From an uncultured Acidobacteriota bacterium (GTDB taxonomy: Bacteria; Acidobacteriota; Polarisedimenticolia; J045): 64,000 bases of DNA. The stretch spans positions 169,901 to 233,900 of the forward strand of contig CAVPCQ010000032.1 of the NCBI GenBank assembly GCA_963702425.1, written 5' to 3'. Position numbers and translations under genes: made by a program. This document shows, piece after piece, positions 1 to 64,000 of this stretch. How positions within the stretch are numbered: position 1 is the first letter of the stretch; each line of letters starts with the position of its first letter. The notes beneath the pieces were generated by a model. It was not told where the DNA came from, did not search any database, and was given only the letters and a program-made list of their open reading frames with translations.

Positions 1-1623
1 GAGGCGTATCACCGCTTTTCCGGCTGGCTGCTGGGCGACCTTGCAGGCTCGCCGTCCCCGGCGAGCGACCTCGACCTCGCGATCCGCATCGCGGAGCGGA
101 TGCGCGCCCGGACACTGCTCGACGAACTCGATGCTGCGCATGTGCAACCATCCGCCGGCCGGGACGGCCCTCTCGGCGGGCGGCGGGCCGATGTACTCCG
201 GCAAGATCGGCGAGGTCCAGAAGCGTCTGCTGGCGCCGTCCCTGGCCGCCGGAGACCGGCAGTCCGCGCTCGACGAACTCGAGCGCCTGGAAGCCGAGGA
301 GGAGGACCTCCGGGATGCCCTTGCGCGCCAGGACCCCACCTTCGCGCGGCGGCGGGCGCCGTCGATCCCGTCGCTCGCCGAGCTGCAGGCGCGGCTTGCG
401 GGCGACCAGGCGCTGCTGCTGTATCAGCTTTCGAGGCACGGGCGCTCCGCGTGGCGGAAACTCGACGCCGGCGGCTCGTGGGTCGTGGTGATGACGCGCG
501 ACGAGGCGCGCGCGATCGCCCTTCCCGATGAGGACGTCCTCGAAGCGCAGATCGCGGTGTTCGTCGGCCTGTTCCTCCGTCGCGACGGCTCGGAGCGCGC
601 CGCCGCCGGGGAACTCGGCCACGCGCTGCTGGCGGCGGCACTGAACGAGGCGCCGCCCAGGGTCCGCCGCCTGGTGATCGTTCCGGACGGCGTGCTGCAC
701 CAGCTTCCGTTCGAGGCCCTCGCCGTGGACGGATCGGGCGCGCCCGTGATCGAGCGCTACGAGGTCGCCTATGCGCCGTCGGCGGCGCTGTGGCTCCGCT
801 GGCAGCGAGGACGACCGGCCGGCCACGACCGGGGGCGTCCGGTCGCTGGCCGATCCGCTGCTCCCGGTCGCACCAGCCGCGGCAATCCAGCGCACCGCCG
901 ACGGCTGGCTGGAGGGGTTGCGTCTCGGCCCGCTCGGTTCGCGATGCCGCGAGGGAAGCACCGAGGAGGGCCGGGAGAGGCGGTCGCGCACGCGGTGAGG
1001 CCACGGAGAAGCGCCTGAAGACGACCTCGCTCGGGGACTTCAGCGTGATCCACCTGGCGGCGCACGCCGTGGTGGACGACGACCATCCCGAGCGCTCGGC
1101 GGTCGTCCTTGCCCCGGGGGACGGCGAGGAGGACGGCCTGCTGCAGGCGTCCGAGATCGCCGGCCTGGACCTGCGGGGGAAGGTCGTCATCCTGTCGGCG
1201 TGCCGCACCGCGTCGGGGGCAGTGCTCGAGGGCGAAGGCGTAATGGGCCTGGCGCGCGCCTTCTTCGAGGCGGGAGCCCGGGCCGTCGTCGGCAGCCTGT
1301 GGCCACTTCGGGACGACGACGCGGCGGCCCTGATGGAGCAGCTCTCGCGGGAGCTCGCGCGCGGACAGCCTGTGGCGGCAGCGCTCGCGGACGCACGGCG
1401 GGAACGTCTCGCTGCCGGCGCGCCCACCGCCGCCTGGGCGGGTTTGGTGGTCCTCGGAGACGGCGACGCGGCGCCGCTGGCCGCGCGGCGCGGCGAAGCC
1501 GGTGCAGCGCCGCGCTGGCTCTGGTGGCTGGTTCCGACCGCCGTCCTGGCCGGCGCCGGATTCCTGGCGTACCGCGTCGTGCGCCGCATCCGGAACCCGC
1601 AGGGGTGCAGCGCGACGAGGTGA
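1..1623 (+). CDS. CHAT-domain (caspase-like) protein, 5'-truncated by window, frameshifted around 830-1000, C-terminal membrane anchor
   Basis: LVIVPDGVLHQLPFEAL in frame 41..1018; IHLAAHA (His), LSACRT (Cys), GLARAFFEAGARAVVGSLW and WAGLVVLGD in frame 790..1623. Confidence 0.85.
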
Positions 1624-1696
1624 GGCGTCGCCCGGCGTCCCGAAGGACTCCGTTGGGCGGCTCGCTGTGGCAACCCGACCGACCCTGGCGGCCCGA

Positions 1697-1725
1697 TTGA
1701 CAAGCGCCGCGGTCCGGCGCGTCTT
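1697..1725 (+). promoter_or_regulatory. Candidate promoter upstream of ECF sigma
   Basis: TTGACA-N17-CGTCTT; a CGTC -10 element is typical of ECF promoters. Confidence 0.3.
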
Positions 1726-1726
1726 T

Positions 1727-2341
1727 ATGGGTGTGGGCCCGCGGGAACAGGGGAAGTACGGCGCGCCACAGCCGGAGGAGGGTTCCCCCTCCCGGCCCGC
1801 CGTCGATCCGTCCGCCGGGCGCTTCCGCGAGCTGTTCGACGCCCTCGCGAGCGGCAGCGTGGACGCCCTCGCGCCGCTCTACGACCTCTTTGCGGCCGAG
1901 TTGCACGGGCTGGCCCTCTGGCGCACCGGCTCGCGCGAGGACGCGGACGACGTCGTGCAGGAGCTGTTCTGCCGCCTGGCCGAGCAGCGGCATCGCCTGC
2001 GGAAGGTCGAGAACCCGCGCGCGTTTCTCCTCGCGATCGTCCATCGGCTGGCGATCGACCGGCACCGAGCGCGCCGGCGGCGCCCCGAATCGCCGCTCGA
2101 GACTGCACTCCTCGTGGCGGCACCGGAGGTCGACCCCTCCGTCGCCGAGGACGCGCGGCGCGCGTCCCGCGCGCTGGCGCAGCTCCCGGCCCCGCAACGC
2201 GAGGCGCTCTACCTGCACCAGATGTGCGATCTCCCGTACGCCTCGGTGGGACGCATCACCGGCGTCCCGACCTTCACCGCGGCGAGCCGCTGCCGGCTGG
2301 GCCTGCGCGCGCTGCGCCGCCTCCTGGAGCTCGAGCCATGA
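1727..2341 (+). CDS. ECF (sigma-70 group 4) RNA polymerase sigma factor
   Basis: DADDVVQELF, AFLLAIVHRLAIDRHR (region 2) and ALAQLPAPQREALYL (region 4); start uncertain. Confidence 0.9.
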   Translation: MGVGPREQGKYGAPQPEEGSPSRPAVDPSAGRFRELFDALASGSVDALAPLYDLFAAELHGLALWRTGSREDADDVVQELFCRLAEQRHRLRKVENPRAFLLAIVHRLAIDRHRARRRRPESPLETALLVAAPEVDPSVAEDARRASRALAQLPAPQREALYLHQMCDLPYASVGRITGVPTFTAASRCRLGLRALRRLLELEP

Positions 2342-2691
2342 CTGATCCCCGCCCCGAACGGGACCCGCTCGCCGGATTCCGTGCTCCGCCGCCCGACGCG
2401 GTCCTGCGGGCTCGCACCCTGGCCACGGCACGAGTGGCGCTGGAACGGCGCGCGGCGCCGAGCGGCTGGCGTGCCGCGCTCGCCGGCCTGCGTGCGTCCC
2501 CGGCGCTGGCCTCGCTGGTCGCCTTGCTGCTGCTCGCGCACGCGCTGCTCTTCCTGGTCCCACCGTCGCAGCGGAGCGCGATCCCGGACCGTTCCCCCTC
2601 GGCGGTCCAACTGCGGGAACTCGCTGGGGCGGCCCCCGAAGTCGCGCCGCTCCCGCAGGTCCGGCCGCTGGCCGTCCCGATCGAGTCATAG
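2338..2691 (+). CDS. Putative single-TM anti-sigma factor
   Basis: ATGA overlap with sigma stop; one hydrophobic segment (LASLVALLLLAHALLFLV). Confidence 0.6.
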   Translation: MTDPRPERDPLAGFRAPPPDAVLRARTLATARVALERRAAPSGWRAALAGLRASPALASLVALLLLAHALLFLVPPSQRSAIPDRSPSAVQLRELAGAAPEVAPLPQVRPLAVPIES

Positions 2692-2707
2692 AGAAGCGGA
2701 GGCTCCG

Positions 2708-3859
2708 ATGTCGATCCGGTACCGACCCTCCCGCACCTTCAAGGGGGCGCTTGCGACGCTTGCCGCCTTGCTGCTGGTGCTACTGATCGCTCGGGCGATC
2801 GTGCTCTGGGAGGGGTCCGCACCACCTGCGCCGGCGCCTCGCCCGGTCGTCGCGTCCGCCGCGCCGGATCACGCGCCGCCCGCGACGGTGCCCGCGCCGC
2901 GGCGCGTCGGCCTCGCGGACATGCCGGCCCCCTTCCCCTGGACCCGCTCCACCCCGCTTCCGCAGCCGCTCCGCTTCCGGGTCGATCTCGACCTGCTCGC
3001 GCCGCTCGGCACGGGCCCGGCGAACGCGGCGATCTGGTTCCGCGACTTCGCCAAGCTGGACGGCAGCCGCAGCGCGTGGGGGAGCGAGAAGCGCGTGATC
3101 CGTCCCGTGGGCGGGATCGACGAGAGCGTCTTCCCGCCCGACGACCCGGTCCTTCTCGAAGCGGAGCCGTGGGTCGACCAGGCCACCATGCGCTTCTACC
3201 CGGACGTGTGGCCGATGGCCGGACCCGAGACGCAGATCCCGAATCTTCTCTTCGAGATCACGCTCGCGAAGTCCTGGGCGGCACGCGCGGATGCGACGCG
3301 CGACGCCGCGCTGGCAAAGGAGGACTATCGGCGTGCCGTCCGCCTGGGCCGGCTGATCCTGCAGGACGACGTCACGCTGATCTCGAACCTGGTCGGCCTG
3401 GCGTGCGTCCGGATCGGGGCCCGTGGCCTCTACGAGCAGGCGCGCCGCGAGGGGGACGCCGAGACGATGCTCGCCGCCAGCCTCGCGCTGCACGACGCCG
3501 ACTGCATTCGCCAGCTCGCCGCGGAGCGGCTCACGAAAATCACCGTAAGCAATGAGCTGCGCTGGCACTGGTCGCGTCCGCTCAGCCCGACGATCCGCGC
3601 CACGGACGAGCAGTTCGAGGCCGCACTCGCGATGGCGAAGACGGACCCCTCGCACGCCCTGCGGCTCGAGGCGCAGTGGGCGCTCATGGGTTACGTCCTC
3701 GCCGGAACTCGAATGCAGGGACGGCAGGCGCGCGAAGCGCTCGCCGAACTCTCCCACGACCCGGACTCGCTCGTCGCGGCGTCGGCACGCGCGACGCTGG
3801 AAGCGGCGGACCGAACCGGTCTGCGGGAACTGCTGCGGATGCTGAAGGCCGGGCCGTAG
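2708..3859 (+). CDS. Membrane-anchored helical hypothetical protein; degenerate paralog at about 56490-57161
   Basis: N-terminal TM, Pro/Ala linker; RLGRLILQDDVTLISNLVGLACVR matches the paralog. Confidence 0.75.
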   Translation: MSIRYRPSRTFKGALATLAALLLVLLIARAIVLWEGSAPPAPAPRPVVASAAPDHAPPATVPAPRRVGLADMPAPFPWTRSTPLPQPLRFRVDLDLLAPLGTGPANAAIWFRDFAKLDGSRSAWGSEKRVIRPVGGIDESVFPPDDPVLLEAEPWVDQATMRFYPDVWPMAGPETQIPNLLFEITLAKSWAARADATRDAALAKEDYRRAVRLGRLILQDDVTLISNLVGLACVRIGARGLYEQARREGDAETMLAASLALHDADCIRQLAAERLTKITVSNELRWHWSRPLSPTIRATDEQFEAALAMAKTDPSHALRLEAQWALMGYVLAGTRMQGRQAREALAELSHDPDSLVAASARATLEAADRTGLRELLRMLKAGP

Positions 3860-3867
3860 GAGAGGAT

Positions 3868-3892
3868 CGGGCCGGCACGGAGGCCGGCCCCT
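3868..3892. repeat. GTAG-type REP palindrome (family A), partial
   Basis: cgggccggcacggaggccggcccct, same core as 26029-26055 and 34724-34750. Confidence 0.8.
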
Positions 3893-3896
3893 TGGT

Positions 3897-4478
3897 TCAG
3901 CGAGCGAGCGCCTTCTCGAGCGTCGCCGTCAGCTCAGCCGACATCGGCTCCACCGCGGGCTCGAAGCGCGCGATCACGGTGCCGTCCTTCCCCACGAGGA
4001 ACTTGGTGAAGTTCCAGCGCACCTCGCCCTTGATCCCGTCGGGCGTCTTCTCGGTCAGCACCCGGTAGAGCGGCGCGATCTCCGGCCCCTTCGCGTGGAC
4101 CTTGGCCATCATCGGGAAGCTGACTCCGTACTTCTTCCTGCAGAAGGTCGCGATCTCGGTCGCGCTGCCCGGCTCCTGGCCGCCGAAGTCGTTCGAGGGG
4201 AAGCCGACGACGACGAGGCCGCGGTCCTTGTAGGTCTCGTACAGCTTCTCCAGCCCGGCGTACTGCGGGGTGTAGCCGCACTGCGACGCGGTGTTGACGA
4301 TCAGCAGCACCTTGCCGCGGAAAGAAGTCAGGTCGACGGTGGCGCCGTCCAGCGCCTGAACGGTCTGGTCGATCACGGGAGCGCCTCCGGGGGCGGGAGC
4401 CGCGGCGAACGTCGCCGGGGCCGTGGGCAGTGCGAAGCAGGCGATGAGTGCAACAAGGAACGTGCGGCAGGAGGGCAT
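3897..4478 (-). CDS. Exported Cys-type glutathione peroxidase
   Basis: Signal peptide; NTASQCGYTPQY, GFPSNDFGGQEPG and WNFTKFL motifs. Confidence 0.92.
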   Translation of the reverse strand: MPSCRTFLVALIACFALPTAPATFAAAPAPGGAPVIDQTVQALDGATVDLTSFRGKVLLIVNTASQCGYTPQYAGLEKLYETYKDRGLVVVGFPSNDFGGQEPGSATEIATFCRKKYGVSFPMMAKVHAKGPEIAPLYRVLTEKTPDGIKGEVRWNFTKFLVGKDGTVIARFEPAVEPMSAELTATLEKALAR

Positions 4479-4625
4479 CCTGGACTCCGGGCAGTCCCGG
4501 AAGGGGGACCGAGCCGAAGACGATAGCGCGCGGCGTGGGGTACGGCCAATCGCGCCCGGCTGACGGTGCGCGTCGACGGGGTTCGCCCGGCCGGTCCCGC
4601 GCCCGCCCGCTGGTATCATTCCGCC

Positions 4626-5342
4626 ATGGCTGCCCCGCTTCCCGACGGCGACGGCCGCTTCCTCGCCGACCTCGACGTCACGCTCGACCTGCCCCTGGCA
4701 GGGATCGGGACGCGTGCGCTGGCCCAGGCACTCGACCTGCTTCTACTCGGTGCGCTGGCCGTCGTGACGGCCTTCGCGATCGTCGCGCTTTCAGCCGGGC
4801 TGCAGTGGAGCGGGCCGTGGGTCCTGCTGCCGATCTGCGTTCTCGCGCTCCCGTGGGCCTACTTCATCGCCTTCGAGCTGGCGCTGGGAGGGCAGTCGCC
4901 GGGCAAGCGGGTCCTCGCGCTGCGCGTCGTGCGCGACGATGGCGGGGAGATCGGCCCGCTCGCGTCGATCGTCCGGAATCTCCTGCGGCCGATCGACTTT
5001 CTCCCCGCAGCCTACGGGGTCGGGCTCGTGGTGATGTTCCTGAACCGGCACCAGAAGCGGCTCGGCGACCTCGCCGCGGGGACGGTCGTGGTCCGCGAGG
5101 CACATCGCGGCGCCGTGCTCGAGTCGCACCGCTGGCCGGAGCGGTTCCGCCCGCAGGATGTCGCGCTCGTCGAGGGGTTCCTCGCGCGGGCGGCGACGCT
5201 GCTCCCCGACCGCCGCGAGGAGCTGGCCTCGCAGCTGCTGCTCTGGCTGCAGCGCGACCACGCCGAGTTCGTCGGCGCGGTCCCGCCCGGCGAGGCGGCC
5301 CGGGAGACGATCGAGCGGCTTTTCGTCGGCGGCGCGGACTGA
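4626..5342 (+). CDS. RDD family membrane protein
   Basis: R..A..LD, GQSPGKRVLALRVV, RNLLRPIDFLP, KRLGDLAAGTVVV. Confidence 0.92.
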   Translation: MAAPLPDGDGRFLADLDVTLDLPLAGIGTRALAQALDLLLLGALAVVTAFAIVALSAGLQWSGPWVLLPICVLALPWAYFIAFELALGGQSPGKRVLALRVVRDDGGEIGPLASIVRNLLRPIDFLPAAYGVGLVVMFLNRHQKRLGDLAAGTVVVREAHRGAVLESHRWPERFRPQDVALVEGFLARAATLLPDRREELASQLLLWLQRDHAEFVGAVPPGEAARETIERLFVGGAD

Positions 5343-5349
5343 GGCGCGG

Positions 5350-6309
5350 ATGGACTACCGGACGTTCCTCGAACGCGGGCGCGCGGAGTGGGACGCGGCG
5401 GAGTCGCTGCTCGCCCGCACGCGCCGCGCCGGACTGGCCGGCCTGCGCCACGCCGAGCTGGAGCGGCTCGCGTCGGTCCATCGCCGGGTCGTCTCGGACT
5501 TCGCCTTTGCGCGCAGCCAATTCCCCGGGACCGCGGCCGAGGCGCGGCTGCGCGCCCTCGCCTTCGCCGGCCACCGCACCCTCGGCCGGCGCGAGGAGCC
5601 GGTGCTGCCGCAGCTCCGACACTTCTTCCTCGGCGGAGGCTACGCGCGGGTCTTCCGCGCTGCGTCTGCCGAACTCGGGATCGCGCTCGCGATCTTCCTC
5701 GGAGCCGTCCTGCTGGGCGCGACGATCACGGTCGTGCGGCCGGAGTTCGCCGCCTACTTCCTCGGCCAGGAGACGCTGGAGTCGCTGCGGGACGGGGAGT
5801 TCTGGGTCGATCGCCTCTTCCGGATGGCCCCGCCGGCGTTGCTCTCCTCGGCAATCTTCAGCAACAACATCGGTGTCGCGCTCGTGGCGTGGGCCGGCGG
5901 GGCGCTCGCCGGCCTCCCGACGGTGTACCTCCTGGCGCAGAACGGGATGATGCTCGGCAGCATCTTCGTCGCCGCAGGCCAGTCGGGAATGACGCCGCGG
6001 CTGGCGACCTTCATCGCCGCCCACGGTCCGCTGGAGCTCTCGCTGATCATCGTCGCCAGCGCCGCCGGGCTGCAGCTCGCGCGGGGGGCGATCGAGCCGG
6101 GCCTGCCGAGCCGGGCGGCGGGCTTCGCCGAAGGCGGCCGCCGCTCGGTGAAGCTGATGCTCGGAACGGTCCCGTGGTTCGTCGTGCTCGGCCTGGTCGA
6201 GGCGTTCGTCTCGCCGGCCGCGGAGATTCCCATGGCAGCGAAGTCGGCACTCGGATGGGGCCTGCTCGGACTGTTCCTGGTCTGGGCCCTGGATCGGAGG
6301 GAGAAATGA
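5350..6309 (+). CDS. SpoIIM (DUF95) family membrane protein
   Basis: IFSNNIGVA, NGMMLG, HGPLEL and LVEAFVSP motifs. Confidence 0.9.
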   Translation: MDYRTFLERGRAEWDAAESLLARTRRAGLAGLRHAELERLASVHRRVVSDFAFARSQFPGTAAEARLRALAFAGHRTLGRREEPVLPQLRHFFLGGGYARVFRAASAELGIALAIFLGAVLLGATITVVRPEFAAYFLGQETLESLRDGEFWVDRLFRMAPPALLSSAIFSNNIGVALVAWAGGALAGLPTVYLLAQNGMMLGSIFVAAGQSGMTPRLATFIAAHGPLELSLIIVASAAGLQLARGAIEPGLPSRAAGFAEGGRRSVKLMLGTVPWFVVLGLVEAFVSPAAEIPMAAKSALGWGLLGLFLVWALDRREK

Positions 6310-7157
6310 GTGAGGCACCCGGGTCACTCTCGTTCGCGGAGGTCGTCGATCGCCCGATCGGGCTGGTACGGCAGCACTTCGGCCGGCTGCTGGCGGTCCC
6401 GCTCGTCGTGGAGCTGCCGCTGGCCGTGGTCACCGCGCTCCTTCAGTCGCGCCTCGGCGGGCTCGTCGCGGATCCCGCGAACCCGACGGCGGTCTTCGAA
6501 GCGCTGGTACCGCTCTACGCGGTCATGCTGCTGACCATGGTGGTCCACATGTTCGTACGGATCGCCGTCTACCACGCCGTTGCGGCGGCGCTCGACGGCC
6601 GGTCGACCTCGATCGGCGTGGCGTACGGCGCGGCCTTCTCGCCGCGCCCCGCGCTGACGGTGATCCTGGGGGCGATCCTGGTCGCGATCGGCATGTTCTG
6701 CTGCCTGGCACCGGGACTGATCCTCTGGATCTACTTCGCCTTCGTGATCCCGATCGTGCTGTCTGAGCGACTCGCCTTCGGGGCCGCGCTGCGCCGGTCG
6801 ATGACGCTCGTCGGCTGGAACCCGACCGGGCGCTTCGCCTACACGACGCAGTTGAAGGTGGTGCTCATCGGGCTGATCTTCGTGCTCGTCACGTACTCCC
6901 TGACCCTGCTCGTCGGGATTCCCGCCTTCGGCTGGGGGATCTTCAACGGCTTCAAGATGGCCTCAGGAGGGGGGACGCTGGAGGCCGCCCCGCTCTGGCT
7001 CCTGCTCCCGGTGTCGCTGGGGCAGGCGCTCGTCACCGCGATCGTCGGCCTCTACCCGGCTGTGGCGCTCACGCTGCTGTACCGCGACACCCGTGAGCGG
7101 ATGGAGGGGTCCGCGCTCGAGGACGCGATCCGCGAGCGGCTCGGTGAGGGGCCGTGA
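6306..7157 (+). CDS. Multi-pass membrane protein (GDPD membrane-domain-like)
   Basis: ATGA coupling; several TMs; ALRRS..L and LLYRD.RERMEG motifs. Confidence 0.75.
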   Translation: MSEAPGSLSFAEVVDRPIGLVRQHFGRLLAVPLVVELPLAVVTALLQSRLGGLVADPANPTAVFEALVPLYAVMLLTMVVHMFVRIAVYHAVAAALDGRSTSIGVAYGAAFSPRPALTVILGAILVAIGMFCCLAPGLILWIYFAFVIPIVLSERLAFGAALRRSMTLVGWNPTGRFAYTTQLKVVLIGLIFVLVTYSLTLLVGIPAFGWGIFNGFKMASGGGTLEAAPLWLLLPVSLGQALVTAIVGLYPAVALTLLYRDTRERMEGSALEDAIRERLGEGP

Positions 7158-7792
7158 GGCGTGTCGCCGCGTTCGCGTTCCTCGCGGTGGCCGACCCGGA
7201 CACCGCGCTCCTGCGACAGGTCGCCGTGCAGGAGCGCGTCGCGACCAGCGAGAGCGTGTCGGTCGCCGAGTACCTCGTCCACCTGCGCCAGTGGCTCCTC
7301 GAACGGCTCGCCGGGGGGCTTGCGAAGAGCGGTCTTTTCGGCGTCCTGATCCGCATCCTCCCCTGGATTCTGCTGGCAGTGGTCGTCTTCGGAATCGGCT
7401 GGCAGGTCTACTGCTGGTTCCGCGATGGCGTCCCGTCCCGCGGTACGCGGCGCGACCCGCAGGCCGAAGCGCTGCCTGCGGAGACGGCGGCGACCGACCT
7501 GCGCGCGCGGCTCGACGAGTGCCTCGCGCGGGGTGACGGCCGGGGCGCGTTGGGAGCGCTGTGGCGACTCGTCGCGACCACGCTCGAGACGCGAGGTCTC
7601 GGCCGCTTCGCCGAGGAGCGCACGAATCGCGAGTTCGTGGAGACGGTGCGACAGGCCGATCCCGCCTGGGGCCGGCTGCCGCGGTTGACCGACTTCGCGC
7701 GCGCAACCGATCGCCTGCTCTACGGGCAGCACGAGGTCGGGCCGGCCGCAGTGCGCGCGCTGCTTCCCGCGGCCGAGGAGCTGCTCGCGTGA
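7154..7792 (+). CDS. DUF4129 domain protein
   Basis: TM followed by RTNREF and DRLLYG; operon context. Confidence 0.8.
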   Translation: MRRVAAFAFLAVADPDTALLRQVAVQERVATSESVSVAEYLVHLRQWLLERLAGGLAKSGLFGVLIRILPWILLAVVVFGIGWQVYCWFRDGVPSRGTRRDPQAEALPAETAATDLRARLDECLARGDGRGALGALWRLVATTLETRGLGRFAEERTNREFVETVRQADPAWGRLPRLTDFARATDRLLYGQHEVGPAAVRALLPAAEELLA

Positions 7793-8910
7793 AGCGACGC
7801 ACCATCGTCCTTTCGCTGCTCGCGCTCTTCGCGCTGGCGATGGCGCTCCTCGCCGAGCGCCCGACCCCGCCGGTCTCGGTGCGGAGCCGCGCGCCGCGGG
7901 GGCTGCGCGCCGCCTTCCACTATCTCGAGCGGCGCGGTCTCGATGTCCGCGCGTGGGAGCACCCCCTCGCCCGCCTCCCCGAGCCGCCGGGGCTGCTGAT
8001 CATCGCCATGCCGCTCGCCGCCCCGCCGCTGCGCGAGGACCTCGAGGCGCTCGAGCGCTGGTCCCAGCGAGGGGGCAACACGCTGCTGCTGGCCGATCCG
8101 TCCGGTGCGGGGGCCTACGACGCGGCGCTGCTCGCCGCCTTCGGCCTGTCTCCGGTGCACGCCCAGGCCGAACCGCCGCTCGGCTGGCCCGGCTGGCGGC
8201 GCTGGCGCACCGCTGAGAGCGGATTGGCTCCCGCTCCCGCGCGCGCCGCCGCAGGGCGGACCGCCCGGCCGGTCATCCTGACGGGCGCCGCCCGCATCGG
8301 CGAACCGCCGAACACCGAGGCCTGGCTCCTCGACGACAAGGGGACGGCCTTCGTATTCGAGATCCCGCGCGGGCGCGGCCGGCTGGTCGTCGTCAACAAC
8401 GCGACGCTGCTCGCGAACGCCTGGCTGGCGCGCGACGGCAACCTCGCCTGGCTCGAGGAGATGCTCGGCGAGCTCGTCCCGGCGGGAGGGGCGGTGCTCT
8501 TCGACGAGTGGCACCAGGGGTACCGCGACGCCAGCGGGGAGACGCAGTCCGGGTCCGGCCTCGCGCTCACGCTGCTGCTCGCGCACCTCGGTTTCCTCTA
8601 CCTCGGGATCGTGTTCGTGCTGGCGCGGCCGTTCGGCCCGCGCCTGGCCGCCGAGGGCACGACCCCCGGCTCGATCGGCCGATCCCTGCTCGCCCTGGCC
8701 TCGTTGCACCGCGTCGGGCGGCACGCCGCCGAGGCCGGTCAGCTTCTGCTCGATCACGCCCGCCGCCTGGTCCCCGCGGAGCCGGGCGACGACCCGCTCC
8801 CCGAGCGCTTCGAAGGGGGAGAGGCGGAGTTCCTCGCGCTGGCCCGCATGGTCGGGGAGCGCCAGCAGCGGCGGGGTCGCCCGCCGCCCGTCCCGGAGGA
8901 TCCACGATGA
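7789..8910 (+). CDS. DUF4350 domain protein
   Basis: GTGA coupling; [13 protein letters not shown]...[16 protein letters not shown]. Confidence 0.8.
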
Positions 8911-9893
8911 CGACGTTCGACGATCCATCGCCGCTCACCCCCGCCGAAGCCGCGGCTCGACTCGTCGCGCTGCGCGAGGCGCTCGCCGGCGTCGTGGTCG
9001 GCCAGGGAGCGCCGCTCGACGAGATCATGGCGGCGCTCTTCGTCGGCGGGCACGTCCTGCTCGAGGGGGTCCCCGGCGTGGCCAAGACCCTGCTCGCGCG
9101 CGCACTCGCCGCGGCGCTGGGGCTCGAGTTCCGGCGCGTGCAGTTCACCCCCGATCTGATGCCGGCGGACGTCATCGGGACGAACGTCTTCGACTTCCAG
9201 CGCGGCCTGTTCCACCTGCAGAAGGGGCCGGTCTTCACCGAGGTCCTGCTTGCCGACGAGATCAACCGCACGCCGCCGAAGACCCAGGCGGCCCTGCTCG
9301 AGGCAATGCAGGAGCGGCAGGTGACGATCGACGGGGTGAGCCATCCGCTGGCGCCCTCGTTCTTCGTGATCGCAACCCAGAACCCGCTCGAGCACGAGGG
9401 GACCTATCCGCTCCCGGAAGCCCAGCTCGACCGCTTCCTGATGAAGGTCCTCGTCGGCTACCCGGCCGCGGCGGAAGAGCTGGAGATCTACCGCCGCTTC
9501 CTCGACGGCCGCGTGCGGCTCACGTCGACCGACCTCGGGCTGCCCGCCGTGCTCGCGCCGGGGGAGTTGCCGCGCCTGCGCGCCGCGCTCGGCGGGGTGC
9601 GGGTGGAGGAGCCGCTGCTCGGCTACCTCCACGCGATCGTCGAGGCGACGCGGCGCGCGCCGCAGCTCGCGGCGGGCGCGAGCCCGCGCGCCGGGATCGC
9701 CCTGCTGGCCGCGGCCCGCGCCTGGGCGGCGATGGAAGGGCGCGACTTCGCGATCCCCGACGACTTCAAACGGATGGCCCGTCCGGTCCTGCGCCACCGG
9801 CTGATCGCGACCCCCGAGACGGAGCTCGAGGGGAAAGGGACCGAAGAGATCCTCGGGACGCTGCTCGACCGGATCGAGGTGCCGCGCGGATGA
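8907..9893 (+). CDS. moxR: MoxR family AAA+ ATPase
   Basis: [58 protein letters not shown]. Confidence 0.96.
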
Positions 9894-11197
9894 CGTTCTC
9901 CGCGCGCGCCTTCGCGCTCTGGGGCGCGGCGAGCCTGCTGCTCGTCGCCGGCTTCATCGTGGTCGACGCGGCGTACCTGGGGCTGGCGCTCGACGCGCTG
10001 GTGCTCGGGCTCGCGCTGATCGACGGCGCGCGCGCGCGGCGGCTGGCGCTCGCCGTACAGCGCGAGGCCCCTGCGATCTTCCACCAAGGGGAGGAGGCGC
10101 AGCTCGCGCTCGTCGTCGAGAACCGCGAGCCCCGGCCGCTCACGATCCGGGCCCGCGAGGCGCTCTCGACGCTGCTCGTCGAGCGGCCGCTCGACCTCGC
10201 GGCGACGATCCCCGGCCGCTCGCGCGTCCGGCTCCCCTACTCCGTCTGTCCGCTCTGGCGGGGAGCCGGAGAGCTGGCTCCGGCGACGCTCCGCGTGGCC
10301 GGCCCGTGGCGCCTGGCGTGGGGCGAGCGGCGGTTCGCGGAGGGGCAGCCGTTCAAGGTCTACCCGAAGCTGCACCTCGAACGAGACGCGGCGCTCGCGG
10401 TGAAGCGCGCGGTCGAGCACCGGCTCGGTGCGCACGAGACCGCGGTCCGCGGGATCTCGACCGAACTCTACGCGCTGCGCGAGTACCTGCCCGGCGACGA
10501 CTACCGCCGCGTCCACTGGAAGGCGACCGCCCGCCGCAATCGTCCGGTGATCCGCGAGAACACCTGGGAGCAGCACCAGCAGCTCGTCGTGATGGTCGAC
10601 TGCGGACGGCCGATGGCCGCGCTCGACGGCGCACTGGGGAAGCTCGACCACGCGCTTGCCGCAGTGATCGCCCTGCTGCGCGTCGTCGTGGCGCAGGGGG
10701 ACCAGGCGACCCTGGTGCTGTTCTCGAAGGAGATCCGCCAGATCGTGCGGCTCGACCGGAGGACCCGCTCGTTCGGGCCGCTGTTCGAGCGGATCTATCA
10801 CGAGCGGGCGGACCTGGAGGAGCCCGACTACCAGGCGGTCGCCGCGTGGTGCGCACGCCGGGTGCCGCGCCGGTCGCTGGCCGTGCTGCTGACCTCCGTG
10901 CTCGACCTGGCCAACGCCGCGGTGCTCGAGCGAGCGCTGCTCGGCCTGGCGCAGCGGCACCTGCCGCTCCTGGTGAATCTCGAGGACCCGGGGCTGATCG
11001 CCCACGCGGGCGCGGTGCCGAACGACCTCACCGCCGCCTACGCGAAGGTCTCGGCGCTCTCGCTCACCGCCGGCAACCGCGCGCTCGCCGCGCGGCTGGC
11101 CGGTGCGGGGGTCCAGGTCCTGACCACCCCGGCCGACCGGCTGGCCTTCGGCGTCGTGCAGAAGTACCTCGACCTCAAGGCGCGGCGCCGACTCTGA
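9890..11197 (+). CDS. DUF58 (vWA-like) MoxR partner
   Basis: [20 protein letters not shown]. Confidence 0.92.
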
Positions 11198-11265
11198 GCA
11201 GACGGGCGGCGGCTGTCGGACCGCCGCACCGGCAGAGTCGCGTCCCCGGGGGCAGAGGCGAGAGC

Positions 11266-13614
11266 TCAGCGCCTTCCCGGCGGCAGCAGCACGGACGCCG
11301 CCGCGTACAGCCCCACGCCGGCGAGCGCGACGTCATGGAACCCGGCGAGAATCGCCAGCGCGAGCGAGCAGACGCTGGCGAGCACGCTGGCGACGCCGTT
11401 GATCGCCCAGAACCAGGGCTTGCCGGCGTCGCCGAACCGGATCATCCCGACCGGGAACGCGAATCCCATGAGGTATCCGGGAAGCGCGAGCAGCAGCACG
11501 CTCGTCGCCACACGGGCCGGGAACCCCCAGCCCAGGCTGGCGCGGAACACGGGACCGAGGAGCAGCTCCGCGACGAGCACCGCCAGCGGCAGCAGGAACG
11601 CCCACCCGCGGCCGGCGAGGCGGGCCCGCGCGGCCGTCATGGCCCCGAGGCCGGCGCCCAGCAGCAGCGTTCCCAGGACCACCGCGGTCGCGTAGCTGGG
11701 ATGCCCGAGGTACAGGATGAAGCGCTGGATCCACGGCGCCTCGACGAACATGAACGCCAGTCCGATGGCCGCGAAGTAGGCGGTCCCGCGCCAGATGCCG
11801 GCGTGGCGCGGCAGCGCCCGCGCCAGCACGAGCGGCGCAGAGAAGGCGGCCAGCGCGAGCACGGCCATCCCCACGAGGAGCCGCCGGAGCGTGACCACCG
11901 ACTGGTCGTTGGCCGAGAGCGACGCCAGCGCGTCGCGGTTTACGTCTCCGAGCAGGCCGACGGTCTGGAAGAAGAAGGGCCGGTCGTCGGTCGGCGGCGT
12001 CAGATCGAACCCCTGCTCGCGCATCGACTCCCAGCCCGAGACGAGAACCTGCGCCAGCCGCGACTCGGCCGGCGTCTCGGCGCCCTGCGGCCAGTGCCGC
12101 ACCAGGCCGCGCGACGCGACGACCTCGTCGAGCTGCGACAGCCGTTCCGCGTCGAAGGGGCGACGGGAGACGAGCAGCGTGCCGACGCGCCCGGCCTGGA
12201 CCACCGCAAGGTGGCTCAGCGGATCGGCGACGCCTTCGCGCTCGAGCGCGAACCGGGCGAGCAGCGCGAGCCGCAGACCTTCGAGCTGACGCCGGCCCAT
12301 CATCCAGCGCGAGATCGAAACGACCCCGTCGTCCGAGAGCCGGTTCCAGTAGAGACGCAACGCCTCCTCGGTGTAGAGGTAGTTCTCGGAGAGCGCGAAG
12401 GCGCCGGCGGCCGTCGCCGCCCAGGTATCGATCAGCGAGATCTGGATCAGGTCGTACTTCTTGTCGGTGCGCGTCAGGAACGAGCGCCCCTCGGAGACGA
12501 CGGCGTTGACGTGCGGCAGGTGGTACACGTCCCCGGAGAACTCCCGGAATCGCCCCGAGACCAGGTCGACGATCTGCGGGTTGATCTCGATCGCATCGAT
12601 CTCCTGCGCGCCGGCCTCGCGGGCCGTCAGAATGTCACGACCGCCTCCCGCGCCGATGATGCAGACGGTTCGCGGCACCCGTAGCTGATAGCCCACGCTG
12701 GTCACATCGAAAAGCAGATGCTCCAGCGACTCCGGCCCGCCGCCGAGCCGCGTCACGGGCGTGCCCGCAGAGCCATCCTGTTCGATCCAGAGCTGCTCGA
12801 CCGCGTGGGGCGAAAAGCGCGTGCCGAGGCCCCAGTTGAAGGCCTCCTTCGGGTCCTTCTTCCAGAAGACCGTGTCGAAGACCGTGAGCCGGGCGGTGGC
12901 GGTCCACTTCTCGTAGAGCAGCGGACCGGTTTCCTCGTAGAGCTTGTTGTAGCGCAGCGTGTAGGGCGCCCCCCAGGCGATCGAGGCCGCGAGCGCCGCC
13001 GCGATGACCCCGGCCGCGCGACGTCGGGACGGGAACAGCACGGCCAGCGCCACGAGCGGCAGGAGCGCCGAGGCGGCGAGCAGGACCGGGGTCGCGACGA
13101 CGTTCATCAGCGGAATGACGAGCAGCGCCCCGCCCGTCGCCCCGAGCAGGTCGGCACCGTACATCCGCCCGATGGCGCGCCCGGTGACGCTCATCAGCAG
13201 CAGGCAAACGGCGGTCCCGAGAGCGAGCAGCGGCGGCAGCACGCTGACCAGCACCAGCAGCACGCGCCAACCGGCATCGGGCTGCGCTCCCAGCAGCGGC
13301 GACCGGTCCTCGCCCGCGGGCAGGAGCGCGCCCAGCTTGAAGATCGCGACGATCGAAAGCGGCACGAGAATGGCCGACACCTGGAGCGCGATGCGCAACG
13401 CGCGCGGGCGGGCGGGCCGCAGCGCGAACCAGATGCCGGGAGCGCCGAGCGCGAGCATGGCCAGCGACACCGAGAGAAAGGCGAAATGGTACCAGAGCAC
13501 GACGGAGAGGATCCGCGTGATGGCGATCTCGTAGATCAGGACGGTGCAGGAGACGAGCGCGATCGCGACCAGGAGAGACCGCTCGCCTCCGGAGACCTGT
13601 TCATCCGAGTGCAC
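11266..13614 (-). CDS. Membrane protein with spermidine-synthase-like SAM-binding domain
   Basis: YGADLLGATGG TM block; IIGAGGGRD, IEINP, EGRSFL, ENYLYTEEA, PTDDRPFFF. Confidence 0.85.
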   Translation of the reverse strand: MHSDEQVSGGERSLLVAIALVSCTVLIYEIAITRILSVVLWYHFAFLSVSLAMLALGAPGIWFALRPARPRALRIALQVSAILVPLSIVAIFKLGALLPAGEDRSPLLGAQPDAGWRVLLVLVSVLPPLLALGTAVCLLLMSVTGRAIGRMYGADLLGATGGALLVIPLMNVVATPVLLAASALLPLVALAVLFPSRRRAAGVIAAALAASIAWGAPYTLRYNKLYEETGPLLYEKWTATARLTVFDTVFWKKDPKEAFNWGLGTRFSPHAVEQLWIEQDGSAGTPVTRLGGGPESLEHLLFDVTSVGYQLRVPRTVCIIGAGGGRDILTAREAGAQEIDAIEINPQIVDLVSGRFREFSGDVYHLPHVNAVVSEGRSFLTRTDKKYDLIQISLIDTWAATAAGAFALSENYLYTEEALRLYWNRLSDDGVVSISRWMMGRRQLEGLRLALLARFALEREGVADPLSHLAVVQAGRVGTLLVSRRPFDAERLSQLDEVVASRGLVRHWPQGAETPAESRLAQVLVSGWESMREQGFDLTPPTDDRPFFFQTVGLLGDVNRDALASLSANDQSVVTLRRLLVGMAVLALAAFSAPLVLARALPRHAGIWRGTAYFAAIGLAFMFVEAPWIQRFILYLGHPSYATAVVLGTLLLGAGLGAMTAARARLAGRGWAFLLPLAVLVAELLLGPVFRASLGWGFPARVATSVLLLALPGYLMGFAFPVGMIRFGDAGKPWFWAINGVASVLASVCSLALAILAGFHDVALAGVGLYAAASVLLPPGRR

Positions 13615-13675
13615 CGACGCATGGTGAAGGAACGATCTGCCGATGACAAGCGGCGGTTCACGACGGCGCGGCGGA

Positions 13676-13702
13676 CGGGCCGGGACGGAGCCCGGCCCCT
13701 AC
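13676..13702. repeat. GTAG-type REP (family A variant)
   Basis: cgggccgggacggagcccggcccctac. Confidence 0.75.
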
Positions 13703-13857
13703 GGGTCTTCGGGACGATCGACCGGCGGCTTCGGCTCCCGCCCGGGGAGCTCACAGGACTGCGACATTCAGGTGGGGATCCCCATCCAGGGGAGGATCCA
13801 GCGCTGGAGCGCGAACCACGCGCCCAGGATCGCAAGAAAAAGCAGGATGTTGGTCAT
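13699..13857 (-). CDS. Small membrane protein, candidate selenoprotein (29 aa to TGA, 52 aa if UGA is read as Sec)
   Basis: ATG overlaps the upstream stop (TGATG); MTNILLFLAILGAWFALQRWILPWMGIPT-TGA(13770-13768)-MSQSCELPGREPKPPVDRPEDP-TAG; hairpin gctccc-cgggc-gggagc starts 18 nt after the TGA. Confidence 0.65.
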
Positions 13858-14150
13858 CAGACCAGTTGCTCCACGTTGACGACGCTCGCTCTCAGGCACG
13901 GCTGGATCTCGCATTTCCCGGCGAAATCCTGCAGGTCTTTCAGGATCGCCGCAACCGCCGCTTCCGACACCCCGGGGACGACGATCACGATCGCCCCGAA
14001 GGAGACCGTTCGGGGCAGGCTCGCGCGCTCGAGGAACTTGTGGCCCACCGCGCCCGGGATCTTCAGGTAGCCTTCCGCCCCGTGGCGGTCGAGCGCGCCG
14101 ACCACCTCGTGCTCGAGGTCCTCGCTGCAGTAGATGACGAGCTGCTTCAT
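13857..14150 (-). CDS. P-II-like (PG0541-like) transporter-associated protein
   Basis: ATGA overlap with RND stop; 97 aa MKQLVIYCSEDLEHEVVGALDRHGAEGY..IPGAVG; C-terminal CEIQPC. Confidence 0.75.
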   Translation of the reverse strand: MKQLVIYCSEDLEHEVVGALDRHGAEGYLKIPGAVGHKFLERASLPRTVSFGAIVIVVPGVSEAAVAAILKDLQDFAGKCEIQPCLRASVVNVEQLV

Positions 14151-17100
14151 TCCGCGTCTCCCGATGCCGGCGTCTCGTGCTTGGCGCGCTCGACCATGTA
14201 GTAGAGCACGGGCACGACGACCAGCGTCAAGACGGTCGAGGCCAGCGAGCCGAACATCAGGGCGATTGCCAGCCCCTGGAAGATCGGGTCGAACAGGATC
14301 ACCACCGCGCCCATGACCACCGCGCCCGCGGTCAGCACGATCGGCCGCGTCCGCACCGCCCCGGCCTCGACCAGCGCCTCGCCCAGCGTCCGCCCCTCGG
14401 CCAGCGCCAGCTCGACGAAATCGATCAAGAGGATCCCGTTGCGGACCATGATCCCGGCCAGCGCGATGAAGCCGATCATCGAAGTCGCGGTGAAGAAGGC
14501 TCCCAGCGCCCAGTGCCCCGGGACCACGCCGATCAGGCCGAGCGGAATCGCGACCATCATCACCAGTGGCACCGTGAACGATCGGAACCAGCCGATGATC
14601 AGCAGGTAGATCAGCACCAGCACGGCGGCGAAGGCGAAGCCGAGGTCGCGGAAGACCTCGTAGGTGATGTGCCACTCGCCGTCCCACTTCATCGCCGGCT
14701 TCTCTTCGGACCCCGGCTCGTCGCGGTAGTACTGCTCGACCACGCCGCCCCCGGGGACTTGCAGCTTGTCGATCTCCTTGGCCATCTTGAGGATCGCGTA
14801 GACTGGGCTCTCCTCGCGGCCGGAGACATCGGCGGTGACGTAGACGACGGGCTTCAGGTTCTTGCGGAACAGGCTGGCGTCCTCCGTCGTGCGGCGGACC
14901 GTCACCAGCTCCGACATCGGGACCATCGCCCCGCTCATCGCCGCGAGCTTGACCGCCGCGAGGGCCGCGACCGACGAACGCTCGGCCCGCGGCAGCTCGA
15001 CGCGGATCGGCACCGGCTCGGCCTCCGCGTCGCGGTGCAGCAGCCCCGCGTCCTCGCCGGCGATCAGCGCCCGCAGCGAGCGGGCAACCATCGCCGCCGG
15101 AACGCCATGGAGGGCAGCCTTCTCGCGGTCGACCTCGAAGACTTCCTTCGGCTGCGGCGCCTCGACCCACCAGTCGACGTCGACCACGGAGGGGGTCGAT
15201 TCGAAGATCCCCTTGATCCGCTCGGCCGTCGCGCGGCGGGCCTTCTCGTCCGGGCCGTAGACCTCCGCGACCAGCGTCGCCAGGACCGGCGGCCCCGGCG
15301 GGACCTCGGCGATCTTCACCGCCGCGCCGTTCTTCCTGGCGATTTCCTCCACCGCCGGGCGGATCCGCTTGGCGATGTCGTGGCTCTGGTCCTTGCGGTC
15401 GTGCTTGGGGGCCAGATTCACTTGAAGATCGGCGACATTGGCGCCGCGCCGCAGGTCGTAGTGCCGAACCAGGCCGTTGAAGTTGACCGGCGCCGACGTC
15501 CCGGCGTACAGCTCGACATCGGTCACCTCCGGCACGCTGCCCAGGTAGATCCCGATCTCGCGCGCCACGCGCGCCGTGTCCTCGAGCGTCGTCCCCTCCG
15601 GCATGTCGACCACGATCTGCAGCTCGCTCTTGTTGTCGAACGGCAGCATCTTCACCGCGACCATCTTGAGCGGGAACATCGCCACGGCGCCCGCCAACAG
15701 CAGCGCGACGCCCCCCAGGAAGCCCCAGCGGAGCGCGGGCTTCTCCATCATCGGCACGAGGATCCGGCGATAGAGGCCGTAGATCCTGGTCCGCTTGACG
15801 TCGTACTCCTCGTCGTGGGCGTGTCCGCCGCGCAGCAGCCGGTAGGCCAGCCAGGGGGCGATCGTCAGCGCGACGACCAGCGAGAAGAGCATCGCCAGCG
15901 ACGCGCCGATCGGCATCGGCGCCATGTAGGGACCCATCAGGCCGCGCACGAAGGCCATCGGCAGCAGGGCCGCGATGACGGTGAAGGTCGCCAGGATCGT
16001 CGGGTTGCCGACCTCGGAGACCGCGGTCACCGCGGCCTGCAGCGCCGGCAGCTTCTTCATCGAGAAGTGCCGGGCGACGTTCTCGACGACGATGATCGAG
16101 TCGTCGACGACGAGCCCGGTGACGAAGATCAGCGCGAAGAGGGTCACGCGGTTCAGGGTGTAGCCGAAGACGTAGTAGATGAAGAGCGTCAGGGCGAAGG
16201 TCACCGGCAGCGAGATGAAGACCACCAGCGAGCCGCGCCACCCGAGCGACAGGGCGATGAAGATCGTCACGATCACGATCGTGAGGAGCAGGTGCAGCTC
16301 CAGCTCGTCGACCTTTTCGCGCGCGGTCTCGCCGTAGTTCCGCGTCACCTCGACTTCGACGCCGCCCGGGACCAGCGTCCCCTTCAGTGCGTTGACCTTG
16401 TCGAGCGCGGCGGCGGTCACGCGGTAGGCGTCCGCCCCCTTGCGCTTGGCGAGCGACAGGGTGACCGCGTCGTAGAGGCCGGCCGGCGCCTCGATGCCGC
16501 GCGTCCGCGCCGCCGGCCCGGGCGAGAAGGCGACGTAGTCGGCCGGCTCCTCCGGGCCGTCGAGCACGGTGGCGACGTCCCGCAGGTAGATCGGCTTTCC
16601 CTCGTGTGCACCGACGACCAGCCCCTCGACGTCCTCGCGGCTCCTCAGGAACCCGCCGGTCTCGACCTTGACCTCGCGGTTCCCCTGCTCGATGCTGCCG
16701 GCCGGGGCGCTCGCGTTCTGGAACTGCAGCGCCTGGACGATCGTCCCCGGGTCGGCGTGCATCGCCGCCATCCGGCCGCCGTCGAGCTGCACCCGCACCG
16801 CGCGCCGCTGGCCGCCGATGATCTTGATCTCCGAGACGTCGTCGAGCCGCGACAGTTCCCTGCCCATCTCGGCCGCCAGCCGCCGCAGCGCGAAGCCGTC
16901 CTGGTCCTTGCGCGCGCTCCAGAGCGTCAGCCCCAGCACCGGCACGTCGTCGATCGCCCGCGTCCTGATCAGCGGCGGAGTCGCGCCGGGCGGCATCCGG
17001 TCCAGCCCCGAGACGAGCTTGTCGTAGATCTTGACCAGGCTGCGCTCCTGGTCCTCGCCCACCTTGAAGCGGACCGTGACCATCGCCACGCTGGGCATCG

Positions 17101-17371
17101 ACCCGGAGTAGACGTACTCGACCCCGGGAATCTCCGCCATCCGCTTTTCCAGCGGGATCGTGACGCGGTTCTCGACGGCCTGGGGCGAGGCGCCCGGCAG
17201 GCCGACGAAGATGTCGACCATCGGGACGACGATCTGCGGCTCCTCCTCGCGCGGCGTGAGCAGCACCGCGAACCCGCCGAGCAGGAGCGACGCCACGATC
17301 AAGAGCGGCGTCAGCTTGGAGTCGATGAAGAAGTGGGCGACCTTGCCGGCCGGCCCGAGGCTGGGGGTCAT
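14147..17371 (-). CDS. RND efflux permease (PREEEPQI subfamily)
   Basis: 1074 aa; GLVVDDSIIVVEN, RNGILLIDF, RTRPIVLT. Confidence 0.95.
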   Translation of the reverse strand: MTPSLGPAGKVAHFFIDSKLTPLLIVASLLLGGFAVLLTPREEEPQIVVPMVDIFVGLPGASPQAVENRVTIPLEKRMAEIPGVEYVYSGSMPSVAMVTVRFKVGEDQERSLVKIYDKLVSGLDRMPPGATPPLIRTRAIDDVPVLGLTLWSARKDQDGFALRRLAAEMGRELSRLDDVSEIKIIGGQRRAVRVQLDGGRMAAMHADPGTIVQALQFQNASAPAGSIEQGNREVKVETGGFLRSREDVEGLVVGAHEGKPIYLRDVATVLDGPEEPADYVAFSPGPAARTRGIEAPAGLYDAVTLSLAKRKGADAYRVTAAALDKVNALKGTLVPGGVEVEVTRNYGETAREKVDELELHLLLTIVIVTIFIALSLGWRGSLVVFISLPVTFALTLFIYYVFGYTLNRVTLFALIFVTGLVVDDSIIVVENVARHFSMKKLPALQAAVTAVSEVGNPTILATFTVIAALLPMAFVRGLMGPYMAPMPIGASLAMLFSLVVALTIAPWLAYRLLRGGHAHDEEYDVKRTRIYGLYRRILVPMMEKPALRWGFLGGVALLLAGAVAMFPLKMVAVKMLPFDNKSELQIVVDMPEGTTLEDTARVAREIGIYLGSVPEVTDVELYAGTSAPVNFNGLVRHYDLRRGANVADLQVNLAPKHDRKDQSHDIAKRIRPAVEEIARKNGAAVKIAEVPPGPPVLATLVAEVYGPDEKARRATAERIKGIFESTPSVVDVDWWVEAPQPKEVFEVDREKAALHGVPAAMVARSLRALIAGEDAGLLHRDAEAEPVPIRVELPRAERSSVAALAAVKLAAMSGAMVPMSELVTVRRTTEDASLFRKNLKPVVYVTADVSGREESPVYAILKMAKEIDKLQVPGGGVVEQYYRDEPGSEEKPAMKWDGEWHITYEVFRDLGFAFAAVLVLIYLLIIGWFRSFTVPLVMMVAIPLGLIGVVPGHWALGAFFTATSMIGFIALAGIMVRNGILLIDFVELALAEGRTLGEALVEAGAVRTRPIVLTAGAVVMGAVVILFDPIFQGLAIALMFGSLASTVLTLVVVPVLYYMVERAKHETPASGDAE

Positions 17372-18531
17372 CGTGTCACCTCAGCGGGCCTTGCGCCGGA
17401 ACTGGAGGGGCCGGGGTCGGACGCGCCGGAGATCGGCGCGCCGTCGGCGATCCCCGCGGGCGGCGCGCTGACGTAGCGCTCGCCGGCGGAGAGGCCCGAG
17501 AGGACCTCGACCCGGTCGCCGAGCAGCGCCCCCGGCCGCACCCAGCGCAGCCGCGCCTTGCCCGCCTCGTCCACGATCCAGACGCCCTGGAGCTGTCCGC
17601 GCTCGACCAGCGCCGCCGCCGGCACGGTCAGCGTTTCCCGCGTCCCCTTCGGGAACCGGATGCGCACGTACATCCCCGGCTTGATCGCGCCGCCGGGGTT
17701 GTCGAGCAGCAGCTTCACCGCGAAGGTCCGGCTCATCGAATCGCCGGCCGGGACGATCCGCTCGACCGTCGCCGGGACCGGCGCGCCCAGCACGTCGATC
17801 GCGACCGTCGCCGGCGCGCCTTCCGCGAGGCCGACGATCTGCGCCTCCGGCACCTGCGCCACGACCCGGACCTTCGACAGGTCGTCCACCGTGAAGAGCG
17901 GCATCCCGGGCGACGCCATGTCGCCGGCTTCGATCCGCTTCGCGGTGACGACGCCGGAGACCGGGGTCGAGACGATGGCGTAGCCGAGCATCACCTGGGC
18001 CGCCGCGAGATTCGCCTGCGCCTGCTGCACGCCGGCCCTGGCCATGTTGTAGCCGGCGGTCGCATCCTCGAGGTTCTTGGCGGTGGCGGAGCCGCGTTCG
18101 ACCAGCGCGGTCATGCGCTTGTACGTCGCCTCGGCGTTCGTCTGCTGCGCCTCGGCCATCGCGACGCCGGCCTTCGCCTGCTCGACCGCCGCCGCCAGGT
18201 CGCGGCTCTCGAGCCGCGCCAGCGCCTGCCCGGCGCGGACGGCGTCCCCCTCGCGGACCATCACGCGCTCGACGCGCCCCATGATCTTCGTGCCGGGGGA
18301 GACGCGCTCGATCGGCTCGACCGCGCCGGACACCTCGACGACATCAGCCGAGGAGGCCAGCTCGGCCACGGCGACCGGCGCCGACACGGCGGCCGGCTCG
18401 GCGGGAGGGGCGACCTCGTGCCGGCCGCCGCAGCCGGCGGAGAGCAGGACCGCGGCCAGCGCGGCGACAACGAGGACGACGGAAGCGGGTCGGGAACTCG
18501 GGCGGCGGATCATCGGCGGTTCTCCCGTCAC
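17368..18531 (-). CDS. RND periplasmic adaptor (MFP), lipoprotein
   Basis: LSAGC lipobox; VREGDAVRAGQAL and PVSGVV lipoyl halves. Confidence 0.93.
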   Translation of the reverse strand: MTGEPPMIRRPSSRPASVVLVVAALAAVLLSAGCGGRHEVAPPAEPAAVSAPVAVAELASSADVVEVSGAVEPIERVSPGTKIMGRVERVMVREGDAVRAGQALARLESRDLAAAVEQAKAGVAMAEAQQTNAEATYKRMTALVERGSATAKNLEDATAGYNMARAGVQQAQANLAAAQVMLGYAIVSTPVSGVVTAKRIEAGDMASPGMPLFTVDDLSKVRVVAQVPEAQIVGLAEGAPATVAIDVLGAPVPATVERIVPAGDSMSRTFAVKLLLDNPGGAIKPGMYVRIRFPKGTRETLTVPAAALVERGQLQGVWIVDEAGKARLRWVRPGALLGDRVEVLSGLSAGERYVSAPPAGIADGAPISGASDPGPSSSGARPAEVTR

Positions 18532-19859
18532 AGGCGGCCGATGGCCAGCTTCAGGCGGGCCTCGGCGAGCAGGACATCGCGGCGTGCGGAGACTTCGCGG
18601 GTGCGGGAGGAGGTCAGCGCGGTCTCGGCGGCCAGCAGCTCGACCAGCGTCGTCAGCCCCTCCTTGTAGCGGTCCTCGACGATCACGAGGCTGGCCTCCG
18701 CGGACTCGATCGCCTTGGCCGCGTGTCCGAGGCTCTCGCGCGAGGCCTTCAGATCGTAGAACGCCTGCCGCACCTCGAGACCGGCCATCTGGCGCAGGTG
18801 GTTCGCGTATTCGGTCGCCTGGCGCTGCTGCTCCTCCGCGCGGCGCACGCGGGAGCGCGTGCCGAAGCCATCGAACGCGTTCCAGGTGACGGTGCCCATC
18901 ACGGTCCAGTTGGTGCCGTCGGCGCCGATGAAGTCCTCCGCGTTCGCCTCGTAGGCCCCACCGACGCCGATTTCGGGCAGGTAGCCGGCGCGCGCCACCT
19001 TGATCATCTTCTCTGCGGCACCGGTCCGCGCGACTGCGGCCTTGAGATCGGGGCGCGCGTCGATCGCCTCCTTCGTCAGCGCGTCGAGATCGCTCTCGGT
19101 GAAGACCGGAACGTCGACGCTCGCCGGCAGCGCGTGGGGCGTGTCGAGCGGCAGCCCCATGGCGAGGTTCAGCCCGGCGCGCGCCACCGCCGCCTGGCTG
19201 TCGGCGCGGGTCAGCATGTCCCTCAGCTCCAGCTCGCGGACCTCCGCCTGGAGCAGGTCGGAGCGGACGACCATCCCGGTCTCGACCATGTCGCGCACGA
19301 GCTTGACGTGGGCTGACGCCGTCTTCAGCCCCTCGCCGGCGACGCCGCGGGTGCTCTCGGCCAGCACGGCGCCGCTGTAGGCCTCGATCACCCGCTGCGT
19401 GACCTGCTGGCGCGCCGTGTCGCGGTCGGCCGCCGCGGCCGCCGCCCCCAGCTCGGCCGCCGCGACCCCGCCGGCGATCTTCCCGCCGCTCCAGATCGGC
19501 TGCATCACGGCCAGCTTGGTGTTCCAGTTGTTGGTGGCGGGCGGCTCGTTGAGGAAGTTCGGATCAAAGTTGGCCGGGCCGAAGCGCTCCTGCGACAGGA
19601 GGTCGCTGAAGACCAGGACCGGGTTGGTGCTGCGCGACGCGAACTCCGAGAGCTGAACCCGGGGGAGGCGCCAGGAGCGGGCCTCGTCGACCTGCGCCTC
19701 GGCCGCACCAACCCCGGCGTCGGCCGCGCGCAGCAGCGGGTTCTGCTCGAGCGCGGTCGCGACGGCCTCGTCGAGCGTCAGCGGGGCGGCCTCGGCCGCA
19801 GCGGCCGGCCGGGCCAAGCCCAGCGCCAGGATTACCAGGCCAAGTACGATGCGCTTCAT
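18528..19859 (-). CDS. TolC family outer membrane factor
   Basis: Signal peptide; LTLDEAVATALEQNP, RYKEGLTTLVELLAAE. Confidence 0.93.
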   Translation of the reverse strand: MKRIVLGLVILALGLARPAAAAEAAPLTLDEAVATALEQNPLLRAADAGVGAAEAQVDEARSWRLPRVQLSEFASRSTNPVLVFSDLLSQERFGPANFDPNFLNEPPATNNWNTKLAVMQPIWSGGKIAGGVAAAELGAAAAAADRDTARQQVTQRVIEAYSGAVLAESTRGVAGEGLKTASAHVKLVRDMVETGMVVRSDLLQAEVRELELRDMLTRADSQAAVARAGLNLAMGLPLDTPHALPASVDVPVFTESDLDALTKEAIDARPDLKAAVARTGAAEKMIKVARAGYLPEIGVGGAYEANAEDFIGADGTNWTVMGTVTWNAFDGFGTRSRVRRAEEQQRQATEYANHLRQMAGLEVRQAFYDLKASRESLGHAAKAIESAEASLVIVEDRYKEGLTTLVELLAAETALTSSRTREVSARRDVLLAEARLKLAIGRL

Positions 19860-19936
19860 GGCGATGTCACCCTCGCGGGGCCCGGCGGGACCGCCGGGCC
19901 GGCGGATAGCGCAGAGATGCCGCGGCGGGGGCCGGG

Positions 19937-21050
19937 TTACAGCCAGCGGCGGGTCCGGAACCAGAGGTACATCCCGAGCGCCGCGGCCGCCATCAGGCCG
20001 AGCGCTCCGTACCAGCCCGAGACCTGCTCCTTCCCGGGGAACAGGACGTTCATCCCGCCGACGCTGGCGATGAAGGTCATCGGCATGAAGATCGTGCTGA
20101 TCAGGGTCAGGGCCTTCATCACCTCGTTCAGCTTGAGGCTGACGGCGTTCAGGTAGAGGTCGTGCACGGTGCCGACGACGTCCCGCAGGTTCTCCAGCAT
20201 GTCGATCAGCTGGATCGTGTGATCGTAGATGTCGCGGAAGTAGATTCGGGATTCGGGGCGCAGAAGCGCCGCTCTCGCCCCGCTCGAGCCAGGAGATGAC
20301 CTCGCGCATCGGCCAGACGGTCCGGCGCATCTCGATCAGCGAGCGCTTCATCGCCAGCACGCTCTCGATCGTCTCACGACTTGGATCGGAGAGGACCCGG
20401 TCCTCGAGGTCCTCGAGCTTGACGCCCAACTGCTCCGTGATGACGAAGTAGTTGTCGACGATCGTATCGAGCAGCCGGTACATGAGGTAATCGACGCTTC
20501 TCTGGCGCGCCTGGGCCTGACCCTGCGCGATGCGCGACGCGATCCCGCCGAACAACGTCGGCTGCTGCTCTTCGAAGGTGATCAGCCAGTCCTTCCCGAG
20601 CACGAAGCTGACCTGCTCGGCCACCACCTCGCCCGACTCCGCGTCGAGTGACAGGTTGCGGACCACGACGAAGAGATAGTCGCCGTAGTCGTCGCACTTG
20701 GGGCGCTGGCCGACGTTGACGATATCTTCGACGACCAGCGGGTGCAGGCCGAACATCTCCGCCACCTTCTGGATCTGCGCGACATCGTGCACCCCGTCGA
20801 TGCAGATCCAGCTCGGCCGCCCCGAGTCGCGGAACCGGGGAAGATCGGACGGCTTGACGTCCGCGTGGAGCGATGCCGTCGCGGTGTCGTAGTCGAGGAC
20901 GCTGATCCGGATCGGGCGCGCGACCTCGGCCCCGGTGTAGACGGGGGTGCCGGGGGGGAGTCCGGCCTTCTGCGCGCGGTGGCCCCGGGCAGCTTTGCGA
21001 CGGCGTCGGCTCACGGCCGGATTATCGCCGTGTCCAGTTTGACGGTCCAC
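19937..21050 (-). CDS. corA: Mg/Co transporter CorA (frameshift near 20250)
   Basis: [20 protein letters not shown]; C-terminal frame has NEVMKALT and GMN. Confidence 0.9.
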
Positions 21051-21107
21051 GGGGGCTCCCGGAGAATGGGGCGGTCCCAGTCCACACGCTCACCGGAGGA
21101 GAGACCG

Positions 21108-21524
21108 ATGGCTCAGCTCAAGGGGTCCAGGACCCACCAGAACCTCAAGGACGCGTTCGCCGGGGAGTCCCAGGCCAACCGCCGCTACCTCTACTTCGCC
21201 AAGCAGGCCGACATCGAGGGCTACCCCGAAGTTTCCGGGCTGTTCCGCGACACCGCGGAGGGCGAGACCGGCCACGCCCACGGCCACCTCGACTACCTGA
21301 GAAAGGTCGGCGATCCCGCGACCGACCTGCCGATCGTCGGCGTCGACGAGATGCTCAAGTCGGCCGTCGCGGGCGAGACCCACGAGTACACCGACATGTA
21401 CCCGGGGATGGCCAAGACCGCCCGCGAGGAAGGCTTCGCCGAGATCGCGGACTGGTTCGAGACGCTGGCCAAGGCCGAGCGCTCGCACGCCGGCAAGTTC
21501 CAGAAGGCCCTCGGTACGATCTGA
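21108..21524 (+). CDS. rbr: Rubrerythrin, short form without rubredoxin domain
   Basis: [37 protein letters not shown]. Confidence 0.95.
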
Positions 21525-21609
21525 TCCACCGCACCGCGCACGACGGATCCGCGGGGCGGCGCACGGCGCCGCCCCGCTCACCCGCCACCCGTCTTTGGGA
21601 GGCCCTCCG

Positions 21610-22989
21610 ATGAGTGACGCGAAGGACCTGGACCCGATCCGCTACGCCCCGACCGACGGCCTGACCTACAACCCGAACGAGGCCCGGTACTGGGACCCGT
21701 CCGCGCTGCAGCAGGAGGTCGACCGGATCTACGACCTCTGCCACGGCTGCCGGATGTGCTTCAAGTTCTGCCAGTCGTTCCCGACGCTCTTCGAGGCGGT
21801 CGACACGCACGGCGACGTGCGACGGCTCCCGGCCGCAACCCACCGCCGGATCGTCGACGAGTGCTTCCAGTGCAAGCTGTGCTACTCGCAGTGCCCCTAC
21901 ACCGAGGCCGAAGGCCACGAATTCAAGGTCGACTTCCCGCGCCTGATGCTGCGCGCCAAGGCGATCCGCGTCCGCAAGGAGGGGCTGGGGCTGCGCGAGA
22001 AGCTGCTCTCCGACCCCGACCGGATCGGGAAGCTGGGCGGTCTCATGCCCGGGCTCGCCAACTGGGGCAACCGCTTCCGGCCCAACCGGATCGCGATGGA
22101 GCTGGTCGGCGGGATCCACCGCGACAAGCTCCTGCCGCCGTTCGAGAGCCCGAGCTTCCCCGAGTGGGTCAAGCGGCAGAAGGGCGGTGCGGCCGAGACC
22201 GCGGGCGGGTCGCACCCGGTCGTGCTCTTCGCGACCTGCTTCGTCAACTGGAACCGCCCTGCCATCGGCAAGGCGGCCCTGGCGGTGCTCGAGCACAACG
22301 ACTGCAAGGTCGCCTGCCCGGACCTTCCGTGCTGCGGCATGCCGGCCCTCGACGCCGGCGACATCGCGCTGGCGAAGAGCAAGGCGAAGCGCAACGTCGA
22401 GGCGCTGCTCCCCTGGGTCCAGCGCGGCTACCGCGTCGCGGTCGTCAACCCGACCTGTTCGCTGATGATGAAGAGCGAGTACCCGGAACTGCTCGACGAC
22501 CCGGCCGACCGGCCGCTGGCCGACGCCGCGAAGCAGGTCGCGGCCGCGACCCGCGACCTGGGCGAGTTCCTGTTCGAGCTGCACAAGGACGGCCAATTCA
22601 GGACCGACTTCAAGTCGACGCCCGGCGGCCCGGTCGCGTACCACGCGCCGTGCCATCTGCGGCAGCAGGCGGTCGGCTTCCGCAGCCGCGACCTGATGCG
22701 CCGCATCCCCGGCGTGCAGCCGCGCCTGGTCCAGGAGTGCTGCGGCCACGACGGGACCTGGGCGATGAAGAAGGAGTGGTTCGAGCTGTCGCTCAAGAAC
22801 GGCCAGAAGGCGTTCGACGGGATGAAGGAGGCGGGCGCCGAGATCTGGACCTCCGACTGCCCGCTGGCCGCGATCCAGTTCGAGCAGGCCTGCGGCCGGG
22901 CGGTGCTCCACCCGGTCGAGGTGCTGGCCCGCGCCTACCGCGAGGACGGGTTCCCCGAGAAGGTCACCCCCGAGAGTCCGGCCCCCTGA
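21610..22989 (+). CDS. Rubrerythrin-associated Fe-S oxidoreductase (GlpC/HdrD-like, CCG domains)
   Basis: CHGCRMCFKFC, CFQCKLCYSQC and two CCG motifs. Confidence 0.92.
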   Translation: MSDAKDLDPIRYAPTDGLTYNPNEARYWDPSALQQEVDRIYDLCHGCRMCFKFCQSFPTLFEAVDTHGDVRRLPAATHRRIVDECFQCKLCYSQCPYTEAEGHEFKVDFPRLMLRAKAIRVRKEGLGLREKLLSDPDRIGKLGGLMPGLANWGNRFRPNRIAMELVGGIHRDKLLPPFESPSFPEWVKRQKGGAAETAGGSHPVVLFATCFVNWNRPAIGKAALAVLEHNDCKVACPDLPCCGMPALDAGDIALAKSKAKRNVEALLPWVQRGYRVAVVNPTCSLMMKSEYPELLDDPADRPLADAAKQVAAATRDLGEFLFELHKDGQFRTDFKSTPGGPVAYHAPCHLRQQAVGFRSRDLMRRIPGVQPRLVQECCGHDGTWAMKKEWFELSLKNGQKAFDGMKEAGAEIWTSDCPLAAIQFEQACGRAVLHPVEVLARAYREDGFPEKVTPESPAP

Positions 22990-22999
22990 GGACGTCCCG

Positions 23000-23581
23000 A
23001 TGCCGACGATCGACCGCCGCGAAATCCTCGACCGCGAGAGCTACGAGCAGGCCCGGCCCGACGTGCGTCGCCGCGTCATGATGGCCAAGGACCGGCGCCG
23101 CGTCCTGGTCGGCGAGCACTGCTCGGTCCACTTCGAGAGCCGCGAGACGATGCTCTACCAGGTGCACGAGATGCTGCGCGCGGAGGGCTCCTGGGACCGC
23201 AGCGGAGCGGTAGACGACGAGCTGGAGGCCTACAACCCGCTCGTTCCGGGATCGGGCGAGCTGTCGGCAACCGTGATGTTCGAGTACGAGACGGCCGCGG
23301 AGCGGGCGGTCTTCCTGCCGCGGCTCGTCGGGATCGAGCGCCACCTGGCGCTGAAGATCGGCGACACGCCACCGGTCCTGGCCCGCTTCGACCGCGGCCA
23401 GATCGACGAACACAAGGTCTCGTCGGTGCAGTACGTCCGGTTCCCGCTGACGGACGAACAGCGGCGGCTGCTCAGGGAGGACGGGACGGTCGTGCGGCTC
23501 GTGCTCGACCATCCCGCCCTGCAGGGACAGGCCGTCGTCGGCGAGGCGACGCGGCGCGAAATCATGAACGACCCGGACTGA
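23000..23581 (+). CDS. DUF3501 family protein
   Basis: FESRETMLYQVHEMLRAE, ELEAYNPL, KVSSVQYVRF; conserved rbr operon context. Confidence 0.9.
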   Translation: MPTIDRREILDRESYEQARPDVRRRVMMAKDRRRVLVGEHCSVHFESRETMLYQVHEMLRAEGSWDRSGAVDDELEAYNPLVPGSGELSATVMFEYETAAERAVFLPRLVGIERHLALKIGDTPPVLARFDRGQIDEHKVSSVQYVRFPLTDEQRRLLREDGTVVRLVLDHPALQGQAVVGEATRREIMNDPD

Positions 23582-23600
23582 CGACCGGGCCCACACAACG

Positions 23601-24215
<615 letters not shown>

Positions 24216-24230
24216 GGTCCGGATCCTCCT

Positions 24231-24258
24231 GTTGCAAGAAAATAGAAACTAGTTAATC
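24231..24258 (-). promoter_or_regulatory. AT-rich promoter/operator region upstream of sodA
   Basis: gttgcaagaaaatagaaactagttaatc in a very GC-rich background. Confidence 0.35.
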
Positions 24259-24355
24259 GCGCGATGCCTCTTGCGCGCGCGGCGAAGCCGCGAGATTTCA
24301 ACGCTATCGCAGGGTGAGAGGTGCCGCCAGTCAGCGAGTGCGCGTCGCGCGCGGC

Positions 24356-25036
24356 TCAGGCGTGCAACTGCAGGATCTGCGTCTCACCGACACGGGCGCT
24401 TTCGACCGCGGGCTCGCACGGGACGGCGATCACGTCCAGCCGCGAGCACCCGGTATCGGGCCGGTAGTTGCGGCCCGGGTCGGCGATCAGGACTTCGATC
24501 CCCTGCCCCACCAGCGCGCGCAGCCACGGGGTGACACGCGCCGCCATCGGGCCCTCGTAGAGGATGTCGCCGCCGAGCACCAGGTCGATCCCGTGGAGCT
24601 CCCGTCCGATCCAGTCCGCCGTGACGACCTCGATCACCGCCGTCGGCGCGAGCGCGCCGCGCGCGACGTTGAGCTCGACATTCAGCGCCATCGCCGCGCA
24701 CGCGACCGGATCGATGTCGGTCGCGATGACCGACGCCGCGCCGGCACGCGCCGCCGCGATCGCGACGACTCCCGAGCCGGAGCCGAAGTCGAGCACGCGC
24801 CGGCCGCGCACGATCTCGGGTCGATCGAGCAGGTAGCGCGCCATCGCCTGGCCGCCCGCCCACGGCGTCGCCCAGTAGGGGGGCGGCGGCGCCGGCAGCC
24901 CGACCAGCGCGTTGCGGCACAGGCTCTCCCATAGTCCGGTGAAATCGGAAGACTGGTAGACCTCGATCTCCGGCACGATCGGCACCGGCGCCGCGCGGGC
25001 GTTGGCGAGCACGAAGGCGCGGAGGTCTGCGGTCAC
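24356..25036 (-). CDS. Class I SAM-dependent protein methyltransferase (PrmA/METTL20-like)
   Basis: [37 protein letters not shown]. Confidence 0.88.
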
Positions 25037-25123
25037 GAATCTCCCCGGCGCCGGTCGGGATCGGCGACGCCACGTCTATACTGCCTGAACCTTGGCCGAA
25101 GGCGAACGGAGGCAGGACGGACC

Positions 25124-25943
25124 GTGGCGACCTACGCGATCGGTGACATCCAGGGATGCTGGGACGCGCTGCAGCGCCTGCTGTCCCGGATCGGGTTCGA
25201 TCCATCGCGGGACCGGCTCTGGATCGTGGGCGATCTCGTCAATCGCGGGACCGGATCGATCGAGGTGCTGCGCTGGGCGCGCGACCTCGGCGATCGCGCG
25301 GTCGTCGTGCTCGGCAACCACGACCTGCACCTGCTCGGGCGGGCGCTCGGCGTGACGACGGGCGCGCGCCGTCGACACGCTCGACGAGGTGCTCGCGGCG
25401 CCCGATCGGGGCGACCTGCTGGCGTGGCTCCGGACCCGGCCGCTGGCGCACCGCGAGGGGCGCTTCCTGCTGGTCCACGCGGGGCTGCTGCCGCAGTGGT
25501 CCTCGATCGACGCGCTCGCGGCGGCGCGGGAGCTGGAGACGGTCCTGCGCGGACCGGACGACGCGGCGGCCGCGCTCCTGTCGCGGCTCCACGCGAAGGA
25601 GGCTCCCCTCCCCGGCGCGGCACACGACGACGCGCAGCGCCGCGAGCTGGCACTCGCCGCGCTGGTGCGCATCCGGTGCATCGACCCGCGCACCGGTGCG
25701 CTCGCGCTGCGCTACAAGGGGCCGCCCGACGAGGCGCCCGATGGGCTCGTCGCCTGGTACGACGCGCCGACCCGGCGCGAGCGCGACGTCACGGTGATCT
25801 GCGGCCACTGGTCCGCGCTGGGCCTGCGGATCCGGCCGGACCTGGTCGCCATCGACACCGGTTGCTGGCTGGGGCGGTCGCTGACGGCGTACCGGATCGA
25901 GGATGGGTCGGTGTTCCAGGTGGAGGCGCTGCGCGACCCGTAG
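25124..25943 (+). CDS. apaH: Symmetrical Ap4A hydrolase ApaH (frameshift near 25370)
   Basis: [25 protein letters not shown]; second frame has VHAG, GHWSALG, DTGC. Confidence 0.92.
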
Positions 25944-26055
25944 GGGCCGGCCTCCGTGCCGGCCCGAACGATGCGTGGCGGGTTTCGGGCCGGCACGGAG
26001 GCCGGCCCGAACGATGCGTGGCGGGTTTCGGGCCGGCACGGAGGCCGGCCCCTAC
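25940..26055. repeat. REP cluster (family A) with a 43-bp tandem duplication
   Basis: gtaggggccggcctccgtgccggcccg + 2x(aacgatgcgtggcgggttt cgggccggcacggaggccggccc) ending cctac. Confidence 0.9.
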
Positions 26056-26102
26056 ACATCGCTGATAGACGCGAGGAGAATGCGGCAATCTGGAGGGCGG
26101 TC

Positions 26103-29100
26103 ATGGATCGTCAGCAGCCGATCGGAGTGTGCGTTTCCCTGTTCGCAGTCCTTCTCTCCTGCTCCATGGCGTTCGCTGACGAGATCGGCCCCCCCGGAGC
26201 CAAGCTGATGGGCGACCTGCCCGCGGTGCTCGAGGCCGCGGGATCTGGGGACCGGATCCCGGTCTACTTCGTGCTCGCCGACCAGCTCGAGGGGGACGCG
26301 CTGCGCGCGCGGGTCGCCGCCCTCACCGCCGGGGCCGCGCCGCCGGCCGGCGCCGCGGGCAAGGCCGCGCGCCGCCAGGCCACCGTGAGCGCGCTGCGCG
26401 AACACGCCGCGCAGGCGCAGGCCGGACTGCTGGCCGCGCTCCGCGCGCTCGAAGCGCAGGGCGCCGCCGCGCGCGTCCGCCCGCTCTGGATCGGCAACGT
26501 CGTCGGCGCCGACCTGGCGCCGGACGCGGTCCGCGCGCTCGCGGCGCGGCCGGAGGTCGTGCGCGTCAACTGGAATCCCAAGCGCGACGTCTTCCTCGGC
26601 GCCCGCGCGAGTTCCGGACCGAGCCGCCGCGCCGGCCGGCTGGCGCGCCCGCTACGGCCTGTCGCCGCTGGCGCCGGCCGGGACCGATGGTCCGGGCATC
26701 GACGCCCTCGAGTGCGGCGTGGTCAAGATGCGCGCACCCGAGGTCTGGAACGAGCTGGGCAACACCGGGGCCGGGGCCGTGATCGCGGTGATCGACACCG
26801 GCGTCTGCTGGACCCACCCCGACATCGCGAACCAGATCTGGGTCAATCCGGGCGAGGACCTCAATCACAACGGCGTCGTGATGGACGCCGCCGACATGAA
26901 CGGCGTCGATAACGACGGCAACGGCTTCATCGACGACCTGATCGGCTGGAACTTCGACCTCAACACCAACCAGCCGACCGACGAGAACTCGCACGGCTCG
27001 CACTGCGCCGGGACGATCGCGGGCGACGGGACCGGCGGGAGCCAGTCCGGGATGGCGCCGGACGCGAAGATCATGGCGGTGCGGGTCGGGGTCAACTTCT
27101 CGGACGAGGTCGACGTCTGGAACGCGATGCAGTATGCGGCGGCCAACGGCGCCGACGCGATCTCGATGAGCCTGGGCTGGCCGCACGGCCAGAACCCGGA
27201 CCGGCCGGACCTGGCGCACGAACTGCGAGAACACGATCAACGCCGGGACGGCGATGGTGATCGCGGCCGGCAACGAAGGCCAGGGCGCGGAGCCGGACAA
27301 CGTCCGCACACCGGGCGACGTGCCGCGGGTGATCACGGTCGGGGCGACCGACTGCAGCGACGTCGCGGCGGGGTTCTCGTCGCGCGGGCCGGTGACCTGG
27401 CAGGGAATCGCGCCGTGGAACGACTGGCCCTGGCCCCCGGGCCTGGTCAAGCCGGACATCTCGGCGCCGGGCGTGGACACACTGAGCCACAACGTCTGCA
27501 CGGGCTACTCGTACAAGTCGGGGACCTCGATGGCCACCCCGCACGTGGCCGGCGCGGTGGCGCTGATCGTGGCCGCCAACCCCGGCCTCGCGCACGACGA
27601 CATCAAGGCGCTGCTGGAAGACACTTCGGTCGATCTCGGCGAGCCGGGCAAGGACAACACCTACGGCACCGGGCGCGTCGACGCCTACGCGGCCGTCACG
27701 AACGCCGCCAATTCCGACGGCCGCATCGCGATCAAGGAAGCCGCGATCGGCTGCGCGTCCCTGCTCAACCTGACGCTGACCGACAGCGACCTCGCGAGCC
27801 AGGGAACCGCCGGCGTGAAGGTCGCTTCGACCCGCGAGCCGGCCGGCGAGACCGTTGCTCTGACGGAGACGCGCCCGGGATCCGGCGTCTTCAAGGGCGC
27901 GATCGAGGTCGCCTCCGGCGATCCGGTCGCCGACGGCCGGATCCAGGTCCACCCCGCCGACACGATCACCGCGACGTACCTCGACGCCGACGATGGCAAC
28001 GGGGGCGTCAACGTGCCCAAGTCCGATACCGCTGCGGTGGACTGCGTAGCCCCGGCGATCAGCTCGAGCCGGGCCACCGACATCACCGACACGAGAGCCG
28101 TCATCCGCTGGACGACCGACGAGTCGTCCGACAGCCGGGTCCGCTACGGCGCCGTGCCCCCCCCGTCCCAGGAGGCCTCCGGCTCCGCGGGGGTGACCGA
28201 GCACGCGGTGACGCTGACCGGTCTTGCGGCCTGCACCGTCTACTTCTTCGAGGTCGCCAGCGCGGACGGGCTGGGCAACGGCGCCATCGACGACAACGCG
28301 CACAACTGGTTCCGCTTCGAAACCTACGGCAACTTCCCGGACATCGGCGTTGCGCCGTGCCACGCCGGCCAGGTGCGGATCGAACGGCCGACCTACGCGT
28401 GCAGCGGCCCGATGCTCGTCTCGGTGACCGACCTCGACCTCAACCAGGACCGCGATGCCGTCGAGACCGCTCGGGTCCGCGTCTCCTCGACGACCGAACC
28501 GGGCGGCGAGTGGGCCACCGTGACCGAGGTCTCCGCGAACAGCGCGCGGTTCGAGGGACCGGTGACGCTCTCGGGCGCCCCCGCCGCCACCGGCGACGGG
28601 CTGCTCCAGCTCGCCCACGGCGACCTGATCACCGCGACCTACGCCGATGCCGATGACGGGCTCGGGCAGCTCGCTTTCCCATCCTTCACGAGCCGCGCCG
28701 ACTGCGCCGCGACCCGCGCGGTGCAGGTGCGCATCGCCTGGCTGTCCAACACGCGCGCCGTCGTCGCGTGGGACACCGCGGAGCCGGCCAGCTCGCGGGT
28801 GGAGTTCGGCCCCACCGCGGCGCTCGGCCAGGTCGAGCAGGACGCCGCGCTCGTGACGCAGCACGCCGTCGCGATCGCCGGTTTCGCCGAGTGCGCGCGG
28901 ATCCACTTCCGGGTGGGAGGCTCGGACGCCTACGGGAACGGCTTCACGGTCGACGCCGGCGGCGTGCCGTTCGCGCTCAACGCCAACCGGATCCCGGGGG
29001 TCTACTACTACGACGGCTTCGAGACCGACACCGGCTGGGTCCGCGGAAACGAGTGGGAGATCGGCGCGCCGCAGGGCAAGGGCGGCGGCCCCGGGGGCAA

Positions 29101-30128
29101 TCCCGATCCGACCCGCGCATTCAGCGGGGCCGGAGTGCTGGGGACCGACCTGACCGGCCGCGGCGCGAACCCGGGGAACTACGAGCCGGACGCCGGAAAC
29201 GGTGCGGCCTCGCCCTACTTCACCTGCAACCCGTGCCAGCACTCGACGCTGATCGTGCGCCGCTGGCTGAACGTGGAAGGGACGTACGACGACGCGCGGA
29301 TCTCGCTACTCACGCCGGGGAAGAACGACACGATCTGGAGCAACGGCACCGTCTTCGTCCGCGACTCGTCCTGGGTCGAGCAGCGCTACGACATCTCCGC
29401 GTACCTCGACGGCAAGCCGGCGGCGCAACTGCGCTTCACGATCACCGCCAACTCCAGTACGCAGCACAGCGGCTGGAACGTCGACGAGGTGATCATCAAG
29501 GATGGATCTCTCCCCGACTACGCCGCCTGCGGGAGCTGCAGCGGCGCGCCGTCTTTCGCGGGGCTCGAGACGGTGCGGGACGCGGCACCCTGCGCGGGCG
29601 GCGGATTGACGCTGACGTGGCAGCCGGCCGCCGCGTGGGGCTCCGGAGCCGCGGGGCTGTACAACGTCTATCGCGGCACGACGTCCGACTTCGTTCCGGG
29701 TCCGGCCACCCGGATCGCGACCGGCGTCGCGGGGACCTCCTTCGCCGACGACGCCGCGCCGGTCGGGCAGCCCGTCTGGTACGTCGTCCGAGCCGAGAAC
29801 GCGGAGGTCGTGCGGGAGCGGCCCGTCGGGCGGCGTCGAGGAGCAGAACCTCGTGCGGATCTCCGGCACCGAGACCGTCAGCCGGCCCGAGCCGGGCACG
29901 ATCGAGGGCAGCCTCCGCGCGGAGCCGGTCAACCACGCGCACCTGCGCCTGTCCTGGAGCTCCGTACCGGACGCCGTCGGCTACCGCGTGCAGCGCGGCC
30001 AGCGCGCCGACCTGGCGGACGCCATCCTGCTCGGCGAGACGGCGGGGACGATGTTCGAGGACGCGGGGGCGCTGACCGACCTCAAGACCTACTTCTACCG
30101 CGTGACGGCGGTCGGAGCCTGCAACTGA
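26103..30128 (+). CDS. Large secreted S8 serine protease with duplicated Ig/FN3-like modules (frameshifts about 26600-26700, 27205, 29810)
   Basis: Prodomain; VIDTG, HGSHCAG, AAGNEG, SGTSMATPHVAG; C-terminal FN3-like domain ending YFYRVTAVGACN. Confidence 0.88.
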
Positions 30129-30133
30129 GGAAT

Positions 30134-30204
30134 CGGGGGCAGCAAACGTAAGTCGTTCAGTCGCGTGATTCGGGCGACTAACCGACTAACGGTTGCTGTC
30201 CCCG
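30134..30204. repeat. Palindromic repeat family B, copy 1
   Basis: cgggggcagcaaacgtaagtcg ... cgactaacggttgctgtccccg; similar to 45034-45128. Confidence 0.75.
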
Positions 30205-30211
30205 GTACTGC

Positions 30212-30378
30212 CTAGTGTCACGTAACCGAAGTCATGTTAACGCCGGGGCGGCCTGGCAAGCCGATGGCTGCGTTGCTCCTCCTTGCTGTACGGTTCAGTA
30301 CAGCGGCGTCGTCGCGCCTTGCCCTCGGCTTGCCATCCTCGCCCAGTCATTAACCTGACTTCGGTTACGTGACACTAG
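30212..30378. mobile_element. 167-bp MITE with 29-bp terminal inverted repeats bounded by CTAG
   Basis: ctagtgtcacgtaaccgaagtcatgttaa vs reverse complement of 30350-30378 (one mismatch); internal palindrome ggcaagccga...tcggcttgcc. Confidence 0.8.
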
Positions 30379-30782
30379 CGGCCGCCATCCCCGTGGCCGA
30401 CCCCCCAGAAGTTGACCGTGTCCTCGTCGATGTGCTCGCCGTACGACTTCACCTCCTCGTCGGTGATGAAGTAGGTGGCGTGGTGCCCGTAGATGCGGGA
30501 GAAGACGACCGTCCCCTCGTGCCCGGGTCCGGTTGCGTAATGGATCTCGGCCATCGTCCGATCGCGGCGTGAGGTCAGGTCCTTGCCGCACAGCGGGCAG
30601 TGGAAACGGACCATCGACTTCTTCTTCAGCTTGAACCCCTCCGGAATGATGCAGTCGTAGTTCCCCGGCTGGGGACTGAAGAGCATCAGGCCGCGGTGAC
30701 TCTCGTGGTCGGCGCGCAGGATGATCTTGACGTTCGGATTCAGGACCCCGTCGCAGTGCGGGCAACTGTAGTTCCGTCGCAT
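30375..30782 (-). CDS. Small hypothetical protein with two CxxC knuckles (probable Zn-binding)
   Basis: YSCPHC and FHCPLC; high-GC3 codon usage. Confidence 0.75.
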   Translation of the reverse strand: MRRNYSCPHCDGVLNPNVKIILRADHESHRGLMLFSPQPGNYDCIIPEGFKLKKKSMVRFHCPLCGKDLTSRRDRTMAEIHYATGPGHEGTVVFSRIYGHHATYFITDEEVKSYGEHIDEDTVNFWGVGHGDGGR

Positions 30783-31026
30783 GGCGTCTCCCGGCCCGCG
30801 CTCCGGCCCGCCGGCGGCGGGTCCGGTCGCCCGGCGGAGTCAGAGGTTAGCGCACGCTTCTCTTTCCGGAAAGGAGGGGCGCGGTCCGCGGCGGCGGTCC
30901 GGAGCCTCGGTTCGGCCCCGTCCGTCTCGTTGCGGGGAGGTCCGACCGCGGGACAGCCGCCCCGGCGGACTTACATTCGACGCTGAGATCGTTCCAGCGC
31001 GCCGGGGAGCGCGCGAGGGTGACCTG

Positions 31027-32988
31027 ATGCACCGCCGGGCCGCGCCGTCCTCCTCCCTGGCCCTTCTCCCCGCCGCGATCATGGCGCTCGCCGCACTCGC
31101 CGCGATCGGCGCCTCCACCGCCGCCGTCTCGATCTACGTTCCGCCCGAGCGCCTGGCCGAGACGGCCCCGCTGATCGTCGAGGGGACGGTGACGCGCACC
31201 GCGTCGGGCTTCGATCCGAGGACGGGATCGCTGAACACCTACGTCACGGTGGCGGTGAGCTTCGTGCACCGCGGGCCGTCCGGGCTGACGGAGGTCGTGG
31301 TGCGCGAACTCGGCGGCCACTTCGACGACCTGGTTCACGACGTGGACGCGGTCCCGGTCTATCGGCTCGGCGAACGCGTCCTGCTGTTCCTCGAGCCGGG
31401 GCGCGACGGCGCGCTCCGCACCGCCGGCCTGTTCTTCGGCAAGTTCTCGCTGGTCAATGACAGTGAAGGACTGCGCGTCGCGCGGCGGGAAATGTCGGGC
31501 CTGGGACGACTCGCGCGCACCACGCCCCCCGAGTACGAGGACTTCCCCGCCGGGCAGATCGCGGCGCTCGCGGCGTCGGTCTCGCTGGCTCCCTCGCGGC
31601 AGCCGCAATCGGAGTCCCCGCTGCTCTCCCGGCCTTCCGAGTTTTCGCGCCTGCTGTGGGACGACGTGGCGGAGCCGGCGCCCGGCGGCCCGCGCCGCGA
31701 ACCCGACTTCGAGCCGCTTTCCAGCGCCGAACCGGTCCGCTGGCACGAGGCCGACAGCGGGACGGCGGTCAACGTCAACATCGAGCGCGCACGCGACCCT
31801 CTCGGCAATCCTCAGGGCGCCGTCGACGAGATGAAGCGCGCGATGGCGGCCTGGACCGCGGTGCCGGAGGCGCGGATCGTCCTGCAGGCCAACAACGACA
31901 ACTACGACTTCACCGCGGCCAACGCCAGCGGCCCCGCCGACGCCTATCCGCCCGTCAGCGTGATCCTCTTCGGCGACCCCTACAACGACATCACCGACCC
32001 CTCGGGCTGCAGCGGCACGCTGGCAATCGGCGGCTACTGGCGCTCCGGCAGCAACCAGAAGACGGTGAACAACCGGACCTTCTACCCGGCGCTGCGGCTC
32101 TACGTGATCTTCAACAACGGCTTCGAGTGCTATCTCGGCAACCGCGACAACCTGGCGGAGGTAGCGACGCACGAACTGGGGCACGGCATCGGCTTCGGTC
32201 ATTCGACCGTCGCCGACGCCGCGATGCGCGCCTCGGCCTACGGCGGCCGCGGCCCGCGGCTCGGCAATGACGACAAGGACGGCGCGCACTGCCACTATCC
32301 GCATACGCTGACCCTCAGCACACCCAACGGCGGGAACTCGTGGCCGGCCGGGAGCGCGCAGAGCGTCCTCTGGACCGTGACCAACGAGAACGGCACGGAC
32401 AAGGGGACCGTCAGCCTGGAGTACTCGGTCAACGGCGGGTCGAGCTGGAAGCCGATCGCGAGCGGCGAATCCAACGACGGCAGCTACACCTGGACCATTC
32501 CCAACGACCCCTCGAGCAGCGCCTACGTCCGCGTCATCCGCCCCAACCGCGTCAGCCCGACGCCGGCCCCCTACCCCTCCGCCTGCAGCCAGGACGCGTC
32601 GAACAACCCGTTCACGATCACCGCCGCGACGGCCGGCACGGCCCCCGACGGCAAGAGCGGGTCGACGCCACTGCGCGTCGCGCGGGCCGCCGGGACCCAG
32701 GTCACGCTGACGTGGGGCGCGTCCTGCTCAGCCAACGCGTCCGACTACGCGATCTACGAGGGGACGCTCGACGCGCTGCGCGCGGGGTCGTGGAACCACG
32801 CTTCGAAGACCTGCAGCGCCGGCACCGACCGGACCGAGACGATCACGCCAGGGAGCGGCGCGCGCTACTACCTCGTCGCGCCCGTGACCTCGACCGCGGA
32901 AGGGCGTCTCGGGAAGAGCTCGTCCGGCGTCGACCGACCGGCGGCCGCGGCGCCGTGTAAGCCGCGCGAGGCGTCGTCCTGCCCGTGA
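31027..32988 (+). CDS. Secreted metzincin (matrixin-like) metalloprotease with Cys-Pro-ending C-terminal domain
   Basis: Signal peptide; HELGHGIGFGH plus Met-turn (AAMR); Ig-like domain; CTD. Confidence 0.88.
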   Translation: MHRRAAPSSSLALLPAAIMALAALAAIGASTAAVSIYVPPERLAETAPLIVEGTVTRTASGFDPRTGSLNTYVTVAVSFVHRGPSGLTEVVVRELGGHFDDLVHDVDAVPVYRLGERVLLFLEPGRDGALRTAGLFFGKFSLVNDSEGLRVARREMSGLGRLARTTPPEYEDFPAGQIAALAASVSLAPSRQPQSESPLLSRPSEFSRLLWDDVAEPAPGGPRREPDFEPLSSAEPVRWHEADSGTAVNVNIERARDPLGNPQGAVDEMKRAMAAWTAVPEARIVLQANNDNYDFTAANASGPADAYPPVSVILFGDPYNDITDPSGCSGTLAIGGYWRSGSNQKTVNNRTFYPALRLYVIFNNGFECYLGNRDNLAEVATHELGHGIGFGHSTVADAAMRASAYGGRGPRLGNDDKDGAHCHYPHTLTLSTPNGGNSWPAGSAQSVLWTVTNENGTDKGTVSLEYSVNGGSSWKPIASGESNDGSYTWTIPNDPSSSAYVRVIRPNRVSPTPAPYPSACSQDASNNPFTITAATAGTAPDGKSGSTPLRVARAAGTQVTLTWGASCSANASDYAIYEGTLDALRAGSWNHASKTCSAGTDRTETITPGSGARYYLVAPVTSTAEGRLGKSSSGVDRPAAAAPCKPREASSCP

Positions 32989-33444
32989 TGCCTCGCTGCC
33001 CGGTTGAGGGCACCGATCACCCGTGCGCCCTGCAGGAAGCGCGCCCGCTCGGCAGCGTACGGGAACGGCGGGCCCTGACGCGGGGCCCGTCGACGCTGCT
33101 CGGCCGGCGCAGGGCGGGCGGTTCCTCGACTCGAAGAACGCCGCCGTGGCATCGTGAACCGGGGTCGCGAGGTCGCTCTCAGGGCGGCCAGCTTACGTAC
33201 CGAATAGTGCCGGGACCCTCACGCTCATCAGCCCGAACTCCCGCTCGTTCGGTCCGTGGCGGACTTCGCGGATCCGCTTTCACCGGAGTACCGAGCGGTT
33301 CAGAACCGCGACGCGCGTATCCCGGGGTCCGAATGGGCGGCGTCGGCGCTATGATCTCCGCACTCGACGCGAGCATCCGGCCGGCCCGATCGCAGTTCCG
33401 CCCGCGGCCAGCCGGGAGTCCGACGCCGAGCAGAGGGAGGACCG

Positions 33445-33816
33445 ATGTCACGCCATTCCGTTTGTGCGGCGCTCGCCGCGCTCGCGCTCGTCGTCACGCC
33501 CGCCATCGCCCAGCAAGGCGCTCCCGAGATGACTCCGGAGCAGAAGGCCGAAATGGACGCGTACATGAAGGCCGGAACCCCGGGAGAACCGCACCGGCTG
33601 CTGGCCGCGTCCGCCGGCACGTACGATGTCAAGGTCCGAAGCTGGCAGGACCCGGGGGCGCCGCCGATGGAGGACACCGGAACCGCCGTGCGGACCGTCG
33701 ATCGAGGGCCACGTCGGATCGAGCGGTTCACTCCGAGATGTGGGAAGGTCACAGCTTCCCCCGAAGCGCCTTCAGGTCGTCGTCGACCTTGGCCTGCGCC
33801 GCCAGCTTGGGGTTGA
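33445..33816 (+). pseudogene. Truncated DUF1579-like exported protein
   Basis: Signal peptide then [24 protein letters not shown]...G; resemblance stops near 33700 and the tail overlaps the convergent gene. Confidence 0.6.
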
Positions 33817-34711
33817 GCGCGATCGCACGCTTCGCCGCCTCGATCGCCCCCGCCTCGTCGCCGTTGGCGAGGCGGATCACCGCCAGGTCGTAGAGCACCT
33901 CCGGCAGCATCTCGGGGTGCGACTCGGCCCGCGCGGCGGCCTTCTTCTGCCAGGTCAGCGCCTCCGGGAAGCGCTTCTCCGTGAACGCCGTCCAGCCGCG
34001 GTTCCAGTCGTCGTTGACCAGCCCCAGCTCGGTCAGGCGGGCCAGTTCGCCGAAGGGGTCCTTCGAGTCGTCGACGCGCACGTCGATCGCGCGGTCGGTG
34101 AAGCCGCCGTAACCGCCACTGGCGCGGGCCACGATCAGTGCCGCGGACTGCTTTCCGCGCGCGTCGCCGCCCGCGGCGTCCCCCGCGCGGAGCGCGGCGA
34201 GCATCCGCTCGGCCAGCGGCTTGCCCGCACTCTCGAGGAACGCCTTCTCCATCGCGACGACGACCGTCTCGCCGGCGAGGATGTTCCCCTGCACGGCGTA
34301 GCCGGGGCCGCTGCGGCCGCCGGCCCAGGCGTTGCAGCCGGGGCCGGTGAAGGTCGCGGACGCGCCCGACGGCGCGACGATCCCGACCTGCCGCCGATCG
34401 CGCCCGTCGTCGGCGCGCAGCAGCACGTCGAGGACTTCCTTGGGTGCGACGCCGAGCGCCAGTAGCTCGAGGCCGCGCGGGCCGAAGCCCGTGTTGGCGT
34501 AGGCCTGCGTCGCGACCGCCCCGGCGCCTGCCTTTGCCCACGGCACGACGCTGCCGACGGCGAAGAAGCGGCTCGCGACGGCGACGCCGACCTCGCCCGT
34601 GGCCGGATCGGCGGCCGCGATCGAGAAGGTCGCGGGGGGCGGGGGGCCGGCGGCAAGCGCGGGGGCGGCGATTAGGACGGCCAGGGACACCATGCCCAGG
34701 ATGCGTTTCAT
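33749..34711 (-). CDS. DUF1028 (Ntn-hydrolase-like) protein with C-terminal TPR
   Basis: [51 protein letters not shown]. Confidence 0.92.
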
Positions 34712-34723
34712 GAAGCCCTCGTG

Positions 34724-34750
34724 CGGGCCGGCACGGAGGCCGGCCCCTAC
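34724..34750. repeat. GTAG-type REP (family A)
   Basis: cgggccggcacggaggccggcccctac. Confidence 0.85.
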
Positions 34751-34765
34751 AGGTGCGCGAACCGA

Positions 34766-36395
34766 TTAGGGGTGCGCCGGAAGCTGCATGAAGAAGTCGT
34801 TCCCCTTGTCGTCGACCAGGATGAAGGCCGGGAAGTCCTCGACCTCGATCCGGTAGATCGCCTCCATCCCCAGCTCGGGGTATTCGAGCAACTCCACCTT
34901 CTTGATGTTGTCCTGCGCCAGGATCGCCGCCGGTCCGCCGATCGAGCCGAGGTAGAACCCGCCGTGCTTCTGGCAGGCGTCGGTCACGGCCTTGCTGCGG
35001 TTCCCCTTGGCGATCATCACCAGCGACCCGCCCAGCGACTGGAAGAGGTCGACGTAGCTGTCCATCCGCCCCGCGGTCGTCGGCCCAAACGAGCCCGACG
35101 CCATCCCCGGCGGCGTCTTGGCGGGCCCGGCGTAGTAGACCGGGTGATCCTTCAGGTACTGCGGCATCCCCTCGCCGCGGTCGATCCGCTCCTTGATCTT
35201 CGCGTGCGCGATGTCGCGGGCCACGACGATCGTGCCGGTCAGGAGCAGCGGCGTCGAGACCGGGTGCTTCGACAGCTCGGCGCGGATCTCCGCCATCGGC
35301 CGGTTGAGGTCGACCGGGACGCCATGCTTGTGCTTGACCGCGCCGCGGTACTTCTCGGGCAGGAACCGCGCCGGGTCGCGCTCCAGCTCCTCCAGCCAAA
35401 GTCCGCTGCGGTCGATGTACGCCTTCACGTTGCGGTCCGCGGAGCACGAGACGCCGATCCCGACCGGGCACGAGGCCCCGTGGCGCGGCAGCCGCACGAC
35501 GCGCGCGTCGAGCGCGAACCACTTGCCGCCGAACTGCGCGCCGATCCCGGTCTTCGCGGCCAGCTCGACGACCTTCGCTTCCAGCTCGGGGTCGCGGAAG
35601 GCGCGGCCGTTCGTGTCGCCGGTCGTGGGCAGGTGGTCGAGGTAGCCGGCGCTGGCCAGCTTGACCGTCTTGAGGCGTCGCTTCGGCCGAGGTCCCGCCG
35701 ATCACGATCGCCAGGTGGTACGGCGGGCAGGCCGCCGTGCCCAGCGAGCGCAGCTTCTCGACCAGGAACTTCTCGAGGCTCGCCGGGTTCGAGCAGCGCC
35801 TTCGTCTCCTGGAACAGCATCGACTTGTTGGCCGAGCCGCCCCCCTTGGCGATGAAGACGAACTCGTAGCGCTCGCCATCGGTGGCGTAGATGTCGATCT
35901 GCGCGGGGAGGTTGGTGCCGGAGTTCTTCTCCTCGTACATCGTCAGCGGGACCGTCTGCGAGTAGCGCAGGCTCTCTTTCGTGTAGGTCTCGAAGACGCC
36001 GCGCGAGAGCCACTCCTCGTCCTTGACGCCGGTGAAGACGCGCTGCCCCTTCTTGGCGAAGATCGTCGCGGTCCCGGTGTCCTGGCACATCGGGAGCTGC
36101 ATCCGCGCCGCCACCTCGGCGTTCTTGAGCAGCGTCAGTGCGACGCCGCGGTCGTTGGGCGACGACTCCGGGTCGGCGAGGATCGCGGCGACCTTCTCGA
36201 GGTGCGCGGCGCGGTAGAGGAACGACACGTCGCGGAACGCCTCGCGCGCGATCATCGTCAGCGCCTCCGGCGCGACCTTGAGGATCTCGCTGCCCCTCGA
36301 AGCGGCGCGATGGAAACGTGCTCGGCGGTGAGGTGGCGGTACTTCGTGTCGTCCGGACCGAGCGGAATGGGGCTGGTGTAGGCGAAGTCGGGCAT
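34766..36395 (-). CDS. fumA: Class I (Fe-S) fumarate hydratase (frameshifts about 35680, 35790, 36300)
   Basis: [50 protein letters not shown] across frames. Confidence 0.93.
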
Positions 36396-36455
36396 GGTGC
36401 CGCTCCTGGTGTGGGGAGGCGGGATTGTAAACCACCGCTTGCCGCGCCGGGCCCG

Positions 36456-38300
36456 TCAGGGACAGATCCCCGTCCGCTCCTGCCCCGCCCAGTTCTGGCC
36501 CCAGCTCCCGACGCGGGGGAGGATCGGCCGGGTGAGGTAGTAGTAGACCTTCGCCGCGGGCGGCTTGGCGCTGTCGAGGATCTTGAGCGCGGTCGTCTCC
36601 CACTTGGTGCAGGGGGTCGGAGTGCTCGGGAAGGTCGCGCGGTCGGAGCGGACGACGGCGTATCTCGTCGCCCCCGACTGGGCAGTCCAGGAGTACTCCG
36701 TGGGGTCGAGCTTGTTGTGGAATCCCGAGTCGCCGGAGGTCTCGTCGACCACCCCGTATCCGGGGTCGCCCGGGCACTGGTTGTCCAGGCCGTCGTTGGT
36801 CTCGGCCGCCCGGGGGTAGGTCGAGGCCCGCGCGTCGTCGCAGTCCCCCTCGCACTCGGCGTAGCTGTCGGCGTCGTTGTCGCTGTCGACGCGCGCCAGC
36901 GCCGCGCGCAAGTTCGGTCGCGGACCGATGTGGCCGGGGTAGGGCCCCGTCACCTCCGCCGTGCCGGTCTGGACGAGCAGGTCGCGCACCGTGCGCGGCG
37001 CGAGAGCCGCGCCGCCACAACTCTTCTGCACCCCCTGGATCGCGGCCGCGGCGCCCGCCCCCATCGGGCTGGCCGCGCTCGTTCCGCTGAATTCGGAGGT
37101 GTAGTACTGGTTGGGATCGCCGCCGCCGTTGAAGTAGTCGCCGTACCCGGTCGAGCCGACGTCGTCGCCCCAGCCCTGGATGTCGAGGCGCGAGCCGTAG
37201 GTGGAGAAGTCCATCCGCGAGCGGTCGGGGAGCGGGCCATAGGTCGTCGATCCGGCGCCGACGATGATCGCTCCGGAGTCGCGGATCGATCGGTTGAACT
37301 TGCCGCCGAAGACGGCGTGGTCCAGGTCCTCGCCGCCGTTCCCTGCCGGCTCGACGACGACGACACCCGACGCCGTTGCGATCGAGATCGCGTCGTAGTT
37401 CGCCTGGTCCCACTCCACCGGGACGTAGTCGTTGGTGCCGTCGCCATCGTGGTCGCGCGGACCGTAGGTCTGCGCCTCGATCAGCATCACGTCGCCCGGG
37501 TCCATGAATCCGGTGGCGCAGTCGATCGCGGCGGCCACGTTGTAGGAGCCGCCGCTCGGCAGGTCGGTCACGAACCGCGGCGTCGCCTGGTGGACGATGC
37601 CGGTCGTTCCGTAGCCGTTGCGCCCCGCGAACAGCTCCCCCATCACCGCGGTCCCGTGCTCGATCTCCTGGGCCGTCGGCGTTCCGCAGCGCTGCGCGGC
37701 GACCGTGCTGTTGAGGTCCTCGTGGGCCGTGCGCCAGCTATACTCGATGTCTGTGACAACGACGTTCAACCCACCGCCACCCGGGCGGGTCCAGGCGTAC
37801 TCGGCGTCGATGCCGGTCGGGGCCGGGTCGAGGTAGAGGAGATCGGCTTCGCCGTCGGGTGTCGGCGGCGGGATGTCGGCCGGCGGCGGCGGCGGCAGTG
37901 CGGGGCGGTAGACCGTCTCGACCAGCGCCAGGCCGCGCAGCGCGTCCGCCAGGGAATCGCACAGGTCCGGATCGACGGCGAACTCGACGTAGCCGTTGAG
38001 ATCGGGCAGGCGTCGACCGGACCGCGACTCGGCCGCGGCACGCGTGGCGTCCACCGCCGGCTCGTCCCGGAAAAGCGTGCGCGCGGGCAGCGGCCGCCCG
38101 AAACGCGTGAGCACCGCCTCGAGCGACGACATGTCCACGCCACGGAGCGAAACGAGCGCCGTTCCCCGCAGTCGGACCTGCGCGTCGTCCACGAACTTCA
38201 CGACGAGCCGGTCGGCGGCGCGACCGGTCGTGTCGTGCTGGGCCGCCAGCGCGAAGCCGACCGATGCCAGGAGAAGTGCAGCGTAGCCGCGGTGCGCCAT
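36456..38300 (-). CDS. Secreted S8 protease with MopE-like metal-binding motif and Cys-Pro-ending C-terminal domain
   Basis: [27 protein letters not shown]; GDCDD..ASTYP.AAE..DGLDNQC; ends [17 protein letters not shown]. Confidence 0.9.
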
Positions 38301-38494
38301 GCGGGCCCCCATCGCCGGAGTGGATCCCGGGTTCTGGCGCGGGTGCAGCTCGGGGGCGGTCAACGCGTCACGACGACGGGCAGGATGGCCGTCCCCACCG
38401 GCTGCATCCCGTCGAGCGAGTCGATTCTCGCGCCCCGCGCCTGCTTTGATCAAGCCCCGGCGCGGGCCGTCCGGGACCGCCGGGATCCGATAGA

Positions 38495-38986
38495 ATGCCG
38501 GAGTTCTCCAGGAGCGCTCGGAGCGTGCCTTTGATCCCCTCGTTTCCGCCCTGCCCCGCTGCCGGCGCGCCGCCGGACCGCCGGCTCGTGCTCGAGCTGC
38601 TCGCCGCCGGCGCCGCCGGGGCCTTGGTCCTCGAGGTCTCGTTCCTCGCGGGGTGCGGCGGCTCGGAGCCGCCCGGGCCATCGGTCGTCACCGTGCCGCT
38701 CGCGGACCTGCCGGAGGGCAAGCGCCTCGTCGTGAAGGTCGGCACCACCCCGGTCGAGCTGCGCCGGACCGGCGAGACGATCGTCGCGCGCTCGCTGCTC
38801 TGCACCCACCAGGGCTGCGTCGTCGCCTGGCAGGAGGAGATCCAGCAGTACAAGTGCCCGTGTCAGGGGGCGTGGTTCGACATCAACGGCCAGGTCATCT
38901 CCGGGCCGACGACGAAGCCGCTCGTCGAGTTCCCGGTGACGATCGTCGAGAACGCCGCCCGCGTCACGGAGCCTGGAAAGTCCTGA
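38495..38986 (+). CDS. Rieske-type protein with Tat/lipoprotein-like signal; box II reads CPCQG
   Basis: DRRLVL...LAGC; CTHQGC, CPCQG, ISGP; start uncertain. Confidence 0.85.
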
Positions 38987-39084
38987 CGTTCCAGGCCGTT
39001 CGCGAGGGCCGCGCTGGCGCCCGGTCGCTCCGCGCGTCATCATCACCGGTCGTTTCCCCCTCTTCCTTCCTCTCCGAGACCGCC

Positions 39085-39807
39085 ATGGGACGCATCTTCG
39101 AAACCCGAAAACACGTCATGTTCGCCCGCTGGGACCGGATGGCGAAACAGTTCACCCGGATCGCCAAGGACATCGCGATGGCCGTCAAGGCCGGCGGAGC
39201 GGACCCGAACAGCAACCCGGCGCTGCGGCGCATCATCCAGAACGCACGCGCGATCAACATGCCCAAGGACAAGGTCGAGGCGGCGATCCGGCGCGCGGCG
39301 GGACAGGAAGCGACCGACTACCAGGAAGTGCTCTACGAAGGCTACGGGCCGCACGGCGTCCCGATCATCGTCGAGGCCGCAACCGACAACCCGAATCGCA
39401 CCGTCGCCAACCTGCGCGTGCACTTCAACAAGGGCGGCGGCACACTCGGCAACTCGGGAAGCGTCGCCTACCAGTTCAAGCGGATGGGCGTCTTCCGGCT
39501 CGACCCGGCCGGGATCGCGCAGGACGAGCTGGAGCTCGACCTGATCGACTTCGGACTCGAGGAGATGGGCGAGGGAACGGGCGAGAAGGGCGAACTGCAG
39601 TTGGTCATCCGCTGCGCGCTGGTCGATCTCGGCACCCTGCAGAAGGCCCTCGAGGAGCGCGGGATCACGCCGATCTCCGCCGAATCGGCGTACGTCGGCT
39701 TGACCCCGACCGAACTTCCCGAAGCGCAGGCCAACGAGGTGCTCGAACTGATCGACCGGCTCGAGCAGGACGACGACGTACAGCGGGTGTTCCACACGCT
39801 GGCGTAG
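39085..39807 (+). CDS. yebC: YebC/PmpR family protein
   Basis: [33 protein letters not shown]. Confidence 0.95.
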
Positions 39808-39861
39808 GGGCCGGTGCGCCCGACGGAGCGGCCGCGGAGCGGCGCGGAGACGGGCCCCTAC
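39804..39861. repeat. Degenerate GTAG REP doublet between convergent genes
   Basis: gtaggggcc ... ggcccctac; both ends contain the TAG stops of the flanking genes. Confidence 0.65.
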
Positions 39862-40373
39862 TGGGCGGTCGGCTCGTCGACCCAGTCCTCGGGGTCGGGC
39901 TCCTCGCCCGGCGGGAGCTTCGCCAGCTCCGTCTTCACCAGCTCGATGTGGTGGATCTCGTCGCCGCGCAGCTCCTCGAACAGGGCCCGCACATCGGCGT
40001 TCGTGATGCTCGGCAGCGCACGGTCGAAGTAGGCGTAGGCCTTCTCCTCCGAGCGCAGGGCGGTCATCAACGCCGCGCGCGGGCTCATGAAGGCGCGCGC
40101 CTGGTCGTAGTCCGGCGCCTCGACGTCGAGGATCATCGCCGACGACACGGCAGCCGGCGCGTTGCCGAACAGGTGCTTGCGGCGCGCCGCCAGCTCGCTG
40201 CCGTGCTTCTCCTCGTTGACCGCCATGAAGCGGAAGAACTTCTCCGCGTCCGGGGTGTGGTGCGCCGACATCTGGTCGGCGAACTCGAGGTAGCGGTCTT
40301 CGGCTTCCTGCTCGATCAGCACGGCCAGGTCGAGCGCGTCCTTCATGGAGAGGCGGGAAAAGTCGATGTTCAT
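39858..40373 (-). CDS. Ferritin-like/rubrerythrin-family di-iron protein
   Basis: EQEAEDRY, EEKH, EEKAYAYF, DEIHH. Confidence 0.88.
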   Translation of the reverse strand: MNIDFSRLSMKDALDLAVLIEQEAEDRYLEFADQMSAHHTPDAEKFFRFMAVNEEKHGSELAARRKHLFGNAPAAVSSAMILDVEAPDYDQARAFMSPRAALMTALRSEEKAYAYFDRALPSITNADVRALFEELRGDEIHHIELVKTELAKLPPGEEPDPEDWVDEPTAQ

Positions 40374-40403
40374 CGGTCGGTCGCTCCTCGCGTTCGGCTC
40401 GGA

Positions 40404-41288
40404 CTACTTCTGCAGGAAGACTTCCAGGATCCGCTCGCGCGGCGGAGCGGTCGCCATCATCTCCTGCTGCCGCTCGAGCACCAACCTGTCGTAGGTCGGC
40501 GGCGGGTCCGGGTTGCGGTAGAAGATGCCGGTGTAGAGCTCCGTCCCGTAGGCCTGCGCCAGGTCCATCGCGCGGATCCGGTCCTCCGGGTTGTGACCCA
40601 GGCTCTCCAGCGTGGTCATCTTGGCGCGGTGCGCCTTGATCTGCTGATCCTCCTCGCCGTAGGTCACGCACGGGGACTGGATGTTGACCAGCGCGAAGCC
40701 GGGGTAGCGGATTGCCTCCTCGAGCATCGCGGTCAACCCGGCCATGTCGGCCGGCGTCCCCTGCGCGACGAAGTGGCAGCCGTAGCCCAGCACGTAGAGC
40801 AGCGGATTGACCGGGTCCTCGAGGCTGCCGAGGCGCGAGGTGCAGGTCCTGGCGCCGCGCGGCGAGGTCGGCGAGAGCTGGCCCTTGGTCAGGCCGTAGA
40901 TCTGGTTGTCCATCACGATGTAGGCGATGTCCACGTTGCGCCGGATCGCGTGCGCCACGTGACCGCCGCCGATCGAGAAACCGTCGCCGTCACCGCCCGC
41001 CGCCAGCACGAGCAGCTCGGGCCGGGCGATCTTGATCCCCTGCGCGATCGGCAGCGCCCGGCCGTGCACGCTGTTGAAGCCGTAGGCGGTGGTGTAGCCG
41101 GGGATCCGCGACGAACAGCCGATGCCCGACACGAACGCGATCTCGTGCGCCGGCCGGTTGACGGCTGCCAGCGCGCGGTAGACGGCCTGCAGGACGCTGA
41201 AGTCCCCGCAGCCCGGACACCAGATCGGGCGCAGCTCGCTCTTGAAGTCCTTCGGGGTGAGTACTCCACACGGAGGCATCGTCGACAT
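40404..41288 (-). CDS. korB: 2-oxoacid:ferredoxin oxidoreductase beta subunit
   Basis: WCPGCGDF, SGIGCSS, GGDGDGFSIG, NQIYGLTKGQ. Confidence 0.95.
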   Translation of the reverse strand: MSTMPPCGVLTPKDFKSELRPIWCPGCGDFSVLQAVYRALAAVNRPAHEIAFVSGIGCSSRIPGYTTAYGFNSVHGRALPIAQGIKIARPELLVLAAGGDGDGFSIGGGHVAHAIRRNVDIAYIVMDNQIYGLTKGQLSPTSPRGARTCTSRLGSLEDPVNPLLYVLGYGCHFVAQGTPADMAGLTAMLEEAIRYPGFALVNIQSPCVTYGEEDQQIKAHRAKMTTLESLGHNPEDRIRAMDLAQAYGTELYTGIFYRNPDPPPTYDRLVLERQQEMMATAPPRERILEVFLQK

Positions 41289-41296
41289 TTCTCACC

Positions 41297-43087
41297 TCAC
41301 TCCTGCGGCTGCATCTTCTCGCCGGACTGGCCGTGAATCCTCTTCAGCACGCCCTTGAGCCGGTCGACGACCTCTGCCGGCTGGTAGGGGTTCGCGCCGC
41401 TGCGGCACTGCGGCTCGATCGACTTCGGGACGTCGATGAACATCCGGAGCAGGCGCCAGAGCTGGCCCTGGTACGACTGCTCGACGATCAGGCCGCCCTT
41501 GAGCGAGGCGAAGAAGTCGCGGTAGACCTCCTCGACCACCGGGTAGAGCAGGTACGGGACCAGCAGCTTGACGTCGAGCCCCGCGGCCTGCGCCAGGTGC
41601 AGCGCCTCGCGGCAGACCCCGGCGCTGCTGCCCCAGCTGATCAGCCCGAGCTGGGCCTTGGGGTTCCCCTCGATCACGAACAGGTCCTTGCGGTGCTTCA
41701 GCGGCCCGAACTTCTTGAACCGCTTCTCGTTCATCTTCTCGTGCATGACGCCGCCGGCCACCGGGCCGCCGACCTCGTTGTGCTCGATGCCGGAGCTGAG
41801 GTAGTTGCCGCCCAGCATCCCGGGGTGGCTGATCGGGCTGATCCCCGACTCGGTGAAGCGGAAGCGGACGTAGTCCTCCAGCTCCGCGGCGTTCGGCTGC
41901 AGCCGCTCGACCAGCTTGAACCGGCTGGTGTCGATCGGGTCGACGATCTCTTTGCGCTGCGCAATCTCCTGGTCGCTGAGCACGATCACCGGCGTCTGAT
42001 ACTGCTCGGCGAGGTTGAACGCCTCGACCGTGACGTCGAAGGTGTCGGCCACCGTCGTCGGTGCCAGCACCGGCCGCATGACGTCGCCGTGCGCCGAGAA
42101 GACCGCCGCGAAGAGGTCGCCCTGCTCGGACTTGGTCGGGAGGCCGGTGGACGGCCCGCCGCGCTGCACGTCGATGATCACCAGCGGCAGCTCGGCGATC
42201 GTCGCCAGGCCGATGATCTCGGTCTTCAGCGAGAGGCCCGGGCCGGAGGTCGCGGTCATCGCCTTCTTACCGGCGAACGAAGCGCCGACCGCGGCGCCGA
42301 TGCCGGCGATCTCGTCCTCGGCCTGAAGCACCGCGCCGCCGTAACTCCAGACGTGACTGGAGAAGAACTGCATCACCTCCGTCGACGGCGTGATCGGGTA
42401 GCCGCCGAAGAACTGGCAGCCGGCGAAGATCGCGGCCGCCGCGCTCATGTCGTTCCCGTCGGTCAGCAGCAGGTGCTTGCGCTCGGTCTCCTGCAGCGCG
42501 ATCGTCATGTCATGGATGAGTGGATGCGTCTTGGCGAACTCGACTCCGGCATCGAAGGCGCGTTCGTTGGCCTCGACCAGCTCGGCTCCCTTCTTCTCCA
42601 GCTTCTTCCGGATCCCGCCCATCAGCGCCTCGCGCCCGAGACCGAACCAGCCGGAGAACAGGCCCAGCACGACGGTGTTCTTGGCCCGCTCGGTGCCGGC
42701 GGCCTTCTTCGCCAGCTCGCCGAACGGCACAGCGATCGCCTGCGCCGGCGTGACGCCGACCAGCGGCAGCTGGTCGGGCGCGGTCCCGGTCTTCTCCTCG
42801 TAGAGGACGATGGTGTTGCCGAGGACCGGCAGCTCTCCACCGAACTTCATGAAGTCTTCCCAGTTCAACGCGACCGCGACGTCCAGCCCTCCGCCGGGGT
42901 TGAGCACCGGCCGCGTCGAGAGCCGCACGCGGCACGACGACTCGCCGCCGCGGATCTGCGAGCCGAAGCTCTTGGTCATGATCCCGTGGTAGCCCTCGCG
43001 GGCCGCTCCCGCGATCAGGAACTCGCCGGCGGAGACGATCCCGTCGCCCCCCGAGCCGGCCATGCCGATGACCAGGTCGTCTCTCAT
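41297..43087 (-). CDS. korA: 2-oxoacid:ferredoxin oxidoreductase alpha subunit (gamma-fused)
   Basis: GSGGDG, QIRGG, GYPITPS, QAEDE, TSGPG, QRGGPSTGLPTK. Confidence 0.95.
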   Translation of the reverse strand: MRDDLVIGMAGSGGDGIVSAGEFLIAGAAREGYHGIMTKSFGSQIRGGESSCRVRLSTRPVLNPGGGLDVAVALNWEDFMKFGGELPVLGNTIVLYEEKTGTAPDQLPLVGVTPAQAIAVPFGELAKKAAGTERAKNTVVLGLFSGWFGLGREALMGGIRKKLEKKGAELVEANERAFDAGVEFAKTHPLIHDMTIALQETERKHLLLTDGNDMSAAAAIFAGCQFFGGYPITPSTEVMQFFSSHVWSYGGAVLQAEDEIAGIGAAVGASFAGKKAMTATSGPGLSLKTEIIGLATIAELPLVIIDVQRGGPSTGLPTKSEQGDLFAAVFSAHGDVMRPVLAPTTVADTFDVTVEAFNLAEQYQTPVIVLSDQEIAQRKEIVDPIDTSRFKLVERLQPNAAELEDYVRFRFTESGISPISHPGMLGGNYLSSGIEHNEVGGPVAGGVMHEKMNEKRFKKFGPLKHRKDLFVIEGNPKAQLGLISWGSSAGVCREALHLAQAAGLDVKLLVPYLLYPVVEEVYRDFFASLKGGLIVEQSYQGQLWRLLRMFIDVPKSIEPQCRSGANPYQPAEVVDRLKGVLKRIHGQSGEKMQPQE

Positions 43088-43354
43088 GTCCTACCCCGTG
43101 GATGGCCGCCCCGGCGTTCGGCGCGGAGGAACGCGTCCGGAGACGCGCGCCGCGCCGAGCGAGGCAGCGGAATCGGCAGTTTGCGGGAAGGGGCCCTCAC
43201 GCCGCAAGCGGAAAGGTAAGTCTCCACCCCCGGAAGGGCGGGCAGGCGCGCCGTTCGCTCGTTTACTTGTTGCGTGAATGAAGTTACTTTCACCGCCGCA
43301 GGGTGAAGGCGACCGGCCTTTCCCGGCGCGGGCCGGACTCGGGCCGGACGCGCG

Positions 43355-44680
43355 TCAGCTCCGCTCCAGCCGGACCACGGTCTCGGCGTGCCGCGTCTGC
43401 GGGAACATGTCGACCTGCACGATCTCCGCCGGCCGATAGCCGCCCGACGCGAGCACGGCGAGATCCCGCGCGAGCGACGCGATCGAGCAGGAGACGAGGA
43501 CGATCCGCGCCGGTCCGCCGCCCGCCCGCCCGCCCGCGAGGTCGTGCGCCAGCGGGCCCAGTCCGGTGCGCGGCGGATCGGCGACGAGCACGTCCCACGG
43601 GTCTGCGCGACGGGCCTGCCACGTCGCGCGCGCGTCGCCGGGCGAGAGGCTCAGCGATCCGCGCGAAGCGGGCGGCCGCTCGGGCGGTGCGGGCAGGCCC
43701 GGGAGCCGCGCCGCGGCGCGCACCGCCGCCTCGCTCTCCTCGAAGGCCTCGACGCGAGCCCCCGCGGCGGCCATCGGCCAGCTGAGAAACCCGGAGCCGG
43801 CATACAGCTCGAGCAGGCGCGGCCCGTCCGCAGCGCCTGCCATGCGGGCCACCTCGTCGGCCAGCAGGTCGCCGGCCGCGAGGTTGGATTGCAGGAACCC
43901 GCGCGCCGCGACCGCGATCGGCCGGCCGGCCGGCGTCGCGCCGAGGATCGAGGAGGCGCCGAGCAGCGCGGGCCGCGCGTCGCCGCGCGGCAGGCTGACC
44001 GCGATCCCGGCCAGCCCGCAGGCGTCGTCGCGAAGCAGCGACTCGCCGATCGCCGGCCACGTCGCCGGCGGCAGGTCGCGCGGGTTGAGCGTCAGCAGCG
44101 CGCCGGGCGCGCCGGGCAGGACGGTCAGCTCGAAGCCGGTCAGGTCGGGCGGAGCGAGCCGGAACAGCGCGTCGCGCAGCGCGCGATAGGCGTCGGCGAG
44201 CGGCGGCGCGAGCAGCGGGCACTCCGGCACGTCGACGACGCGCCAGTGGCCCAGCCCGTGGAAGCCGATCGTCGGCGCCTCGTCCTTGAATCCGGACTGG
44301 AAGCGCGCGCGCCAGCGGTAACCCAGCGCGTGCGGCGAGGCGACCCGCCGCACCGGGAGATCGAGCGCGTCGAGGTCCAGGCCGCGCGCTGCCGCCTGCT
44401 CGCCCAGCAGGCGCGCGCGCCAGGCCGACTGGGTCGCTTCTTCGAGGTGCAGCCAGTGGCAGCCGCCGCACTGCTGCGCCAGCGCGCACGGCGGCTCGCG
44501 CCGCCCCGGGCCGCGCTCGAGCGTGGCGACGACCTCGGCCCAGCCCTCGCGTTGCGGTGCGGGCGCCGCCTCGACCCGGTCGCCCGGGGCCGCGCCGTAG
44601 AGGTTCCAGCGCGCGCCGTCGTCGTCGCGCCCCGTGAACCACCCCCCGGCGCCCGGGCGCTCGACGCGGACGCGGATCAG
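43355..44680 (-). CDS. rlmD: RlmD/TrmA-family RNA m5U methyltransferase
   Basis: TRAM-like N-terminus, CxxxxxCGGC, ELYAGSG, DPPRTG, VSC..ASLARD, DMFPQT; start unclear. Confidence 0.82.
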   Translation of the reverse strand: MIRVRVERPGAGGWFTGRDDDGARWNLYGAAPGDRVEAAPAPQREGWAEVVATLERGPGRREPPCALAQQCGGCHWLHLEEATQSAWRARLLGEQAAARGLDLDALDLPVRRVASPHALGYRWRARFQSGFKDEAPTIGFHGLGHWRVVDVPECPLLAPPLADAYRALRDALFRLAPPDLTGFELTVLPGAPGALLTLNPRDLPPATWPAIGESLLRDDACGLAGIAVSLPRGDARPALLGASSILGATPAGRPIAVAARGFLQSNLAAGDLLADEVARMAGAADGPRLLELYAGSGFLSWPMAAAGARVEAFEESEAAVRAAARLPGLPAPPERPPASRGSLSLSPGDARATWQARRADPWDVLVADPPRTGLGPLAHDLAGGRAGGGPARIVLVSCSIASLARDLAVLASGGYRPAEIVQVDMFPQTRHAETVVRLERS

Positions 44681-45140
44681 CGGGCGCCTCCCGGCGGCTT
44701 CTCCGCGCCGGGCAGGAACTGCAGGATCGCCGACGCGCGCAGCGTCTTGCCGGACTCCGATGTCGCCTCGGCCTGGACGTTGATCGCCTCGCCGGTCGCC
44801 GCAGTCCGGGACCTTCAGCGTGACCACCGCATCGCGCCGCGCCGGCTTGAGCGCAACGCGCGTCGGCTCCGTGCCGACGAAGCCGATCGCCAGCGCGACG
44901 ATCGGCTCGGCCGCGTTGACCGTGACCGCGATCTCCGCGCCGCGCGCCGCCTTGTCCGGCGAAAGGTGAAGGTGCAGGCCGCGGGAGGCGCTGTGGGCGC
45001 GCGCCGGGACCGAGCGCCGCCACTGCGAGCGCTACGGGGACAGCAACCGTAAGCCAGATAGTCGGCCGCAGGAGCCAGTGGCGATGTGTTCCTTGGCCGA
45101 CTAACTGGCTTACGGTTGCTGTCCCCGTCCCGCGCCGCAC
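44677..45140 (-). CDS. Small exported hypothetical protein with frameshifts; a palindromic repeat lies in its N-terminus
   Basis: GGAG RBS and GTG 5 nt after the upstream stop; GLHLHLSPDKAARGAEIAVTV...AINVQAEATSESGKTLRASAIL across frames. Confidence 0.55.
45034..45128. repeat. Palindromic repeat family B, copy 2
   Basis: 24-bp perfect inverted repeat acggggacagcaaccgtaagccag (45034-45057 / 45105-45128) extended by tagtcggcc/ggccgacta. Confidence 0.85.
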
Positions 45141-45144
45141 GGCG

Positions 45145-48100
45145 TCACTCCACCTTGTAGAAGTAGCTCGTGCCGTCGCCGAGAACGGGGTCGTCGTAGC
45201 TCCGCGCGGTCGACCCGTCGAGCAGCGTCGTCACCCCTGCCGTGAACTGCGCGTCCTCCGCGCGGATCAGCCGGAACGGCGCCGCCCCGCCCGTCCACGC
45301 GAGATGCACGGCGCCGGCAGCCGCGTTGCGTGAAACCGCGAGCGCGACGGCTGCGACCGGCAGCGCCGCGCGCACCCGCACGGTGGCCGTCATGTACGGC
45401 GTCAGCTCGACCACCACCGCCCCACCGTCCATCGCCAGCGGCACGCCCCCCTCCTCGTCCTGCTCGACGAGCAGCGGCGCGGAGAGCGCGAAGACATCGG
45501 AGGTGACCCGCGCCGTCGTCGCGGCGCCGGTCAGCTCGGTCATCCGCAGGATGATCCCGTCGCCATCATCGGCGCGCTTGACGGTGTAGAGCAGGACACC
45601 GGGCGCGTCGACGGCGAAGAACGAGGCCTGCTCGGCCGGCAGCGAGCCGGGGCGGGCCGCGACGTGCCGCGCCAGCGGCGCGTTGAGCGCCTCGAAGCCG
45701 AATCGACTCGCCGCCACCGGGTCGAACGCCGGGGGCACGCCGCGCAGGGTGTGCGTGAAGCGGAGCGTCGGTGCGGTGTCCGGCTCCATCACGAAGGAGC
45801 CGATCGTGCCGCCCGAGTACTCGTACTCGTCGGAGCGGTCGAACATCCGCGACAGCACGAGCCCGCTGCCGAGCGACGGCGCCGGCGGCGTGAGCTGCTT
45901 GAACTTCTCCAGGTGGTGCGCGTCGACGCTGTCGATCGCGTAGAGCACGCCGCCGTTGGTGTCGAACAGGCCCAGCGTGTGCTCGACGTTGTGCCAGTCG
46001 AAGTAGTTGTCGCGCGGGAAGCCGTCCTGAGGGTAGCGCAGGAAGCGGGTCGTCGTCTCGCTGTAGACCGAGAGGTTCTTCACGTTGAAGGGCAGCGTCA
46101 CCGTGTACCAGCGGAAGCCGGTGGCGTTGTTGACGTAGGGCGTCGCATTGCGGTTGATGACGTTGTCGAACTCGACCCGATCCTCGCCGCGCCGGAGCCG
46201 GTAGACGCTCGAGACGTGCGGCGTCCCGGTGCGCGTCACCTGCAGCTCGGCCAGGAGGGGCCCGGCGCTGCGGATCGCCACCGTCGCCCCACCGACCGCG
46301 CTCGGCGTCGGCGCCCGGCCGGACTGAACGTCGGCCTTCGTGCTGGAGGCGAGGCGGTTGAAGCGGTAGGTCGTCGCGGGGTCGATCAGCGAGCGTCCCG
46401 TGGCCTTCTCGACGAGCGTGGTCACGGAGCCGTCGGACAGGATCCACGACCAGCCGGTAGAAGTCGTTCTCCAGCGTCGTCGCGGTGACCTGCAGCATCC
46501 CGGAGGGGGTCGCCGTCGGCGCGCCCGGCACGAGATCGTAGACGCGGTAGCCGACGGCCGGAAGGCCGAGCGCGTGGAAGGCGATCTCCGAGGTCGCGTC
46601 GAAGCGCTGGTACGGAAGCTCCTCGCCCGTGGTGCGGTCCACGACGCGGAACGCGGTCGCGTAGAGCGCTGCCGGGAGCGCGACGCGCGCCCAGCCGTCG
46701 CGCGCCCGGCCGAGCGGGTTGCTGACGATCACCGCGTCGCCCGCGGCCGGGACCTGCGCCGTGAACCGCTGGAGCCCTTCGGCCTGCAGCGACGCCGTGG
46801 TCTCGCTGGCCTCGACCGCGTAGGAGAGGTGGATCCGGTTGTTGCGGTCCATCTCCTCCGGCGTGAAGTAGCCGGGCCAGCCGCCGGCGCCGGAGTGTTC
46901 GTCCACCTCGAGCATCCGCCGGTAGGCGTGGTCGACGTCGGCCTGCGGCACCGGGAGCCCGTCCACGAGCGATCCCGCAGCCAGCAGCGCCTCGGCGGCG
47001 CGGGCCTCGCGGTGCGCCTGGCGCACCATCCGCTCGGTGTGCGGCGCGTCCGCGTGGCTCCCCGACCAGGCCGCGCCGAAGTCGCCCGAGAACGACGGGA
47101 AGGCGTCGGCCCCGTACTTCGCCAGCATCAGGTCGAGGAACTCCTCGGGCGTCGCCAGCACGAACTTCGGCGTCTGGTAGGTGGCGTTCCACTGGTTGAC
47201 CAGGTCGCGGACCTTGAACCCCTGGTAGTGGTTGTCGAAGGCCCGCATCAGCATCAGCTCGGGGTACGGGTAGCCCAGCTCCTCCAGCTCGGGCAGCTTC
47301 TTGCCGGTCTTGTTGCGGATGTCCGCGATCGTGTCGAAGAACGAGAAGCCCCAGTCGAAGGCCTCGGCGTAGGCGTCGAAGGTGTGCCAGGTCAGCACGC
47401 GGCTGCCGTCGGGCCCGACCCACCAGAACGGCCGCTCGCCGTGGTGCGGGTGCTGGACCTTGCCGCCGAACGGCGTGTTCATTCCGGCGAGGAAGTACGT
47501 CGATCCCGCTGCGGGCGAGCAGCTCCGGCAGCGCGAAGGTCGAGCCGGGGACGTCGTCGGTGATCCAGGTCCGGAGCGGCACCCCGTGCTCGCGCGCGAA
47601 GCGCGAGGACCAGTAGAGGTTGCGCGTCAGCTCCTCGTGGCCCGCGGTCGTGGTGTGCAGGGAGTCGTAGCCGGCGCCCAGCGACAGGCGTCCGCTGCGG
47701 AGCCAGCTGACCATGGTCTCCTGCTCGGCCGCGGTGGAGCGCTCCCACCAGCGCGCCAGGTACCACGACTCCTCGATCATGAAGCGGTACGCGGGGTCGG
47801 CGGCGAGGTTGGCCAGCACCTGGTCGAGCGAGGTCTTGGCGAAGGTCTCGATGTCGTCGGGCGGCTCGGTGAAGCCGATGTCGAGGTGGCTCCACTCGGC
47901 GAGGTAGATCGTCTTGACGGTCGACGCGACCCCCTCCGACGTGTCGCCGAAGGCGTCGAGGTCGTCGATCCAGGTCTCGTTCCCCTTCGGCCCGTCGGTC
48001 GTCAGCTCGAAGCGGTGCACGCGGGCGAGCGTGTCGTTCTCGTCGGTGAACTCCAGCGTCCAGCCCGCAGGCTCGGAGCCCGCGGAGCCGGACCAGACGC

Positions 48101-48686
48101 GCGCACGGACGAGCGGGTGCGAGGCCCCCGGCTGGATCGCGAGGCGGATCCAGCGCTTCTGGTTGAGCGGGATCACGGCGGTCCCGGTGGCTGCTTTCTG
48201 GACGTATGCGCCGTTCTCGGTCCGCCAGAGCGAGATGGCGCCCGCGCTGTCGACGCGCAGCCGGTACTTTTTCAGCGTCGGCGCGCGCTGTTCGACCTCG
48301 AGGTCGAAGTAGTAGGCGGTCGCCCAGCTCGGTGCGATATTCGAAGGCGATCGAGAAGGTCGTCGCCGTCGCGGGCACGACGTGATGGCGCGCCCAGTGC
48401 TTGGTCGGGGAAGTGGGAGAGGGACCCTTGCCGTCCGCGTAGAGGCTCGTGTCGCCGCCGTCGGCGATCCGCGTCCAGGGCGACGGCTGGCCGAGGCCGT
48501 TCCCCTGCTCCCAGTCGGCGTCCAGCTCGGCCTCGAAGTTGGCGGTGTAGAGCGAGCCGGAGCCGGGGGTGTAGGCGTGGGCCGGACGGGCCGAGGTCCG
48601 GCGAGCAGCGCGGCGGCGGCCAGGCCGGCGAGGAGGCCGGCGCCGGGGCGGAATCGGCTCGCGCGGCGGGCGGGACGGGTGGGCAT
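45145..48686 (-). CDS. Secreted GH38-like glycoside hydrolase with N-terminal beta-sandwich and C-terminal Ig-like domain (several frameshifts)
   Basis: WSHLDIGF, DDVPG, PFWWVGPDGSRVL, DEH, SNPL..ARD, LENDFYRL, VKRADDGDGIILRM.E. Confidence 0.82.
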
Positions 48687-48807
48687 CGCGGAATCCCCGG
48701 GGGCGGCGATGAATGTACCGCGACTGCCGCCTCCGGGGGCCCGGCGCAGGCGTCCGGAGTCGGGCAGGGTCTGACCGCGCGCGACCGCATGCGGACAGTG
48801 ATGCTCC

Positions 48808-50012
48808 TGTCCTTCGCCACAATCGAGTCCGCGCACTGCTGATAGCTCACGCGGCGTGGAATGGCAGGCAGAGACGCCGGCCGAACGCGCCCCTCGGTCT
48901 GCCGGCGACGATCATGCCCACCGGCTGACAGAGATCGCGGCGGTCTGCCTTCCGCAACGGCAGACGCCCTCCACGACGAGACCGCGGCGATGGGCTGGTC
49001 GGGCGGAAGCGCCAGGCCGCGCGGCGCCAAGCGTAGCGATGATGAAGACCGCCGAGGCGAGGCAGAGCGATGATTTCGGCGGCTGGATGCGGCTTCGACT
49101 CCACGGCTCGCACTGCGGGCGCATCCTTCTCCAAAGACAAGTGCGTCCGGTCGTTGGGGTAGTACGAGGCGAAGCAGGCCAGAAGGCGCTGGAGGTGTTT
49201 CTCGTTGAGGACGATGACGTGGTCGAGGAGCTCGCGGCGTGCGGTGCCTACGAACCTCTCGGCGACTCCGTTCTGCCAGGGACTGCGAGCCGTGATCTGC
49301 TTTGGTTCGATGCTCATGTGGCGGATCGCGGTGAGGACCGCGTGGCCGTACTTGGCGTCACGGTCGAGGATCAGGTAGCGCGGTGCCTGGTCGTAGGGGA
49401 ACGCCTCGCGGAGTTGCTGCGTGATCCAGGCCGCCGTCGGATGGGTGGTGACACGGAAGTGCATCAGCTCGCGCCGAGCGTGGTGGACGACGAAGAAGAC
49501 GTAGAGCACGCGGAACGTGGCGGTGGGGACGGTGAAGAAGTCGATCGCGGCGATGCCCTCGCGGTGGTTGGCGAGAAAGGTGCGCCATCGTTGCCGTTCG
49601 TCGGGATGGGCCGAGCGCCGGGGCATGGTGCGCGAAACGGTGCGCTCGGAGACCTCAAGGCCGAGCTTCCGGACCTCGCCGTGGATGCGCGGCGCACCCC
49701 ACGATCGCGGCCAGCAGCGGCGCAGGGTAAGCCAGAAGAACCGATCGGACGCGCGGAGACGAGGTCGAGGGTGCTTCCGTCGGAGTACGGCAAGCTGCTA
49801 TCGGAGCGCGAGGTTTTCCAGGATCAGGTCGGCCCGGTTGGCGAAGATCGCGAGGAGAGCCTGGGCGACTGCCAGAGCGTGGTAGAGCATCCACGCACGA
49901 TGACGGCGGTCGGGACGGAGGGCAACCGGACTCGTCCGCGGGCGCTTCGGGTATCCTGCACAGGAGCGCAACTCGTTCAGGAGCAAGGCGGACGGGGATG
50001 TGGCGAGGCACA
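48808..50012 (-). mobile_element. rve-integrase IS (IS481/IS3-like), internally deleted copy 1
   Basis: 25-bp imperfect IRs tgtccttcgccacaatcgagtccgc (48808) and gcggacggggatgtggcgaggcaca (to 50012); no target duplication seen. Confidence 0.88.
48847..49890 (-). pseudogene. DDE integrase-core transposase lacking about 160 nt relative to copy 2
   Basis: ENLALR, AIDFFTV, LILDRD, SPWQNGVAERFVGT, LGGLHHRY; deletion junction near 49703. Confidence 0.85.
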
Positions 50013-50139
50013 GGTGGCCGCATACGCCGGCGCGTGTCGAGCCACGTCGCTCCGACGATCCACCGTCCCGATTCCCAGCGCAGCTAATGCCCGCGGTGCG
50101 GCGGGAACGTAGTCCCCCGCGTCGTGCTGTTCCATCGCC

Positions 50140-53100
50140 CTATCGCACGCCACGTTCGCACACGCCGGGGCGCAGGCGAAGCGTTCCCGTTGCCCCTCGC
50201 GATGCTGCGCCCGTGTTGCCGCCACAGTCGCCGGCTACGACGCGAAGCTCCGGCGCGTGGACCTCGCTCCAGCCGCAGGGGGCGGTCTCCCGGCACAGCG
50301 TCTCGACCGACAGCAGAAGAACCTCGTCGGAAAGCACTCCGTCCCGGTCGCCGTCCTCGAGCCCGTCGTAGAGCGTGCAGGCTGTCCCGAGCCGGGCGTC
50401 GCGGAGTTCCACCCACTCGTGAACGACCCCGCCCGCGGCCCCGTCGTCGTCGCTGCTCGTGAACGTGAACGGCAAGCCGCCGCTCACGGGCAGGGCAAGG
50501 AGATCGAGCGTCGAGGTGATCGCCACAGAAGGGGCGACGAGGTCGATCGTGAAGCGCACGCCGCTGCGGGCCTCGTTTCCCCGCTCGTCTGTCGCGGCGA
50601 GCGAAACGGCGTAGTCCCCCTGCTCCGAATAGACGCCGACCCCCGGCGTGAATACGCGGCTGACCGCGCCGCCGCAGCGGTCCGTGAAGTCGTCCCTCAC
50701 CACCACGGGAGTCTCGGCCGGGCCGAAGCAGAACCCCTCGCCCGGACTCGTGATGGCACCGTCCGGCGGTAGCGTGTCCTTTACCAGGATCCGGGTCGAG
50801 TCGGTGTCGGTCATGCCCGTTCGGTCGCGCACCGTAAGCTGGACGGTGTGATCGCCGAGCGGGAACGGGAACTGGACGACGTCGCCCGTCCCCAGCGCCT
50901 GCTCCCCCTCGCTCCAGGCGTAGGACGCGATGTCGTCGCGCGTGCCGGGCGTGGAGTCCGAGTCGCTCGATCCCGTGCCGTCGAGCAGCGCGGTGGCCGA
51001 CAGGCCGCCGTCGCACTCGAGCGTCTGGTCGAGCCCTGCGGCAGCGACCGGCCCGGCGTTCTCCCCCCGCGCCACCTCGAATAGCCACACGCCCAACTCC
51101 CCGAGGCCGGTGAAGATCTCGGATCGGCCGTCACCGTCGAGATCGCCGACGATCGGTGCACGGCCGCCCCCGCCCAGGTTTCCCAGCCGGCCGCTGCGCC
51201 AGAGCGGCGCGACCGGATCCTCGCGATCGTAGATGCGCAGTTCGGAGTCGACGGTCAGCACGTACTCGGGCTTCGCGTCGCCGTCGAGATCCGCCACGCG
51301 CGGCGCCAGTCCCGACGCCCAGAAGGTCCCGAACGTGCGCTTTCGTTGACCCGCGGTGTCGTAGACCGCGATCGTTCCGAAGTCCTCCACGACGACGAGG
51401 TCGCGCAGCCCATCGCCGTCTTCATCGACGAGATCGAAGTATGTAGCACCCGGTTGCTCGACCAGGACGGAGGTCGAGTGATCGAGGCCATCGACGCTCA
51501 CGATCCCTCGTCCTCTCGCGGGCGCGAATATCTCGAGCGCGGGATCGTCGTCGAGCTGCGCGATGTGGACGACCGGGATGGCCGCGTAGCGGCCGAAGCC
51601 TTCGCTGTGCCACTCCTCCACCCCGGTCGCCCCGTCGAAGACGCGGAGCCGGCCCTCCACGCCGAATGCATAGCCCCTGGTTCCCGCAACGACCTCGAGC
51701 GAACCGTCACCGTCCACGTCCCCGGTCGCCAGCGCGTGCGCCGCCTCGCCGTCAGACAACTCGCTGCGCCATTGCCGCTCATGCGTCCGTCCATCGAAGC
51801 AATCGAGGACGCCGGTGAACAGGACGCTGGAGTTGACGAAGACCTCGGCCTGCGGATCGTCGTCGACGTTTGCATGAACCAGCGCTTGCGGGGCGAGCCA
51901 GTCGGAATTCGAGGGCGGCGGGCTCTCGAACTCGAGTCGTCTCGAGATGAGGTCCCGGACGAACCAGCGTCCCGCGCCGAAGGTCGACAGCGGGCTGCCG
52001 TAGACGACCTCGGGTGTGCCATCCGCGTCGATGTCGCCAGCATCGAGCTCGAAGAGCCCTGGAAGCGGCTCGCTGCGCCACTCGATCTCCCCGGTCGCGC
52101 AGTCCGCCGTGAAGAGCTGCGAGTTCGCCCAGATCAGTTCGTTCGTTCCATCCCAGTCGGGATCGCCGAGTGCGATGGCGTGACTGCCGTAGCCCGGATT
52201 TTCGACCGAGCACTTCTCGGCGCCGCTGCTTCCTTCAAGAACGTGGACTCTGCCCGGTCCCTCGTCGCTGTACACGATATCCGGCGTCCCGTCCGCCTCG
52301 AGATCTCCGAGCTGCACGGCCGCCAGTCCCTGGGGGACCGGGACTCGGTACTTCTCCCGGCGCAGTGCCCCGCTCCAGACCGTCAGTTCATTGGCCGCCG
52401 TGTCGACGATCTCCGTCCCACCGTCTCCGTCGACGTCGCCCAGACGGATCTGGCTACCGAACCCACCTGGGTTGACCCACTCGATCTCGTGCGTGCGACT
52501 GTCGATCACGAGGCCGTAGTCGTTGCCGGCGACGATCTCGAGCGTGCCGTCGCCGTCCACGTCCCCGATCTCGAAGGGACCGGTCAGTCCGAACCACGCG
52601 ATCCTGGACTCGAACGCGCCGGTCATGAGGTCGTAGATGTTCACGCTGCGGCCCCGCTCGAGCACGACGCCCTCGAGACTGCCGTCTTCGTCGATGTCGA
52701 CTACGTGAAGGTCACCGGGCCATGAGCCGGTCGGGATCGACGTGATCGGTTCCAGGGTCCTGCTGTCGTACGCGGTGATCTTCCAATCGGACAGGACGAC
52801 GACATCCAGCCTACCGTCCCTGTCCACGTCGGCCACACAGAGGGACGTGATCTCGGGGTCGGTCGGCGGGAAAACGAGCGGACGCGAGAGCTGCTGCAGG
52901 AAGCCGGGGCCGCCGGGACGCAGGCTCCACCAGGCGTCCGCCGCGGTGTAGCCGAGGGACGAGGCGCTCGCGACGAGCTCGCTCGAGGCGTCCCCGTCGA
53001 GGTCCGCAAGGAGCAGTGCCACGCCGCCGACGCCTGAGCCGAGGTAGCCGTACTGCCATTCGACAACCGCGCGGATGCCACCGCCCGCGGCCGTCGCTGC

Positions 53101-53175
53101 GGCGGACGGAACCGCGCCCAAGGCGATGATCGACGCGACAGCGCAGGACAGACTCCAGCCCGTGCGGTTTTTCAT
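50140..53175 (-). CDS. Secreted FG-GAP/VCBS repeat protein with PKD domain
   Basis: Signal peptide; many DxDGDG.xE repeats; LDGTGSSDSD...SYAW...GDHTVQLTV.D; codon usage looks less GC-biased. Confidence 0.88.
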   Translation of the reverse strand: MKNRTGWSLSCAVASIIALGAVPSAAATAAGGGIRAVVEWQYGYLGSGVGGVALLLADLDGDASSELVASASSLGYTAADAWWSLRPGGPGFLQQLSRPLVFPPTDPEITSLCVADVDRDGRLDVVVLSDWKITAYDSRTLEPITSIPTGSWPGDLHVVDIDEDGSLEGVVLERGRSVNIYDLMTGAFESRIAWFGLTGPFEIGDVDGDGTLEIVAGNDYGLVIDSRTHEIEWVNPGGFGSQIRLGDVDGDGGTEIVDTAANELTVWSGALRREKYRVPVPQGLAAVQLGDLEADGTPDIVYSDEGPGRVHVLEGSSGAEKCSVENPGYGSHAIALGDPDWDGTNELIWANSQLFTADCATGEIEWRSEPLPGLFELDAGDIDADGTPEVVYGSPLSTFGAGRWFVRDLISRRLEFESPPPSNSDWLAPQALVHANVDDDPQAEVFVNSSVLFTGVLDCFDGRTHERQWRSELSDGEAAHALATGDVDGDGSLEVVAGTRGYAFGVEGRLRVFDGATGVEEWHSEGFGRYAAIPVVHIAQLDDDPALEIFAPARGRGIVSVDGLDHSTSVLVEQPGATYFDLVDEDGDGLRDLVVVEDFGTIAVYDTAGQRKRTFGTFWASGLAPRVADLDGDAKPEYVLTVDSELRIYDREDPVAPLWRSGRLGNLGGGGRAPIVGDLDGDGRSEIFTGLGELGVWLFEVARGENAGPVAAAGLDQTLECDGGLSATALLDGTGSSDSDSTPGTRDDIASYAWSEGEQALGTGDVVQFPFPLGDHTVQLTVRDRTGMTDTDSTRILVKDTLPPDGAITSPGEGFCFGPAETPVVVRDDFTDRCGGAVSRVFTPGVGVYSEQGDYAVSLAATDERGNEARSGVRFTIDLVAPSVAITSTLDLLALPVSGGLPFTFTSSDDDGAAGGVVHEWVELRDARLGTACTLYDGLEDGDRDGVLSDEVLLLSVETLCRETAPCGWSEVHAPELRVVAGDCGGNTGAASRGATGTLRLRPGVCERGVR

Positions 53176-53579
53176 CGGACCTCCCCCCTCGGATGTCCTT
53201 CTGACGGGGATTAGACGGCGGAGAGGGCCCGCGCGCAAGGGGCACTAGTCGACAAGCTTCGGACGCAGGCTACTTGGAGGGCGCGGGTGGTCCCTTTCGC
53301 CTCTCCCTGTGTTCTTACCTGCATAGGGTATCGCTAACAGTTGCCGCACCGCGGCAGCGAGTACGCCAGAAGTGATGCGGCGGGGGCGGAGTGATGGCGT
53401 GGGTCTCCTCAAGGAAGATCGTGGCCGAGTTGGGCCCGGCCGCGGTGGCGCACGCGGCTGCGCGACGGCCACCTGCCGGAGGCGACTTTCCTTTGGGAGC
53501 CGCTCGCGCCCGAGGTGTACGCGGCGAGCGGGGCAGCGGCCGGCGGCGCGGGGGAGCGCGGCGCGGCGGGCGCGACCCC

Positions 53580-53849
53580 GCGGGGCCGGTGCTGGTGCGC
53601 CGGCTCTACGACCGCCCGCTGGCGCTGCCGCCGCGCTCGCGCCACCTGCGCGACGACGGCTGGCTGAGCAACAGCCTGCCGCACGGCGCGGTGACGCGGC
53701 TGGTCGGGCCGTGCGTGATCAGCGGCGGCTGGTGGCGCCGGTCGGTCCACCGGGAATACCACTTCGCGGAGACCGGCCGCGGCGACCTGCTGTGGGTCTC
53801 GTTCGACCGCGAGCGGCGGCGGTGGTTCCTGCAGGGGCACGTGAAGTAG
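53580..53849 (+). pseudogene. Orphan C-terminal fragment of an ImuB-like Y-family polymerase accessory protein
   Basis: GPCVISGGWW...HREYHFAET..G.LLWV.FD..RRRWFLQG; no N-terminal part present. Confidence 0.65.
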
Positions 53850-53876
53850 TGCGGCAGCCGGCCGCCCGGCGCGCGG

Positions 53877-54902
53877 TCACGCCGGCCGGACGCCCGCTTT
53901 CCGCGGCTTCTCCCGCTCCCCGTCGCGGGCCCTCTGCCAGGCGAAGTAGAGCATGACCATTCCGAACAACCCGGGGACCCGGAGCAGCTCCGAGGCCTTC
54001 GGGGCCAGCAGCACGACGGCGACCAGGCCGGTGAAGGCCAGGCCCAGCGCCGCCGCGAAGGCTCGCGCCGGCTCGCGCCTCGACCAGAGGGCCAGCCCGG
54101 CGAGGGCCAAGCCCCACGCCACGGAGCCGAGCGCGGGCCAGAGCGCCGGGACGAACAGCAGCACGAGCCCCTGCACGATCGCCGCGGCGGCCGGGAAGTA
54201 GAGCAGCCAGCGCACGATCCGGAACCGGCGGCCGGCCTGCATCTGCTCCAGAGTCGCGGCCTCCTCCGGGCCGAAGGGGGGCGCGGCGTCGGCTTCGTCA
54301 CGATCGAGACGGAGCACCGCCCGGGCCGCCGCAAGGTCGCGCTCGGCCACCCAGAGCTGCGTCTCCCCCTGCTGCCCCACGCCGACCGCGAACTGCTGCG
54401 AGAACTGCGACGCGGTGACGTCGATCCCCGCCGCCTCCAGCCGGGACCGGATCGTTGCGACCTCGACGGCGTCGGCGGCGCGGACCAGCAGCACGCTGCC
54501 GTCGCTGGCCAGGTGCGCCAGCAGGCCCTGGTCGGCGCGCTCGCGGTTGCCTTCGTCGACGAAGAAGTGCACGAGCGGGCCGGAGCCGGTGTCCTCCCCG
54601 TCGCACGGCGGTTCCTCGTACTCGACGAACGGGACCTCCAGCTCCGCCAGCTGCTCGCGGAACAGCGCGCGCTCGGCCTCGTCGCGCGCGGCCCGCAGGT
54701 GCCCGAGCGACGACGCGCCGAAGCGGTCGGACGGAGCGCCCGGGACCGAGCGCGCCAGCTCCGCCTCCAGCTGTTCGCGCGACGGTGTGATCGATCCGCA
54801 CTTCGCGCACCGCTCGACCGGAATGCGCCAGGTCGCGCCACACCCCAGGCAGAAACGCTGCGCCGTGGAATCGGTCAGGTCGAGTCGACGGCAGGCCATC
54901 AT
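53877..54902 (-). CDS. Hypothetical protein: Zn-ribbon, DUF2007-like domain, C-terminal TMs
   Basis: FCLGC/CAKC; EVATIRSRLEAAGI...LWVAERD..AAR; four hydrophobic segments. Confidence 0.7.
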   Translation of the reverse strand: MMACRRLDLTDSTAQRFCLGCGATWRIPVERCAKCGSITPSREQLEAELARSVPGAPSDRFGASSLGHLRAARDEAERALFREQLAELEVPFVEYEEPPCDGEDTGSGPLVHFFVDEGNRERADQGLLAHLASDGSVLLVRAADAVEVATIRSRLEAAGIDVTASQFSQQFAVGVGQQGETQLWVAERDLAAARAVLRLDRDEADAAPPFGPEEAATLEQMQAGRRFRIVRWLLYFPAAAAIVQGLVLLFVPALWPALGSVAWGLALAGLALWSRREPARAFAAALGLAFTGLVAVVLLAPKASELLRVPGLFGMVMLYFAWQRARDGEREKPRKAGVRPA

Positions 54903-55090
54903 CCCCCCCTCTCGACGCACCGGGGATCCGGCGGAGAACGGTGCCGGAAGCTCTGCGTTCGAGCGCATTCTAGCACCGCGGAGCGCGACGGATAGCCGGT
55001 ATTGGCCGCGTTTCGCCATCGTCTCAGGGTAGCACCGGCGAATTGGTGCTGAGCCTACGCTCCCCGCCTCAGAATCCGCGACTTGAATCG

Positions 55091-56477
55091 CCTACCGCGG
55101 CGCTCCGGCCGCAACCCAGTCGATGACCTTCGCGATCCGGTGATGGCCCTTGCCCTCGGACCCCGATCGGGTGTGCGATCGGTCCATGGACGCCTTTCTC
55201 GACAAGCACGCCGACAAGCTCCAGGGCTCGCTCTCCTGCTTCGACCGCCTGCTCTTTCGCGGCTACCTGCCGTTCTTCTACGGCCGGGAGATGACGCAGT
55301 TCCTCAAGCGCCAGGGGGTCCGGCCCGACGGCCTGAAGGACTTCCTCGTCGGGCAGGCCGAGCGCCTGAAGCAGCACGCGCGTCAACTGGCCCAGCGCCA
55401 GGGCCGGCCGTTCCTGTTCTTCGCGGAGCGGGTGCGCAAGGATGAGATGGCGCGCGAGATCGCCGAGCGGAGCGGGATCACGGAGGGACTGGTCTGCGTC
55501 CTGTCGACGCTCGAGCCGTGCTGGACCTTCGCGCTCCGCTGGGATGATGCCTCCTACGTCCGGCCGGCCCGGCGGAAATGCCTGTTCCTGTACTTCTGCT
55601 TCATCGACCGTGAGCTGGGCCTGATTCACGTCAAGCTCCAGACCTGGTTCCCGATGCAGCTCCAGGTGTCCGTCAACGGTCACGAGTGGCTGGCCCGCAA
55701 GCTGACACGCAGCGGCGTGCCTTACACCAAGCACGACAACGTCTTCCTGGGCGAGGTCGTGACCGATCGCAGGAGCTTCGCTCCACGGCCGGCTTCCCGG
55801 CTCGCCGGGTCAAGCACCGGCATGAAGGCGAACTGGATCAAGATGGTTGACAAGGACGGTCTGGTCCTGCGGGTCGAGACCGTGATCAACCAGCCCGACG
55901 AGTTCCGGGTTCGGCGCCGCGTCCGCCGCGGCGGCCGCCGCGTGACGGCATGGGTCCCCTTGAGGAAGAGCGTGGCCACCCTCTTCCGCTACCGCGAGAT
56001 CTCGCTCCAGAGCAACGCGCGGGATCTCAATGCCCTGGCCCAGGTCGATGATCCAACGGAGGGCGTGCGCGCCCTGGACTCCCTCACGACGCGCAAGAAC
56101 ACCGCCGCCGCGCGGCCGGTCAAGCCCTTCCATCCGCTCTCTCGACCCGACACCCAGCTCTTCGCCGCCCTGATGCGCGGCGAACAGGCGCTCCATGGCT
56201 TCACGAATCGCGATCTCCGCAAGACCCTCGATCCGTCCGCGTTCTCACTGCACGACGACCCCCGCAAGCGCAGCGCCCAGATCAGCCGGCTTCTGCATCG
56301 GCTCCACCTCTACCGACTGATCGCCAAGATCCCCCGCTCCCGCCGCTGGCGGCTCACCGACTTTGGATGGCGCATCATGAGCGCGGCTCTCGAATTGCGG
56401 TACAGCGCGTTTCCCGCTGCCTTGGCCGCGGCCGCTTGATTCTGCTGCCCACTTCTCTGCAAAGTGCGGAGAAGTTA
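55091..56477 (+). mobile_element. Putative hairpin-ended mobile element
   Basis: Left hairpin gcggc-gctccg-gccgc (55097-55112); right 11-bp hairpin acttctctgca-aag-tgcggagaagt (56451-56475); abuts a 5'-truncated gene. Confidence 0.55.
55186..56439 (+). pseudogene. Transposase-like protein (CFDR / YF.FID.ELG / NGHEWL / KMxDK..LRVET family) with C-terminal wHTH, probably degenerate
   Basis: Motifs as named; KMVDK where I recall KMYDK in the family; LIAKIPRSRRWRLT wing. Confidence 0.6.
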
Positions 56478-56489
56478 CGAAGAGAAGAT

Positions 56490-57161
56490 TCATCCTCCTA
56501 CCCCGACGTGTGGACGGATGCGCGGCTCGCGCCGAGTTCTCCGAACCTGCTGCAGATGGTCAAGCTGGCCGACTCGTGGGTTGCCCGCAGTGGCACCCGG
56601 GCCGATTCGGAAGCGGCCCGGGAGGATTGCCGGCGCGCGCTCCGGGTCGGCCGGCTGCTGCTCCAGGACGACGTCACGTCCAGCCAGAACCTCGTCGGGA
56701 TCGCGTGCGTCCGGGCCGGCGCGGAGTGCCTCTACGAGATCGCGTGCCGGGATGGGGACATGACCGGCCTGCTCGTCGCCCAACGCGCGCTGCACGATGC
56801 CCTTGGCCTGCGCACGCGGACCGACGGACGGCTCCAGGCGCTCGTGGTCTTCAGCTCGGTCGAGCGCCGCTGGTGGGCGCCGTGGCAGAGGGTCGTGCGG
56901 CTCTCCGACCGTGATGTGAGGAAGGTGATCCGCATGGCAAGGAGCGATCCGTCCCGCGCCTTGCGGATCGAGGCATAGCCCCACCTCGCGGGAATCGCCC
57001 TGCTCGGATCCTCCGACCAGCGGGCCTCGGCCCGGGGCGCTCTCGACGAGTTGGCGAAGGACCCCGACCCGCTCGTCGCCTCGTCGGCGATCGCACTGCG
57101 CGAGGCGGTGGCGAAGGGGATGGACGACGGCAGTGCCTTCGCCTGCCTCAGGGGGACGTGA
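56490..57161 (+). pseudogene. 5'-truncated paralog of 2708-3859 with an internal TAG at 56976-56978
   Basis: YPDVW, PNLL, RVGRLLLQDDVT..NLVGIACVR, DPSRALRIEA*; DPDPLVASSA after the stop. Confidence 0.8.
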
Positions 57162-57199
57162 CGGTGATCCGTCCCTCCCGCGGCGCGGGAGGATCTCTC

Positions 57200-57215
57200 C
57201 GGTTACGTGACACTA
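57200..57215. repeat. Solo end of the 30212-30378 MITE
   Basis: cggttacgtgacacta identical to 30362-30377. Confidence 0.65.
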
Positions 57216-57986
57216 TCTCGGCAGGTCCCCGACGTCGAACGCCCCCTGCGGCTCGCCGCCCTCCAGGAACTCGACGAACAGGTCGGCTGCCTTCCGCCCG
57301 CAGCGCTGCTGCGCCTCGGCGAGGACCTGGCGCAGCAGCGTTCCGCCCTCGGCGCGCCAGGCCTCGATGGACTGCGCCTTCTCGGGGCCGCGGAAGGTGC
57401 AGCTCGCCTTCCAGAGGCGCTCGGGCAGGGCGTAGGTTCCGCCGCCGGCGACCACCTGGGCCGCCGGCTCGATCTGCGCGTTGAGCCAGACCTTCATCAC
57501 GTAGTGGTCCAGCGAGAGGTCGTAGTAGAGGCGCCACTCGCCCGTGTGGAGGTAGAAGACCTGGCCCGCGCCCCGCTCCCGCAGGGCCGCTTCCGCCTCG
57601 CCGAGGCCGAGCACACGGAAACGGGCCGCGGCGAGCCGCGGTTTCTCGCGCAGCGCCGCCACGAACACCTCCGCGAAGCCGGGAGCCGGCGAGGGCAGGT
57701 CGAACTCGGCGCGCAGCTGCTCGCCGGTTTCGAAGCCCGTCGAGAAGGTCAATGCGCCCCCGGCGGTGACGTAGGCGAGCGACGCGCGAGGATCGACCAC
57801 GACCAGCAGTTTGGGCTCGCTCAGCAGGGCCTCGAGCTGGACGCGCCGCTGCGGTTGGTCCAGCGAGAAGCAGGCTGCGACGAACAACACCCCCACCGCC
57901 GCCGCGCACGCTCCCGCGGCGCGCTCGCCTCGTCCGGGTGGTCGGAGGCGGCCCAGGGCGTGATCTGCCGATCTGCGGCGGATCAT
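57213..57986 (-). CDS. Hypothetical lipoprotein
   Basis: VGVLFVAAC lipobox-like segment; good codon bias; start uncertain. Confidence 0.65.
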   Translation of the reverse strand: MIRRRSADHALGRLRPPGRGERAAGACAAAVGVLFVAACFSLDQPQRRVQLEALLSEPKLLVVVDPRASLAYVTAGGALTFSTGFETGEQLRAEFDLPSPAPGFAEVFVAALREKPRLAAARFRVLGLGEAEAALRERGAGQVFYLHTGEWRLYYDLSLDHYVMKVWLNAQIEPAAQVVAGGGTYALPERLWKASCTFRGPEKAQSIEAWRAEGGTLLRQVLAEAQQRCGRKAADLFVEFLEGGEPQGAFDVGDLPR

Positions 57987-58084
57987 GCCGCTACGCTACC
58001 ACCATTGCCGCTTCACGAGGCTCGGCGCCGCGCACCGCGGTATCTTCCCGGTTGGTTCCCACCGGGGTGGGCCGGGAGGTGGTG

Positions 58085-59839
58085 ATGCCCGGACGTCTGC
58101 GACCGACAGCCGGCGCACCGCGCCGGGCGGCGGCGATCGCGTTCGCCGCCCTCGCCGCCGGCGCGCTCCCGGCCCGTGCGCAGATCCCCGCCTTTCCCGG
58201 CGCCGAAGGCTTCGGCGCGATGACCCCCGGCGGCCGGGGCGGCGCGGTGGTCGAGGTCACGAACCTCCATGACTCCGGGGCGGGCAGCCTGCGCGAGGCG
58301 CTGCAGGTCCGGACCGGGCCGCGCACGGTCGTCTTCCGTGTCTCGGGCACGATCGAGCTGGCCGGCTGGATCGAGATGAAGGCGGCCAACAGCTTCGTCA
58401 CCGTCGCCGGGCAGACCACGCCGGGTGAGGGGATCCAGCTCAAGAACTACGGCCTCATGCTGCGCGACGGAATCCACGACGTCGTGATCCGGCACCTCCG
58501 GATCCGGCCCGGCGACACCACGCCGGGCGACTGGAACAAGGACGGCGTCACGGTCTACGGCTACGGCGGGACGCCGGTGTACAACATCCTCTTCGACCAC
58601 GTGTCGTTCGAGTGGGCGATCGACGAGAACGTCAACGCCTGGGACTGGGTCGAGTCGGTGACGTTCCAGTGGTGCATCATCGCCGAAGGGTCGATGACGG
58701 GTCACGAGGAAGGACCGCATTCGATGGGCCTGCTCTCGGGGGCCCACTCGAAGATCAACCTCAGCGTCCACCACTGCCTGTTCGCGCACAACGCCGCGCG
58801 GAACCCGCGCCTCGGCGACAACTGGGAAGGCGTCAACGACGTCCGCAACAACGTGATCTACAACTGGCGGAACTTCGGCCCGGCGGAAAACTACGGCGGC
58901 GCCCCCGTCAACTACGTGAACAACGTCTTCCTCTCCGGCCCGAACAGCAGCACCGTCGAGCGGAGCGTCTTCACGGTACCCGACCGGACGAACAGCACCG
59001 GCGTCCGGCTCTACCTCGACGGCAACCGCGGCCCGCTCTGCCCCGACGGATGCGCGGACGACTGGCAGCTGCGCGTCGTCTTCGCCGAGGACGGCATCGT
59101 CTATCCGGCCGACGAGGCGCTCAACCGGGTCTACGAGCCGCTTCCCGCGCCGCCGGTGACGACCTGGCCGGCGAGCCTCGTGCTCGATCGCGTCCTCGAC
59201 GGCGCGGGCGCGACCCTCCCGCGTCGCGACGCCGTGGACGCGCGCATCGTCAACGAGGTCAGGACACGCACCGGCGCGGTCGGCATCGGCAGCGACTACC
59301 CGGTTCTCCGCGGCATCGCTGCACCGCCCGACTCGGATCACGACGGGATGCCGGACGCCTGGGAGGCGGCCCACGGCCTGAACCCGATCGAGCCGTCCGA
59401 TCGCAACGGCGACCTCAACGGCGACGGCTACACCAACCTGGAGGAGTACCTCAACGCGCGCGATCCGAGGGCGCCCGCCCCCGCGCCCGGCGGAGGCGCG
59501 GTCCCCGACGGCGCGTCCGTCGCGGGACGGCCGCTCACGCTGCAGCGGGCCGACGGAGGCCGGATCACGCTCGAGTGGGGCGCGTCCTGCCGCGGGGGCG
59601 ACGCCGACTACGCGGTCTACGAGGGGAGCCTCGGCCGCTTCGACAGCCACCGCCCGCACCGCTGTTCGACCGGCGGGGCGACGACGCTGACCTACCGGCC
59701 GCGGGAGGGGGACCTCTACCTTCTCGTCGTCCCCCGCGATGCGCTGCACGAGGGGTCGTACGGCGTCGCGACGAGCGGCGCGGAGCGGCCGGCGTCCGCG
59801 GCGCCGTGCCTCCCGCAGGAGCTTCGCCCCTGCCCCTGA
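58085..59839 (+). CDS. Secreted pectate-lyase (PL1)-like protein with Cys-Pro-ending C-terminal domain
   Basis: PAFPGAEGFG, GGRGG.V.EVTNL.DSG.GSLREA, IDEN, RNPR, DSDHDGMPDAWE, DGYTNLEEYLN. Confidence 0.9.
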   Translation: MPGRLRPTAGAPRRAAAIAFAALAAGALPARAQIPAFPGAEGFGAMTPGGRGGAVVEVTNLHDSGAGSLREALQVRTGPRTVVFRVSGTIELAGWIEMKAANSFVTVAGQTTPGEGIQLKNYGLMLRDGIHDVVIRHLRIRPGDTTPGDWNKDGVTVYGYGGTPVYNILFDHVSFEWAIDENVNAWDWVESVTFQWCIIAEGSMTGHEEGPHSMGLLSGAHSKINLSVHHCLFAHNAARNPRLGDNWEGVNDVRNNVIYNWRNFGPAENYGGAPVNYVNNVFLSGPNSSTVERSVFTVPDRTNSTGVRLYLDGNRGPLCPDGCADDWQLRVVFAEDGIVYPADEALNRVYEPLPAPPVTTWPASLVLDRVLDGAGATLPRRDAVDARIVNEVRTRTGAVGIGSDYPVLRGIAAPPDSDHDGMPDAWEAAHGLNPIEPSDRNGDLNGDGYTNLEEYLNARDPRAPAPAPGGGAVPDGASVAGRPLTLQRADGGRITLEWGASCRGGDADYAVYEGSLGRFDSHRPHRCSTGGATTLTYRPREGDLYLLVVPRDALHEGSYGVATSGAERPASAAPCLPQELRPCP

Positions 59840-59894
59840 CAGCCCTGAGAGTCCGAGAGGCGAGCCGAGCGCCGGGCCGCGATGCTGAGCTAGG

Positions 59895-60782
59895 ATGGAA
59901 TCCATGGTCCGCTTCGCGCAGTCGCCTGCTGCGGCCTTCCTGGTCATGGCTTCCGTTGCCCTTCCGGTGGGGGCCGCTCCGGACGAGGCCTGGCCCCCGG
60001 CGATCGAGGACAATTCGTTCCTGGTGGAGGAGGCCTACAACCAGGAAGCGGGCGTCGTGCAGTGGATCTTCACCTTCCAGCAGTTCCGGCCGAGCGGCAC
60101 CTGGTACGACGCCTTCACCACCGAGTGGCCGGTGCCCGACCAGACGAACCAGCTGAGCCTGACGGTCCCCTACATCGCCGAGACCGAGCGCCTGCCGAGC
60201 GGCTGGGGCGACATCAGCCTCAACTACCGCTACCAGGCACTGGCCGGCGGCGAGCGCGGGTGGTGGTTTGCGCCGCGCCTGAGCGCGCTCCTGCCCACCG
60301 GGGAATGGCGCGATGATCTCGGGAATGGGGCGCCCGGCGTGCAGATCGGCCTCCCCTTCAGCCGGCGCTTCACCCGCGGCTTCGCGATGACGCTCAACGC
60401 CTCGGGGCAGTACGTCCCGCTGGCGCGTGGGACGGCGGAGGACGGCAGCAGCTTCAAGGCCGACACCTGGGGCATTTCCGAAGGCATCAGCCTGGTGTGG
60501 CTCGCCTCGCCCCGCTTCAACCTGATGCTGGAGGCGCTGGCGACGCAGGATCGCGTGGCCGTCGACGACGGCCGCACCGAGGTTGTGAGAATCGCGGTCG
60601 CGAGCCCCAGCTTCCGCTGGGCTGTCAACTTCGAGCGCGGGCAACTGGTACTCGGGGCCGCGGTCCCGATCGGGCTGACCGAGGCCAGCCCGGACTGGAG
60701 CGCGCTGTTCTACGTATCCTGGGAGTCGGCTCTCTGGACGCCGAAGTCCCCGGCGCCGAGCGCGATCAGCCGCGCGGAGTGA
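59895..60782 (+). CDS. Putative outer-membrane beta-barrel transporter-family protein
   Basis: Signal peptide; IEDNSFLVEEAYNQE.GVVQ, GWGDISLNYRYQ, LPTG; alternating beta-strand pattern. Confidence 0.72.
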   Translation: MESMVRFAQSPAAAFLVMASVALPVGAAPDEAWPPAIEDNSFLVEEAYNQEAGVVQWIFTFQQFRPSGTWYDAFTTEWPVPDQTNQLSLTVPYIAETERLPSGWGDISLNYRYQALAGGERGWWFAPRLSALLPTGEWRDDLGNGAPGVQIGLPFSRRFTRGFAMTLNASGQYVPLARGTAEDGSSFKADTWGISEGISLVWLASPRFNLMLEALATQDRVAVDDGRTEVVRIAVASPSFRWAVNFERGQLVLGAAVPIGLTEASPDWSALFYVSWESALWTPKSPAPSAISRAE

Positions 60783-60853
60783 CGCCCTCCGTCACCGTCT
60801 CCGCAATCCGTATCCCGCGCTGCTCCAGCTCCGCCAGGCACCACGCGTAGGTG

Positions 60854-62857
60854 GTAGGGTCGAGGACTGGCGCGGTACCCCTTAGGACGCGGCCTATCCG
60901 TTGCTCCCCGTTTCCTCTGGGAGTGCCTCACTAGCCAGATCCGTGGCCCCGTTTCCAGCCCCCGCCACATCGCACGCAGCGTGCGGATTTCCCGCACTAC
61001 GCGCTCCTGCACACTTCGCATCAAGGGTTATGAGACCTATCGGCCGGAGCGACTTTCGGTGATGAGGCCACGAGGTATCGGATCCGGTAGTCGCCGAAGA
61101 GTCCGAGCGTCCCGTACAGCCATCGCCTACTCCACCGCTTCCAGCCGAAGCCGGGCGCTATCGGGCTCGCGCCAGATGACGCCGGATCTTCTCTCTACCC
61201 AGTATCGGATAAACGAGAAACACCGACTCGAGTGCCCGATGCGCAAAGTAGTTCACCCAGCCGCGCAGGATCGGATTGATCTTCGCGATCAACCTCCTGG
61301 TCGGCTGGGAGCGAAGGCGGCGAAACACCTCCTTGAGCTCGCGTAGCAACGCCGTCCGCTTCTTAGCTTCGGCGTGCGCAGCGGCATCCATCGCCCCGCA
61401 CGACTCCGGACACGACGGAACTCAAAGCCGAGGAATCCGAAGCTCTCCCCTCTGCGTCAGATCCACCATCCGGCTCTTCTCCTCGTTCACCTCCACCTGC
61501 AGCTTGGCCAACTCCTCCCGAAGCCGTTTCTCCACCGCCTGCCGAAGCCACGCATGGCGCGGATGCGGGTCCACCAGGATCACCAGATCATCGGCAAACC
61601 GGGCGTACTCGATCGCCGTGCAATCGACCGTGGCGCGTGACCTCTTTCGCCCGCTCCAGCATCCTGTCCACCTCATTGAGGTACAGGTTGCTGAGCAACG
61701 GCGAGATCACACCGCCTTGAGGAACTCCCAGCTTCCCGGACGCCTTCAGGATCATTCGCAGCAAGTGCATCACGTCCTCGTCATCGACTCGCTTGGCCAC
61801 CTTCTCCAACACGATGGCATGTGCCACCGTGTCGAAGTAGGACCGCAGATCAAGATCGATGACATACGTCTTGCCTTGAATGATCGCCTCCGCGACGCGC
61901 TGCATCGCGTCCTGCGGTCTTCGCTTGGGCCGGTAGCCAAACGACCCCGGTTGAAAGTCCGCCTCGAAGATCGGTTCCAGGATGAGCTTCAGCGCTCCCT
62001 GGACCACCCGGTCCCGGATGGATGGGATCGAAAGGACGCGGAACTTGCCGCCCCCTTCGGGATCTCCACCTTCCGGACCCGCTGGGGCCGATAGATGCGT
62101 TCGCTCAGTTCCCTCCTGAGCTGCTCGAGAAGCTATCCACGCCCTTCGCCTCGATCGCTTCGAACGTCACCCCGTCAATTCCCGGAGCTCCGTCGTTCTT
62201 CTTGGCGAGTCGATAGGCCTCCCGGAGCGTCTCCCTCTTGCACACGTGCACATACAGTCCCCAAAAGCGCCAAGACGGTTCAGCCTTCGCCTTGACGTAT
62301 ATTCTTCGTCTCAGGTCTTGCAGATCGACGGGTGCCTTTGTCATCTCACCCCTGCCTCCCTTCTTGACGAAGAATTCATGTGCAGCAGGGCCCCTTCGCT
62401 CCACGGGCGTTACCCCGCTTCCTCGCTACTACGGACCCGGCCGCCACCGTCTCGTCTTCGGCCGATTTCCCGGTGTCTCCGGTTATACGACCTACCTTGC
62501 TCCACCGATTTCTCGATGGGACGAGGACGGCTTCTCCAGTTGCTCGGCATGTCCTTGTCACCGTGCTGCCCCTACCACCCCGCCGGAGTGACCTGCCGCA
62601 TCGGTCAGATTGCGACAGTCATGCTGCCTTCGCCCCGAGACAGAGGGCTCGGCCTCCGGATTCATTATTTGTCGAGGCCACCTCTGGGTTCACTTTCGTT
62701 ACGGCCCGGTGACTCGCTCACCATCCCAAGGATGGCTTTGTCAGTCGGCTTCATCCGATTCGTTTCCTCCACGGATGCGACCCAAGCTACGGGGCTTCTG
62801 ACTCTTGCCCCGGTGGGACTACCTCCCACTGAACATGCCAGCCTTCGCTGGACGCAC
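60854..62857 (-). mobile_element. Group II intron, about 2.0 kb
   Basis: 5' GTGCG at 62857; domain V gcgcgtagtgcgggaaatccgcacgctgcgtgc (61004-60972); domain VI ending ctcgaccctac at 60854; internal RT ORF. Confidence 0.93.
61021..62344 (-). CDS. ltrA: Group II intron RT/maturase without endonuclease domain, multiple frameshifts
   Basis: GAPGIDG, LEPIFEADF..SFGYRP, GVPQGGVISPLLSNLYL, YARFADD, INPILRGWVNYF. Confidence 0.9.
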
Positions 62858-64000
62858 TGCCTCGCCATAACCCCGTCCGCCTTGCTCCTCAACGAGTTGC
62901 GGTCCTGTGCAGGATACCCGAAGCGCCCGCGGGCGGCCGGGTTGCCCTCCGTCCCGACCGCCGTCATCGTGCGCCGATGCTCAACCACGCTCTGGCCGTC
63001 GCCGGGCTCTCCGCTCGATCTTCGCCAGCCGGGCCGACCTGATCGAGAACCTCGCGCTCCGCCAGCAGCTTGCCGTCCTCCAACGGAAGCAACCCGGCCT
63101 CGTCTTCGCGCGTCCGATCGAGTCTTCTGGCTTGCCCTGCGCCGCTGGTGGCCGCGATGGAAGGAGACGCTCGCCATCGTGACGCCTGAGACCGTCATCC
63201 GTTGGCATCGTGAAGGGTTCAGATGGTACTGGCGCTGGAAGTCCGACAACGCGGTGGACGGCCGAGCACAGCACCGAGATCCGGGCCCTCGTTCGCCGGA
63301 TCGCCGCCGAGAATCCGACCTGGGGAGCGCCGCGCATCCACGGCGAGATCCAGAAGCTCGGCCTTGCGGTCTCCGAACGCACGGTCTCGCGCTTCATGCC
63401 CCGGCGCCCAGCCAATTCCGACGCACGCCAACGATGGCGAACCTTTCTCGCCAACCACCGCGAGGTCATCGCCGCGATCGACTTCTTCACGGTCCCCACC
63501 GCCACGTTCCGCGTGCTCTACGTCTTCTTCGTCGTCCACCACGCTCGGCGCGAGCTGATGCACTTCCGTGTCACCACCCATCCGACCGCGGCCTGGATCA
63601 CGCAGCAACTCCGCGAGGCGTTCCCCTACGACCAGGCGCCGCGTTATCTGATCCTCGACCGCGACGGCAAGTACGGCAATGAGGTCCTCGCCGCGATTCG
63701 CCACATGGGGATCCAACCAAAGCAGATCACCGCTCGCAGTCCCTGGCGGAACGGCGTCGCGGAGAGGTTCGTCAGCACCGCACGCCGCGATCTCTCGACC
63801 ACGTCATCGTCCTCAACGAGAAACACCTGCAGCGCCTTCTCGCCGGCTTCGCCTCGTACTACCTCAACGACCGGACGCACTTGTCCCTGGAGAAGGACGC
63901 GCCCGCGGTGCGAGTCGTCGAGCCGAAGCCGCATCCAGCCGCCGAGGTCATCGCTCTACCTCGCCTCGGCGGGCTTCACCATCGCTACGCTGGCGCCGCG
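62858..64000 (+). mobile_element. rve-integrase IS copy 2, running off the window; its terminal TG is displaced to 60852-60853 by the intron
   Basis: tgcctcgccataaccccgtccgc matches the copy-1 IR; transposase from ATG 62977 (ENLALRQQLAVL, PETVIRWHR, WGAPRIHGE, AIDFFTV) with frameshifts. Confidence 0.9.

Follow-up and report, generated by a model that had tools for sequence, protein, structure and literature searches.

In a window of 64,000 nucleotides, the whole stretch of DNA analysed here, from an uncultured Acidobacteriota bacterium, the last gene of an RND transporter operon very probably encodes a small membrane selenoprotein. The minus-strand frame 13857-13699 is, with high probability, a real gene, the in-frame UGA of which (13770-13768) would be decoded as selenocysteine (Sec) by SelB under the direction of a hairpin that begins 18 nt past the UGA, within the coding sequence. 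The predicted product is a 52-residue single-pass membrane protein with an acidic N-terminus and a hydrophobic helix at about residues 2-24. Judged by sequence, it is a member of a large and widespread family with both Sec and Cys versions, which is absent from Pfam-A, NCBIfam and a 2026 table of 119 families.

The candidate selenoprotein gene closes a tightly packed operon

The small gene is the last member of a minus-strand operon that also comprises genes for a TolC-like outer membrane factor, a periplasmic adaptor, an RND permease and a P-II-like protein (Table 1). The ATG of the P-II-like gene overlaps the stop codon of the RND gene (ATGA), while its own stop codon (TGA, 13859-13857) shares its A with the ATG of the small gene (13857-13855), giving TGATG. 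With the TGA read as U, the frame reads MTNILLFLAILGAWFALQRWILPWMGIPT-U-MSQSCELPGREPKPPVDRPEDP and terminates with TAG at 13701-13699. In this 52-residue translation, a helix formed by residues 2-24 leads into P-x-x-G-I-P-T-U-M-S-Q-S-C, which contains Sec30 and Cys35, and then into a charged tail. The start codon shared with the P-II-like stop, the in-frame TGA and the continuation to TAG, on which the original prediction was built, were all confirmed in the sequence, as was the absence of the full frame from the ORF listing: translation table 11 yields two separate halves only, 13768..13914, which begins at an upstream in-frame ATG, and 13699..13767. An ORF of 78 amino acids on the opposite strand, 13643..13879(+), was put down to high GC content and rejected, all of the conserved signal being in the minus-strand frame. 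The GC-rich stem-loop directly behind the TAG possibly forms the end of the operon transcript; a terminator role is here only inferred, as a scan for consensus promoters and terminators found none, including at this element.

Table 1. Features of the small gene and its operon in the window
Feature	Position	Strand	Basis
Small gene, candidate selenoprotein	13699..13857	-	52 codons + TAG; sequence and translation
In-frame TGA, probably read as Sec (residue 30)	13768..13770	-	family-wide column conservation
TGT codon, Cys35, partner in U-x4-C	13753..13755	-	Cys at +5 in family
SECIS-type hairpin within CDS, 6-bp stem GCUCCC/GGGAGC, loop CGGGC	13734..13750	-	sequence; covariance model
GC-rich stem-loop GGGCCGGG/CCCGGCCC	13677..13698	-	directly 3' of small-gene TAG; no T-run
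P-II-like gene, 97 codons	13857..14150	-	weak PF00543 and NF045581 matches; orthologue alignment
RND permease, 1074 aa	14147..17371	-	PF00873, E 4e-163
Periplasmic adaptor (membrane fusion protein)	17368..18531	-	HlyD_D23, E 3.5e-34; TIGR01730, 233.9 bits, above cut-off
TolC-like outer membrane factor ORF	18528..21050	-	OEP, E 1e-62; TIGR01844 match

The RND permease scores below the NCBIfam cut-offs of the multidrug and the CusA/CzcA subfamilies alike. Its P-II-like neighbour matches PF00543 weakly (E 0.042, 14.6 bits, cut-off 25), as it does NF045581, the PG0541 family of transporter-associated proteins (E 0.0012, 18.8 bits, cut-off 45); the copy of one relative reaches 30.1 bits with PF00543. 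Alignment of 11 orthologues reveals an invariant C-x3-P-C near the C-terminus of this protein (C80, P84, C85). The N-terminal part of the TolC-like ORF contains, in the same frame, a soluble domain resembling CorA (residues 80-259, E 2e-32; TIGR00383). The operon order including the small gene is the same in 9 of 17 relatives from the class, and a tenth has the operon in divergent orientation.

The TGA column is conserved and the frame beyond it shows coding conservation

In order to follow the TGA through the family, we compared unique Sec-form loci, 190 in total, all of which carry TGA at the identical column, a recurrence far beyond chance; ten other genomic loci have Cys in its place, nine of them from Planctomycetota records. 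Eighteen homologues obtained by six-frame translation of related genomes each contain one in-frame TGA, again in this column, with alignments that run through it and with W14, L22, P23, G26, T29, U30, C35 and R40 invariant. Past the TGA, each of the 190 Sec-form loci has 12 or more open codons in this frame. None falls below 10, as compared to 30 and 47 of 190 loci that do so in the other two frames. Conserved residues on either side vary in their codons, with Ser at +2 encoded by TCN as well as AGC and both Thr at -1 and Gly at -4 by four codons each. A Cys at +5 is found in 166 of the 190 loci (TGC in 121, TGT in 45); it is absent from the other 24, a subtype with U-A-V-P-x-P, so a selenenylsulfide with the +5 Cys cannot be the universal chemistry of the family. 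Conservation is poor in the tail past about +10. Among the 53 homologues fetched from protein databases, 40 are full-length with Cys at the TGA column, 10 end exactly there and 3 carry W, and some of the Cys forms have extra cysteines beyond the motif.

Most Sec forms carry a SECIS-type hairpin

Bacterial SECIS elements consist of a stem-loop about 20 nt past the UGA, the loop of which opens with G, often as GU; bSECIS criteria have reportedly been formulated by Zhang and Gladyshev. The hairpin of the small gene is present as first described, with stem arms GCTCCC (13750-13745) and GGGAGC (13739-13734) enclosing CGGGC (13744-13740) on the minus strand, G at loop position 2 and a distance of 23 nt separating the UGA from the start of the loop. 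For comparison across the family we counted hairpins with a stem of at least 5 bp, a loop start 17-24 nt past the UGA and G at loop position 1-2. These position-specific counts replaced whole-segment folding energies, which for the 57 nt past the UGA barely separate Sec forms (mean z -0.71) from Cys forms (0.0; mononucleotide shuffles). Such a hairpin occurs in 164 of 184 unique Sec forms, compared to 8% of dinucleotide shuffles, 7% of segments at +400 nt, 18% of upstream segments and 1 of 10 Cys forms, an approximately ten-fold enrichment over the dinucleotide shuffles.

The stem is further supported by covariation. Compensatory changes are seen at 7 of 8 pairs in a seed set of 61 sequences and at 8 of 8 in the model-made alignment of 89 matches, where 183 cells have changes in both paired bases, compared to 53 +/- 9 for shuffled alignments, none of 500 shuffles being equally high. 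RNAalifold on a plain MAFFT alignment recovered 3 pairs only, because the hairpin registers differ by 1-2 nt, a problem that the covariance model solved. The covariance model (R1) matches 13724-13770(-) with 23.2 bits (E 0.0035), which, along with the 6-bp stem and a loop CGGGC without the commoner GU, places the hairpin of this locus at the weak end of the family. A search of Rfam gave no meaningful match, the best being Guanidine-II on the other strand (E 0.15).

Distribution of the family and of the Sec machinery

In a sample of 401 Acidobacteriota genomes, 114 contain a match to the family and 113 (about 28%) its TGA form; when 106 further places were examined, all but one proved to have the motif (104 with TGA, one with Cys). 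The TGA form is also present in at least five further phyla, with records from Planctomycetota, Desulfobacterota, Verrucomicrobiota, Gemmatimonadetes and Melainabacteria, where loci were located by a DNA pattern scan, and an exhaustive protein search returned 1751 cluster representatives. Four candidates were dropped: one match with E 0.003 that was not member-like on inspection (L033, genome G046), two chance matches of the pattern scan (L239, L256) and one locus without the motif (L194).

The source genome encodes selA (507 bits), selB (313 bits), selD (340 bits), which has an in-frame TGA of its own, and tRNA-Sec (ARAGORN). Combined reading of the family and selA matches places selA in 111 of the 113 TGA-form genomes, the other two being G271, which is 95% complete and has selB, and G362, which is 64% complete. 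In the one sampled genome with a Cys form, which is 99% complete, selA and selB are both absent. What the original prediction had looked to for support, namely homologues with Cys at the TGA column, a conserved TGA together with a conserved downstream Cys, a SECIS-type hairpin and Sec machinery in the genome, was found on each count, and its picture of a 52-residue, single-helix membrane selenoprotein with a U-x4-C motif is well supported.

Searches with the Sec form against NCBIfam release 20 (E up to 10) and Pfam-A (E up to 1) matched no family, and four Cys forms gave none in NCBIfam at E up to 0.001; matches in the ESM Atlas are unnamed clusters only, and the cluster members listed from the protein search are annotated just as 'hypothetical protein'. 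Table 1 of a 2026 review, with 119 families, contains neither a single-pass membrane family nor a U-x4-C motif (PMC13188914). Selenoprotein inventories draw mostly on proteins of sufficient length for gene calling and comparison, and an ORF of 29 codons with a terminal UGA is missed by them.

Membrane topology

The AlphaFold2 model of the protein shows the helix at residues 2-24 (mean pLDDT 74.8). Charges are distributed unevenly along the family sequences: acidic residues (D/E) occupy position -27 in 74%, and basic ones (K/R) position -11 in 64%, -6 in 82% and +10 in 62%. Going by this charge bias alone, the C-terminal part probably faces the cytoplasm, as the basic residues past the helix would lie on that side according to the positive-inside rule. 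The invariant P-x-x-G-x-x-T-U-x4-C would then be situated at the inner membrane face, followed by the charged and poorly conserved tail.

Gene neighbourhoods and possible function

To place the family in its genomic context, we clustered the neighbouring ORFs of 201 family loci. Thioredoxin occurs at 17 loci, SufS at 16, TauE/SafE and ArsR at 12 each and DUF302 at 11, and a mixed rhodanese/YgaP-like/DUF2202 cluster at 29, counts that overstate the independent support since many of the loci come from close relatives. The commonest neighbours are sulfur-handling and thiol-redox genes and not metal transporters; nine recurrent types of neighbour were tallied, and 36 of the 201 loci are without any of them. 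An RND gene lies directly upstream at 27 loci, across several families of the phylum, and in other lineages the RND-linked module additionally includes Cys-pair P-II-like genes, ArsR and YgaP-like membrane genes, the latter directly behind the RND gene.

We tentatively propose, as a plausible reading, that the protein provides a membrane-tethered selenol/thiol redox or relay site for modules exporting sulfur, selenium or metal(loid) species. The selenol/thiol pair might cycle through a selenenylsulfide, or else carry a bound chalcogen or soft metal, and would be re-reduced by thioredoxin. Modules handling and exporting reactive sulfur, selenium or metal(loid) species would be served by this site, in the source genome the translationally coupled TolC-adaptor-RND-P-II-like operon. 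With slightly less assurance, the family as a whole could be an undescribed, very widespread group of single-pass membrane selenoproteins of about 50 residues that act as a membrane-tethered selenol relay together with thioredoxin, rhodanese-type sulfurtransferases and exporters (TauE, RND).

Alternatively, the protein could be a membrane-bound binder or chaperone of soft metals or metalloids (Hg, Cu, Cd, As, Te), with the selenolate/thiolate pair as a ligand instead of a redox couple, which we regard as rather unlikely. A selenolate and a thiolate at four-residue spacing, adjoining the membrane, would suit such a role, and so would the extra cysteines of some Cys forms, the ArsR-family genes at 12 of 201 loci and the neighbouring RND pumps with CusB/CzcB-like adaptors; the literature source also allows Sec as a metal ligand in some of the proteins described there. 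However, the RND permease of the source locus is under the CusA/CzcA cut-off (299 against 701 bits), the neighbours mostly belong to sulfur handling and thiol redox and not to metal transport, and no metal-binding family matches the protein.

It is quite unlikely that the selenoprotein is a dedicated, AcrZ-like RND subunit that binds the permease and modulates it by its redox state or by metal binding. In favour of this role, the small gene closes a tightly overlapping RND/P-II-like operon, an order shared by 9 of 17 class relatives and found at 27 of 201 family loci; the adjoining P-II-like protein has an invariant Cys pair, and further RND-linked loci also contain membrane genes of the YgaP-like kind that bear Cys. 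On the other side, 156 of 201 loci lack an RND match over a distance of about 6 kb, which precludes pump binding as the general role of the family, and the protein resembles no family in Pfam or NCBIfam, those of small pump partners among them. The original prediction of a pump accessory is supported only in part: the translational coupling to the RND/P-II-like operon at the source locus is real and leaves room for a local pump link, whereas the AcrZ-like role as stated is not supported, RND genes being directly upstream at so few loci of the family.

Least probable by far, and hardly credible, is a reading of the TGA as a normal stop codon, with a product of 29 residues and a hairpin that acts in termination or RNA stability. 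Such a reading accommodates the 29-residue products of gene callers, the 10 of 53 database entries ending exactly there and the poor conservation beyond +10. It leaves unexplained the full-length Cys homologues with the same M-S-G-x-C, the 0 of 190 downstream frames below 10 codons, the use of different synonymous codons for conserved residues past the TGA, the lack of the hairpin in Cys forms and the co-occurrence with selA. Termination at the UGA probably does occur under selenium scarcity.

Comparison with known systems

The E. coli fdhF gene is the model case for a bacterial SECIS element within the ORF that is read by SelB. The family resembles bacterial genes of this kind in its UGA, in a stem-loop with an early loop G, in having Cys homologues and in the presence of selA, selB, selD and tRNA-Sec; it differs in that its product comprises only about 50 residues, is membrane-anchored and has no Pfam or NCBIfam model. 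The eukaryotic SELENOK and SELENOS are small single-pass membrane proteins in which a cytosol-facing, largely disordered C-terminal part carries Sec. Their architecture is similar, but this is an analogy only, as no sequence relation is detectable (no Pfam match). Sec is found about 6 residues past the helix here and at the extreme C-terminus in SELENOK and SELENOS, and the SECIS element within the bacterial ORF here but in the 3'UTR there. The family would nonetheless be a bacterial architectural counterpart of these eukaryotic membrane selenoproteins.

If the Sec reading is correct, the family would give a selenoprotein to roughly a quarter of the sampled Acidobacteriota genomes and likewise to many Planctomycetota, Desulfobacterota, Verrucomicrobiota and others, and estimates of selenium use among soil and sediment bacteria would change. 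Attention would be drawn to a thiol/selenol step at the inner membrane face that is as yet unstudied and has links to thioredoxin, sulfurtransferases and exporters. Should the relay role hold as well, bacteria would share a common Sec-dependent step in the handling of sulfur, selenium or metalloids, so far invisible because gene callers stop at the UGA. The existence of Sec/Cys pairs and the simplicity of the peptide make the family directly testable.

AcrZ-type partners of RND pumps have about 50 residues and one helix, and AcrZ is not known to have a Sec/Cys motif. Size, the single helix and, at the source locus, co-encoding with an RND pump are shared with AcrZ; there is, however, no sequence match, and most family members do not adjoin an RND gene. 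YgaP-like proteins (PF11127, DUF2892) and the membrane rhodanese YgaP, recurrent neighbours of the family, are likewise small Cys-bearing membrane proteins with a link to sulfur transfer, but the YgaP-like proteins have a membrane domain of two helices that contains a W-C-P motif, and they form a separate family without a match to the small protein. Sec is also found in bacterial membrane proteins for the transport of metal(loid)s or sulfur compounds, among them the MerT-like mercuric transport protein, YeeE/YedE (GUxSG), SaoP and the SO_0444 Cu/Zn efflux transporter (PMC13188914). In contrast to the small protein, these are multi-pass transporters with family models of their own, none of which matches it. 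Many family members locally contain U-x-S-G, which resembles the GUxSG reported for YeeE/YedE (PMC13188914) and which we take as a lead only.

The last gene of the operon very probably encodes a selenoprotein

The small gene closes a tightly packed operon, whose members are listed in the table below together with other features of this analysis. On the minus strand, the preceding P-II-like gene ends in ...CTGGTC TGA, and the ATG of the small gene overlaps this stop codon by its A (TGATG). The frame then reads MTNILLFLAILGAWFALQRWILPWMGIPT up to an in-frame TGA, continues as MSQSCELPGREPKPPVDRPEDP and ends at a TAG; the first loop base of the hairpin is separated from the UGA by 23 nt. Start overlap, TGA, continued frame and hairpin had all been described correctly in the original prediction, as re-reading and translating the sequence confirmed. 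An ORF listing made with translation table 11 contains the gene solely as its two halves. We consider it very probable that this is a Sec-encoding gene, its product carrying Sec30 and Cys35 (U-x4-C).

Positions of features (window coordinates unless a genome and contig, G and C, or a locus, L, is named; G000 is the window's own assembly)
Feature	Location	Strand	Remarks
TolC-like ORF with CorA-like domain in frame	18528-21050	-	840 aa; CorA-like soluble domain ~78-259
Adaptor gene			next in operon after TolC-like ORF
RND permease gene			after adaptor; below multidrug and CusA/CzcA cut-offs alike
P-II-like gene	13860-14150	-	weak PG0541 and P-II matches only
P-II-like stop codon	13859-13857	-
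Small gene	13857-13699	-	52 codons
Small gene, ATG	13857-13855	-
Small gene, in-frame TGA	13770-13768	-
Hairpin	13750-13734	-	GCTCCC-CGGGC-GGGAGC, from the sequence
SECIS covariance-model match	13724-13770	-	E 0.0035
Small gene, TAG	13701-13699	-
Next gene downstream	11266-13614	-	782-aa multi-pass membrane protein; spermine/spermidine synthase-like domain (PF01564, E 1.8e-6)
Weak SECIS covariance-model match	48710-48755	+	16.3 bits, E 0.25; probably chance
selD	G000:C16:54490-55428 (L010)		one in-frame TGA
Second 'tmRNA' call	G000:C20:58557-58791		ARAGORN; probably a false positive
Rdx (SelW-like) family ORF	L058 8712-9071
EncFtn-like gene	L155 6172-6453
EncFtn-like gene	L167 5672-5965

The order of the operon is kept in 9 of 17 relatives from the same class, and in a tenth the operon is divergent. 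In G004, a genome of the same genus, the TolC-like and CorA-like parts are matched separately, with 8 nt between them, and hence lie in different frames; either the single ORF is a fusion or one of the assemblies contains a frame error. The P-II-like protein of the window carries C-x3-P-C near its C-terminus, invariant in all 11 orthologues; its spacing of four residues equals that of U-x4-C, and P-II-like genes of other lineages have C-x2-C instead.

The TGA and the frame beyond it are conserved across the family

With the 52-residue read-through as query, 61 related genomes were searched in six frames (E < 0.01), and 19 places came up, each with one in-frame TGA and an alignment running on beyond it. 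One (L033) was dropped as not member-like on inspection; the other 18 align unambiguously, with W14, L22, P23, G26, T29, U30, C35 and R40 invariant. A profile search of 401 genomes across the phylum found matches in 114 genomes (71 of 227 genera), and the motif is present at 105 of 106 further places examined (TGA at 104, Cys at one), among them places tabulated as having no internal stop because the alignment ended short of the TGA. The DNA pattern W-[IV]-L-P-x2-G-[IV]-x-T-[U/C]-x4-C, scanned over one genome per species, matched at least 120 stretches, of which 80 were fetched; two were chance matches and set aside, and 78 were family members (69 TGA, 9 Cys). Among the matches listed, all nine Cys forms come from Planctomycetota-type records, and the TGA forms from records titled Acidobacteriota, Pirellulaceae, Planctomycetaceae, Gemmatales, Isosphaeraceae, Phycisphaerales, Candidatus Kuenenia, Desulfomonile, Syntrophobacteraceae, Syntrophales, Desulfuromonadales, Obscuribacterales, Verrucomicrobiales, Akkermansiaceae, Roseibacillus and Gemmatimonadetes.

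Downstream of the TGA, 190 unique Sec-form loci have an open frame of 12 to 140 codons (median 26); no locus has fewer than 10 open codons in this frame, whereas 30 and 47 of the 190 do so in the alternative frames. Counting from the Sec column, Cys occupies +5 in 166 of these loci (TGC 121, TGT 45); like the TGA, conserved in the 18 aligned homologues, this downstream Cys had been named in the original prediction as something that would support a selenoprotein. Met at +1 and Ser at +2 each occur in 115 loci, the latter encoded by both TCN and AGC codons, and Thr-1, Gly-4 and Pro-7 are invariant, with four codons each in use for Thr and Gly. Most of the 24 loci lacking the +5 Cys belong to a subtype U-A-V-P-x-P, some with a Cys farther downstream. 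This subtype (...G-V-P-T-U-A-V-P-x-P...) was seen at the Acidobacteriota loci L147, L163, L164, L174, L175, L179, L180 and L183-L193, and the Cys of some members lies 11-17 residues further on. At locus L058 (genome G028), the Rdx family ORF is convergent with the small gene and overlaps its read-through tail; this copy has no canonical in-frame start codon.

Homologues with Cys at the TGA position, likewise named there as possible support, were found in the protein database, where a profile search returned 271 proteins at E <= 0.01. Among the 53 examined by sequence, 40 are full-length (41-88 aa) with Cys at the column (...G-[IV]-P-T-C-M-S-G-x-C...), ten end exactly at ...G-x-x-T, and three have W there, presumably because the gene caller took TGA as Trp. 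Their source names read 'hypothetical protein' only. An exhaustive search of 1.84 billion cluster representatives gave 1751 matches at E <= 0.001 and 172 at E <= 1e-10.

A SECIS-type hairpin follows the TGA

Bacterial SECIS elements are recognised by distance and loop-G criteria, and the loop GU has a role in SelB binding. We required at least 5 bp, a loop starting 17-24 nt past the UGA and a G at loop position 1 or 2. Such a hairpin is present in 164 of 184 unique Sec forms, as against 8% of 1840 dinucleotide shuffles, 7% of controls at +400 nt, 18% of the upstream 57 nt and one of ten Cys forms. After the Cys codon, 188 of 189 Sec-form sequences have 4 or more contiguous pairs, in a stem whose sequence varies widely across lineages; the commonest loops are GUC (41), GGUC (34), GGA (21), GGC (14), AGUU (14) and CGGGC (9), the last being that of the window.

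In 61 sequences sharing one register, both sides changed at 7 of 8 pairs and the covariation score was 0.637, against 0.211 for shuffles and at most 0.186 for slid partners, although these seeds had been selected for having their hairpin in this register, a choice that works in favour of such an outcome. The covariance model made from these seeds gave 89 matches in 96 sources, nearly all at the small gene. The resulting alignment has compensatory changes at all 8 pairs, and in 183 cells both sides changed, compared with 53 +/- 9 in shuffles (none of 500 as high); a model-made alignment is biased towards the structure of its model, but an artefact is made less likely by slid controls, which reach at most 0.170 where the alignment scores 0.592. 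Covariation thus supports the stem of the proposed SECIS-type element, the window's own hairpin being among the weaker ones of the family.

The genome encodes the Sec machinery

The prediction also called for Sec machinery in the genome, and the window's assembly (5.1 Mb in 42 contigs, completeness 91%) contains selA (507 bits), selB (313 bits), selD (340 bits) and a tRNA-Sec with anticodon TCA identified by ARAGORN. Judged by these genes, the organism is able to make selenoproteins; the in-frame TGA in selD suggests that SelD is itself one. The second 'tmRNA' call has an odd 25-residue tag, and an ordinary tmRNA lies on contig C31.

Across the phylum-wide sample, selA is present in 301 of 401 genomes and in 111 of 113 TGA-form genomes, a co-occurrence read by eye from two tables and descriptive only, as relatives are not independent. 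The exceptions are G271 (95% complete; selB at 363 bits, no selA match) and G362 (64% complete; neither matched). The sole Cys-form genome of the sample, G389 (99% complete), lacks both selA and selB. Three unpublished genomes (G034, G082, G106) are included in the 401 and are selA-positive; no family member was counted in them.

Pfam and NCBIfam (release 20, June 2026) hold no model matching Sec or Cys forms, the ESM Atlas has unnamed clusters only, and a full-text literature search found nothing on such a small membrane selenoprotein. Table 1 of a 2026 review tabulates 119 selenoprotein families, and neither a small single-pass membrane family nor a U-x4-C motif is among them (PMC13188914); the word "membrane" is absent from the main texts of deep-Sep (PMC12013277) and BSepDB (PMC13326102). 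We therefore class these proteins as a new family, of an already known kind.

Neighbouring genes point to thiol/selenol redox chemistry

An AlphaFold2 model from 42 aligned sequences predicts a single helix, spanning residues 2-24 (pLDDT ~89 for the first 20), and coil for the remainder (pLDDT 59-72); the mean pLDDT of the whole model is 74.8. In 200 unique sequences, position -27 is Asp/Glu in 74%, -26 to -13 are hydrophobic, Lys/Arg occur at -11 (64%), -6 (82%) and +10 (62%), and the tail past ~+10 is charged and poorly conserved. By the positive-inside rule, this charge pattern would place the N-terminus outside and the U-x4-C segment at the cytoplasmic face.

Neighbour ORFs from 201 loci were clustered and labelled with Pfam. 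The recurrent clusters are a mixed rhodanese/YgaP-like TM/DUF2202 group (29 of 201), RND (25), thioredoxin (17, several directly adjacent), SufS (16), SufBD (14, same lineage as SufS), TauE/SafE and ArsR (12 each), DUF302 and ECF sigma factors (11 each) and Usp (8). Of the 208 ORFs that lie on the same strand as the small gene and no more than 400 nt from it, 146 were scanned; among these we found Aminotran_5 (13), DUF302 (8), Thioredoxin, TauE and Rhodanese (6 each; two Rhodanese ORFs with a fused metallo-beta-lactamase domain, one with a YgaP-like TM domain), Usp (4), ArsR (2) and Sulf_transp (1). We infer from these neighbours a link to redox chemistry of thiols and selenols, and to modules that handle and export reactive species of sulfur, selenium or metal(loid)s.

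Our best guess, held tentatively, is that the protein would act as a selenol/thiol relay, tethered to the membrane and returned to its reduced state by thioredoxin. That it serves as a soft-metal ligand appears rather unlikely, and that it is truly an accessory of RND in those lineages where the two are linked quite improbable; the three roles overlap. The originally proposed AcrZ-like, dedicated pump subunit is disfavoured by the recurrent neighbours, which point elsewhere: with ~6 kb examined on each side (less on short contigs), RND lies directly upstream on the same strand at 27 of 201 loci, within 3 kb in another arrangement at 8 and further away at 10, and 156 loci have no RND match in that stretch.

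In other RND-linked lineages, a YgaP-like membrane gene and a P-II-like gene that encodes a Cys pair lie between RND and the small gene, and ArsR, Usp or DUF302 are often found in the same interval. At L098, L106, L108, L109, L113, L114, L125, L163, L179, L180, L183 and L187, RND is immediately followed, upstream of the small gene, by a YgaP-like (DUF2892) membrane gene of 62-77 aa containing a W-C-P motif. Directly downstream of the small gene, EncFtn-like (encapsulated ferritin) genes occur at two loci, both TauE-linked.

Follow-up and report, generated by a model that had tools for sequence, protein, structure and literature searches.

Recurrent insertion of an endonuclease-less group II intron two nucleotides inside the terminal inverted repeat of an IS3/IS481-like insertion sequence

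The intron and its host insertion sequence

The window analysed here is a stretch of 64,000 nt from an uncultured member of the Acidobacteriota (Polarisedimenticolia, J045; GCA_963702425.1, contig CAVPCQ010000032.1, positions 169,901-233,900 of the forward strand), and its end is also the end of the contig (C32 below). The source genome was assembled from a metagenome and binned as 42 contigs (91% completeness, 5.85% contamination); no public sequencing run contained more than 12% of the words sampled from window positions 60600-63100. A decayed copy of a group II intron occupies positions 60854..62857 on the minus strand (2004 nt, GTGCG to CCCTAC), starting with GTGCG at 62857 and ending with ...CGACCCTAC at 60854; that is, the 5' GUGYG and 3' AY boundaries of group II introns are both present. 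Its relatives have similar termini (5' GTGYG, 3' CGACCCTAC or similar), with a definable 5' boundary in 63 and a definable 3' boundary in 62 of 80 relative loci. The domain I core (62694..62831, minus strand) matches the Rfam model RF02003 (group-II-D1D4-4) over the full model length with 129.5 bits (gathering score 49, E 8e-29), which identifies a domain I-IV ribozyme. The domain V/VI model RF00029 scored 29.3 bits on the intron, under its gathering score of 40, and the domain V hairpin, whose loop is GAAA and whose 2-nt bulge is AC, was placed at 60972..61004 (minus strand) from the aligned portion of this model and direct reading of the letters. The domain VI region and 3' splice site (60854..60971, minus strand) end in the ...CGACCCTAC common to the relatives, and with about 115 nt from domain V to the 3' end of the intron, domain VI is unusually long.

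The gene for the intron-encoded protein (IEP), a reverse transcriptase/maturase, is a pseudogene in the window (61021..62344, minus strand). Compared to the intact 441-aa gene of an intact intron copy on another contig of the same genome (C34), it has 8 indels of one nucleotide each, which break the frame into pieces. The C34 protein scores 342.8 bits on TIGR04416 (cut-off 300 bits), and its Pfam domains are RVT_1 (aa 95-309) and GIIM (aa 332-405) and nothing else, with about 35 residues beyond GIIM; that is, the Pfam search found no DNA endonuclease domain at the C-terminus. The closest named matches to the IEP are unclassified ltrA genes of Bradyrhizobium, Cupriavidus and Caballeronia plasmids, at 69-71% identity. 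The 8 frameshifts in the reverse transcriptase gene, together with the defects of both IS copies in the window (below), mark the window intron as an old, dead insertion, i.e., a fossil.

The intron lies within the left terminal inverted repeat (TIR) of an insertion sequence (IS) of IS3/IS481-like type, with ...GGCGAGGCA on one side of it and the terminal CA on the other. On the plus strand, the terminal TG of this IS (copy 2; CA on the intron strand, where it is the dinucleotide that begins the 3' exon) lies at 60852..60853, and the rest of the left TIR, whose opposite strand carries IBS1 and IBS2, lies at 62858..62880. The body of copy 2 (62858..64000, plus strand) reaches the contig end and holds a frameshifted transposase remnant that covers aa 10-342 with 1 in-frame TGA (tblastn with an intact transposase of the same genome). 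Excising 60854-62857 rejoins TG (60852-60853) to TGCCTCGCCATAACCCCGTCCGC (62858-80), and the rejoined TIR differs at 2 of 25 positions from the uninterrupted TIR TGTGCCTCGCCACATCCCCGTCCGC at 49988-50012 (minus strand), a match that none of 100 shuffles produced. This agrees with the 23 of 25 positions reported in a preliminary description of this DNA, which also proposed that the window contains its own empty-site control; the control is IS copy 1 (48808..50012, minus strand, 1205 bp), whose left TIR is unbroken at 49988-50012. Copy 1 ends on the right in ...GGCGAAGGACA and retains a transposase remnant spanning aa 117-346; about 160 bp are missing from the interior of the copy, as shown by the gap between the inverted-repeat arms I5 and I1. 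The IS starts with TGT and finishes with ACA (left TIR TGTGCCTCGCCAC..., right TIR ...GTGGCGAAGGACA). Altogether, the intron boundaries, the RF02003 match, the rejoined site and the divergence of the flanks beyond the CA confirm the earlier placement of the intron 2 nt inside the TIR.

An intact transposase of this IS (L208:126-1163) matches rve_3 with 37.8 bits (cut-off 26.5), which identifies it as a DDE enzyme, while rve remains under its cut-off (28.0 vs. 32.6) and HTH_32 scores 33.2. Neither NCBIfam cut-off was reached by the transposase, with 86.8 bits for IS3 (cut-off 160) and 85.0 bits for IS481 (cut-off 224); judged by these scores, the host IS is related to the IS3 and IS481 families and, by curated score, a member of neither. 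Target-site duplications were not seen by inspection at copy 1 of the window, at the other paired IS ends of the genome or at two MITEs of other organisms described below (L079 and L081), and therefore we defined the IS tip by the position at which copies diverge and by the complementarity of the left and right TIRs.

Recurrence at the same junction and target recognition

All three full-length introns of the genome lie between ...GGCGAGGSA and CA, each in a different IS copy, and unrelated DNA follows the CA in all three cases. A fourth event is represented by a 51-nt remnant of the intron 3' end (C17:108865-108915), with a right-end-type TIR before it and CA after it. The full-length introns on contigs C34 and C17 are identical at 1998 of 2007 aligned positions (99.6%), whereas the IS flanks that host them share only 84% of positions over 100 nt, and 72.7% when 250 nt are compared; hence, these two insertions occurred independently. 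The presence of two 99.6% identical introns in diverged IS copies also suggests that the intron was mobile recently. The window intron is 92% identical to both.

To count the available sites, we scanned the whole genome exhaustively with a 43-nt left-end probe (ungapped Hamming comparison, at most 13 mismatches) and obtained 34 sites, i.e., 3 with the intron, 23 empty and 8 that were indel-shifted, truncated or doubtful. The 23 empty ends finish in ...A-CA, after which their flanks diverge. Occupancy is thus low (3 of 26 clean left ends), despite a perfect IBS1 at 4 of the empty ends. The IBS1+IBS2 pair counts are 7+9, 7+9 and 6+9 for the occupied ends, and 7+8 (4 sites) and 6+9 (1 site) for the best empty ones, so that the occupied ends appear to be the best matches to EBS1/EBS2, a ranking that is partly circular because EBS2 was picked by its complementarity to the occupied exons.

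Mapping of EBS1 and IBS1, which the preliminary description had called for, revealed a pairing of 7 bp. EBS1 lies at 62636..62642 (minus strand) and reads UGUCUCG in the window copy and UGCCUCG in the intact C34 copy (intron nt 217-223), and the latter pairs perfectly with CGAGGCA, the final heptanucleotide of the 5' exon, which belongs to the TIR. The EBS1 loop co-varies with the 5' exon among 59 distinct introns, and at 10 metagenome loci as well; examples of EBS1/exon pairs in the relatives include TCCTATC/GATAGGA, AACCGGA/TCCGGTT, ACTCTTT/AAAGAGT, TGGTTCG/CGAACCA and TCGTTCG/CGAACGA, among others. A candidate EBS2, AUGAAUCCG, is located at 62657..62665 (minus strand) within a 17-nt hairpin loop; this site was selected by complementarity, and in C34 it can form 9 bp (2 of them G-U) with positions -18 to -10 of the 5' exon, compared to 8 of 9 in the window copy.

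The same 2-nt offset recurs outside this genome, in other phyla and in metagenomes, at left and right ends of related IS and of their miniature derivatives (MITEs). Among the 80 closest relatives by IEP, it is found at four loci (L010, L011, L079 and L081). L010 sits at a left end, with a transposase N-terminus on the opposite strand that was read by eye in the sequence, and L011 at a right end, where a transposase with 40% identity lies on the same strand. The elements interrupted at L079 and L081 are MITEs, about 100 nt long, that carry TGTsCCTCGCCAAAA at their ends; these ends were recognized by eye in the flanks after a 22-nt inverted-repeat probe had missed them. A metagenome scan added about 11 loci at the same junction; it presupposed the junction (pattern GGCGANNNAGTGYGTCCAG, applied loosely) and hence indicates how widely such insertions are spread rather than how frequent they are. 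That is, about 11 of the 80 metagenome loci retrieved with the junction pattern are introns of this clade, and the remaining ones were set aside as chance-like matches with neither a related protein nor a domain I loop. For these metagenome loci, inverted repeats were sought with a 12-nt core. Two of them (L088 and L105) have a transposase of 54-57% identity in antisense orientation upstream of the intron, two (L098 and L150) are MITE-like, and the 3' exons of L150 and L156 start with CA. Overall, the 3' exon begins with CA at 9 of 9 full-length junctions that could be read, and CA also follows the C17 remnant. The test set beforehand in the preliminary description, i.e., recurrence of insertions 2 nt from TGT/ACA tips, thus gave a positive result in the genome itself, among the IEP relatives and in metagenomes.

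It is important to note, however, that TIR targeting is the habit of only a part of the clade. Its two nearest relatives, L008 and L009 (proteins 83-85% identical), occupy other sequences, and 27 of the 63 relatives with a defined 5' exon are inserted just 3' of the domain V of another intron; other sites include IS21 genes and, for L008, the position after a TCCTAT...ATAGGA stem. The condition under which the preliminary description would have abandoned its reading, i.e., relatives at unrelated sites, therefore applies to a part of the clade, although the conclusion it attached to this condition, that the window insertion is a chance event, does not hold given the recurrence. At one further locus (L014), the inverted repeat apparently extends at least 3 nt beyond the insertion point, where the contig stops, and the two-base offset may not apply to this locus. 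In a FastTree phylogeny of 76 proteins, L010 and L011 share a subclade with our own copy, L008 and L009; matches shorter than 380 aa or with stops, including L079 and L081, were omitted from this tree, and three of its branches are suspiciously long.

Proposed mechanism and alternative explanations

Our data demonstrate the recurrence of the junction, the independence of the insertions and the covariation of EBS1 with IBS1. We consider it highly probable that this is a mobile group II intron, lacking an endonuclease domain, which homes as a rule into the TIR of an IS3/IS481-like IS family. Under this model, the intron RNA would read the strand 5'-...GGGGTYRTGGCGAGGSA-CA-3', entering immediately before the CA; EBS1 would pair with the 7 nt directly before the insertion point and EBS2, probably, with about 9 nt further inward. 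Nearly all of the target would thus be contained within the IS, its downstream part consisting of the invariant terminal CA alone, so that any end of the IS family that retains the target bases would be a potential target and the intron would always face outward from the IS. By analogy with the endonuclease-less intron RmInt1, the intron RNA would first reverse-splice into DNA, and a 3' end provided by the host would then prime its reverse transcription. The antisense orientation relative to the transposase, highlighted in the preliminary description, is correct for the IS copy 2 remnant of the window and fails as a rule, since L011 and the C17 remnant are in sense orientation at right ends; the orientation is incidental. 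Similarly, the view of the intron as a specialist of transposon ends survives in a narrower form, as sequence-specific recognition, by pairing, of the TIR of one IS family rather than a general structural preference for ends.

Alternatively, the whole pattern might go back to a single entry of the intron into one IS, followed by transposition of the IS together with its intron. All full-length introns do reside in one IS family; however, the IS flanks of the C34 and C17 copies (73-84% identical) are far more diverged than their introns (99.6%), the internal deletions differ between the host IS copies, 23 ends are empty, and the intron parts the cleaved CA from the remaining TIR. We therefore rejected this explanation, which the divergence figures contradict, as very improbable. 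The proximity of the window copy to the contig end, in a metagenome bin with the above level of contamination, might instead point to a single ectopic retrotransposition near an IS end or to an assembly artefact at a repeat, and yet the same junction is present on three contigs and in unrelated assemblies of other phyla, with matching changes in EBS1. Recurrence thus refutes a chance event, to which we assign next to no probability. Targeting might also be guided by a DNA hairpin or a similar structure at the IS end and not by sequence. Class IIC introns recognize their targets through a DNA stem-loop together with a short IBS1, and some relatives of the present intron do lie directly after hairpins (domain V of other introns; the L008 stem). 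Nonetheless, the co-varying EBS1 of 7 bp, a plausible EBS2 loop and a 5' exon whose last 43 nt show no evident hairpin led us to reject such IIC-like targeting as well, and we regard it as hardly more probable than chance.

A further possibility is that homing is coupled to transposition itself. In this scenario, the two-base offset would be adaptive, and DNA intermediates at the IS tip would supply both an exposed target and a primer for reverse transcription, either through a nick made by the transposase or through the flanking 3'-OH from which IS3-type elements prime their copy-out replication; the site would still be chosen by base pairing, while efficient integration would require active transposition. 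Several observations are in line with such coupling. The IEP lacks an endonuclease domain (RVT_1 and GIIM only), the offset stays constant even where EBS1 and the TIR have changed together, insertions are present at left as well as right ends, and one 5'-truncated copy has an intact 3' junction, as expected of abortive reverse transcription. In DDE transposons, moreover, the strand ending in ...CA-3' at the tip is the transferred strand, and the intron-sense strand is the one that ends in this manner. On the other hand, a single TIR-targeting ancestor would explain the constant offset equally well, relatives home efficiently at non-terminal sites (domain V, IS21 genes) so that the clade needs no DNA end, and the occupied IS copies and MITEs have no working transposase. 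Overall, we consider coupling unlikely. The same low probability applies to its evolutionary corollary that the intron lineage replaced its missing nuclease with the transposase of the host IS. Cleavage or copy-out replication at the tip would then expose the strand ending in ...CA-3' and yield a 3'-OH a few bases downstream of the insertion point, from which reverse transcription would be primed; if true, one mobile element would exploit the DNA-processing intermediates of another, and the IS end would be capped as a side effect.

Regardless of the source of the primer, homing into the TIR would part the cleaved CA from the transposase-binding portion of the TIR, and the IS end may thereby be disabled. 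Immobilisation of the IS and use of the IS as a multicopy safe site, the two readings offered in the preliminary description, are likewise inferences. All three host IS copies that carry full-length introns are defective, and because of this, cause and effect on the IS are inseparable.

Relation to known introns and broader implications

Homing of group II introns into insertion sequences is already known, in the cases consulted inside transposase genes, and what appears to be new by comparison is the site in the TIR, two bases from the cleaved tip. In the literature searched, no paper emerged that places the homing site of a group II intron in the TIR of an IS, although the compilations of Dai and Zimmerly 2002 and Simon et al. 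2008 could include such cases, and IS-related terms were absent from Toro and Martinez-Abarca 2013 when searched for. RmInt1 of Sinorhizobium meliloti is an endonuclease-less group II intron that homes into the multicopy ISRm2011-2 and spreads among its copies, and a restraining effect of such introns on other mobile elements has been suggested by its authors (PMC3035460, PMC1802570); its insertion point is given as the transposase gene (PMC3035460). The present intron shares with RmInt1 the absence of an endonuclease and the homing into an IS, but differs in its location, a TIR position 2 nt from the tip and outside reading frames, and in its use of both IS ends and of MITEs. Similarly, E.c.I4 and other enterobacterial introns are reported at specific positions of IS3-family transposase genes (IS629, IS911 and others), and IS targeting is presented as a widely used strategy (PMC3522654). 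Sequence-specific homing into IS and partial occupancy of the available sites are common to these introns and ours, whereas the location, as reported, is not (transposase genes vs. TIR).

Other known systems resemble the present one in different respects. Class C (IIC) introns insert at terminators and integron attC sites, outside genes, and are endonuclease-less (Zimmerly and Semper 2015, PMC4424553; PMC7923331). The intron described here likewise lies outside genes, beside a conserved motif of a mobile element, and lacks the endonuclease; unlike IIC introns, it has a 7-bp co-varying EBS1, a candidate EBS2 loop and a 5' exon without a hairpin. In twintrons (e.g., of Methanosarcina), group II introns home into other group II introns, which have been termed a "perpetual homing site" (PMC4424553). 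The target in both cases is a conserved sequence of a selfish element, and relatives of our intron themselves follow domain V (27 of 63, above), while the host element in the window is the end of a DNA transposon and not an intron. Finally, IStrons consist of a group I intron fused to an IS and are moved as one unit by the IS transposase (PMC4227781); they too associate a self-splicing intron with an IS, but the group II intron studied here moves alone into IS ends.

The intron lineage follows TIR variants across phyla through matching changes in EBS1 and enters non-autonomous MITEs as well, and thus offers a natural data set for the co-evolution of an intron with its target. It also represents a plausible route to the permanent disabling of IS ends and a concrete test case for how endonuclease-less introns gain access to their targets and obtain primers. 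In genome annotation, tools that search for intact TIR pairs miss IS ends and MITEs that carry such an insertion of 2 kb at 2 nt from a TGT/ACA tip. Among 22 further genomes of the order, 6 (including 3 of 4 from the same genus) yielded the IS transposase and none the intron, a distribution according to which the IS predates the intron in this lineage.

Extent of the intron and the tip of its host element

The group II intron extends from window position 62857 to 60854 on the minus strand (2004 nt; 5' end GTGCG, 3' end ...CGACCCTAC) and includes a match, at 62694-62831 on the same strand, to the Rfam domain I-IV model group-II-D1D4-4 (129.5 bits; gathering score 49). The Rfam domain V/VI model scores 29.3 bits, under its gathering score of 40; the domain V hairpin is evident by eye and is followed by a domain VI region of about 115 nt, which is unusually long. 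That a group II intron lies 2 nt inside a terminal inverted repeat (TIR) of an insertion sequence (IS), as proposed in the preliminary description, is borne out by the D1D4-4 match and by a census of 34 left-end sites that sets the tip. Excising the intron in silico rejoins TG (60852-60853) to TGCCTCGCCATAACCCCGTCCGC, and the agreement at 23 of 25 positions claimed for the rejoined and uninterrupted repeats was reproduced (two mismatches in 25, against 49988-50012 on the other strand). Both repeats are left ends of two copies of the same IS: copy 1 (48808-50012, minus strand) retains both ends but has lost about 160 bp internally, and copy 2 (62858-64000, plus strand), the host of the intron, runs past the end of the contig, its transposase being frameshifted. 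Elsewhere in the genome this IS has an intact transposase (346 aa, rve/rve_3 and HTH domains) that reaches 86.8 bits against the IS3 model (curated cut-off 160) and 85.0 bits against the IS481 model (cut-off 224), and because both scores fall far under the cut-offs, the element is named IS3/IS481-like, with its family left unassigned.

The left-end census searched the 5.1-Mb genome exhaustively and without gaps, using a 43-nt query and ≤13 mismatches, and its 34 sites comprise three with the intron, 23 empty ones and eight that are indel-shifted, truncated or doubtful. The 23 empty left ends stop in CA followed by unrelated sequence and the right ends read ...GTGGCGAAGGACA; therefore, the IS has TGT...ACA ends, with the intron placed 2 nt in from the tip. 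Since target-site duplications were looked for at the IS copies and not found, the tip is defined by the divergence of the copies and the complementarity of left and right ends. The first flanking base past the left tip is G (CAG...) in 17 of the 23 empty sites, a bias not seen after the right ends, and this G could represent either a preference of the IS for such targets or an additional base of the left repeat. The window also contains two directly repeated 139-nt segments (74% identity), at 3319-3457 and 56621-56759, with 53 kb between them.

Recurrence in the genome and target recognition

Three full-length introns are found in this genome, i.e., the window copy and copies on two other contigs (C34:45867-47872 and C17:152165-154170), all three between ...GGCGAGGSA and CA, with unrelated DNA after the CA. 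The 441-aa protein of the C34 copy is intact and has reverse transcriptase (RVT_1) and maturase (GIIM) domains (342.8 bits on TIGR04416 vs. a 300-bit cut-off), whereas a domain search found no endonuclease domain in it; the C17 gene has a single frameshift. The window copy is a fossil inside a defective IS, given the eight single-nucleotide indels in its protein gene and the state of its host. The 2-nt bulge of domain V is TT in the C34 and C17 copies, the two recent ones, and AC (at about 60978-60979) in the window copy; AC was the commonest bulge dinucleotide among relatives in a noisy fuzzy search.

Of 2007 aligned positions, 1998 are identical between the C34 and C17 introns, whereas their host IS copies share 84% identity across 100 nt and 72.7% across 250 nt and carry different internal deletions. 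The C34 and C17 introns each share 92% identity with the window intron. Such near-identical introns in diverged, differently deleted IS copies show that the introns entered the IS copies separately. Transposition of an intron-carrying IS as a unit was also considered and is contradicted by the identity figures for intron vs. IS flank. A fourth event is represented by a 51-nt fragment of the intron 3' end (L209, C17:108865-108915) between a complete right-end-type repeat (...TTGGCGAAGCACA; also printed ...GGCGAAGCACA) and CA plus flank, which is either a 5'-truncated insertion or the product of internal deletion. Occupancy is low in number (3/26 clean left ends carry the intron), and every one of the three host IS copies is defective. 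On C34, a further partial IS end (GGGGTTGTGGCGAGGGACA; locus L002, about 1480-1500) comes directly after the CA of the 3' exon, which means that tandem or nested IS ends occur there.

The exon-binding site EBS1, whose mapping had been proposed earlier, reads UGCCUCG (intron nt 217-223 in C34 numbering; window 62636-62642) and exactly complements CGAGGCA, the final 7 nt of the 5' exon, with one G-U pair in the window copy and one mismatch at the C17 site. Across the 59 distinct intron-plus-exon combinations of a domain I alignment (3 from this genome, 56 from relatives), the EBS1 loop shifts in step with the exon, as in the EBS1/exon pairs TCCTATC/GATAGGA, TGGCTAC/GTGGCCA, TGTCTGG/CCAGGCA, AACCGGA/TCCGGTT, ACTCTTT/AAAGAGT and AATGTCTT/AAGACATT. 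The same covariation is seen in ten metagenome introns and, together with the alignment, establishes the identity of EBS1. Upstream of it, AUGAUUCCG inside a 17-nt hairpin loop could base-pair with positions -18 to -10 of the exon (9 bp at the three occupied sites), and is a candidate EBS2 only, because it was picked by complementarity. For the same reason it is partly circular that the occupied left ends have the highest combined pair counts with EBS1 and the candidate EBS2 of the 34 (7+9, 7+9 and 6+9), the best empty ones having 7+8 (four sites) and 6+9 (one site). The target lies almost wholly inside the IS, the invariant CA being all that the sites have in common downstream of the insertion; of the 62 relatives whose 3' boundary is defined, 43 have C as the first base of the 3' exon.

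Relatives at IS and MITE ends and at other sites

Searching the C34 protein against one genome per species yielded 80 loci (66-85% identity), with 5' boundaries definable in 63 and 3' boundaries in 62. Four of these show the same offset in TGT/ACA-type ends. L010 lies between ...TTCGCCAGGCA and CA, with a transposase N-terminus on the opposite strand (read by eye from the sequence, not a search match), and L011 lies between ...TTCGCCACCCA and CA, at a right end because a transposase (40% identical) is upstream on the same strand. The other two, from intergenic DNA of a single Acidobacteriota bin, occupy miniature non-autonomous derivatives (MITEs) of about 100 nt (approximately L079:2383-2483 and L081:2377-2483), with TGTsCCTCGCCAAAA terminal repeats, an internal GTAACAnTGTTAC palindrome, and ends TGTGCCTCGCCAAAA and TTTTGGCGAGGGA plus CA, and TGTCCCTCGCCAAAA and TTTCGGCGAATGA plus CA, respectively. 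A metagenome scan for the junction of GGCGANNNA with GTGYGTCCAG gave 80 loci for examination, mostly chance matches, about 11 of which are introns of the same clade as judged by protein identity (65-71%, at loci that have the gene) or by the diagnostic domain I loop. These are all in TTTTGGCGAnnnA contexts, with EBS1 fitting the three variable bases; in L088 and L105 a transposase (54-57% identical) lies upstream of the intron and antisense to it, in L098 and L150 an inverted TGTCCCTCGCCAAA is found upstream at distances of 105 and 334 nt, and L150 and L156, the sole metagenome loci to reach the 3' junction, have CA after the intron. The recurrence 2 nt from TGT/ACA tips that the preliminary description had named as support for targeting is thus found, in three full-length copies and the remnant here and in relatives, and CA opens every readable 3' junction at TIR-type sites (the remnant and nine full-length introns: three in this genome, L010, L011, L079, L081, L150 and L156). 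The antisense orientation to the transposase noted in that description is incidental, because left and right IS ends are both used; the constant feature is an intron directed outward from the element.

The clade at large is not bound to IS ends. Its two members closest to our intron (L008 and L009, 83-85%) have other exons, with EBS1 changed to match, and 27 of the 63 relatives with a defined 5' boundary lie directly 3' of a domain V-like hairpin of another intron (L012, L017, L023, L024, L028-L030, L032, L033, L037, L039, L040, L042, L044, L045, L047, L050, L051, L053, L055, L056, L060, L062, L065, L067, L073 and L084). These 27 are inserted between domains V and VI of a host intron of the same Rfam family, and the EBS1 of this twintron-forming subclade, AACCGGA, fits the domain V 3' strand; at L044, an outer D1D4-4 intron is confirmed by Rfam, and its domain V stops where the inner intron starts. 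The 5' exons of L035, L041, L058, L066 and L082 share another intron-like motif, GCGCCGGGATAAACCGGCATG, with an RVT_1 reading frame downstream at L082, which suggests that these introns nest inside other group II introns in a second way. Further, L080 lies between IS21 genes, L085 is inside a transposase gene of the same IS family as the window host, and at L014 the inverted repeat seems to extend at least 3 nt past the insertion point, where the contig stops. The insertion of related introns at unrelated sites, named earlier as the mark of a chance event, is seen in part of the clade, but chance is not the explanation, since TIR sites recur.

Models for insertion at the tip

We consider it very probable that the intron moves by ordinary, sequence-specific retrohoming of the endonuclease-less kind, and that its target happens to be the TIR, where a multicopy transposon is most conserved. 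The lineage has tracked TIR variants across phyla through changes in EBS1, and it also enters MITEs, where the repeat is present and the gene absent. Integration may be primed by host replication, by analogy with introns such as RmInt1, and, from what is known of DDE transposases, insertion would be expected to disable the IS end. Alternatively, the two-base offset might arise from the use of transposase-made or copy-out tip intermediates as both target and primer; what speaks for such a route is the geometry of the offset, and we regard it as improbable compared with ordinary retrohoming.

Group II introns are well known to home into IS elements, a strategy described as widely used (PMC3522654). 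The intron RmInt1 is inserted in the transposase gene of ISRm2011-2, and a possible role of such introns in restraining other mobile elements was already put forward by its authors (PMC3035460); the present site, in contrast, is the TIR. Nested introns homing into other introns are also already known (PMC4424553). Full-text literature searches listed no paper on a TIR homing site for a group II intron, while insertion-site compilations may list such sites, and it is the recurrent, co-varying association of the intron with IS and MITE tips that is worth following. A DNA search (E ≤1e-20) of 22 other genomes of the order (completeness 74-100%) did not find the intron, whereas the transposase is present in 6 of the 22, including three of the four of the same genus; the IS therefore predates the intron in this lineage.
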